Below are positions 1-42,069 of a DNA stretch of 42,069 nt, piece after piece. The notes beneath the pieces are model-generated. The model saw only the letters and a list, made by a program, of their open reading frames with translations. It searched no databases and was not told where the DNA came from. How positions within the stretch are numbered: the first letter of the stretch is position 1; each line of letters starts with the position of its first letter. Source of the DNA: an uncultured Bacilli bacterium (GTDB lineage: Bacteria; Bacillota_I; Bacilli_A; RF39; UBA660); NCBI GenBank assembly GCA_944332005.1, contig CALVJD010000039.1, forward strand, positions 1-42,069, given 5' to 3'. Made by a program: the position numbers and the translations under genes.

Positions 1-141
1 ATATCTGGCACTATTTTTTAACGCTCCATCCCTCGCATCTTCGATCACATTCATAATCAGTGGTGTTGCAATTAAGGCTATTACTGCTAATATCACAATT
101 ACCGCTAATAATTCGATTAACGTAAATCCTTTTCTTTCCAT
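1..141 (-). CDS. Partial gene (5' end only) with type IV prepilin-like N-terminal cleavage/methylation motif
   Basis: Manual translation MERKG|FTLIELLAVIVILAVIALIATPLIMNVIEDARDGALKNSARY... runs off the window; class III signal G|F with E at +5; AAGGAG RBS upstream. Not in the ORF track. Confidence 0.9.
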   Translation of the reverse strand, partial: MERKGFTLIELLAVIVILAVIALIATPLIMNVIEDARDGALKNSARY

Positions 142-179
142 ATTTTTATTCACTCCTTCTTCTATTCTTTTCTATTTTG

Positions 180-208
180 ATTGTATCATACATTTCTCTT
201 TCATCCAA
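180..208 (-). promoter_or_regulatory. sigma-A-like promoter of the prepilin-like gene
   Basis: TTGGAT-17 nt-TACAAT with TG extension. Confidence 0.5.
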
Positions 209-368
209 TACGTATTTTTATATTGCGAAAAAAGAGAGGTATATAATACCCCTCCTCTCGTGTGCATATCGCAACCAAAATTTTCCCTTTACTTTTCATG
301 GATTCGCACACTATATTACTATTTCTTATGTTTTTATTTTAACAAATTTATTCTTTTTTGACAAGCTG

Positions 369-1232
369 TTATTTTTTCCAAGAATTGATATGAATATGAA
401 TGTTTTGAATCTTATTATCTTTTTTATGAATGGATTGTTCAATTTTGTGTGCCAAACTGTGAACTTCTTCTAACGTCATTGTGCCATCCATACTTATTTC
501 CATATTGAGCGTATAATATGGCCCATATTTTAACAAATAAAAGTGATCAACTGATTTTACTTGTGGTTCTTTCAAAACAAAGTCAATTAATGGTTTGCGA
601 TATTCTTCATTTGTCTCCTGCTCGCCTAACATAATACTAACATTTTCTTTTATAATATGAAAGCCAGTATGAACGACGAATAATCCAACAATTATAGTCG
701 CTAACATATCTGTGTATTTTAACCATGTGATCTTATCCGAAAATTGCATCAAAATAGAAGATAAAAGAACAACGACAGAACTTATCACATCAGCACTACT
801 CTCTTTTCCACTCGCTACTAAAATCATATTTTTATATTTTTTACCGTTATAAATTAAATAATATGCGAGTAAAAATTTTGATAGAATAGTAAATACGCTT
901 ACACCAATGACTAAGGTTGATGGGATTACAATTTTTCGATTTATAGAAGAGGCAATAATTCCAAAACCAAGTAATAAAACAATGATACCGATGATCATAC
1001 TAGTGATATATTCACTTTTCCCATGACCATAGGGATGTTTTTGATCTGCTGGTTTTTTAGAAATACGATTCCCAACGATTGCTACAACATCGGTAGTAAG
1101 ATCGCTGAAAGAATGAATACCATCGGCAATTAAAGCCCCAGAATGACCAATCCAGCCTATCATAATTTTGATTAGTGACAAGAAAAAATTGGTCAAAAAA
1201 CTGATTCCTATCACTTTTGTCAACTTATTCAT
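369..1232 (-). CDS. Cation diffusion facilitator (CDF/FieF family) transporter
   Basis: SGALIADGIHSFSD, HPYGHGKSE motifs; ~6 TM helices; C-terminal dimerisation domain ending IHIH. Confidence 0.93.
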   Translation of the reverse strand: MNKLTKVIGISFLTNFFLSLIKIMIGWIGHSGALIADGIHSFSDLTTDVVAIVGNRISKKPADQKHPYGHGKSEYITSMIIGIIVLLLGFGIIASSINRKIVIPSTLVIGVSVFTILSKFLLAYYLIYNGKKYKNMILVASGKESSADVISSVVVLLSSILMQFSDKITWLKYTDMLATIIVGLFVVHTGFHIIKENVSIMLGEQETNEEYRKPLIDFVLKEPQVKSVDHFYLLKYGPYYTLNMEISMDGTMTLEEVHSLAHKIEQSIHKKDNKIQNIHIHINSWKK

Positions 1233-1265
1233 ATTATAACTCCTTATCTTTTGATTAGGATGATT

Positions 1266-3857
1266 TTATTTTGCTTGATACCAGTTGTTACCATATTCAA
1301 TATCAACTTTAAGTGGCACACGAAGTTCACAAGTATGTTCCATAATTTCTTCAATTAACGATTTCACTTCTTCTAATTCACTATTTTTACAATCGAAAAT
1401 GAGTTCGTCGTGAACTTGTAAAATCATTTTGGTCTTTAAGTGGCGATCTTTTAACGCTTGATGGATTTCAACCATCGCTTTTTTAATAATATCTGCGCTC
1501 GTACCTTGAATTGGTGTATTTAACGCGATTCTTTCTCCCTGACTACGAATCATATAATTTTTATTGGATAATTCAGGAATTAATCGCTTGCGATTAAACA
1601 AGGTTCGAACATAACCATCTTTATGTGCTTGTTTAACTACTTGATCCATATAAGTTTGAATTCCTGGATAAGTTTCTAGATAATGATCGATAAAGTCTTT
1701 CGCTTCGCCTACTCCAATTCCTAAATTTTCTGATAGGCCATAACCACTAATACCATAGACAATACCAAAATTAACAGCTTTGGCAATTCGACGCATATTA
1801 GGAGTAACGTCTTTTTTCTCAACATGGAAAATATCCATTGCTGTTTTGGTATGAATATCCATACCTTCTTTAAAAGCATCGATTAAAGCTGGCACATTCG
1901 CCATATGAGCAAGAATGCGAAGTTCGATTTGTGAATAATCTCCACTTACAATCACAGAATCAGAACTTGGTACAAATGCTTTTCTTATCAGACGTCCATA
2001 TTCCGTACGAATAGGAATATTTTGGAGATTTGGTTCAATTGAGGACAAACGTCCCGTTCTAGTTAACGTTTGTAAATAAATAGTATGGATTTTTCCGTCT
2101 TCTTTGACCATTCCAAGTAACCCCTCAACATAAGTTGCATATAACTTCGTTACAAAACGATACTCGATAATATCATCGATAATAGGATGTTTCCCTTTTA
2201 ATTTATTTAGAACATCGATTGCTGTCGAATAGCCACGACTAGTCTTTTTTCCATGAGGAAGGCCAAGATGTTCAAACAATACTTCTCCCAATTGAATCGG
2301 TGATGAAATGTTGAATTCCATTCCAGCATGATTGTAAATTTGCTTCGTAATAAGATCGATTTTGATCTTTAATTCTTCGCCCATTTCATATAAAGCATCC
2401 TTATTTACCCATACACCATCATATTCCATATCTCCTAATACTAACGAAAGAGGCATTTCAATCTCCTGATAAAGTTTCATTAAATTCTCTTGTTTTAATT
2501 TGTCTTCGAATGTTTTTTTGGTTTCATAGATAAATTTAGCTTTGCGAATTGCATTATAAACAATAATATCCTGGCTTGGTTCTTTAAACTTCGTCTTTCC
2601 AAATACACTATCGTAAAAAGGAATATCTTCTCCAAACTGATTGGCCAAATAAGCTACATCATCACGAATGTTATAATCGAGCAAATAAGTTGCGATCATC
2701 GTATCAAAGGTAATATTCGATACTTCTAAGCCCATCCATTTAAGCGCAACATAAACTTTTTTTAAATCGTAAGTATATTTGATGTTTTCCGTTAAGAAAC
2801 TTGGATTTTGCTTTAATAATTCAGGTTTAATAAAGAAACTTTTTTGTTCGTTATAAACCGCCATTCCTAATACTTTCGCATTGTGATAATTTGTTCCCAA
2901 TAATTCCAGGTAAATCGCACACTCACCATCGATTTTAGCATCATCTAATGATGTTACAATTTCGTAGGTAATCGGAACAATTGTTTCTTTTTTCTTTTCC
3001 TCTTGTTTACGTATAAAAGAATAAAACTCCAATTCTTCATATAGTTTATTCAATTTTTCATGATTGGTTCCTTCATATTTTATATCGGAAATTTTAATCT
3101 CGAGAGGTACATCACGAACGATGGTTGCAAGTGTCTTACTTTTGTAAGCATTCTCTTTATCATTGATTAATTTTTCTTGTAACTTGCCACTAATATCATC
3201 AATATGTTCATATAATTGATCAATCGTTTGATATTCTTGAATCAGTTTCATCGCCGTTTTTTCACCGACACCTCTTACTCCCGGAATATTATCACTACTA
3301 TCGCCCATCAAAGCTTTTAAATCGATAATATGAATCGGATCAAATCCATATGCTTCTTTAAAAGATTCCTCATTATAACGAATATAGTCATGTTGCTTCA
3401 ATAGTTTAATATCGACATCATGACTAATCAACTGCAATAAATCTTTATCACTACTGATAATCGTTCCGATAAAATCTGGTTCTAAATCGCAATAATGTGC
3501 AAACGTTCCGATAATATCATCTGCTTCATAATTATCAATTTCATAATATCGGATCCCCATGGCTGTCAACAAATCCTTTGCAACTGGAAACTGTATTTTT
3601 AATTCATCTGGAGTTTCCATTCTTCCTCCTTTATAATCTGTATACATTTCGTGACGAAACGTTTTTCCTTTATCGAATGCGACAATCATGTATTGGGGTT
3701 TTTCTTCCAATATAATTTTGTTGATCATATTCGTAAATCCGAACAAGGCATTCGTCGGAAAGCCTTTACTATTCCTCATAAAATTGCCATTATAAGCAGT
3801 CGCATAGTAACTTCGAAACAGTAAATTGTTTCCATCTACGAGAATTATTTTGTTCAT
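1266..3857 (-). CDS. polA: DNA polymerase I
   Basis: 5' exonuclease motifs (ILVDGNNLLFR, YEADD, GDSSDNIPGV); PolA motifs TGRLSS, DYSQIELR, KAVNFG, QVHDEL; start placed at ATG 3857 after AGGTGA RBS. Confidence 0.98.
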   Translation of the reverse strand: MNKIILVDGNNLLFRSYYATAYNGNFMRNSKGFPTNALFGFTNMINKIILEEKPQYMIVAFDKGKTFRHEMYTDYKGGRMETPDELKIQFPVAKDLLTAMGIRYYEIDNYEADDIIGTFAHYCDLEPDFIGTIISSDKDLLQLISHDVDIKLLKQHDYIRYNEESFKEAYGFDPIHIIDLKALMGDSSDNIPGVRGVGEKTAMKLIQEYQTIDQLYEHIDDISGKLQEKLINDKENAYKSKTLATIVRDVPLEIKISDIKYEGTNHEKLNKLYEELEFYSFIRKQEEKKKETIVPITYEIVTSLDDAKIDGECAIYLELLGTNYHNAKVLGMAVYNEQKSFFIKPELLKQNPSFLTENIKYTYDLKKVYVALKWMGLEVSNITFDTMIATYLLDYNIRDDVAYLANQFGEDIPFYDSVFGKTKFKEPSQDIIVYNAIRKAKFIYETKKTFEDKLKQENLMKLYQEIEMPLSLVLGDMEYDGVWVNKDALYEMGEELKIKIDLITKQIYNHAGMEFNISSPIQLGEVLFEHLGLPHGKKTSRGYSTAIDVLNKLKGKHPIIDDIIEYRFVTKLYATYVEGLLGMVKEDGKIHTIYLQTLTRTGRLSSIEPNLQNIPIRTEYGRLIRKAFVPSSDSVIVSGDYSQIELRILAHMANVPALIDAFKEGMDIHTKTAMDIFHVEKKDVTPNMRRIAKAVNFGIVYGISGYGLSENLGIGVGEAKDFIDHYLETYPGIQTYMDQVVKQAHKDGYVRTLFNRKRLIPELSNKNYMIRSQGERIALNTPIQGTSADIIKKAMVEIHQALKDRHLKTKMILQVHDELIFDCKNSELEEVKSLIEEIMEHTCELRVPLKVDIEYGNNWYQAK

Positions 3858-3884
3858 CTTTATCACCTGTTATCATTATAACAA

Positions 3885-3909
3885 AAAATCACCAAATTTT
3901 GGTGATTTT
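3885..3909. terminator. Hairpin between polC and polA
   Basis: Inverted repeat AAAATCACCAAA / TTTGGTGATTTT. Confidence 0.5.
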
Positions 3910-3941
3910 CCTTATACTTATTTCTTTTTCAAAACAATTTT

Positions 3942-6900
3942 TTAAAATAAACTTAATTGACTTGATTCATCAAGATGATCTAGTATTCCCATCATACGCA
4001 TTTTTTCGATAAGTGTTCCTGATACTTTTCCGCGTTTTTGCAAATCCTCAATACTTAAGAATTCCCCTTTTGCACGTTCATCGACGATTTTAAGAGCAAC
4101 CGTATCGCCTAATCCATCAATCGTACGGAATGGTGGAATCAATGTCTTATTATCTTCATCAACTTTAAAATATAAGGCATCGCTGCGATCTAAATCGATG
4201 TTACCAATACGAATCCCTCTAGCCGTTGCTTCCAAAGCTAGGCGCAAACATTCTAAGATACCATTCTCCTTATTGGTCGCATCGTACCCCTTATTGACAA
4301 TTTCGGTAATTCTTGCTTTTATCGCATCATATCCTTTGATCATCGTCTCAATATCAAAGTCTGTCGCCTTCGTCGAGAACCAAGAAGCATAAAACCAGCT
4401 TGGGTGATGAACTTTAAAATAAGCGATACGAAAAGCACTAATCACATATGCGGTCGCATGTGCCTTTGGGAACATATACTTGATCTTACGACAAGAATCG
4501 ATAAACCACTCTTCAATTCCTGCTTCCCGCATATCCGCCTCATGTTTTGCCCACGTTTCAGGATCTTTACTAGCTTTTCCTTTACGCACAAATTCCATTA
4601 TTTTAAATGCTTTAATTGGTTCCATTCCTTTATACATCAGGTAAACCATAATATCATCACGACACCCGATAACTTCTTTAAATGGTACGACTTTATTCTT
4701 GATCAGTTCTTGAGCATTTCCAAGCCATACATCAGTCCCATGAGAAAGTCCTGAAATCTTAATCAATTCAGCAAATGTTGTTGGCTTCGTTTCCGATACT
4801 AAACTGATCGTAAATGGTGTTCCAAATTCCGGAATACCTAAAGTACCCGTTTCATTCATAATTTGTTCTTTCGTAACCCCTAATGGTTCTGGCGATAAGA
4901 AAATTCCCATCGTCTCCTTATCATCGAGTGGAATTTTCATGATATCCATGTGCGATAAATCTTGAAGTAATCGAAGTTGCGTTGGATCAGAATGACCTAA
5001 AATATCCAATTTCAAAACATCTTGATCAATCGCATGATAATCGAAGTGAGTCGTACGCCAAGCACTTGTTGGATCATCAGCAGGATATTGATATGGTGTA
5101 AAATCAAAGACATCCATATATCCTGGGATAACGACAATTCCTCCAGGATGTTGTCCAGTAGTACGTTTGACTCCCGTACATCCCATTGCCAAGCGTTCGA
5201 TCTCTGCTGTACGCATCGTAATTCCTTTATCCTCGCAATAACCTCGAACATAACCAAATGCGGTCTTTTCTGCCACCGTTCCAATTGTACCAGCACGATA
5301 TACATTGTCGACGCCAAATAATACTTTGGTATATTCATGGGCATCTGCTTGATTCAAATCAGAAAAGTTAAGATCGATATCTGGTACTTTATCCGCATTG
5401 AAGCCTAAGAAAGTAGCGAATGGCATATCATTTCCATCTTTAATCATGTGAGCTCCACATTTTGGACAATTATAATCTGGTAGATCGAAGCCTGACGAGT
5501 ATTCGGATCCTAAAGCCTCTCCATCTAGTTCAAAAACACTATGTTTACATTCTGGACAACGATAGTGTGCAGGAAGTGGATTTACTTCCGTAATACCCAT
5601 CATCGTCGCCACAAAACTAGATCCGACGGAACCACGTGAACCAACCAAATATCCATCATCATTCGATTTCTTTACGAGCTTCTGAGCAATCAAATAAATA
5701 ACATCGAAGCCACCACCAATAATTCCTCCAAGATTCTTCTTCATCATCGCTTCGATCTCATCCGCATTAGATTTAGGATTGTTCGTTTTTAAATTTTCGC
5801 GAATGATGCGTTTTACTTCATCAAATCCCTTTAAAATCGCATCATGAAGGCGTCTAAAAGACTCTTTTTCAAAATCATCTTCCGAATAATTTTCTCGTTT
5901 CATTCCCTCTTTGATACTATTAAAAATCCCATCTCCATATAATTCTTTCGCAATTCTCTCTTCAATATTGTATGGAAGAGGATCACCATACCAATCGGCT
6001 GCTTTCGTATAAACAAGTTCCGTTACAGTCTCTACAGAGTGATCGATCTTTGGTGAGAACGGTACTCCCCCTGTTTCGATGATAACCTCGATAATATCGA
6101 CCATGTCAGCAATTTTATTTGGATTTTCAATCACCAATTCACGAGCAAGATTCGGATCTAAGAAATGAAAATCCTCCAACATTTCATCGGTTGTACGGAA
6201 ATGATTACTTGGTATTTCCTTGATATTGGAACGACTAAGTGGATGTCTACCACCACCTGGAACTTTCGCATTGACGATAATTTGGCGATAAATTTTATCT
6301 TCCCTACTAATATGGTGTACATCTCCAGTTGCAACAATCAATTTTCCAGCTTCTTTGGTAACACGAATAATTTTATTGACATGATCAAGTAATTCAGCAG
6401 GACTTCCAAAATCTCCCGTTTGTAAAAGATGATTGTAGCACTCTAGTGGTTGAACTTCCACATAATCATAGAAATTGATAATATTGGTTAATTCTTCATC
6501 ACTTTTACTTCTAGCTTCGATAAACACTTCACTTTCATAACAACCACTACCAATTAGTAATCCCTCGCGCAGTTCATCAATGACACTACGAAGAATACGT
6601 GGAGTTTTATATAAATACTTCGTATTTGCATAACTGACAATTTTAAATAAATTTTTAAGACCAATCTTATTCTTGGCCAAAATATTGACGTGATAAGAAC
6701 GACCGAACTTATGAATCTCATCTTTCGAAACCAACTTACCTAGATCGCAAATTCTCTCGATATTACGATCGACTAACTTCTTCATCATCTTGTGGTACAC
6801 AAGAGCCGTTCCTTCCGCATCGTAGTCACCACGGTGATGGGCATCTTCATCCCAAGGAACATCGTAACGTTTTACTAAAGCACTCAAACTATGACGTGAA

Positions 6901-8495
6901 TAATTCGTATCCAAAGCACGCGATAATTCAAGAGTATCGATAACCGTATTCTTATACTCACCAAACTGATATTTTTTATAAGCCATTTCCAAAAAGGAAA
7001 CGTCAAATTTGGCATTGTGCGCTACCATAGGAAGATCGCCTGTCCATTCGATAAAACGACGAATCGCATTTTCTTCATTGTCTTTATCTTTCAACATTTC
7101 ATCCGTGATATTGGTAAGTTCAACGATCTTTTTAGGAAGCGGACGACCAGGATTGATCAGCTCATCATAACGATCGATGATTTCTCCATTATGAATTTTT
7201 ACAGCTCCAACCTCTATGATCGAATCGCCACCAGCCGCATTGAATCCGGTTGTTTCAAAGTCAAAAACTACATACGTATTTTCTAATAATGGCGTTTCAT
7301 TCGGACGAACGACAATATTGATCGTATCGTCAATCAAAGTAAGTTCGACTCCATAAATGGCTTTAAAAGGCTCTTCTCCCTCTTTTAATCCCTTATTATA
7401 GTCTCGCACATAATTATAAACATGTGGAAAAGCCTGTACACCATTATGATCGGTAATGGCAATCGCTTTATGTCCCCATTTGATTGCTTGTTTCACTAAT
7501 TTTACTTCATCAGCAAGACCATCCATTTGACTCATCATCGTATGAGCATGAAGTTCGACACGCTTTTCTTCAGAATGATCCATTTTTTCTTCCGTTACTT
7601 TCTTTAATTCATTGATATCACGTGCATTTAACACAAGCTCTTTCGAATATTGATCATTCTTACTATAACCTCGAATTTTATACCAATTACCTACTTTTAA
7701 TTGTTTTTTCAAACGAGCATAATCATCTTCGTCACGAACGAAAACTTTACAATAAATACTATCGGTATAATCCGTTATTTTCAAAGTAATAATACGGAAG
7801 CTGGAACGAGAAGACTCAAAATAGTCAATTCCAAATACATGTCCCTCAACGGTTAAATTGTTGTCTTCCCCAATAATATTATCGATCGAAGTAACATTTG
7901 ACTTAATTTCTTCTCCCATAATAACGCTTGGCTTTTCGAATGTTTTTTCCATTTTTTTCGTTTTGATTTGCTCTTCGACTAATTCTTTTTCAATCTCTTT
8001 TTGAACTTGAACACTTTTTTGTTCATCGATCACAACTTGAATATCGAATAATTCATAACCTACACTTTCCAAATCGGCAGTCAAATCAGAAATATGAGAT
8101 TCTAATTTCATCTTTTCCGCCAAATTGCTTACAAAAATTTTCAAAACATCATCTTCATAATGGAGTTCTGCTTCCTCAAACATTCCAAGTAGAGGTTCTT
8201 CTTTCTTATATTCATGAATAAAATAACGATAATAATCATGTAAGAGTTCTCTACTTGGATTTTCCACATGAAGCGTTATTTTAGTTCTACGACATGTCGG
8301 AAAACCATGGCTTAAATGTTCTTTCAATATTTCATAACAAGAAACTGGTAAAGTACGATCGATGTGTACTAAAAAGTGATACATATCTCGATTTTTATTG
8401 CCCACAATTCGTTCTAGTGTTCCTGCTTTCATACACTGACGTAGCTCTTCTGGTGCTTCTATTTGATTTAATAACAGTTGTAATTTATCTTCCAT
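3942..8495 (-). CDS. polC: DNA polymerase III PolC-type
   Basis: OB domain; PHP domain (RVELHAHT, AITDH) interrupted by DEDDh exonuclease (VVFDFETTG, AHNAKFD); GSRGSVGSS; Zn finger CPEC/CPKC; KVPDIDLNF. Confidence 0.99.
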   Translation of the reverse strand: MEDKLQLLLNQIEAPEELRQCMKAGTLERIVGNKNRDMYHFLVHIDRTLPVSCYEILKEHLSHGFPTCRRTKITLHVENPSRELLHDYYRYFIHEYKKEEPLLGMFEEAELHYEDDVLKIFVSNLAEKMKLESHISDLTADLESVGYELFDIQVVIDEQKSVQVQKEIEKELVEEQIKTKKMEKTFEKPSVIMGEEIKSNVTSIDNIIGEDNNLTVEGHVFGIDYFESSRSSFRIITLKITDYTDSIYCKVFVRDEDDYARLKKQLKVGNWYKIRGYSKNDQYSKELVLNARDINELKKVTEEKMDHSEEKRVELHAHTMMSQMDGLADEVKLVKQAIKWGHKAIAITDHNGVQAFPHVYNYVRDYNKGLKEGEEPFKAIYGVELTLIDDTINIVVRPNETPLLENTYVVFDFETTGFNAAGGDSIIEVGAVKIHNGEIIDRYDELINPGRPLPKKIVELTNITDEMLKDKDNEENAIRRFIEWTGDLPMVAHNAKFDVSFLEMAYKKYQFGEYKNTVIDTLELSRALDTNYSRHSLSALVKRYDVPWDEDAHHRGDYDAEGTALVYHKMMKKLVDRNIERICDLGKLVSKDEIHKFGRSYHVNILAKNKIGLKNLFKIVSYANTKYLYKTPRILRSVIDELREGLLIGSGCYESEVFIEARSKSDEELTNIINFYDYVEVQPLECYNHLLQTGDFGSPAELLDHVNKIIRVTKEAGKLIVATGDVHHISREDKIYRQIIVNAKVPGGGRHPLSRSNIKEIPSNHFRTTDEMLEDFHFLDPNLARELVIENPNKIADMVDIIEVIIETGGVPFSPKIDHSVETVTELVYTKAADWYGDPLPYNIEERIAKELYGDGIFNSIKEGMKRENYSEDDFEKESFRRLHDAILKGFDEVKRIIRENLKTNNPKSNADEIEAMMKKNLGGIIGGGFDVIYLIAQKLVKKSNDDGYLVGSRGSVGSSFVATMMGITEVNPLPAHYRCPECKHSVFELDGEALGSEYSSGFDLPDYNCPKCGAHMIKDGNDMPFATFLGFNADKVPDIDLNFSDLNQADAHEYTKVLFGVDNVYRAGTIGTVAEKTAFGYVRGYCEDKGITMRTAEIERLAMGCTGVKRTTGQHPGGIVVIPGYMDVFDFTPYQYPADDPTSAWRTTHFDYHAIDQDVLKLDILGHSDPTQLRLLQDLSHMDIMKIPLDDKETMGIFLSPEPLGVTKEQIMNETGTLGIPEFGTPFTISLVSETKPTTFAELIKISGLSHGTDVWLGNAQELIKNKVVPFKEVIGCRDDIMVYLMYKGMEPIKAFKIMEFVRKGKASKDPETWAKHEADMREAGIEEWFIDSCRKIKYMFPKAHATAYVISAFRIAYFKVHHPSWFYASWFSTKATDFDIETMIKGYDAIKARITEIVNKGYDATNKENGILECLRLALEATARGIRIGNIDLDRSDALYFKVDEDNKTLIPPFRTIDGLGDTVALKIVDERAKGEFLSIEDLQKRGKVSGTLIEKMRMMGILDHLDESSQLSLF

Positions 8496-8564
8496 CTTAC
8501 CACCTTTACTTATTTTATCAAAAAAAGAAAAGATAAGAAATATTTTCTTAACTTTTCTTTTAAA

Positions 8565-8960
8565 TTATTCTCTTACAATTGCATATTCAACGGTAACAGC
8601 TTCTGTAACATCACTTGATATTCCTGATTGTAAAACTTTCTCTTCATTCACTTCTAAGATTTGATCTACATAGAAGTAAAACTTACCTATTTCGTTTCCT
8701 TCCTCATCTTTTAAAGTAAAGTCGATTCGTTTAAGATATGCCGCATCTTCCATTTTATTGGTTACTTTTGCATAGACATTCGTCATGCCATTTTCATAGA
8801 CCAAACTAAAATCACTAATTTGTATACCCTCGATCGTCATATCTTCCATCGTTGAAATGGGTGTTTCCACTATTCCTGGCACTTCTCCTTTTTTGTCTTT
8901 ACAACCACTTAGAGTTAAGGTAAGAAGAACCGTCATGATTCCTAATAATAACTTTTTCAT
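8565..8960 (-). CDS. Lipoprotein with probable Ig-like (FxLYD-like) domain
   Basis: MKK + hydrophobic stretch + lipobox LSGC; beta-rich VxNK...IDFTLKDEEGNEIG pattern; starts 13 nt after the prepilin-like gene, so probably the same operon. Confidence 0.75.
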   Translation of the reverse strand: MKKLLLGIMTVLLTLTLSGCKDKKGEVPGIVETPISTMEDMTIEGIQISDFSLVYENGMTNVYAKVTNKMEDAAYLKRIDFTLKDEEGNEIGKFYFYVDQILEVNEEKVLQSGISSDVTEAVTVEYAIVRE

Positions 8961-8972
8961 ACTTGATCCTTT

Positions 8973-10580
8973 CTATCCCACATATTGAAGTGAAGTTCGC
9001 GTTACTGGTTTTCTACTACTTGTTTGTGTATATGGAGTATCAGTACGCCATCCGGTTGCTGCACCCCAACTAGATGGAGCCGCATAAACCGTTCTCGTAG
9101 CTGCAATTCCTGTTTTATTTCCTTTTGGCACTGAAGTAGAAGAATCCTGCCATCCGGTCGTTCCATTTTGTGTTCTGGTTCCTGTTTTCTGACAAGAATA
9201 AGTTCTTCCACATTGAACGCCGATCGTTTGACCATTGGTACAATATGGAGCAGGCCATGTATGCCATACAGAATATCCACCTGGGCAAGATGAAGCACAG
9301 TCGATTGTTTGAATATCTTGACATTCTCCTGTATAAGTATAAGTCTCTGTCCAACTGTAATTTACTCGATATTGTGTTTTCGATTTATAGTATCCATCGC
9401 TAGGAGCAGTTGTACTATAACTACTTGACCAACTAGCAACATCTTGATATCCGTATTCGGTTTTCCCCGTAATTGTTACCGTCTTAGTACTTGTATTTCC
9501 TAATCCATCTTGTGCATAAATCACAACATCTCCTGGTGTATTTACCGTATAAGTATTCGTAGTTCCATAACTTCCATTATTAAAGCGATACTTGACACTT
9601 CCTTCTCCACTATCGACTCCTGTCACTGTTAATGTGATTGGATTACTTGTTACGGCCGTCGTATTCGCACTAACACTAATACTTGGTCCTTCATTATCAA
9701 TCTTAGTTACAAAATAGGTAGAACCTGTTATCGTGTTGATACCATCGCTTATTCTCGCTATCACACTTCCATTTTGGTTAAATGTTAAAACTTGATTTTG
9801 TGTGGCTTCTTCCCACTTACTACCATCATCTAACGAATACTCATAATGTAAACTTTGCCCTTCTAATTCCGGATAAGTAATCGTTACTGTCTTTGTCTTT
9901 GCCCACCCACTCGTATTTACTACATAAGTAGGCATGCCAATTTCCACCGTTTTAACTTCGATATCCTCAGTAGCTACTAAATTATATTCATTCGTTACTT
10001 GAACAAAGATATGATACGTTTGATTGCTTTTTAAATTATGAAATTCGTATGTATTTACTTCTAATAAATCCGTATATTCTTCTCCATCTAGTGAATATGC
10101 ATAACCAATGATTGCTCCTTCTGGATCAAATGCTTCAACCGCAATTTTTATATGATTAGAAGACACACTACTAATCGAAATTGTCACTTCTGGAGGTGTT
10201 TCATCTAATTTACCACAACCACCCTCCACAATCTTTAAATCATCTTGAGGCCCTTTCACACAAAAATTACCATCAGTTACCAAATCAAGTGTTGGCTTGC
10301 CATTTTCATCGGTTGTAATTTCTCCACTTACAAAGTTAGAATCTAGTTCTAATCGTTCATCTGTTACAGCAATCGTAGGATCTTCTAAGTCATTTCCTTC
10401 TTTAAACAAATATAAATCATATGCATTAAAAAGATTATCTAAACTTCTCTCAAAAGCTCCTTTTCTTGCTGCGGCAACAGCATTCAAAACAAGTGGTACT
10501 GCAATTAAAGCAATAATAGCTAATATAACAATTACAGCTAATAATTCAATTAAGGTGAATGCTCTTTTCTTTGTTTTCAT
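8973..10580 (-). CDS. Large prepilin-like protein (pilin N-terminus + FN3/Ig-like domains + Cys-rich C-terminal region)
   Basis: MKTKKRA|FTLIELLAVIVILAIIALIAVP; FN3-like YEFHNLKSNQTYHIFVQVTN; Ig-like repeats DETPPEV / DNEGPSI...AQDGLGN; six-Cys segment near the C-terminus. Confidence 0.88.
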   Translation of the reverse strand: MKTKKRAFTLIELLAVIVILAIIALIAVPLVLNAVAAARKGAFERSLDNLFNAYDLYLFKEGNDLEDPTIAVTDERLELDSNFVSGEITTDENGKPTLDLVTDGNFCVKGPQDDLKIVEGGCGKLDETPPEVTISISSVSSNHIKIAVEAFDPEGAIIGYAYSLDGEEYTDLLEVNTYEFHNLKSNQTYHIFVQVTNEYNLVATEDIEVKTVEIGMPTYVVNTSGWAKTKTVTITYPELEGQSLHYEYSLDDGSKWEEATQNQVLTFNQNGSVIARISDGINTITGSTYFVTKIDNEGPSISVSANTTAVTSNPITLTVTGVDSGEGSVKYRFNNGSYGTTNTYTVNTPGDVVIYAQDGLGNTSTKTVTITGKTEYGYQDVASWSSSYSTTAPSDGYYKSKTQYRVNYSWTETYTYTGECQDIQTIDCASSCPGGYSVWHTWPAPYCTNGQTIGVQCGRTYSCQKTGTRTQNGTTGWQDSSTSVPKGNKTGIAATRTVYAAPSSWGAATGWRTDTPYTQTSSRKPVTRTSLQYVG

Positions 10581-10607
10581 ATTTCCTACTCCCTACTTTA
10601 CGTTCTT

Positions 10608-10636
10608 ATTTTAACACGTTTTCATTTTGAATACAA
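10608..10636 (-). promoter_or_regulatory. sigma-A-like promoter of the large prepilin-like gene
   Basis: TTGTAT-17 nt-TAAAAT with TG extension. Confidence 0.55.
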
Positions 10637-10655
10637 GATCAAACAAAAAAAGCAC

Positions 10656-11375
10656 CTAATCGTGCTTTATAATAAACAAAAAACGATCTTTCCCATGTAA
10701 ATCTTGTTCTACTTGAATATCAGCATAGGGAAAAAGAGCTTTTGCCAGTTGTCGTAAAGACTCCCCTTGTTGATAACCAATTTCAAATGCTAATATAAAA
10801 TGTTGGTTCAAATAATTTTTCACGTGAGTTAATATCTGCTCATAATAATAAAGTCCTTGGTGAGGAGCAAACAAGGCTTGGTGTGGCTCGTTGTAATATA
10901 CGATATCCATAATTTTTTCTTCTTTACTAATATAGGGTGGATTACTAATAATAAGATCAAATTTACCAGTCAAAGGCTTTAACATATCCCCTTCTAAAAA
11001 CGTAATTGCGACTTGGTTTAAACGGGCATTTTGACGTGCGACATCTAAAGCTTCCTTTGAAATATCCACCGCAACGATATCTGCAGAAGGCAATTCTTTT
11101 TTTAACGTAATCGCAATACAACCACTCCCCGTTCCGAGGTCCGCAATGCGAATCGATTCTCCTAAATATTGTTTCACATAACGAATCGTTCGATCCACTA
11201 ATTCTTCGGTTTCAAAACGAGGAATTAAAACACTACGATTCACTTTGATCGGATAACCATAAAAATTAACATCCCCAACAATATATTGAACAGGAAGTCC
11301 TTGTTCTAACTGTTTCATTCCCTCTTCTAACCGAGAGGGATCTAAATACTTTTTTAAATATTCGATATCTGTCAT
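10656..11375 (-). CDS. prmC: Release factor glutamine methyltransferase
   Basis: PVQYI, VLIPRFETEEL, DLGTGSG, SNPPY; TAATG overlap with prfA. Confidence 0.96.
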   Translation of the reverse strand: MTDIEYLKKYLDPSRLEEGMKQLEQGLPVQYIVGDVNFYGYPIKVNRSVLIPRFETEELVDRTIRYVKQYLGESIRIADLGTGSGCIAITLKKELPSADIVAVDISKEALDVARQNARLNQVAITFLEGDMLKPLTGKFDLIISNPPYISKEEKIMDIVYYNEPHQALFAPHQGLYYYEQILTHVKNYLNQHFILAFEIGYQQGESLRQLAKALFPYADIQVEQDLHGKDRFLFIIKHD

Positions 11376-12430
11376 TATTCACCACGTAGCTTACGAGCTT
11401 GATCTTCCGCAATCAAAGCATCGATAATCTTACCAAGATCTCCTTCCATGACACGATCTAAGGTGTTAGTAGTAAATCCAATACGATGATCCGTAACACG
11501 ATTTTGAGGATAGTTATAAGTACGAATTTTCTCAGAACGATCTCCCGTTCCAATCTTACTACGACGTTCTTCTCCTAATTCTTTTTCACGTTCTTGTGTT
11601 TTTAAATCAAACAATCTTGTCTTTAAGATTTTAATCGCTTTTTCTTTATTTTTGATCTGTGAACGTTCCGTCTGTGAATAAACGACAATCCCCGTTGGAA
11701 TATGAGTTAGACGAACGGCACTATCCGTCGTATTGACACCTTGTCCACCACATCCACTGCTTCTCGTAATATCGACTCTCACATCATTCATATCAAGCTC
11801 AAAATCAAGTTCCTCAGCTTCTGGCATCACTAATACAGTAGCGGTCGATGTATGAACCCTTCCTTGTGTTTCCGTTGCTGGAACTCGTTGCACACGATGA
11901 GCACCACTTTCATACTTCAAGCGTGAATAAACATTCTCGCCCTTCACCATGAAGCTCACTTGTGTATATCCACCGGCTTCTCCTGACTCCGCTTCTAACT
12001 CTTCTAGTTTCCATCCTTCATTTTCCGCATATTTGGTATACATGCGATATAAATCACCGGCAAAAATATTTCCTTCATCGCCACCAGCAGCACCACGAAT
12101 TTCGACGATAACATTCTTTCCATCATTCGGATCTTTTGGAAGTAAAATAATTTCGATTTCTTTTTCAAGACGTTCTTTTTCGGTTTCTAAATCTGTAAGT
12201 TCTTCTCTGGCCATTTCTCCCAATTCCGGATCATGAACCATTTCCTTTGCTTCCTCTATTCCCGTTAAGACTTTTTTATATTCTCCATAAATTTCATATG
12301 CGTCTCGTAATGATGCTTGTTCTTTCGTAAGCTCTAATGTTTTTTTGACATTGGAAATTACTTCTGGTTTCATCAATTCTGTATTTAATTCTTCATAACG
12401 AGTTTTTATCGCTTCTAATCTCTCTATCAT
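11375..12430 (-). CDS. prfA: Peptide chain release factor 1
   Basis: GGQ motif, PAT (PxT) tripeptide, [18 protein letters not shown]. Confidence 0.98.
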
Positions 12431-12473
12431 CCAGAACCTTCCTTTCTTTTCATTTTATCAAAACACAGTTCAA

Positions 12474-12502
12474 ATTATACTATATTTTCATAAAATACGC
12501 AA
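12474..12502 (-). promoter_or_regulatory. sigma-A promoter of prfA-prmC
   Basis: TTGCGT-17 nt-TATAAT. Confidence 0.6.
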
Positions 12503-12522
12503 CAAAATAAAAAAGAGCATTT

Positions 12523-12957
12523 CTACTCTTCTTCCTCTTCTTCATCAGAAATAATAGCCAAATCATCGATATCATCGTCATCATCAGTAAGATCATCATC
12601 TACAAGTGCAACATCGATATCTTCTTCCTCTTCCGAAGCCATTTCTTCTTCCGGTTCTTCTTCCTCTTCTTCCAATAATTCTTCATCATCATCAATGACG
12701 ATTTCAACCGAATGATGATCTCGCAAATCCCAATCACCACTATCGAGTAGGACAAAGCGTTTATCTGTTGTCAAAGAAGTATAATAGTCTCCAATTTTAG
12801 CTGCATATTCCTCTTCTGTATAACCTAATAATGCACAGATCTTTTTAAATAAAGCAGCTGTATTCATTGGCTTTTTATTTTCTTTTAATAATAAATCAGT
12901 CAAGTCAGTATAAGACAAAACTTCTAACTCTTCCCTTGTCATATTTTTTAATTTCAT
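12523..12957 (-). CDS. rpoE: RNA polymerase delta subunit
   Basis: YTSLTTDKRFVLL...WDLR motif and long acidic tail; start at ATG 12957 after GGAGG. Confidence 0.93.
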   Translation of the reverse strand: MKLKNMTREELEVLSYTDLTDLLLKENKKPMNTAALFKKICALLGYTEEEYAAKIGDYYTSLTTDKRFVLLDSGDWDLRDHHSVEIVIDDDEELLEEEEEEPEEEMASEEEEDIDVALVDDDLTDDDDDIDDLAIISDEEEEEE

Positions 12958-12976
12958 AAAATCCTCCATCATCATT

Positions 12977-14671
12977 TTACATAAAAGTTGGTATTTCAAT
13001 TCCAATCAAGTTTAACATTTCTTTTAACACTTTATTTGTTAAGTTTAATACATATAACCAATCATTTTTCATCCTCTCGTCTTCTAATCCATTAATATGA
13101 TTATTCTGATAAAACGAATTGGCAAGATCTGCTAGTGCATAAATATATTCTACTATATAATGTGGCATACGATATTGAAACGCATCACTGATGGCATGTT
13201 CTAATTCCAACAATTTCAAACGTAAATTACGATCTACTTCATTATATATATTCATTGATAGAAAGTTCGTTACAGGTTCCATACTCAATATTTTATTAAT
13301 TCGAAGATAAGTATATAACATATATGGTCCTGTCTTTCCGATCGTATTTGAAAATTTATTGATATCAAATATATAATCACGATCACGTGAGTTTTGAAGA
13401 TCAGCAAATTTCAAAATAGCATTGACAATTTTTCTTAAATCTTCTTCGCTCATATCTTTATTATCTTCTTTTTTCGAAACGAAGATTTCTTGTACTTGAT
13501 GAAATAGACCATCTAATTTTGGTGTATCGCCACTACGTGTTTTATACGGTTTACCATCCGTACCGTTGACCGTTCCATATCCTAAAAATTCTAAGTTTGC
13601 ATCACTGATGCCTGCTTTTTTCACAACACGAAACACTTGTTCAAAATGAAGACTTTGACGATTATCGACCACGTAACAAATATAATCAGGATGAAAACGT
13701 TTTTCACGTTCATAGATCGTCGCTAAATCAGTCGTCCCATATAAGTAAGCACCATTACTCTTTTGCCAAATAAGTGGTGGAACAGGATTTACGTCATCCT
13801 CTTTTGCAACGGAAACGATCTTTACTCCTTCACTATCTTCTAATAAGTGTTTTTCTTTTAAAATTTTCTCTGTAGCTTCAATATATTGATAAGCATCACT
13901 TTCTCCTTGCCAAAGATCAAATGACACATCCAAGTATCGATAAAGTCTTTTAATATCATTCCCACTGATTTCTAAAATGATTTTCCATAAATCTTGGTAT
14001 GTAGAATTCCCATCTTGAAGATCTTTGGTAATTGCTGCACACTCTTCTTTGATTTTGTCATCTTCCTTACAAAGTGCACTCATCTCAGGATAAATCTTTT
14101 CTAAATAGTCAAGCGTAATCTCGTCATTCTTTTTTCCATCTCTCAAAATACCATAGATGACCTGACCAATTTGCAAACCAAAGTCTCCTAAATGAACATC
14201 AGCAATCGTTTTATGACCTACATAATTGATAATACGTTTGATACTTTCTCCAACAATCGCCGTTCTCATATGTCCTACGTGAAGAGGCTTGGCGATATTT
14301 GGTCCCCCATAATCTAATACATAAGTATCAACATGCTCTGGTTTAGGATAACCAAATTTTTCTTCATTATTCATACGAATCAACGCACGATTAATAAAAG
14401 TTGAACTAAGTGTCAAATTAATAAATCCCGGTTTTACAAATTCGACTTTTTCAAAATAATCCTCGAAATGATCGAATTTATGCAACTCATTCACGATCGC
14501 CTCACCGATTACTATTGGTGCACAATGATAGGTTTTGGCTAACTTAAAAGCATCATCACATTGATAATCACAAAGCTCTGGACGATTAGACTTAATTACC
14601 TTTAAAGATCCTTCGTATCCTGCTCGCTTTAATGCTTCCGATAAAATCGTTTCCAATTCTTTTATCATCAT
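12977..14671 (-). CDS. argS: Arginine--tRNA ligase
   Basis: PNIAKPLHVGHMR (HIGH-like), GES, YVVDNRQSLHF, KPYKTRSG, GPYMLY. Confidence 0.97.
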   Translation of the reverse strand: MMIKELETILSEALKRAGYEGSLKVIKSNRPELCDYQCDDAFKLAKTYHCAPIVIGEAIVNELHKFDHFEDYFEKVEFVKPGFINLTLSSTFINRALIRMNNEEKFGYPKPEHVDTYVLDYGGPNIAKPLHVGHMRTAIVGESIKRIINYVGHKTIADVHLGDFGLQIGQVIYGILRDGKKNDEITLDYLEKIYPEMSALCKEDDKIKEECAAITKDLQDGNSTYQDLWKIILEISGNDIKRLYRYLDVSFDLWQGESDAYQYIEATEKILKEKHLLEDSEGVKIVSVAKEDDVNPVPPLIWQKSNGAYLYGTTDLATIYEREKRFHPDYICYVVDNRQSLHFEQVFRVVKKAGISDANLEFLGYGTVNGTDGKPYKTRSGDTPKLDGLFHQVQEIFVSKKEDNKDMSEEDLRKIVNAILKFADLQNSRDRDYIFDINKFSNTIGKTGPYMLYTYLRINKILSMEPVTNFLSMNIYNEVDRNLRLKLLELEHAISDAFQYRMPHYIVEYIYALADLANSFYQNNHINGLEDERMKNDWLYVLNLTNKVLKEMLNLIGIEIPTFM

Positions 14672-15048
14672 TCTTTCACCTCATACTCTAAACGATAAAG
14701 ATAATCCCCCATATCGACATCACTAATTTTAAGTCTATATGAGATCTCGATCTTATGATTGTTCCATTCTAACATGTTTGTATTGATTTGTAAATGCATC
14801 TTTTGACTCATCGCGAAGATTTTATAATATCCCTCTGTTTCGCCGTGTAAATCAAAGGAAAAATATAATTCATATTCATCGGTTCGTCGTAGGATAGAAA
14901 CGACCGTTTGATCACACTTTAAAGTCGTCATAACATTGTTTTCATGGTAGACGATTTTTCCTTCGTCGATTAGACCAAAACCTTCATGAATAATAGGCAT
15001 CTCTTCTTCTTCGTTTTTTAAAGATGTTTTTAAGGAAATTTTTGCCAT
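14668..15048 (-). CDS. DUF1934 / YwiB-like beta-barrel protein
   Basis: All-beta pattern; overlaps the argS start (ATGA), as ywiB-argS are adjacent in Bacilli. Confidence 0.7.
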   Translation of the reverse strand: MAKISLKTSLKNEEEEMPIIHEGFGLIDEGKIVYHENNVMTTLKCDQTVVSILRRTDEYELYFSFDLHGETEGYYKIFAMSQKMHLQINTNMLEWNNHKIEISYRLKISDVDMGDYLYRLEYEVKE

Positions 15049-15156
15049 GAAAACACCTCTTTCTTTTTTTCTATGACATTATAGCATAACTTTTCTGTTT
15101 TTGCACTCATATTTTTAATTTTTTTTCTAATACTAAAATTAGATTGGAGTGAAAGT

Positions 15157-17115
15157 GTGAAAATAGTCAAAAGAATTTTAAAAATCATGTTGTTTTTCTT
15201 CGTTCTGGGAATCATCTTTTACGTTGGTATTTATACCTACGCCAAATTTACACCAAAGCTCGATATCAACTCTGCTAATAGTTTTTATTTATATGACAAA
15301 GATGGTAATTTATACACTGCTAATAGTAGTAAAGAATGGATTTCTTTAGAAGACATCTCTCCTTATCTAATTGATGCGACGATTTCGATCGAAGATAAAC
15401 ATTTTTTTAGTCACCAAGGATTCGACTTCCTACGCATCATCAAAAGTCTATATGTCAACTTGAAAAGTGGAAAGCGATTACAAGGAGCTTCCACCATTTC
15501 TCAACAATATGCCAAAAATCTTTTTCTTGATTTTGATAAGACGTGGAGTCGTAAACTAGAAGAAGCCTGGCTTACCATACGATTGGAATCCCACTACAGT
15601 AAAGAAGAAATCTTAGAAGGATATTTAAATACCATCAATTATGGAGGAATCTTCGGAATCGAAAACGCTAGTTGGTATTATTTTGGTAAAAGTGCCTCAG
15701 ATCTTGATCTTGCGGAAGCGACCTCCCTAGCCGGCATTCCTAAGTCTCCTTCCACTTATTCGCCAATTGCCAATCCCGAAGCTAACAAACAAAGACAAAC
15801 ATTAATTCTAAATTCCATGGTCAAGAATAAAATGATAACGGAGGAAGAAAAAGAACAGGCACTTGCTCAAGAATTAACCTTTACTGGTGAAAAAAGGCAA
15901 AGTACCCTAGCAACTCTCATGTATTATCAAGACGCCGTCATCAAAGAACTACAAGAAATCAAAACAATCCCCTCTTCTTTTTTAAAAACCGGTGGACTCA
16001 AAATATATACCAACTTGGATATGAATGCCCAAACAATATTAGAAGAAAGTGTCCATAAAAATTTAAATGAAATAGAAGAAATCGAGGCTGCTGGTATCAT
16101 CATGGATCCAAATAATGGTAAAGTTCTTGCTTTAATGGGAGGAAGAGACTATTCAAAAAGTCAGTTCAATCGAGCACTCGATGCCAAAAGACAAGTTGGA
16201 TCGACGATGAAGCCATTTCTCTATTATGCAGCTTTAGAAAATGGATTTACTCCCTCTACCACCTTCACAAGTGAAAAAACCACTTTTACATTTGCAGAAG
16301 ATAAAACATATAGTCCTGGCAACTATGATGATAACTACCCTAATAAACCAATTAGTATGGCTGCCGCACTTTCTTATTCCGATAATATCTACGCTGTCAA
16401 AGCACATCTTTTTTTAGGAGAAGACACATTAGTAGATATGGCAAAACGTGTCGGTATCACTACTAAATTAGAAGCAATACCATCTCTTGCCCTGGGAAGT
16501 GAAGAAATTTCGTTAATCGATATGATGCATGGATACGCTACCCTAGCAAATGAAGGATATAAAATAAAACCATACTTTATCACGAAAGTAGAAGATATCG
16601 ATGGAAATGTTTTATACGAAGCCAAAGAAAGCAAAGAAAACGTTCTCAATAAAAGCGTCATCTACGTATTAAATGAAATGATGACCAATTGTTATGCCCC
16701 GGAATTTATCGACTACAATTATCCAACTTGCATGACGATTGCCCCAAGTCTCACGAATAAATATGCCATCAAGTCTGGAACAACTGACACCGATCATTGG
16801 ATTTTTGGATACAACCAAGATATTTTGATTGGCATGTGGGCCGGTTATGACGATAATCGAGAAAGTGCTGTTTCTAATGGTACCAAAGTAAAACAAATGT
16901 GGGCCGATACGATCGAAGGATATTTTAAAGATAAAGAAGCACATTGGTATGAAACACCAAAAAATGTGGTCGGTGTCCTAATCGATCCTATCAGCGGAAA
17001 AGTAGCAACTAACGAGACAGAAAAGAAAAAGATGTTATATTATATAAAAGGTACGGAACCATATACCGATACTCCCGATTTAGATGCCTCTATCCCAACA
17101 ATCAAGCAAGAATAG
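15157..17115 (+). CDS. Class A penicillin-binding protein (PbpG/YwhE-like)
   Basis: Transglycosylase motifs EDKHF, GASTISQQ, RKLEE; transpeptidase motifs STMK, SDN, KSG; divergent from ywiB-argS. Confidence 0.92.
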   Translation: MKIVKRILKIMLFFFVLGIIFYVGIYTYAKFTPKLDINSANSFYLYDKDGNLYTANSSKEWISLEDISPYLIDATISIEDKHFFSHQGFDFLRIIKSLYVNLKSGKRLQGASTISQQYAKNLFLDFDKTWSRKLEEAWLTIRLESHYSKEEILEGYLNTINYGGIFGIENASWYYFGKSASDLDLAEATSLAGIPKSPSTYSPIANPEANKQRQTLILNSMVKNKMITEEEKEQALAQELTFTGEKRQSTLATLMYYQDAVIKELQEIKTIPSSFLKTGGLKIYTNLDMNAQTILEESVHKNLNEIEEIEAAGIIMDPNNGKVLALMGGRDYSKSQFNRALDAKRQVGSTMKPFLYYAALENGFTPSTTFTSEKTTFTFAEDKTYSPGNYDDNYPNKPISMAAALSYSDNIYAVKAHLFLGEDTLVDMAKRVGITTKLEAIPSLALGSEEISLIDMMHGYATLANEGYKIKPYFITKVEDIDGNVLYEAKESKENVLNKSVIYVLNEMMTNCYAPEFIDYNYPTCMTIAPSLTNKYAIKSGTTDTDHWIFGYNQDILIGMWAGYDDNRESAVSNGTKVKQMWADTIEGYFKDKEAHWYETPKNVVGVLIDPISGKVATNETEKKKMLYYIKGTEPYTDTPDLDASIPTIKQE

Positions 17116-17116
17116 A

Positions 17117-17144
17117 TTGACAAGATAAAATGGTTTGGTATAAT
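17117..17144 (+). promoter_or_regulatory. Consensus sigma-A promoter of the 95-aa orphan
   Basis: TTGACA-16 nt-TATAAT with TG extension. Confidence 0.75.
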
Positions 17145-17167
17145 AATTACGTCAGGGGGAAGAAAAA

Positions 17168-17455
17168 ATGAATCTTCAAGAAAAAATTAAACAATTAAAT
17201 TATTTAAAACAATATTTAGGTGATCATGTTATGGTAACTTATTATAATTATGGGCATGAAATTTCTTATTCTGGTATATTAGGAACGATCGATCCAGATA
17301 ATATTGAATCGATTCAATTAGGAAAAAAACATCCACAAGATACCGGTATAGGCCTTCCAATTCGCATTGAAAAAAGAGGCATTCCAGTGCTAGAATTAAA
17401 AAGAATTATACGTACAAATGATCAAAAACAAATTTATCCAAATAAAAACAAATAA
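17168..17455 (+). CDS. Hypothetical protein (95 aa)
   Basis: Own promoter, AGGGGG RBS and downstream hairpin; no family recognised. Confidence 0.75.
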   Translation: MNLQEKIKQLNYLKQYLGDHVMVTYYNYGHEISYSGILGTIDPDNIESIQLGKKHPQDTGIGLPIRIEKRGIPVLELKRIIRTNDQKQIYPNKNK

Positions 17456-17478
17456 GGCTTTCTTATTTGCTTTTTATA
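17442..17478. terminator. Bidirectional terminator between convergent genes
   Basis: CAAATAAG / CTTATTTG stem flanked by A and T tracts. Confidence 0.6.
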
Positions 17479-17486
17479 CTTTTATT

Positions 17487-17924
17487 TTACAAAAAAGTTT
17501 TTAATGAATCTACTGCATCTTCTTGCATATCCACATACTCTTGTACTAATTGTTTGATGTTCTCATCAGTCTGTTTATGATTCAACAACTTTCTACCTTC
17601 GATAATTCCCATATTCGTCCCCTGCAACAACAATTCTGCAATCTTCGATGTACTTTTATCTGTAAAAGTTTTCATCTCAATCCCATACCAAGTCATCACT
17701 TTATTCATAGTACTCGTTTCATGGGGTGACCCTTCTGTATATTCAGGATAAAGTTTATGAATCTTCTGAGAAATCTCTCGATATTTCTCATATTGTGTCG
17801 TAAGTTCTTTTCGAAGTGCTTCATCCTCTACTTTTTCTAAAACAAAATGAATGGCATCTTGTCCCATACAAGCCCCTTTATTTAGTTCATCTAAAACATT
17901 CACTTCATTTTTCTCTTCTTTCAT
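17487..17924 (-). CDS. Helical-bundle (ferritin-like) conserved protein, probably sporulation-associated
   Basis: LNKGACMG...SKIAELLLQGTNMGI helical pattern; start at ATG 17924 after AGGAGG; sigma-G-like promoter. Confidence 0.65.
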   Translation of the reverse strand: MKEEKNEVNVLDELNKGACMGQDAIHFVLEKVEDEALRKELTTQYEKYREISQKIHKLYPEYTEGSPHETSTMNKVMTWYGIEMKTFTDKSTSKIAELLLQGTNMGIIEGRKLLNHKQTDENIKQLVQEYVDMQEDAVDSLKTFL

Positions 17925-17941
17925 ATCATTTCCTCCTACTA

Positions 17942-17971
17942 TATAGTGGATCATTTTGAAAAAATTTATAC
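17942..17971 (-). promoter_or_regulatory. sigma-G/F-type forespore promoter
   Basis: GTATA-18 nt-CACTATA just upstream of the RBS. Confidence 0.6.
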
Positions 17972-18000
17972 ACCCAATAACCGGATCAAAGCATCAAAAA

Positions 18001-18035
18001 AAGCAACACATTTCATTCCCTATAATGTGTTGCTT
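18001..18035 (-). terminator. Terminator closing the accessory island
   Basis: AAGCAACACATT / AATGTGTTGCTT 12-bp inverted repeat followed by a T run on the minus strand. Confidence 0.7.
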
Positions 18036-18045
18036 ATCAAAGTAA

Positions 18046-18426
18046 TTATTTTAATATGAGTCTTTTGTGTACACTCTTTACAAGCATATCTTCATTAGTA
18101 TGAATATAACTTTCATTTATAAATGTCAAAAGTTGTTGCAATTCTTCCAATGATAGATTGTTTAAAGTTTCTAATGCCAAGTCGTATCCGTTACCTTTCC
18201 AAGAACGATTAATACTTTTTGGATCATCTTTATCTCTTGCTTTTCTGTCTGTTTTTCCATTTATAAAATCTTGCATATTAGCATAGTGTTCGTGCCCATG
18301 ACCAGCTTTAATATCATCAGGTTTTGTGTAAGGATATCTGTTTACACTTCCATTATCATCAACTTCAGTTTTAGCAACGACCTCACCGGTATCTTGGTCA
18401 GCACTGAACCATCCCCACTTTCCCAT
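18046..18426 (-). CDS. Hypothetical protein with HGHEH motif (126 aa)
   Basis: GAGGTG RBS inside the upstream gene; TAATG translational coupling at 18426. Confidence 0.75.
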   Translation of the reverse strand: MGKWGWFSADQDTGEVVAKTEVDDNGSVNRYPYTKPDDIKAGHGHEHYANMQDFINGKTDRKARDKDDPKSINRSWKGNGYDLALETLNNLSLEELQQLLTFINESYIHTNEDMLVKSVHKRLILK

Positions 18427-19055
18427 TATTTCACCTCCTCTGTTTCTATATAATCAACAACTTTACCCGTTTTATTATTAATGATTTCGATTCGATAAAA
18501 ATCAGGAAGAAATCCTTTATATGCTTTCAAAGCCAATTCTAAAACTTCGTGAGTAGATAATTTATCCTCATTTAAAGAATCATATTCATCCCAATCCAGT
18601 AAGCCATCAAAATCACTATATAATTGTGTAGGTTTTTTAGTTGCCATCCCACTTGTTTTTGTAGTTCCGTCTTTGTAATAATACTTGAATTGATATATAC
18701 AATCATCATAACTTTGATCAACTATCGCACTTATTACATCACCACTATTTGCATCATAAACCAAATGTCCTTTTTTTCCATCGACGAGTGCTTCACTATT
18801 GTCCACATAACCCAAGACTTCGTTTGTTTCATCATCCAAGATATCAATACGATAAAGATCATGGAATTTTTTATCGTATTCTTGAATTGCAAGTTTTAGA
18901 TAGTTACCAAAATCTTTTTTTTCATCTGCAGTTGTTTGAAAGTGTTCATTTTTGGTTAGCGCTTGCATTTCCTCATCAAATTCAGAAATATCACTATAAC
19001 TTTGTTCACTCAATAAAACTTTTCCATTTTTGTAGTAATACTTGAAACGATACAC
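18426..19055 (-). CDS. Hypothetical two-domain protein, copy A (209 aa)
   Basis: GTG start after AAGGA; internal duplication YxFKYYYxxG...DxYRIxI; paralog at 20260-20889. Confidence 0.85.
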   Translation of the reverse strand: MYRFKYYYKNGKVLLSEQSYSDISEFDEEMQALTKNEHFQTTADEKKDFGNYLKLAIQEYDKKFHDLYRIDILDDETNEVLGYVDNSEALVDGKKGHLVYDANSGDVISAIVDQSYDDCIYQFKYYYKDGTTKTSGMATKKPTQLYSDFDGLLDWDEYDSLNEDKLSTHEVLELALKAYKGFLPDFYRIEIINNKTGKVVDYIETEEVK

Positions 19056-19096
19056 AATATCATCCTTTCTTACTTTGATTATAAATAAATTTTATA

Positions 19097-19996
19097 TTAT
19101 AGTAAAGTATTCAACCGAGTTTTTATTAATTTTTTATCTTGGCAATTATCAATCGTTACATTTGTTTCCTGTAATAAATCTTCAACTTGTATGCTTCCTA
19201 ATAAAATCTCTTTGATTGCTAAAATAATATTTTTTCTATTATTTTTACTTTCGCACAAATATCTATCAAACAATTTTTCAGCTTCTAAAATAGATACAAT
19301 TCCCATTGATAATTTCACTTTATCATATAAAGATAAATTCGTGTCTTTATAACTATTGATAGCTTTCGCTAATCTTATCAATCGTAACTTTTCATTAACT
19401 TTGAATGTTTCATAATTATCATTTGTATATAGAGCTGTCAATTTATCAAAAAATATTGGTAATACTTCGCTGTGAATATAACTTTTTACCCCATTATTCA
19501 TTTCTAACTGTGAATGCACAATCTCGTGAGCATATATCCCTGGGGTTAATGTAGAAAATTTATTCGTTATAACAAATTCAGTAAATATAATTTTTTCAAA
19601 TTCTTCATTATTCCCTAAATACATAGGGTTACAATATCCACCTTCAATTCCTAACATATCATCAAATAATATTGGAATATCAAATGGGTTAACAGTAATC
19701 AAATGTTGATCAATTAAATCGATAAACTCATTTAAATTCAACGATTTATTTTTACTAATCACGATGAGTTTTTGTAATACACGGTAAGATATAAATGGTA
19801 TGGGAGTTAAATTAAAAGAATGATCTAAAAAAGGAAGTTTGCCTCTATACAGTAATTCATCAACATTTGTAATAGATAATTCGGATATTTTAGGTTGTTC
19901 CAAATTTTGTAACATGTTTGCTATCTCTAACAAATCAGAAGTTAAAGATATCGGCAGAATTTCATAGTAAGTTTTGCTTTTCAAACTTTTTTTCAT
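19097..19996 (-). CDS. Putative zinc metallopeptidase-like protein (HExxH...E)
   Basis: IYAHEIVHSQ followed by HSEVLPIFF, a gluzincin-like third ligand; visibly AT-rich; GGAG RBS. Confidence 0.65.
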   Translation of the reverse strand: MKKSLKSKTYYEILPISLTSDLLEIANMLQNLEQPKISELSITNVDELLYRGKLPFLDHSFNLTPIPFISYRVLQKLIVISKNKSLNLNEFIDLIDQHLITVNPFDIPILFDDMLGIEGGYCNPMYLGNNEEFEKIIFTEFVITNKFSTLTPGIYAHEIVHSQLEMNNGVKSYIHSEVLPIFFDKLTALYTNDNYETFKVNEKLRLIRLAKAINSYKDTNLSLYDKVKLSMGIVSILEAEKLFDRYLCESKNNRKNIILAIKEILLGSIQVEDLLQETNVTIDNCQDKKLIKTRLNTLL

Positions 19997-20259
19997 AGCA
20001 TTATTCTCCCATTAATTAAATATATTGTTTTATATACTATCATTATAGGTCAAATATTTCAAGCTTTTTAACACTATTCTAAAATAAAGTTGAAAGTGGA
20101 TATAAAATTTTAAAGAAATTAAAAAATTTAGTGTGCAGTAAAAATCATTGCCATTTTTGTAATGATCGATTATTTAAAATTTATAAAAAAAGTGAATACT
20201 TTGATGTAAACTCCATTTAGGAGAGATAAATAAAAAAGTAAAAATCAATTATTTTTTTA

Positions 20260-20889
20260 TTAATTTTTCGCTTTCATTTCTATATAATCAACAACTTCAC
20301 CCGTTTTATCATTAATGATTTCAATTCGGTAAAAGTCGGGAAGAAATCCTTTATACGCTTTTACAGCCGTTTCTAAAACTTCTTTTGTCGTAACCTTTCT
20401 TCCATCAAATGCATATAACTCCTCCCATTCGATCAAACCATCAAAATCATTATATAATTCTTCTGGCTTACTTGTTTTAATAGCGCTTACATCAGTAGTT
20501 CCATCCCTATAATAGTATTTAAATCGATATATACCATCATCCGGATCTTTATCTATAGTTGCACTTATTACATCACCACTATTTGCATCATAAACCAAAT
20601 GTCCTTTTTTTACATCGACGAGTGCTTCACTATTGTCCACATAACCCAAGACTTCCTTGGTTTCCTCATCTAGGATATCTATACGATAAAGATCAGAAAA
20701 GTTTTGATCATACTCTTGAATTGCAAGTTTTAGATAGTTACCAAAATCTTTTTTCTGATCTGCAGTTGTTTGAAAGTGTTCGTTTTTGGTTAGCGCTTGC
20801 ATTTCCTCATCAAATTCGGAAATATCACTATAACTTTTTTCACTCAATAAAACTTTCCCATTTTTGTAGTAATACTTGAATCGATACAT
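20260..20889 (-). CDS. Hypothetical two-domain protein, copy B (209 aa)
   Basis: AAGGA RBS; paralog of 18426-19055 with the same length. Confidence 0.85.
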   Translation of the reverse strand: MYRFKYYYKNGKVLLSEKSYSDISEFDEEMQALTKNEHFQTTADQKKDFGNYLKLAIQEYDQNFSDLYRIDILDEETKEVLGYVDNSEALVDVKKGHLVYDANSGDVISATIDKDPDDGIYRFKYYYRDGTTDVSAIKTSKPEELYNDFDGLIEWEELYAFDGRKVTTKEVLETAVKAYKGFLPDFYRIEIINDKTGEVVDYIEMKAKN

Positions 20890-20927
20890 AACACCATTCC
20901 TTTTCCGCTCACAGAGTATACTAACGA

Positions 20928-21152
20928 CTAATTCGTATGAATGACCGTCTTTACTTTTTCCAGTAACTCTTCTTCCGTATTAGCAATTACTGGTATATGA
21001 TTCACAATAACAAATGGTTTTGTTCTTCCGATTCCACACATATTTTGACAACCAATCATAATTTTAGCATTGGGATCCAATGCTTCTAATTTCGACTTTA
21101 AAGATTTTACATTCGTTCCTTTACACTGATCACAAATTCGAAATTCATTCAT
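20928..21152 (-). CDS. DUF1450 / YuzB-like Cys-containing small protein
   Basis: CDQC...GCQNMCGIG..KPFVIVN motif; overlaps the pduL-like stop. Confidence 0.8.
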   Translation of the reverse strand: MNEFRICDQCKGTNVKSLKSKLEALDPNAKIMIGCQNMCGIGRTKPFVIVNHIPVIANTEEELLEKVKTVIHTN

Positions 21153-21717
21153 GATCGATCACTTCTCCTAACGTTCCTTTTTCAATGAAAAATCCATTCC
21201 CATCGTCAGTATCGACATGAAGTTCCAAAAATGCTTCCTTTGATATTTTAATATGAACATGATCAAAAATACCACCTTTTTCCGTATCCACTTTCACCGA
21301 TACAATTTGATCATTTTGAAAGCCATATTTCTTGGCATCTTCTTCTGAAATATGAATATGACGATTCGCAATAATACACCCTTGTTCTAACTGAAGCGCT
21401 CCTTTTGGACCAATAATCGTAATAGGTGAACTTCCTTCTAGGTCCCCAGATGTACGAATCGGTGGTTTTAAACCTAATTTAAACGCATCCGTCTTTGAAA
21501 TTTCCACTTGCGTATAACTGCGAACAGGTCCTAATACACGAACGTTCTCAATTTGACTTTTCTCTGTTTTGATCGTGACTTTTTCTAAAGCTGCATATTG
21601 CCCAGGTTGTGTTAGATCACGAGCCTTTGTAAGTTCATATCCTTCACCAAATAACACTTCTAAATCTTCTTTTTTTAAATGTACATGTCGATTTGACACC
21701 CCTATATTAATTTTCAT
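21145..21717 (-). CDS. pduL: PduL-family phosphate acyltransferase
   Basis: GVSNRHVHL, LTQPGQYA, VRVLGP, QVEIS, R.SGDL, ANRHIH, HVDTDDGN. Confidence 0.92.
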   Translation of the reverse strand: MKINIGVSNRHVHLKKEDLEVLFGEGYELTKARDLTQPGQYAALEKVTIKTEKSQIENVRVLGPVRSYTQVEISKTDAFKLGLKPPIRTSGDLEGSSPITIIGPKGALQLEQGCIIANRHIHISEEDAKKYGFQNDQIVSVKVDTEKGGIFDHVHIKISKEAFLELHVDTDDGNGFFIEKGTLGEVIDHE

Positions 21718-21772
21718 CTTATCACCTCATGCTAAGTATAGCATTATTGAAAATAAAATAGCAATCGTTTTT

Positions 21773-21801
21773 TCATAATTCAAACTCTCTTCTCATATTT
21801 T
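21773..21801 (+). promoter_or_regulatory. sigma-E-type promoter of gerQ
   Basis: TCATA-16 nt-CATATTTT. Confidence 0.65.
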
Positions 21802-21824
21802 ATATAGAAAGAAAGGATGATTAG

Positions 21825-22214
21825 ATGAATAATAATAGTTTTTTTAATCCCAATCTAGTGGGGAATAACACGATAGGAACACCACTTTATACGACCAATG
21901 GTACAACCGTACCAAATCAAGAAACCGCACCGTATCAAACCACACCCATCCCGCCAGCTAGTAATTTAGGAGAAGACCCATATATCGAAAATGTTCTAAA
22001 AAAAACAGCCAGACTAAAAGCTAGTGTCTACATGACATTTCCAGATTCTAATGAATGGCGTGACCGCAAATTCGATGGAATATTAGAAGCTTCTGGGAGA
22101 GATCACATTGTACTAAGTGAACCATCGACAGGAAATTGGTATATTCTTCCATTAATTTATATGGATTTCATTTCTTTCGATGAAAATCTTGCAAATTATC
22201 TTCGTAAATCTTGA
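21825..22214 (+). CDS. gerQ: Spore coat protein GerQ
   Basis: Low-complexity P/Q/N N-terminus, then YIENVL...VYMTF..SNEW..RKFDGILEASGRDHIVLS. Confidence 0.9.
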   Translation: MNNNSFFNPNLVGNNTIGTPLYTTNGTTVPNQETAPYQTTPIPPASNLGEDPYIENVLKKTARLKASVYMTFPDSNEWRDRKFDGILEASGRDHIVLSEPSTGNWYILPLIYMDFISFDENLANYLRKS

Positions 22215-22256
22215 TAAAGCCATTTAACACTGTTATAATGTATATAAGGTGATCGT

Positions 22257-22802
22257 ATGGATATTGTGATGTATGTTTTGATGATTTTTATACTTGTTTG
22301 TATATTTCTTATGTGGTACATCACGACATACAACAAGTATCAATCTTATATTATTCGTATCAACGAAGCAGAAGCAAATATTGATTCTACCCTTCGTAAG
22401 CGATTTGATTTATTAAATAAATCAATTGGCATTTTAAAAGTCAATTTAAAGACCGAAGATGAAATATTAGATAAAGTTGTAAAACTTCGTTCTAAAAAGC
22501 TAACCAACTTTGAACTCGATCGCGAACTATACGAAGTAATCAATGAATTTCATGTCGTAATGGAAAGTAATCCAGATCTAAAGACACATGAAGAATTAAT
22601 GAAAATTGTCATTAGTTTGAATGATACCGAAATTGAAATTTCTGCTTTACGCAAATATTATAATAATATTATTACAGATTATAACAAATTGATACGTACT
22701 TTTCCATCTAACGTGGTAGGAAAATTCGCAAAATACAAACTTCGTACTTACTTTGATGGAAAAAACATGGAAGATAATATCTATAACGATTTTAAATTAT
22801 AA
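22257..22802 (+). CDS. LemA family protein
   Basis: N-terminal TM; YN...ID..L.KRFDL; PDLK; YYN..I..YN..IRTFPSN. Confidence 0.9.
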   Translation: MDIVMYVLMIFILVCIFLMWYITTYNKYQSYIIRINEAEANIDSTLRKRFDLLNKSIGILKVNLKTEDEILDKVVKLRSKKLTNFELDRELYEVINEFHVVMESNPDLKTHEELMKIVISLNDTEIEISALRKYYNNIITDYNKLIRTFPSNVVGKFAKYKLRTYFDGKNMEDNIYNDFKL

Positions 22803-22835
22803 AAAACAAATAGCGAAAAGGCTATTTGTTTTTTC
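22801..22835. terminator. Bidirectional terminator
   Basis: AAAAAACAAATAGC / GCTATTTGTTTTTT inverted repeat. Confidence 0.75.
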
Positions 22836-22854
22836 TTATATCAATAGGAACACT

Positions 22855-23307
22855 TTAATTCAATAAGTAAATGGCAAAATTAAGATAGGCTGCAAAGATA
22901 AGCCATAAGAAATAAGGTATTTGAAGATAAGCAGCTTTCTTATCGACCTTATAAAATTCATAGATCATCTTTCCTACTAAAAGAATCAGTAATATAATCC
23001 ATAAAAATGATAATCCATAATTTTTGAAATTAAAGAAAAATAATGGCCATAATAAATTCACAGTTAATTGTAAAATATACCACCTCAGTCCTTCCGTTCC
23101 ATCTTTTGATTTCAAAATAAAATAACTAGAAATTCCCATTAATAAATATAAGATCGTCCATACAACTGGGAATACCCACTTTGGTGGAGCCAAAAATGGT
23201 TTGATCATTGCTCCATAAGATTCTACATCCAAGAAAAGCGCAATTAGACTTCCTAACACTGCAGGAATCATTGTACAAACAAGTAATGTTTTCCAATCAA
23301 TTTTCAT
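22855..23307 (-). CDS. tspO: TspO/MBR family protein
   Basis: KP..APPKWVFPVVWTILYLLMG, QL..N..W...FF, PYFLW..FAAYLN; start at ATG 23307 after GAGGTG. Confidence 0.92.
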   Translation of the reverse strand: MKIDWKTLLVCTMIPAVLGSLIALFLDVESYGAMIKPFLAPPKWVFPVVWTILYLLMGISSYFILKSKDGTEGLRWYILQLTVNLLWPLFFFNFKNYGLSFLWIILLILLVGKMIYEFYKVDKKAAYLQIPYFLWLIFAAYLNFAIYLLN

Positions 23308-23378
23308 TGTTTCACCTCTACTACTAACATATTTAAAAAATGAAAAAACATGCACAAAATAAAAGAAGAAAAGGTTGA

Positions 23379-24017
23379 TTATTTCTTCTTATTTTGTTTC
23401 TTATAATATTTACAGATTTCTTGTAATCCACAATGTTGACAATCAGGATTAGAAGCTTTACAGTAATACCTTCCAAATAATACTAATTGATGATGTAAGC
23501 GACTAAGTTTTTCTTTTGGAAATTTTTTATTTAACTTCTTTTCGATCGTAAGTACATCATCTGTTTCTTTGGCAAGTCCTAAACGTTTGCTGACACGTGA
23601 AACATGAGTATCTACCGCAATAACTGGTAAATCATATAAATTGCTGAGAACTACATTCGTCGTTTTTCTGCCAACTCCACTTAACGTCTCTAAAAATTCT
23701 CGATCATTGGGAACCATTCCATTGCTTTTTTCGATCAATGCACCAGCAATTTGTTTAATGTTGAGAGCCTTTTTATGAAACGTTCCAATTGGTCTAATAA
23801 TATTCATCAAATCCTCGATATCAGCATCTCTTAAAGCTTCTAAAGTAGGATATTTTTGAAATAAAATAGCGGTTACTTGATTGACTCTCTTATCAGTCGT
23901 TTGGGCACTGAGCATAACAGCAATCAATAATTCATAGTCTTTATGATAATTTAATTCACATCTTGGATTGGGAATCAATTGATCCCAGTAATCCATCATG
24001 TTATTCACTTCTGTCAT
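23379..24017 (-). CDS. nth: Endonuclease III
   Basis: LLIAVMLSAQTTD, HhH GVGRKT, AVDTHV, FeS motif C-x6-C-x2-C-x5-C. Confidence 0.96.
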   Translation of the reverse strand: MTEVNNMMDYWDQLIPNPRCELNYHKDYELLIAVMLSAQTTDKRVNQVTAILFQKYPTLEALRDADIEDLMNIIRPIGTFHKKALNIKQIAGALIEKSNGMVPNDREFLETLSGVGRKTTNVVLSNLYDLPVIAVDTHVSRVSKRLGLAKETDDVLTIEKKLNKKFPKEKLSRLHHQLVLFGRYYCKASNPDCQHCGLQEICKYYKKQNKKK

Positions 24018-24663
24018 TTAGCCAATCATAATCGAAAAGTTCTTTCGGTTCTTGTTTGCGTTCCATAAAGCTTTTCTTTTCCCTTTCCATGTCTTCTTTA
24101 CTATGAATGCCCTTTTTCTTCCATTCATATAAAATTTTATCGATATAACGTAAATTAAATACACCATTGTAAACAGCTTCTTTTAAAGCCAGCAACACGA
24201 CCTCTTCCGTAAACTCACCATCTAACCATCCTCCGATGATTTCATATTCCATACTAGATAAAGTTCTACCAAATTCTTGTTCAAAAGCGTCATATACATT
24301 TGTCTTCTTCGCTTCTTCTTGTACAGGTTTGCCATTGACGATAAAAAACGCTAATTTTTTATAGAGTTCTTCAAAGGAAATGCGCTCCTCTACTTTATTT
24401 CCATTTTTCACTACTTTGATTTCTAAACAATCTTTACTTGCTATATTATTGACAATTTCTAATACTTCATTCAAAGAGTATCCTAAATCTTCCCCAATCT
24501 TCTTAGGATTAAATAATTTATCATTCTCATTCCATAGATAAATGATAAACAACAATTCTTGTTCCGTCAATTTAAATTCACGGCAACTTTGAAATAAAAT
24601 TTTAGGTACAGTAATTGTTTGCTCTTTTAGAAGTTCTATTATTTTATCCATCATAAGCGTCAC
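24001..24663 (-). CDS. dnaD: DnaD replication initiation protein
   Basis: FEQEFGR.LS.ME, LALKEAV, YIDKIL.EW, C-terminal YDWL; dnaD-nth synteny. Exact start uncertain (24654/24651 possible). Confidence 0.93.
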   Translation of the reverse strand: MTLMMDKIIELLKEQTITVPKILFQSCREFKLTEQELLFIIYLWNENDKLFNPKKIGEDLGYSLNEVLEIVNNIASKDCLEIKVVKNGNKVEERISFEELYKKLAFFIVNGKPVQEEAKKTNVYDAFEQEFGRTLSSMEYEIIGGWLDGEFTEEVVLLALKEAVYNGVFNLRYIDKILYEWKKKGIHSKEDMEREKKSFMERKQEPKELFDYDWLNDRSE

Positions 24664-24702
24664 CTTGTCTAATATTATACAACAAAAGTTTCTATTTGTA
24701 TA

Positions 24703-25314
24703 TCAAAAAGGTAAAGTGAGTGTATCAAAATCATCGTCCTTCCATTTTAAAGTAACCAAATATCCTGCTTTCAATTCCAAAGTGCGATATAATAAATTCG
24801 TATTCTGTGAAATAGGAGAAGATTCTATAATCAGTTTTACTTCATCTGGTATTTCTAATTGCACTTGATAAGGCACATAAAGATAATCACAATCTATAAA
24901 TGTTTGTTCTTTCTCGATAATACAAAGAGATTGATTTTGATAAGTAAGTTTCAAATATGGATCACTGGTAAAGGTAATGAAATCATCTTGATAGTAAGTA
25001 ATCACCTCTACTTTATCTCTTTTATAACCCGCTTGATCGTTTGAAACCCATATTTTGGTTGCTGGATATTCTTGATAGCGCTCTAAAAACAATTTGAGTT
25101 TTTCTTTATTTTCTATTTGTAAAAGAAAAAGATAACTAACCTGATTATTTTGTATTAATAATGCATGATTGCCACTTTCCTGATAAAAAGTAATTCCTAG
25201 TTCATCTTCTTTTAATTGAAAATGATAGCGATCTTTTGAATTGACACTACCTCTCATCATGAGAAGAGAACCTATTAAGATGAAAGCAATGATCCATACA
25301 CTCCATTTTTTCAT
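24703..25314 (-). CDS. Hypothetical membrane-anchored/exported protein
   Basis: MKK + hydrophobic helix; upstream CATACCTT (25342-25335) resembles a sigma-E -10. Confidence 0.7.
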   Translation of the reverse strand: MKKWSVWIIAFILIGSLLMMRGSVNSKDRYHFQLKEDELGITFYQESGNHALLIQNNQVSYLFLLQIENKEKLKLFLERYQEYPATKIWVSNDQAGYKRDKVEVITYYQDDFITFTSDPYLKLTYQNQSLCIIEKEQTFIDCDYLYVPYQVQLEIPDEVKLIIESSPISQNTNLLYRTLELKAGYLVTLKWKDDDFDTLTLPF

Positions 25315-25359
25315 TTTAAAACACATCCTACTATAAGGTATGTGTTTTATTTTCGTTTA

Positions 25360-26139
25360 TTAATCTTGGTCAAGTTGTTTCAAGTAGTTTTGTTCTTTTT
25401 TTGAAAATGGGTAACGATCAGCGACATCTAGTTCTCTCCAAATGTTCCAAAGTCCTTTGGTTTGAATATTCGCTAAACGAGATAATTCCAAGGGACCATC
25501 TAATCCATAATGAAGGATGAGAGAAACACCTTTTTCGGTACTAAAAATTTGATCCAATTCTTCTCTTTTTCGTTCGTAAGATAGTGTTTTAAGCAAATCT
25601 TTTTTCTTTTTGATCGCTTCTTCTAATTCACAATCCAATTTAAAATTTAAAGTAGAAGCAAAACGAATCGCACGTAAAATACGTAAAGCATCTTCTTCTA
25701 AACGGTCCATGCTATTTCCTACCGTTCGAATGATCTTATGGTCCATATCCTTTCTCGCTCCCAATAAATCGACATAATTACCATTCCAATCGATACATAA
25801 AGTATTCATGATAAAATCTCTTCGTATGAGATCTTCTTCTAAAGTATCGACAAATTCGATTCTTCTTGGAATACGATGATGCTCGTAATTATATTCCTTA
25901 CGAAAAGTGGTAATTTCATAATGATTATGATGAATCTTTAAACGTACTGCTCCATAAGAAGCAAATGATAAATCCGCTTCCGGATAAATTCTAGCGATTT
26001 CTTCTGGTGTCGCTTTCGTACAAATATCGAAGTCTTCACTCTCCAATCCCAGATAATGATCGCGGGGATAACCCCCTACCAGATAAGCTTCATATCCATA
26101 TTTTTTTAGTGTTTGAAGAACTTGCAATGCTTCTTTCAT
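25360..26139 (-). CDS. cca: tRNA nucleotidyltransferase (class II CCA-type), short form
   Basis: VGGYPRD, DFDI, EITTFR, DLIRRDF..N, EDALRILRAIRF, ER...E. Confidence 0.88.
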   Translation of the reverse strand: MKEALQVLQTLKKYGYEAYLVGGYPRDHYLGLESEDFDICTKATPEEIARIYPEADLSFASYGAVRLKIHHNHYEITTFRKEYNYEHHRIPRRIEFVDTLEEDLIRRDFIMNTLCIDWNGNYVDLLGARKDMDHKIIRTVGNSMDRLEEDALRILRAIRFASTLNFKLDCELEEAIKKKKDLLKTLSYERKREELDQIFSTEKGVSLILHYGLDGPLELSRLANIQTKGLWNIWRELDVADRYPFSKKEQNYLKQLDQD

Positions 26140-26148
26140 AGTTCCTCC

Positions 26149-27513
26149 TTATATTTGTGGATTCAAAAAGGCAATATTTTGATAGAGTTCTGTAAAAGGA
26201 TATGGTAAATCCGCCACAGTTCCAAACAGGAACAGAATATGATCAGATGACAACATCAAATATTCATCTTGTACAATTCCTCCAACTTGAAAAGAAATAC
26301 CAATGAGTTCTAACAATTCCAACGAAACTTCTCGATTTAAAATTGTCACATTTCTCTCTGTTAAAATCGTTTGATAAGAAGCAGGAATCTCCTCGATCGA
26401 TCTCACTACAATATAATAAGATTCTTGGTATTTGGTGATAATTTGATCCCATAGATTGGCAAATGCTTCTTCACTATAACCACTACTGACAGGATTCGTT
26501 ATGGTCACAATAAGATATGGTCGATCCAGTTCTTCCCATTCTTCTAGTCCTTCTACGTTAAAATTAAGATAACTAAGTACTCGATTTTTCGCTTCTTCCG
26601 ATAACTGTCCATACAATTCTGAAAAAAGACGTGTATCGATTCTATCCTTCAATTCAGCTTTCATTTGTTCATCTGATCCTAATACAAGCTCTGCATAAGG
26701 AAGTAAAAAGTGATGATTATCTAAATTGGTAGCTGCAAAAATCATCTTTTCATCATCGATCACATTCGCATCAGCTTTAGTTTTTCGAATGAGATCGAGA
26801 TCTTTTAAAAATTGCTTTTGAATCGTTAAGAAATGTTGATAATCTTCTCCTTGTAAAGTATTTTTATAACTCGTCATGCCATCACTCAAATAAGTAACCT
26901 CGTAACGGTGATTGCCTAGTCCTAAAGATGCCATAATAGAAAATTCTATCTGATAATAATCTTCACTTAGATAAAGATGGAAATAAGCATTCTCATCTTT
27001 CGCTAAGACATTTTTTACTTGTTCCGTTGCTTCTGATATTACGTTGTCTAGTGATGTCTCATCAATCTTATGCATCAATTTTAAATTAGAACGATTTTTA
27101 AGATTATCTTCTTGAAAAAAATCAGAACTTAAATACCATACATAAGCTTCATTCATATTGCTAGATAAGAAGATACTACTATAATAAGCGGACACTTCAC
27201 TACCAATAAAATAAAAATCGTAAGAAGTATCTTTCTCAACATCTTGAATCACCACTGTCTTTTTATGAACACCCGATACAATTTCATACGTACCAACTTC
27301 ATAAATGCCTGTTCCTTCTTCGTAGACTTCGCCATTAACAGTCACTTGATTTTCACTTTCTATTTTAAATGGTTTGGTATTACGATCTAAATAATAGATA
27401 GGATCCCCGTTGTAATCAACAATCTTAAAGTCACCTCTTTCTTGAATCGTAATAACCGCTACCATAACAAGTAAAATAACACTAATAATCATGATGAAAT
27501 GTTTTCTTTCCAT
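26149..27513 (-). CDS. Membrane-anchored protein with degenerate GT80 sialyltransferase-like domain
   Basis: N-terminal TM; YLSDG.TSY, SLELL...G...VGG..., ILFLF follow the GT80 motif order; KGHP absent. Confidence 0.5.
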   Translation of the reverse strand: MERKHFIMIISVILLVMVAVITIQERGDFKIVDYNGDPIYYLDRNTKPFKIESENQVTVNGEVYEEGTGIYEVGTYEIVSGVHKKTVVIQDVEKDTSYDFYFIGSEVSAYYSSIFLSSNMNEAYVWYLSSDFFQEDNLKNRSNLKLMHKIDETSLDNVISEATEQVKNVLAKDENAYFHLYLSEDYYQIEFSIMASLGLGNHRYEVTYLSDGMTSYKNTLQGEDYQHFLTIQKQFLKDLDLIRKTKADANVIDDEKMIFAATNLDNHHFLLPYAELVLGSDEQMKAELKDRIDTRLFSELYGQLSEEAKNRVLSYLNFNVEGLEEWEELDRPYLIVTITNPVSSGYSEEAFANLWDQIITKYQESYYIVVRSIEEIPASYQTILTERNVTILNREVSLELLELIGISFQVGGIVQDEYLMLSSDHILFLFGTVADLPYPFTELYQNIAFLNPQI

Positions 27514-27544
27514 ATAACTACTCCCACTTTATTTTCTGTTTTTA

Positions 27545-27573
27545 TTATACTTTTATTTTAGAAGCAAGTCAAT
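27545..27573 (-). promoter_or_regulatory. sigma-A promoter of the GT80-like gene and cca
   Basis: TTGACT-17 nt-TATAAT. Confidence 0.7.
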
Positions 27574-27585
27574 GTAGGCAAAATA

Positions 27586-27603
27586 AAAAAGGCTTTCGCC
27601 TTT
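27586..27603 (-). terminator. hup terminator
   Basis: On the minus strand AAAGGC-GAAA-GCCTTT followed by T run. Confidence 0.65.
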
Positions 27604-27607
27604 CCTA

Positions 27608-27880
27608 TTAATTTAAAGCGTCTTTTAATTTAGATCCAGCTTTAACAGCAACAGCAATTCTTGCAGGAATTTTAACAGTTTCACCAGTTCTTGGATTACG
27701 TCCTTCTTTTGCTTCTTTCTTTTTAGCTGTAAAAGTACAGAATCCAGTTAACTTTACAGATCCTTCTTCTTTTAATCCTTTAATTACTCCACTCATCATA
27801 GCTTCTAAAGCTCTAGCTGAGTCAGCTTTCGTTAATCCTGTTTGTTCTGCAATATAATTTGTTAAATCTTGTTTTGTCAT
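27608..27880 (-). CDS. hup: DNA-binding protein HU
   Basis: MTKQDL, GF.TF, GRNPRTGE..KIPA, KAG..LK. Confidence 0.96.
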   Translation of the reverse strand: MTKQDLTNYIAEQTGLTKADSARALEAMMSGVIKGLKEEGSVKLTGFCTFTAKKKEAKEGRNPRTGETVKIPARIAVAVKAGSKLKDALN

Positions 27881-28006
27881 TCTATGTTACCTCCCAATTT
27901 TTAATAAGCTCTTTAGCTTACACATACAGAATATCATCTTTTTTTAGGAAAAGCAATATTTTTCTTTGATTTTTCAAACTTTTTTCTAAAAAAAGAGACT
28001 ACTCAT

Positions 28007-28861
28007 CTAAGTTAAATCCACAACTGTAATTCCCATTGCAAATAAATCATTAAAATAATGAAAGAAACCACTACTATAGCTAAGTTTAATAATCGCACTG
28101 TTCACGATGATAGTCGTTTTCTCTTTTACCATCTTTCCTCTTACTTTCTTTGGAAACAATCCTTTAGAAGGTGTAATAATTCCTTTCGTTCCACGATACC
28201 ATTCAGGCATCAATCCATTATGAGTATGACCAGATAAAATCAGATCAAATTGATGAATTGGTGTATTACGATAATATTGATCTCGCGTCAGATTGATTGG
28301 ACTATGAAGAAGTAAAATCGAATAACGATCTTTTTTTAAAATAGGAATATGTTCATTACTATCTTGAACAAAAAGACGTAATTGTTCTTCCTTATCTTTA
28401 CTTTTATAATAAGTAAATGGTGGATTATATCCATAAAAGTAAATATGATCTAGTTCTACTCCTTCAGAATCTAAGAAATAAAGATTTGACATTTTTTTTA
28501 AAGCTTGAATCCACTCAGGATAATAGGCCTCTACCCAATCTTCTTTTTTGGATTGATTTCTAACCGGTTTCATTTCTTCTAAATCATGATTTCCCAATGT
28601 CATAATAACAGGTGCCAAATGCGTTAACTCTTTTAAAAAATGATAAAATGGCTTCATATCCGCTTTCACACTCACATCGACACGATCTAATAAATCACCA
28701 GGAATACAAATATAATCCGGTTCCAATGGTTTTATTTTCGATAAAATCATAGAAAAACGTTCTCTTTTATACTTCATATGATAGTGAATATCTGCTATCA
28801 TAACAATGCGTTTTTTTTGGTTAGTACCAGTTACTTGATAATTCGTAATTGCCGTTCTCAT
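28007..28861 (-). CDS. Calcineurin-like metallophosphoesterase (YkuE/YaeI-like)
   Basis: DIH, GDLLD, GNHD, HSP, SGHTHNG. Confidence 0.92.
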   Translation of the reverse strand: MRTAITNYQVTGTNQKKRIVMIADIHYHMKYKRERFSMILSKIKPLEPDYICIPGDLLDRVDVSVKADMKPFYHFLKELTHLAPVIMTLGNHDLEEMKPVRNQSKKEDWVEAYYPEWIQALKKMSNLYFLDSEGVELDHIYFYGYNPPFTYYKSKDKEEQLRLFVQDSNEHIPILKKDRYSILLLHSPINLTRDQYYRNTPIHQFDLILSGHTHNGLMPEWYRGTKGIITPSKGLFPKKVRGKMVKEKTTIIVNSAIIKLSYSSGFFHYFNDLFAMGITVVDLT

Positions 28862-28915
28862 ACGTCACCCCTAGTCTTTCTTCATTATATATAAGAAATG
28901 GGAAGATAGCAAGAA

Positions 28916-28939
28916 AGAAAGTGAAAATTCACTTTCTTG
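28916..28939 (-). terminator. Hairpin after spoIVA
   Basis: AGAAAGTGAA / TTCACTTTCT inverted repeat. Confidence 0.55.
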
Positions 28940-30409
28940 TTATAAAACGATAGCAAATAAATTCCCAGAGCCTTTGTTGACAAGCTTTGACAATGTTTGT
29001 TGTAATTTATATCTTACGTTTTCTGGAAGTAATGAAAGCTTAGCTTGAATTCCTTCTTGTACGATAACATCTAAACTACGTCCAAAAATTTCACTCTTCC
29101 AAATATTTTCATTATCATTATCTTTCATAAGATAATTAATCAATTCTTTACTTTGTAATTCTGATCCGATAATAGGTTCAAACGTACTTTCGACATCGAC
29201 ACGAATCATATGAATAGATGGTGCGACAGCTTTCAATTTGATACCATAACGACTTCCTTGTTTAATGATCTCTGGTGTATCCAACTTCATATCAGACAAA
29301 GTTGGACTAGCAACTCCATAACCAGTTTGTTTTACCATCTTAAGTGCACCCTTGATTTGATCATATTCGCATTTTGCTTCGTTGTAATCTTGGAATAATG
29401 TTAGAAGTGCGGCTTTGCTTGTCACATCCACTCCGATGATATCTTTTAAAATTTGATTATAAAGTTCGTTTGGTGCTTGTAATGTTACCGTTACTTCACC
29501 AGTAGAAGTATCGACATTTGATAAATAGGATTTACTAATATATTCACAATCATTAAAATGCTGATTGATGGTATCAATGTCGCGTAACTTGTCAATTTCG
29601 ACAACACTTTCGCGAATCTTTTCGATATAAACTTTTTTCAACCAATGATTTGGACTCAAACAAGCGATCCATTCTGGCATATCAACTTTTACTTCTAGAA
29701 CTGGGAATTCATATAAAGCTTCTCTTAAAATATTGTAAATATCTCGTTCGTTCATATTTTCCACACTGATCGGCAATACCGGAACTTGATATTCTTCGTG
29801 TAACTTCTCAGCCATTCGTTCTGTTTCTGGTAACATTGGATGTGTCGAATTCAAAACGACAATAAATGGTTTCCCAATCTCTTTTAATTCGTTTACGACT
29901 CTCGATTCAGCTTCGACATAATCACTTCTCGTAAGTTCGCCAATCGATCCATCGGTCGTTACCACAATTCCAATTGTCGAATGATCCTTAATAACCTTTT
30001 CTGTTCCTACCTCAGCAGCTTCGATAAATGGTATTTCTTCATCATACCAAGGGGTCTTTACCATCCTTGGTCCATTTTCATCTTCATAACCTTTGGCATT
30101 GGGAATCACATAACCAACACAATCGATCAATTTGACATTCGTCTCAATTTCATCAATCTTAATTTTGGCGGCATTACTTGGAACAAATTTTGGTTCCGTC
30201 GTCATAATCGTCTTTCCTTGAGCACTTTGTGGTATTTCATCAAGCGCTCTTTTTCGTTCGTATTCATCTTCAATATTAGGGACGACAAGATTCTCAATTA
30301 CTTTTTTTATGAAAGTTGATTTTCCTGTACGAACTGCCCCTACTACTCCTAAATAAATATCGCCACCGGTTCTTTCGGTGATGCTTTTAATGATATCTAT
30401 CTTTTCCAT
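28940..30409 (-). CDS. spoIVA: Stage IV sporulation protein A
   Basis: RTGGDIYLGVVGAVRTGKSTFIK, MTTEPKFVP, DCVGY, HSTIGIVVTTDGS, GSG.L.AI.L. Confidence 0.99.
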   Translation of the reverse strand: MEKIDIIKSITERTGGDIYLGVVGAVRTGKSTFIKKVIENLVVPNIEDEYERKRALDEIPQSAQGKTIMTTEPKFVPSNAAKIKIDEIETNVKLIDCVGYVIPNAKGYEDENGPRMVKTPWYDEEIPFIEAAEVGTEKVIKDHSTIGIVVTTDGSIGELTRSDYVEAESRVVNELKEIGKPFIVVLNSTHPMLPETERMAEKLHEEYQVPVLPISVENMNERDIYNILREALYEFPVLEVKVDMPEWIACLSPNHWLKKVYIEKIRESVVEIDKLRDIDTINQHFNDCEYISKSYLSNVDTSTGEVTVTLQAPNELYNQILKDIIGVDVTSKAALLTLFQDYNEAKCEYDQIKGALKMVKQTGYGVASPTLSDMKLDTPEIIKQGSRYGIKLKAVAPSIHMIRVDVESTFEPIIGSELQSKELINYLMKDNDNENIWKSEIFGRSLDVIVQEGIQAKLSLLPENVRYKLQQTLSKLVNKGSGNLFAIVL

Positions 30410-30438
30410 ATAATCCCTACTTTCCTCGAATTCATTTA

Positions 30439-30466
30439 ACTATATGATCAAAAAATTCAAGTTATG
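30439..30466 (-). promoter_or_regulatory. sigma-E promoter of spoIVA
   Basis: CATA-16 nt-CATATAGT. Confidence 0.7.
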
Positions 30467-30554
30467 TATGATTTCTACTTTTAAAAAACAAAATTTTGTA
30501 TTTTTTCCAATCTAAAATAATAAAAGAAAACAAAAGAAAGCATTCGCCTTCCCT

Positions 30555-31574
30555 TTAACTTTTAAATGTTTTCGATAATCTTTTTTCTTTTGTTGATGAC
30601 ATTTCTACTTCTTGTTGGTGAGCCTCACTACTAAAAAACATCATAGCAGCATATTCGTGCAAAATAGCAGAAAGCTCACAATTATTTTTTATTTCATCGG
30701 AAAGAAGAGAACTTTTTTTACAAAAATATATGACATAATCCGAAAAATAAGGATTATCGATATAACTTTCTAATCGATCATGGTATTGTTCTACCAGATA
30801 CTGACCAGTTATAATAGCAAGTGCATGACTATATTGATTATAAAAAAGTTTATCATCTTCGAAATCGTCATGTTTACATAGTTCTTGTTTCCAGTCTCGC
30901 ATGATATCATGTAATCGATAAGAAGGACTATCGAAATAAGGATACTGATATAAAATGGTCTGATATAACTGATCCATAAAAGCCGTTTTTTGAAATAATT
31001 CACTTCCAATTAAGAAATCAGATAATACATAAAACCAGTAATTTTGATTTGGTTTAATACTAGCTTCATGATTTAAATAAAAAGCATCTCCAATGCCTAA
31101 GTATACCAACGGATCTAACCGCAAATCTCTATCGGTAATCATCGATCTACGACGTTCTATTTCTTGTTCATAATCAACTTCCGAAATACTCTCTTGATGA
31201 TAAAATTCTCGTAAGTCTACTTGATTTGAAAATTCTATTCCGTAAAGATAAGAAAGTCGTTCAGATATTTGCAAATGAGGATGAAAACAATAACTATTTA
31301 CAATCGAAGAATCATGAAGTTGAAAACCATATTTTTGAAAAAATTGCTTTCTTATAAGTTCTATTTCATGCAGACAAGTTTGATCATGAAAAATATAAAT
31401 CACTCGATCTTTTAAAACTTCATTATCAACATACACATATATTTGATAAGTTCCAGCTATACTTAACGCATCATATTGTGCGATTGTCATAGAAAAAGAT
31501 CCCGGACATAATTTTTCCATATAATCAATTTCTTCATCTAACATATCCATTACATATTTTTCATCGTTTGTCAT
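30555..31574 (-). CDS. Hypothetical protein (339 aa)
   Basis: Long ORF with GGGG/AGGTG RBS; Tyr/acid-rich; basic C-terminal tail; no family recognised. Confidence 0.8.
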   Translation of the reverse strand: MTNDEKYVMDMLDEEIDYMEKLCPGSFSMTIAQYDALSIAGTYQIYVYVDNEVLKDRVIYIFHDQTCLHEIELIRKQFFQKYGFQLHDSSIVNSYCFHPHLQISERLSYLYGIEFSNQVDLREFYHQESISEVDYEQEIERRRSMITDRDLRLDPLVYLGIGDAFYLNHEASIKPNQNYWFYVLSDFLIGSELFQKTAFMDQLYQTILYQYPYFDSPSYRLHDIMRDWKQELCKHDDFEDDKLFYNQYSHALAIITGQYLVEQYHDRLESYIDNPYFSDYVIYFCKKSSLLSDEIKNNCELSAILHEYAAMMFFSSEAHQQEVEMSSTKEKRLSKTFKS

Positions 31575-31626
31575 TTACCCCACCTTGTCATTATTGTACT
31601 AAAAGAAAATTTTAAAAACAAGAGTT

Positions 31627-31872
31627 CTAAAACATTTTATCAATATTTTTTGGAACCTTATCATTGACAATAGCTGCTACAATTTTATCTTCTTTTTCTT
31701 TTGAAACCTCTTTTCCAGTCATCTTTCCTAATTCTTGAATCACTTCACGAAGTGTTCCTTCATTTTTTAAATCATTTTGCTGTAACTTCTTAGCCAAGTC
31801 CATAATCGTATCCTTTCCTACATTGGTTTTCTTTTCTATTTTATTAAAAAAATGGTCACTAAAATTAAACAT
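31627..31872 (-). CDS. spoVIF: Stage VI sporulation protein F family
   Basis: FF.KIEKKTNV...I..LA..LQ..DLK.E..LR.VI...G...GK.VSKEKEDKIV.AI; start at ATG 31872 after AGGAGG. Confidence 0.88.
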   Translation of the reverse strand: MFNFSDHFFNKIEKKTNVGKDTIMDLAKKLQQNDLKNEGTLREVIQELGKMTGKEVSKEKEDKIVAAIVNDKVPKNIDKMF

Positions 31873-31891
31873 CTTAAACCCTCCTACTCTT

Positions 31892-31920
31892 AGTGTATGA
31901 ATTTGAGAAAAAAGAGTTAT
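31892..31920 (-). promoter_or_regulatory. sigma-E promoter of spoVIF
   Basis: ATA-18 nt-CATACACT. Confidence 0.65.
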
Positions 31921-31969
31921 CAAAAAAAGACTATTAACAACATTTACTTTGTCAACAGTCTGAAAAAGG

Positions 31970-33289
31970 TTATAGTTCTTCTTCTCCTTTATTTTTAAAT
32001 TGCAAAACGATCGGTGTTCCTTCAAAATCAAAGGATTCACGCAATTTATTTTCCAAGTATCGTTCGTAAGAGAAATGAATTAATCCTTTACTATTCACTT
32101 GAATATGAAACGTTGGAGGTTTGATCCCTACTTGTTTCGAAAAATAAATTTTTAAACGCTTTCCTTTATAAGTTGGAGGTAGATTCAGCGCATATGCATC
32201 TGTTATTACATCGTTTAATACATTTGTTTTAATTTCACGTTTACTATTCTCATAAACACGTAAAATTTCAGGCATCAAAGTATGAATACGCTTTGTTGTC
32301 TTAGCAGATAAAAAGACAATCGGTGCATAAGTCATAAATTGAAAATGAGCACGAATATCATTCTTCCACTTTTTCATAGCCTCGTCTTTATCTTCGATAA
32401 CATCCCATTTATTAACAACAATCACAACCGCCTTACCAGCTTCTAAAGCATAACCAGCAATATGTTTATCATGTTCAATAATTCCTTCTTCAGCATTGAT
32501 CACAATAACACATACATCAGAACGATCAATAGCCTTTAAAGAGCGCAGCAAGCTATATTTTTCAATATTCTCATAGACTTTACCACGTTTACGCATCCCC
32601 GCTGTATCGATCACGACACATTCTTGTCCATGATAAGTAAATGGTGTGTCAATCGCATCACGAGTCGTACCCGCAACATCACTGACAATCACTTTATTCT
32701 CTCCTATAATCGCATTAACCAAACTACTTTTTCCAACATTCGGTCTTCCAATCACGCAAAATTTCAATATATTTTCATCATATTCTTCTTCTATTTTAGG
32801 GAAATCACGGGTAATTTGCTCCAATAAATCATAAATTCCCTCATTTTGTTCTCCCGAAACATTGATATAATCTTCAAAGCCTAATTCATAAAAATCATAT
32901 AGATGTTCACGACTTTCCTTACTATCCATTTTATTCATTGCCACAACGACTTTCTTATTTGCCTTTATTAGCATATCACGTACAACCAAGTCATTACTTG
33001 TAAGGCCCTCTTTCGCATCGACGACGAAAACGACGACATCCGCTTCTTCAATCGCAATTTCTGCCTGCATTTTTATTTCTTCGTTGAACGCATCGTTACC
33101 AAGATCGATACCCCCCGTATCAATCAAGTGAAAATGATAATCTCTAAATGTTACACTACCATATACACGATCCCTCGTAACTCCTGGAGTATCTTCGATA
33201 ATGGCAATCTTTTTTCCTACTAAACGATTAAAAATAGTCGATTTCCCCACATTAGGTCGACCAACTAGTGCGACAACTGGCTTCTTCAT
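31970..33289 (-). CDS. der: Ribosome biogenesis GTPase Der/EngA
   Basis: Two tandem GTPase domains (GRPNVGKS x2, DTGG/DTAG, NKMD/NKWD) and KH-like tail. Confidence 0.98.
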   Translation of the reverse strand: MKKPVVALVGRPNVGKSTIFNRLVGKKIAIIEDTPGVTRDRVYGSVTFRDYHFHLIDTGGIDLGNDAFNEEIKMQAEIAIEEADVVVFVVDAKEGLTSNDLVVRDMLIKANKKVVVAMNKMDSKESREHLYDFYELGFEDYINVSGEQNEGIYDLLEQITRDFPKIEEEYDENILKFCVIGRPNVGKSSLVNAIIGENKVIVSDVAGTTRDAIDTPFTYHGQECVVIDTAGMRKRGKVYENIEKYSLLRSLKAIDRSDVCVIVINAEEGIIEHDKHIAGYALEAGKAVVIVVNKWDVIEDKDEAMKKWKNDIRAHFQFMTYAPIVFLSAKTTKRIHTLMPEILRVYENSKREIKTNVLNDVITDAYALNLPPTYKGKRLKIYFSKQVGIKPPTFHIQVNSKGLIHFSYERYLENKLRESFDFEGTPIVLQFKNKGEEEL

Positions 33290-33388
33290 AATATCCACCT
33301 CAATTTCTCAATTATTATAGCATATATTTCTTTTTAACTAAAGAAAAATGAGAATATTTTTATTTCCTATAACATCCGTGACAATCTT

Positions 33389-33883
33389 TTAAGTAGTCTG
33401 AAAAACTTTACCACTACTAATAATCATATCCGTATCTTGATAAACTAACACACTTTTTTCTAACAATGCTCCAATTTCTAATTCCGTAAGTTCTACTTGA
33501 GGTAAAAAATAACATTGATTGTGATAAAAATAACAAATTCCTTTTTTCTTTAACTGTTGAGGTATTTCAAAACAATCTTCAAAAAGATAAAGAAAGCGGC
33601 AATTATGGTCAAGCGTAATCCGCATATCAATTTGATTAAAAGAAAGTTCATAATAGTCAATATCCTCTTTTTTCATATTTAAAATCATACCATAACTATT
33701 ATCATAATAAGCATCGATTTCATAATAGCCATTGATCGTCATGCGATAGTCTTTTTTCAATCTCAAAAAGATCGACTTTAAATAATCCTCTAACTCTTGT
33801 TTCTGTAAAACATCAAAATGATCGATATCATAATGGTTCAAAAAAATCTCATAATGATGATAGTCGTTTTTCAATACTTTCAT
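33389..33883 (-). CDS. MecA-family adaptor protein (MecB/YpbH-like)
   Basis: Collinear by eye with remembered YpbH: IFL, NG...I..Y....GM, IDM.I.LD, Y.F, Y.Y..Q.Y, GK.; also near der as in Bacillus. Confidence 0.6.
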   Translation of the reverse strand: MKVLKNDYHHYEIFLNHYDIDHFDVLQKQELEDYLKSIFLRLKKDYRMTINGYYEIDAYYDNSYGMILNMKKEDIDYYELSFNQIDMRITLDHNCRFLYLFEDCFEIPQQLKKKGICYFYHNQCYFLPQVELTELEIGALLEKSVLVYQDTDMIISSGKVFQTT

Positions 33884-33931
33884 CGTATCACCTAAAGTAT
33901 TGTATGTGACTTTATCATTTATGAGATTGAA

Positions 33932-34513
33932 TTAACAAACTCTTTCGATTTTTTCATGAATCTCGTCTTTACCCATTTTCGTAACATTGGAGAATACGAC
34001 AAAATCATTGCCGACGACAAGTTCAAGTTCATCGAGAATCTGATTGCGATGTTTTTGATGTAGCGTAACACCTACTTTATCAGCCTTGGTAGCAACGATC
34101 GTTACAGGAATATTATAATATTTCAAAAAATTATACATCATAATGTCGTCACTAGTCGGTTTATGACGAAAATCGATCAACATAAACACTTGCTTTAAAT
34201 TAGGGCGATTCGTCATATAATCTTCCATCATAAGACCAAACTTTTTTCTTTTTGCTTTACTTAAATTAGCGAATCCATAACCTGGTGCATCCACTAAATA
34301 AAAAGTATCGTTGACTAGATAAAAATTGATTGTTTGTGTTTTTCCAGGATTGGAAGATGTCCTAGCATAATTTTTTCGGCTGATAATCGTGTTGATGAAG
34401 CTACTTTTTCCAACATTGCTTCTTCCTACTAATAAAAATTCAGGTTTATTATCCGTCGGATATTGACTGCGTCTAACTGCACTAACGGCCAAATTAACAC
34501 TCGTTATTTTCAT
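33932..34513 (-). CDS. engB: GTP-binding protein EngB/YsxC
   Basis: GRSNVGKSS, ARTS.NPGKTQ, VDAPGYG, TKADK. Confidence 0.97.
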   Translation of the reverse strand: MKITSVNLAVSAVRRSQYPTDNKPEFLLVGRSNVGKSSFINTIISRKNYARTSSNPGKTQTINFYLVNDTFYLVDAPGYGFANLSKAKRKKFGLMMEDYMTNRPNLKQVFMLIDFRHKPTSDDIMMYNFLKYYNIPVTIVATKADKVGVTLHQKHRNQILDELELVVGNDFVVFSNVTKMGKDEIHEKIERVC

Positions 34514-34536
34514 ATGACACCATCCTTGTTTTTTTC

Positions 34537-34566
34537 ATTATAACATCACCAACATTTATTTGTCAA
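34537..34566 (-). promoter_or_regulatory. sigma-A promoter of engB
   Basis: TTGACA-18 nt-TATAAT with TG extension. Confidence 0.65.
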
Positions 34567-34700
34567 AAAAACGGAAAAAGCATATCATAAAAGACCTTCC
34601 CAGGTATCGATCAAATGACCTTTTCTCTAGAAACCAATCTTTCCTTACTTTTAACTTTTAAAATTTAGAAAAATATAGTATAATGTATTAAGGTGATATT

Positions 34701-35285
34701 GTGAACTATCCAACTGGTGTAAAACAAGGAAGACATAATAATATAACCTATGGAAATCGAGGAATGGGATTAGAGAGCGATATCAATGTAACCAATGAAT
34801 ACTACTTGTTACATGATAAAGCTGTTATTCATAAAAAACCTACTCCGATTACCATCTCGAAAGTCGATTATCATTCTCGCGTCGATGCGGTTATCAAAGA
34901 AGGATATTTTAGAACTCCTTCCACTACCGATTATAATGGTGTTTATCGTGGGCGTTATATCGATTTTGAAGCGAAAGAGACGACAATCAAAACATACTTT
35001 CCACTACGTAATATTCATGAACATCAAATTAGACATTTGAAGAAAATTATGGAACATGGCGGAATTGGATTTGTCATCGTTCGTTTTACAACGATTAATG
35101 AAACTTACTTTTTAGATGGACCAAAACTAATGAATTTTTTGCATCATGAGACACGAAAATCAATCCCTATTTCTTATTTTAGAAAAGAAGGATATCTACT
35201 CAAGGATAACTTTCAACCAAGAATTGATTATTTAGAAATGATTGATAAAATATATTTTGGAGGAAAAAAAGATGAAGAAATTTAG
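34701..35285 (+). CDS. recU: Holliday junction resolvase RecU
   Basis: [31 protein letters not shown]. Confidence 0.97.
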
Positions 35286-38163
35286 TTTAAAAAAAGTTAA
35301 AAAATGGATCAGGGAACATCCACAGACAATTGCGATTGCCATTTTAAGCATAATCGCCGTATTAGTGGGAAGACTTGCAATCGGATGGATGAAAGCCATT
35401 CTCATCGTTGGTACCGTTGATCTATTACTATGCATCCCTGCTATTTATCGTAAAATAACAGGTAAGAAAAAACGTAAACTAACCAAATCGGAGAAGAAAA
35501 AGAGATGGAAATATTTCTGGATTGGTATTTTCAGTTTATGTATCATAGGACTCATTGCTGTTTGTATGTTCTTCTATATGATCGTCAAGAATGCCCCGGA
35601 ATTTGATCCGGACTTACTTTACCAAAAAGAATCGACCATCATATACGATACAGATGGTACAATCTATGCGAAACTAGGAACAGAAAAACGTGAGAATATC
35701 TCTTATGAACAATTACCGGAAGTATTAGTGGATGCCATCGTCGCAACTGAAGATTCTCGTTTCTTCCAACATAATGGATTCGACTTACCACGTTTCTTGG
35801 TTGCCTCATTTAAACAACTATTAGGTAATTCCAATGCTGGTGGAGCTTCCACTTTGACCATGCAAGTTGTAAAAAACACTTATACTTCTACTACTTCTCA
35901 AGGTTGGGAAGGTATCGTTCGTAAATTTACCGATATCTACATGGCCATCTTTAAAGTTGAAAAGAAATATACCAAAAAAGAAATTATTGAATTTTATGTC
36001 AATTCCAACTATCTAGGTGGAGGTGCTTACGGAGTTGAACAAGCTTCTCTCACTTATTTTGGAAAAAGTGCAAAAGATCTTAATTTAGCAGAAGCTGCTA
36101 TGATTGCTGGATTATTCAATGCTCCTACTTATCTAGACCCATATGTCAATCCAGAAGGTGCTGAAGCGCGAAGACAAACGGTTCTCTATTTGATGGAACG
36201 TCATGGTTATATTACTTCAGAAGAAAGAGCCATTGCTAGTAAATTAACCGTCGAAGATTTATTAGTAGAACACGAAGAAACAACAACTTACCAAGGATTT
36301 ATCGATACCGTTGTAGAAGAAGTAAAAGATCGCTTAGGAGTCGATCCATATACGACACCACTTGAAATCTACTCTACGATGGACATGGAAAAACAAGCAT
36401 ATCTAGATAATATTATGAGTGGAAATACTTGGACATGGGAAAATGATGCGGTGCAAGCTGGTATCATGGTATTAGATGTCGATACAGGTGCGATCGTCGC
36501 CGTTGGTGCAAATCGTACTGGTAAGAAATTACAATATAATTATGCTACTATGACCAAACGTCAAATCGGATCAACCGCAAAACCACTTTATGATTATGGC
36601 CCTGGTATCGAATATAATAATTGGTCAACTTATACACCATTCACAGATGAACCTCATGCTTATTCTGATGGAACAGTCATTCAAAACTGGAATCGTAATT
36701 ACGAAGGATTCAGGACCATGCGTGAAGCACTCCGCGTCTCTCGTAATATACCGGCATTAAAAGCCTTCCAGAGTGTTAAAAATAGTGATATCAAAACGTT
36801 TGTTACCAATTTAGGTCTATCTCCTGAATTAGAAGGTAATATCGTTCATGAAGCACATGCTTTAGGTGGATACAATGGTGAATCACCACTTTCGATGGCG
36901 GCTGCTTACTCTGCTTTTGCTAATGGTGGATATTATAATGAACCATATAGTGTATCGAAAGTGGTTTATCGTGATACTGGTGAAGTTTGGGAATATAAAG
37001 GTCAAAAGAAACGTGCTATGTCTGAAGAAACAGCTTATATGGTAGCAGATATGTTGATCGATAGTGGTCAATACGGACTTAGTCGTTGGTCTAATATCAA
37101 TGGTGCTCAGTATGGTGCTAAGAGTGGTACATCGAATTATGACGCAGCTAAGATTCAAGATATGGGTTACCCTTCCAATGCCGTAAATGATCTATGGATC
37201 ACTGGTATTAATGCCGAATATGCAATTTCCTTATGGTATGGATATAAAGAAGCAATACCAGAATATACTAGTACCACTAATACAACAGCCCATCGTAGGC
37301 TCTTCCAACAAGTTGCCAAAGGCTTCTGGGAGGCAGGTGTTACGTTCACAAAACCAGATGGTGTTGTAGAAGTAGAAATCGAAACCGAGACCTACCCTGC
37401 TCAATTAGCAAGTGAAAATACTCCAGAAGATAAGAAAATTACCGAACTTTTCAAGAAAGGTACTGAACCAACTGAAACATCAAAACGCTTTGCTGCTCCA
37501 GATGATGTCAAAGCAGTTGATGCAACATTCGAAAATGGCGTTATGACTCTTAGTTGGGATGCCGTTGCAACTCCTTGGGGACTCGATCAAGTAAATGCAG
37601 AAAGTCTTGGAAATAGTCTGTTTGGTGATGAAACAGAACGTAATAAATTTATCAATAGTTATATGAGTTATAATAGAAGTGTATTAGGAGAAGTTGGTTA
37701 TAACGTTTATCGTAAGCATAGTGATGGATCATTAGAACTACTTGGATTTACAAAGGATACAACATTCGAACACAACATTACTTCGACAAGTGAATCTATC
37801 ACTTATGTAGTAAAAGCTACTTATACGATTTTAAAAGCAGAAAGTAGTGGCAGTGAGACAACGTATCGTTTCTCAGAAACCGATGCGATCATAACTGGTG
37901 AATTAAATGGCAGTAAAACCATCAACTTCACCATCGGTGATCCCGCTTATGAAGATCCAGGTGTGACGGTACTAGATAACTTAATTGATGTTACAGATAA
38001 AGCAACAATCGAAGAAACCATCGTTCGTAAATCTGATAACAAAGAAGTAGAAGAAATTGACTTTACAAAGGTAGATACTTATACCATCACCTATAAAGTC
38101 ACATATAAAACCTATACAGAGTCCTTTGTTCGAACGATTATCATCAAAGAACCTAGTGTTTAA
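35272..38163 (+). CDS. ponA: Class A penicillin-binding protein 1A with FN3 and C-terminal Ig-like (DUF5011-like) domains
   Basis: [23 protein letters not shown]; recU-ponA overlap; C-terminal LNG...Y.DPG...G/D.Y.ITY.V; start at ATG 35272 after GGAGG. Confidence 0.93.
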
Positions 38164-38189
38164 GGTAAGAATGATTTCTTACCTTTTTT
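38162..38189. terminator. Terminator between convergent ponA and divIC
   Basis: AAGGTAAGAA / TTCTTACCTT + T run. Confidence 0.75.
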
Positions 38190-38210
38190 ATGTATAAAAA
38201 AAAGAAGACA

Positions 38211-38621
38211 TTATCTTCTCGCTTTACGGACAACATAAATGATCATACCAATGACTATCACTCCAATGCCACCAATAATATAATAATAATATTGATCCTC
38301 TCTCGATGTTGTTTCCTCTTCTTCTTCATCTTTTTCAATTTTTATAATATATTCTCCATCTTTGGAATAAAGATAGTTCTCTCTCGCATACCGTGCAATA
38401 TATTCAGGATCCTGTAACTTTTGAATTTCTGTTTTTAAATTTTGTTCTTCTTCTTTTAAAGATAACAACTTCTCTTCTAATTCACTCTGCTCTTTCTGTA
38501 ACCTGGCAATAGAAAAGGCATATGTGGTTAAGCTTACGAAAAAATACCCCATTAAAAGACAAGAAATCGTACCAAAAATAAGCAAACGTCGCTTTGATGC
38601 GCGACTGACCTTTTTTTTCAT
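38211..38621 (-). CDS. divIC: Septum formation initiator DivIC/FtsB
   Basis: Basic N-terminus, TM, coiled coil, LQDPEYIARYARENY.YSKDGE; extra C-terminal TM; follows yabPQ. Confidence 0.9.
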   Translation of the reverse strand: MKKKVSRASKRRLLIFGTISCLLMGYFFVSLTTYAFSIARLQKEQSELEEKLLSLKEEEQNLKTEIQKLQDPEYIARYARENYLYSKDGEYIIKIEKDEEEEETTSREDQYYYYIIGGIGVIVIGMIIYVVRKARR

Positions 38622-38650
38622 AAACTCACCATCCTAGCATAGTAAGTATA

Positions 38651-38938
38651 TCATTTTTTAAAATGTTTGGCAATTCTTTTATGAAAAGCCGTTTCTAGGA
38701 CATAACCACCTATGATCAGTAAAAAAGAATAAATATGAATAATTCCATAGTTAATTTTCTGTAATATCCAAAAGAAAAACAAAACATTGACGAAAACAAA
38801 TAGGCAAGTAATCAGATACCTTACCCATCTTTTTGACTGATATAACCATCTTTGATTCACTTCTACTAAAAAGGAAAAGAATATTCCATAGAAAAAAGAA
38901 AAGAGAATGACAATCATCTGTGTTTTTAAATTCATCAT
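38651..38938 (-). CDS. yabQ: Spore cortex biosynthesis protein YabQ (short form)
   Basis: M.L.TQ...F...F.G, hydrophobic, N.G.I..Y motif; lies between yabP and divIC. Confidence 0.8.
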   Translation of the reverse strand: MMNLKTQMIVILFSFFYGIFFSFLVEVNQRWLYQSKRWVRYLITCLFVFVNVLFFFWILQKINYGIIHIYSFLLIIGGYVLETAFHKRIAKHFKK

Positions 38939-39222
38939 TTAAATAACTTACTAAATACTCCATCCTCTTTTTCTTTTTTACCACTTTCTACATATTCCAA
39001 ACTATTTACTTTTCCTTTGATTGAAACCGTTCCTTGAAAAGTATCTAGTTTAATAATTTCCAATCCTTCTCCTTTAATAATAATATAACCCATACTAGTG
39101 TCCATTAAAAATTCTTCATTATCAAAACTATCAATTTTCTTTACTCCCGTAATCGTAATATTTTTTCGATCAGTCATCGTAATATTATGATTAAGCGATG
39201 ATATCGTCGTATCTTTATCCAT
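38935..39222 (-). CDS. yabP: Sporulation protein YabP
   Basis: H.I....RK.I.ITGV..I.SFD.EEF...T..G.I.IKG..L....LD, F.KLFK; start at ATG 39222 after AGGAGG. Confidence 0.93.
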   Translation of the reverse strand: MDKDTTISSLNHNITMTDRKNITITGVKKIDSFDNEEFLMDTSMGYIIIKGEGLEIIKLDTFQGTVSIKGKVNSLEYVESGKKEKEDGVFSKLFK

Positions 39223-39244
39223 ATATAGCCCTCCTATTAGTAAT

Positions 39245-39273
39245 AACATATGAACATGTCCCATTATTTAGAA
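39245..39273 (-). promoter_or_regulatory. sigma-E promoter of yabPQ-divIC
   Basis: TTCTA-16 nt-CATATGTT. Confidence 0.65.
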
Positions 39274-39295
39274 CAAAAAAATCATTCAGCAAAAA

Positions 39296-39895
39296 TTAAT
39301 GGGAAAGCTGAATGATTTTAAAAGTGTTATTCCTAGGATCAAACATCACTTCGTTAATGGCAATGTTGTAAAGATTGACATATTTAGGAAAATCACGAAA
39401 AGGAATATTTAAAATAAAACATAAAAAAGAGCGAATGGCATCATAATGGGAAGAGATTAAAATTGTTTTGCCATCGTTTTCACGTGCTATTTTGGTAATA
39501 CAAGCAACCACTCTTTTTTGAACCTCTATATATGGTTCTTGCCCCGGAATAATATTACGATTTAAATATTCTTTACGAACTCGATAAAGATCTGGGTACT
39601 TTCTTTGCATTTCCGCATCTGTCAATCCATCAAAAACACCATAATTAGCTTCGCGCAAATCATCACAAATGATTGGCTCTAAACCATGAGAAAGGGCCAC
39701 AGGAAAAATAGTCTCTCTGGTTCGTTTCATAGGACTTGAATAAATACGATCGATTTTAACAGAACGGAGGCGCTCAGTAAGGATCGTCGTTTGTTCATAT
39801 CCAAGTCGCGATAATTCTTCTTCTGTCGCACCACTCCATCGTCCCTCTAAATTGGCCATACTTTGAGCATGACGTACCAAGATAATATGTACCAT
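39296..39895 (-). CDS. Histidine phosphatase (phosphoglycerate mutase-like) family protein
   Basis: LVRHAQS..N, YSSP..R..ET, LRE.NYG.FDG, SSH; start at ATG 39895 after GGAGG. Confidence 0.9.
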   Translation of the reverse strand: MVHIILVRHAQSMANLEGRWSGATEEELSRLGYEQTTILTERLRSVKIDRIYSSPMKRTRETIFPVALSHGLEPIICDDLREANYGVFDGLTDAEMQRKYPDLYRVRKEYLNRNIIPGQEPYIEVQKRVVACITKIARENDGKTILISSHYDAIRSFLCFILNIPFRDFPKYVNLYNIAINEVMFDPRNNTFKIIQLSH

Positions 39896-39932
39896 CTTTT
39901 CCTCCCAACCCAAGAAAAAAACTCATACGAGT

Positions 39933-40217
39933 TTATTCTTCTACCGTAACCGTAGGATTTTCTAATTCTTTTTCATAAGCATTCAAGATTGCATCTTGGA
40001 ACATTGCTCTTACTTCTGAATTGATTGGATGTGCAATATCACGATATCCACCAGTTGCAGTCTTACGACTTGGCATAGCAATGAATAATCCATTGTCACC
40101 TTCAATGATTCTAATATCATGAACTGCAAAACAGTCATCTAATAGAACTGAAGCGATACCTTTCATTCTAGAATCTTCTTTGTCTACTCTACGTACATTT
40201 ACTGATGTTATTTTCAA
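39933..40217 (-). CDS. spoVG: SpoVG
   Basis: KITSV.VR, FAVHDIRIIEG..GLFIAMPSRK, YRDIAHPINS; TTG start at 40217 after GGGAG. Confidence 0.96.
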   Translation of the reverse strand: MKITSVNVRRVDKEDSRMKGIASVLLDDCFAVHDIRIIEGDNGLFIAMPSRKTATGGYRDIAHPINSEVRAMFQDAILNAYEKELENPTVTVEE

Positions 40218-40254
40218 GTAAATCTCTCCCTTCAGTATATATTTATACGTCTTC

Positions 40255-40283
40255 ATTATATAATACTTTTCTTTTAAATGCAA
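40255..40283 (-). promoter_or_regulatory. sigma-A promoter of spoVG
   Basis: TTGCAT-17 nt-TATAAT. Confidence 0.65.
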
Positions 40284-40302
40284 TACGCAATTAAAAATAT
40301 TG

Positions 40303-40524
40303 TTAATAATCAATATGAATCGTTTTAGTAATAATATCAGAATAAGAAAAAGACTTTATTTCTTTCGTATATTCATTTTTCATTTCCACCAAAAAAACAT
40401 AATTATATAACTCTTTAATCGTCACACGATATTGCTCATATTTATTTCTTCCTAAGTGATATTTGATTGTAACATCATCACCAATATGATTTTTAAGTTC
40501 ATACTTCACTTGTTCAATCGTCAT
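40303..40524 (-). CDS. veg: Veg family protein
   Basis: L..HIG..V......GRNK...I.ELY..VF.VE...SFSYSDIIT; yabG-veg synteny. Confidence 0.92.
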   Translation of the reverse strand: MTIEQVKYELKNHIGDDVTIKYHLGRNKYEQYRVTIKELYNYVFLVEMKNEYTKEIKSFSYSDIITKTIHIDY

Positions 40525-40532
40525 AATTCCTC

Positions 40533-41324
40533 CTATCTCGGATAACCGATATACATAGTTCCCTTTGTTTTAATACCTCCCATTCCATCTTTACCATACT
40601 TTGTTTTTTCAAGTAGTCCCTTTAAATCAATATCTTCTGAAATATCTAAAAGACTAATACGAGATGCAATAATAGCTGGATCAAGAGCATGAATATTGAT
40701 CCTTTTCGGACTCGAAGCAAAATTCGCACCCGCTCTTATCAGTTCCTCATAATCAGATTGACAAGCCCCCGCAATAATAATTAACTTTTCATGACTCTTC
40801 TCATATTTTCTCGCTTCTTTTACAGCATTGACAAAATTAACACTATTCTTATAAGAATAAAGATCATTAATATTACCTTTTTTTCGATAAAATGCATCAT
40901 GCCCCGTAATCACCACGATATTCGGATTATATTCCTCCAATAGATCACGAATACGATATGGAATTTCTTCTTCTTTTTCTTGAATCCCAATCGCCCAAAT
41001 ATTGCTTTCTTCATAATAGTTTAAACATCGATTTAAATAGTCCTCATCTCCATCGATATGTAAAATCTTCCCAGGCAAATAAAAATAATCATTTCTTTCA
41101 CTAGGAAGTTCTGGTTTAATTCTCTCTAAAAAAGGTTGCTCTTCTTCGATATCATGATCATCTTCCTGAAATGGTTTCAAATCTTCTATTGGTGCATCTG
41201 CATAAAGTCGAATATTCTGCCCTTTTAAATAAACAACATTATCTTTGATATCAATAATAGTAAAGACCGTATCATTGTGATAAGAATTCCTTGTAACTAA
41301 ATCACCGATATTATATTCTTCCAT
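40533..41324 (-). CDS. yabG: Sporulation-specific protease YabG
   Basis: GD.VTR.SY..D..F, RLYADAP..DL, PGKILHIDGD, ITGHD, GACQS, GANFASSP.R.NIHALDP; start at ATG 41324. Confidence 0.97.
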   Translation of the reverse strand: MEEYNIGDLVTRNSYHNDTVFTIIDIKDNVVYLKGQNIRLYADAPIEDLKPFQEDDHDIEEEQPFLERIKPELPSERNDYFYLPGKILHIDGDEDYLNRCLNYYEESNIWAIGIQEKEEEIPYRIRDLLEEYNPNIVVITGHDAFYRKKGNINDLYSYKNSVNFVNAVKEARKYEKSHEKLIIIAGACQSDYEELIRAGANFASSPKRINIHALDPAIIASRISLLDISEDIDLKGLLEKTKYGKDGMGGIKTKGTMYIGYPR

Positions 41325-41339
41325 ATAATCACCCGTTAC

Positions 41340-41368
41340 ATGATATGCTGATAAAAGCCTTTTTAGAA
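41340..41368 (-). promoter_or_regulatory. Mother-cell (sigma-E-like) promoter of yabG
   Basis: TTCTA-16 nt-CATATCAT, same layout as the yabP promoter. Confidence 0.55.
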
Positions 41369-41479
41369 TAAAAATGGCAACTTTCAGACCAATGTAAAGT
41401 TTTTGAAAATTCATTTAGCCCATTATGGGCTTATTTGCTATATGACAATGTGGATTATATTAAAATGTTTGTAGAGGTG

Positions 41480-41725
41480 ATGCAAATGGAATACACAAAT
41501 CGTATGAAAGGGTTAAGGGAAGATTGTGATTTAACCCAACAAGAAATCGCACAAGTATTAAATTGTAGTCAAACCTGTTACTCTAAATACGAATTAGGTC
41601 AAAGAGAAATCCCAATTCGCTTATTGTGTCTATTAGCTGATTTTTATGGAGTAAGTACTGATTATTTATTAGGGCGAACTAATGAAAAGAAAAGCAAAAA
41701 AATAAAAATAAAAACGCAAGTGTAA
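41480..41725 (+). CDS. XRE-family helix-turn-helix regulator
   Basis: RMKGLRED.DLTQ.EIA..L..SQ..YSKYE.G.REIP...LADFYGVSTDYLLGRT; GAGGTG RBS; start at ATG 41480 or 41486. Confidence 0.92.
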   Translation: MQMEYTNRMKGLREDCDLTQQEIAQVLNCSQTCYSKYELGQREIPIRLLCLLADFYGVSTDYLLGRTNEKKSKKIKIKTQV

Positions 41726-41743
41726 AAACTTGTGTTTTTTATT
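41707..41743. terminator. Hairpin between the convergent HTH gene and the lectin-like gene
   Basis: AATAAAAACGCAAGT / ACTTGTGTTTTTTATT imperfect inverted repeat; overlaps the HTH stop and starts 10 nt past the minus-strand stop. Confidence 0.6.
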
Positions 41744-41753
41744 CAAATATCAT

Positions 41754-42068
41754 TTAGGGTGTAAGCACGAGGCGAAACGAAGCGTAGCTGTCAGACGTCC
41801 CAGTGTAGCGAAGGAAGTAGAACTGGCCTGCGAGTACACCATTGTTGCGATCGCCGCCTCGATGAAACCAAGGATAGGACGAGTGCACAAAAAGAGAAGC
41901 GTCGGAATACCACTGATTATGTGGTCTTGACGTTCCATCACTATCTGCAAAGGTCACAAATGGTCCCATCTCTCCCGTCGCATCTCCTAAAATGCGATTT
42001 TGGTAAGTTGTTTGAGTACTATTGCTTAAATAAACATCAAAATATTTACTATCGTAATTTTGTATATT
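41754..42068 (-). CDS. 3' end of a truncated gene with CLec/FGE-like C-terminal domain (probable DGR target protein)
   Basis: Frame open to the window edge: NIQNYDSKYFDVY...RILGDATGEMGPF...WYSD...PWFHRGG....G..AG.F......G......SFRLVLTP*. Confidence 0.8.
   Translation of the reverse strand, partial: NIQNYDSKYFDVYLSNSTQTTYQNRILGDATGEMGPFVTFADSDGTSRPHNQWYSDASLFVHSSYPWFHRGGDRNNGVLAGQFYFLRYTGTSDSYASFRLVLTP
41757..41912 (-). other. Candidate DGR variable region (VR)
   Basis: Hand count: 23/156 A (15%) vs 40/99 (40%) in the 33 codons at the window edge; 39 of 52 codons end in C/T; constant RGG/AG/FR scaffold. Confidence 0.65.
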
Positions 42069-42069
42069 G

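Follow-up and report, generated by a model that had tools for sequence, protein, structure and literature searches.

The last 52 codons of a gene that runs off the end of the window are very probably a variable region (VR) written by a diversity-generating retroelement (DGR). The window is the whole stretch of DNA analysed here (42,069 nt) and represents contig C39 of the MAG G000, which comprises 1,135,472 nt (1.135 Mb) in 83 contigs and is 89.9% complete with a contamination estimate of 4.69%. According to the proposed mechanism, the RNA of a template (TR) would be copied by reverse transcription, with bases inserted at random wherever the template has an adenine. The resulting cDNA would then replace the VR, resetting the non-adenine positions to the template and turning the adenine positions, mostly located in AAY codons, into NNY. 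One template would have served at least nine, and probably 11, scattered paralogs, whose products would combine an N-terminal membrane anchor with a C-terminal CLec/FGE-like domain displaying the varied residues. Apart from DGRs, no prokaryotic system for the targeted hypermutation of proteins is known to us.

An earlier note made from the letters of the window had proposed a DGR variable region in a C-terminal domain of this fold, with the retroelement outside the window. This proposal is borne out by a scaffold shared between the paralogs, by the match of the variable sites to TR adenines of relatives, by reverse transcriptase (RT), Avd and MutS-like genes on another contig and by the similarity of a paralog model to the DGR variable protein TaqVP.

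The gene at the end of the window

The gene is a minus-strand open reading frame at 41754-42068 with 104 codons and a stop codon. Its reading frame stays open up to the window edge, and the encoded protein ends in WYSDASLFVHSSYPWFHRGGDRNNGVLAGQFYFLRYTGTSDSYASFRLVLTP before the stop. Its neighbours are YabP, SpoVG, Veg, a YabG peptidase and an XRE-type HTH gene. The features at this end of the window are:

41754..42068, minus strand: 3' part of one of 14 paralogous genes, from the list of open reading frames; the 5' part lies beyond the window and the contig
41757..41912, minus strand: VR of 52 codons, beginning at WY and extending to the last codon, from the 11-copy codon table and the 9-copy column count
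41757..41780, minus strand: G+C-rich 3' end of the VR with the codons S-F-R-L-V-L-T-P, from the paralog alignment and the TR/VR comparison of the relative G011
41706..41744, unstranded: A/U-rich hairpin with U tails in the interval between the target gene and the XRE gene, from RNA folding
41435-41725, plus strand: small XRE-type HTH gene (HTH_3, E 2.4e-12), from a profile match; it converges on the target gene

The composition of the gene changes at the VR, and the counts given in the earlier note were reproduced exactly. On the coding strand, adenine accounts for 23/156 positions in the last 52 codons (41757-41912) versus 40/99 in the edge-most 33 codons, and 39/52 of the last codons end in C or T (third positions: C 21, T 18, G 9, A 4). 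The G+C content is 0.54 in the last 52 codons versus 0.30 in the edge-most 33; the genome has a G+C content of 33%, and only 62 of its 21,625 segments of 156 nt (step 52) reach a G+C content of at least 0.54. Runs of NNY codons between fixed residues are seen in the codon table as they had been described. Neither an RT nor a TR is present in the window, as had also been stated: the sole RVT_1 match of the genome is found on contig C55, and the VR query matches contig C39 solely at itself.

The hairpin that had been noticed about 10 nt 3' of the stop codon is present at about 41706-41744, starting approximately 10-13 nt past the stop. It folds with an MFE of -9.2 kcal/mol (z -2.8), and 4/200 shuffles fold equally well. 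A strict terminator scan does not list the hairpin. Since it is A/U-rich, has a U tail and is located between convergent genes, it reads as a bidirectional terminator, and it is probably an ordinary one; it is also a candidate for a role in the recognition of DGR targets. The terminator hairpin is common to the XRE gene (41435-41725) and the target gene. Several other paralogs have their own, different inverted repeats 3' of the stop codon, as judged by eye. The XRE-type gene at 41435-41725 in addition gives a weak MqsA-antitoxin-like match (E 0.0017, under the cut-off). The 3' end of the VR at 41757..41780 is likely to represent the initiation-of-mutagenic-homing (IMH) region.

The paralog family

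A 340-nt query detected 14 places in G000 with a nucleotide identity of 73-89%, each of them being the 3' end of an open reading frame. Full-length paralogs encode approximately 465 amino acids (466-470 aa counted from the start codon). With 14 copies of about 1.4 kb, about 1.7% of the ~1.1-Mb genome is occupied by a paralog family with DGR-type tips. Among 120 sampled genera of this bacterial family (G000 excluded), the gene family was found in 54. Relatives often carry at least 12 family matches per genome, with up to 13 candidates scored.

Contig pairs of G000 overlap by exactly 127 nt (the C15 end with the C56 start and 18 other pairs), which places the breaks of the assembly graph at repeats. 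One family copy is split in this way between C15:9589-10702 and C56:1-405, which are joined by such a 127-nt overlap. At the relevant ends of C55 and C39, no contig-end overlaps (k = 127) were found that would extend these contigs.

The 14 copies could be an artefact of assembly or binning, representing strain variation at a single locus or a few loci, or stemming from misbinned contigs. The contamination estimate of 4.69% would be in line with this, as would the eight of 14 copies that reach contig ends and the almost identical VRs of C1 and C14. We nevertheless regard an artefact as highly improbable, because similarity between the copies stops at the stop codon and the downstream sequences are unrelated, so that the flank is a different one at every copy. 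Of the six complete copies, five are located within contigs of 29-52 kb (C27, C36, C38, C35) or are complete in another context with a flank on either side, and about 15-20% of the nucleotides differ between gene bodies. Furthermore, relatives have many copies per genome too, and the scaffold pattern of the VR was found 11 times in G000 and not once in 200 other genera.

The encoded protein

The N-terminus of the window copy lies beyond the contig, and N-terminal features were read from full-length paralogs. These have a hydrophobic anchor at the N-terminus, followed by the conserved segment AVTTLYEA.EVGYDN...DVQGALDELY, a middle part rich in beta structure and the C-terminal domain. Their N-termini start with MK(S/K).., followed by about 20 hydrophobic residues and then AVTTLYEA.EVGYDN, which is a plain signal-anchor. 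Pfam searches of the full-length paralogs detected no N_methyl/prepilin domain at E <= 0.1. The suggestion that the target might be a prepilin-type pilus adhesin has thus to be given up.

For the C-terminal part, Pfam FGE-sulfatase (PF03781) was matched below threshold (E 0.038, 14.1 bits versus a cut-off of 23.3, residues 249-357), and a search of the paralog protein against NCBIfam gave no family. An AlphaFold model of the C27 paralog (32-row alignment) is of mediocre quality with a mean pLDDT of 63.6 and values <50 in the VR. Its best PDB match is TaqVP (5vf4; Foldseek E 4.3e-3, prob 0.96-0.98), a DGR variable protein from Thermus aquaticus with a CLec/FGE-like fold. VIA-align superimposed the model on TaqVP with Z 9.3 over 230 residues (rmsd 4.3), and the next matches were FGE (2q17, Z 4.0) and Mtd (Z 3.4-3.7; 1yu3 Z 3.7). 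The identity between TaqVP and the paralog model is 14-15%, and the match covers model residues 83-447; the VR is modelled with a pLDDT <50. A second model of the C-terminal 277 residues alone was unusable (mean pLDDT 42.1), and 5vf4 was the sole match of a profile-sequence search of the PDB (E 0.2). Together these comparisons provide moderate evidence for a predicted CLec/FGE-like fold of the C-terminal domain, in line with the fold that had been proposed from the window. The varied residues would probably form a ligand- or surface-binding site. In the ESM Atlas, the closest clusters are annotated as 'hypothetical protein' and come from Bacillota and phages, which is a lead.

Variable regions share a common scaffold

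We compared the last 156 nt of a core set of nine copies (C39, C27, C43, C35, C37, C26, C9, C15 and C17). This comparison revealed 119 fixed columns (identical in at least 8/9 copies) and 37 variable ones, the latter distributed over codon positions 1/2/3 as 14/14/9. Adenine is found in at least one copy in 31/37 variable columns and is the commonest base in these columns (111/333). Eleven of the fixed columns are A. At the 108 fixed non-A sites, the core copies have between 0 and 4 mismatches each (the window copy has 1), amounting to 11 mismatches in 972 sites. The 11-copy codon table shows that hypervariable codons take many values at positions 1-2 and keep the third base (NNT or NNC).

Among codons for residues shared by two copies, the third position differs in 0.12 of comparisons in the VR versus 0.30 in the gene body. 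The paralogs had therefore already diverged when the scaffold of the VR was reset from one shared source, and the variable sites were not reset. As far as these alignments tell, gene conversion or selection alone does not yield a homogeneous scaffold interspersed with variable sites.

One observation runs counter to the simplest expectation for a DGR, namely that constant adenines are found at several third positions: CGA in 11/11 copies, GTA in 10/11 and GCA in 10/11 (the codon GCA itself in 7/11). Third positions of CCA and ACA, unlike those of CGA and GTA, vary freely among the copies. Judging from the codon table, protein-level selection cannot explain the constant third-position A in CGA, GTA and GCA; site-dependent misincorporation may be the putative cause of these synonymous adenines.

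The remaining copies depart from the scaffold to different degrees. C56, with 8 non-A mismatches located mostly at the 3' end, and C36, with 16, are intermediate, and the copies on C1, C14 and C38 (at 28.9k) have 26-38 non-A mismatches and have drifted towards the A+T-rich composition of the genome. The drift of four VRs is as expected of targets that no longer receive template information. The drifted VRs, with 16-38 non-A mismatches, are located at C36:13280-13456, C1:3232-3398, C14:87-262 and C38:28782-29109.

Templates of homologous cassettes in relatives

G011, a genome from the same bacterial family and another genus, contains a cassette with the order target-TR-MutS-like-Avd-RT, in which the TR is a non-coding copy of the last ~160 nt of the homologue. 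All substitutions between TR and VR within a 158-nt ungapped block are located at TR adenines (9/9), and the whole local alignment has 10/11 at these positions. Identity between TR and VR stops at the place equivalent to the 3' end of the VR. Among related loci from named genomes, an RT was detected in the flank of 5/77, and in all five an asparagine-codon-rich, stop-interrupted non-coding TR follows the target. A 21-nt word of the G011 TR was furthermore found in 14 metagenome contigs, 13 of which contain an asparagine-codon-rich non-coding TR-like stretch; the contig L146, matched by the same word, reads as coding just upstream. The TR-like stretches on these 14 metagenome contigs were considered as template of the G000 scaffold and rejected, since they are those of other species and have many non-A mismatches.

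Six heterologous TRs of the same target family, taken from six other genomes or contigs, were aligned to the G000 VR. Adenine is present at 21-26 of 35-36 variable columns versus 12-15 of 110-114 fixed columns. The association between variable columns and TR adenines is highly significant for each TR (Fisher p 2.5e-8 to 3.8e-12), the six TRs being interrelated and therefore not six independent tests.

The pattern in G000 could in principle have arisen by ordinary evolution of paralogs, with diversifying selection acting on binding residues and gene conversion homogenising the remainder, and no retroelement involved. Gene conversion is able to homogenise paralogs, binding loops evolve fast, and there is no TR in hand. 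Gene conversion would, however, homogenise the variable sites as well, and variation at codon positions 1-2 combined with a third position that stays C or T is the opposite of what neutral or selective codon evolution produces. This explanation also has to accommodate a VR with a G+C content of 0.54 in a 33% genome, variable sites that match the TR adenines of relatives and homologous genes that are part of canonical DGR cassettes. We consider its probability to be very small.

Within G011 (L120-L134), adenine-only differences are found solely in the cassette-linked VR. In the 15 remote copies of this genome, mismatches number 7-21 at adenines and 7-29 at the other bases, which forms a gradient from recently written to decayed.

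A reverse transcriptase on contig C55 and a second TR/VR pair

The only RVT_1 match in G000 (55 bits, above the cut-off) is located on contig C55, where the minus strand encodes, in this order, a MutS domain I ORF truncated at the end of the contig, an Avd-like ORF and an RT of 375 amino acids, followed by a TR. The RT contains the sequence IGNMSSQ, an instance of the I/LGxxxSQ motif that we take to be the mark of DGR RTs. The Avd-like ORF matches bAvd with an E of 1.2e-9 (39.1 bits versus a cut-off of 40) and DivGenRetAVD with an E of 2.5e-11, under the cut-off. The features of this cassette and its target are:

G000:C55:6549-6893, minus strand: MutS_I ORF 5' of avd (20.9 bits, cut-off 20.6), cut by the contig end
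G000:C55:~4825-4925, minus strand: TR of the second pair, 3' of the RT; it pairs with the C38 VR
G000:C38:22491-22590, minus strand: VR of the second pair, in gene 22415-23533; 17/19 substitutions at adenines

The C38 VR is one codon (3 nt) longer than the C55 TR, the difference being located within an AAC-repeat stretch. The C38 target (22415-23533) has the same N-terminal anchor module as the paralog family and differs in its C-terminus, which is a GVRP-type domain. An equivalent cassette, target-MSL-Avd-RT-TR, is present in G001, a genome of the same genus, with 9/10 substitutions at A. The gene order target-MSL-Avd-RT-TR seen in G001, and apparently in G000, differs from target-TR-MSL-Avd-RT in G011.

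The MutS-like ORF of C55 belongs to the class of accessory genes that Wu et al. (2018) describe as MSL, with equivalent ORFs in G011 and G001. Equivalents of this ORF were located at L015:381-761 and L038:700-1140. In the part of the survey that covers accessory genes, MSL is found in 16/372 DGRs, always together with avd (Wu et al., 2018, PMC5758913), and the DGRs with MSL described there, for instance in Legionella, have MSL and Avd beside the RT, as is the case on C55.

The DNA adjacent to the RT on C55 was also considered as template for the VR of the edge gene and was rejected: the best match has 11 nt (E 0.084), and the TR fits C38:22491-22590. G000 thus has a working-looking DGR whose linked template is, judged by its sequence, not that of the edge-gene family. 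The earlier expectation of a DGR just outside the window or acting in trans agrees in part with these findings: the retroelement is found outside the window, with RT, Avd and MutS-like genes on C55, but its TR serves the C38 target.

Search for the cognate template and comparison of alleles

A TR-like copy was searched for in G000 with blastn up to E 10, which gave only the 14 coding copies and short chance matches. Exact scaffold words occur in G000 only in family copies and as single chance matches in C83, C23 and C81; the match in C83 is located in unrelated sequence. The scaffold pattern (<=2 mismatches) is found 11 times in G000, and it is found neither in 200 other genomes of the bacterial family, one each from ~200 genera, nor in metagenome_contigs or viral_contigs. 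For the family copy of G001, a genome of the same genus, no TR was found either. The check that had been suggested, for a TR of ~150 nt differing at A and located beside an RT and avd, was likewise negative in G000, where the TR on C55 fits C38. The G000 bin holds no contig <2,562 nt. This lower size bound, the breaks at repeats with k = 127 and the location of 8/14 copies at contig ends mean that a short TR contig could be missing. In practical terms, short-read assemblies are broken by VR paralogs, and the TR can drop out of the bin.

Alleles were compared between runs on the basis of Logan contigs from X1, X2 and X3, which are labelled chicken gut and synthetic metagenome. Flank-anchored contigs of the three runs show 0 differences to the window across the VR, in a comparison in which contigs hide minor variants and the runs may share a source and not be independent samples. 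There is no turnover of the dominant allele at the edge-gene VR among X1, X2 and X3. For X5, no flank-anchored contig was obtained, and the other differences among run contigs derive from paralogs. The earlier statement that the gene 'is being hypermutated' was not confirmed by these contigs, which carry an identical allele in three runs and in which minor variants are hidden.

These results leave room for a second reading, in which a DGR wrote the VRs not long ago and the cognate TR or the whole cassette has since been lost, leaving the paralogs as ordinary genes bound to decay. It would fit the lack of a TR in G000 and in G001, the service of the sole RT-linked TR to another target, the identical allele in three runs and the clear decay of the copies on C36, C1, C14 and C38, with 16-38 non-A scaffold mismatches; the remote copies of G011 likewise have 7-29 non-A mismatches. 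The core nine VRs, however, have only 11/972 mismatches, compared to 30% in the gene bodies at comparable third positions, and any loss of the TR would therefore have to be very recent. Moreover, the MAG is without ~10% of the marker content and all contigs <2,562 nt, and a contig carrying the TR could be missing. Taking both sides into account, we regard a past loss of the template as unlikely.

In the preferred reading, VRs that a DGR continues to write, the cognate TR would be present in the organism and located outside the assembly. It would be used by the RT encoded on C55 or by a second, unassembled RT, and diversification would still be active.

Relation to known DGR systems

The DGR of Treponema denticola (TvpA) resembles the system in G000 in being chromosomal and non-phage, and one TR is thought to serve scattered CLec-fold surface proteins there. 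G000 differs from it in having 9-11 VRs with a common scaffold (14 copies) in a genome of ~1.1-1.3 Mb. TvpA is a lipoprotein, whereas the G000 protein has an N-terminal membrane anchor, and the TR is not in hand for G000. In the canonical DGR mechanism known from Bordetella phage BPP-1, adenine-specific changes are transferred from the TR into a C-terminal VR. Mtd of BPP-1 and the G000 system share the C-terminal VR, adenine-specific differences between TR and VR, Avd, a VR that is rich in G+C at its 3' end and a hairpin that follows it. Unlike BPP-1, the system in G000 is cellular, has many remote targets and includes a MutS-like accessory gene, and the structural match to Mtd is weak (Z 3.4-3.7).

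Both the fraction of the genome (~1.7%) and the expansion in many genera of small-genome gut Bacilli point to variable surface binding as a core of the lifestyle. The organisms that carry the family are uncultured and probably host- or partner-dependent. A parallel role has been proposed for DGR variation in CPR bacteria.

Multiple and remote DGR targets, action in trans and the MSL accessory gene have already been described. As read from the alignments, distinctive here are 9-11 apparently template-homogenised remote VRs in a ~1.1-Mb genome together with the spread of the family. The largest count in the part of the 2018 survey dealing with non-adjacent targets is seven, in Treponema (Wu et al., 2018, PMC5758913); if one TR serves 9-11 targets in G000, this maximum, as given in that part, would be exceeded. 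According to the description of its method, the metagenome survey of Roux et al. (2021, PMC8144416) misses remote targets by design. For Thiohalocapsa PB-PSB1, TRs that act in trans have been documented, as have VRs for which the assembly contains no TR (PMC10907252). That organism differs from G000 in phylum, target family and genome size, and diversification was measured in populations there (PMC10907252). A description of this protein family, or of this lineage with DGRs, was not found in the literature; supplementary tables of the surveys may list such loci.

A conserved leader upstream of paralogs and other genes

Twelve genes of G000 have a leader of ~60 nt directly 5' of the start codon, located outside the window:

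L003:358-417 (G000:C27:22184-22243): leader; further copies on C1, C3, C15, C26, C28, C29, C32, C36, C38 (twice) and C43

The leader consists of a run of 6-11 G (with one A inside in one copy), TATTATATA, a CC(C/T)CTC tract and a run of T, in this order, and ends with the ribosome-binding site. In 3/3 leaders folded, pairing between the G run and the pyrimidine tract gives a hairpin resembling a terminator or attenuator (z -3.2, -1.8 and -0.6). A search of four loci including conserved leaders against Rfam gave nothing relevant. Judging from its sequence, the leader could be a candidate phase-variable attenuator, that is, a slipped-strand switch.

A combined reading would have, in a gut bacterium with a reduced genome of about 1.1-1.3 Mb, at least 9-11 scattered membrane-anchored receptor genes rewritten in trans by one TR, with phase variation of the leader acting jointly, resulting in a widespread two-layer system of surface variation. 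We put this forward tentatively and hold it to be unlikely. If it is true, slipped-strand changes in the G runs of the leaders could switch single paralogs on and off, and the presence of the family in 54/120 sampled genera would make the two-layer system widespread.

The leader is found upstream of family copies, of the GVRP-type target and of a 220-aa protein without a VR. The latter is encoded at G000:C28:261-923 and C32:8730-9191, where the leader and the N-terminal anchor module are joined to an unrelated C-terminus. Since the leader/anchor module heads at least three protein families, it seems to be a shared export/anchor cassette.
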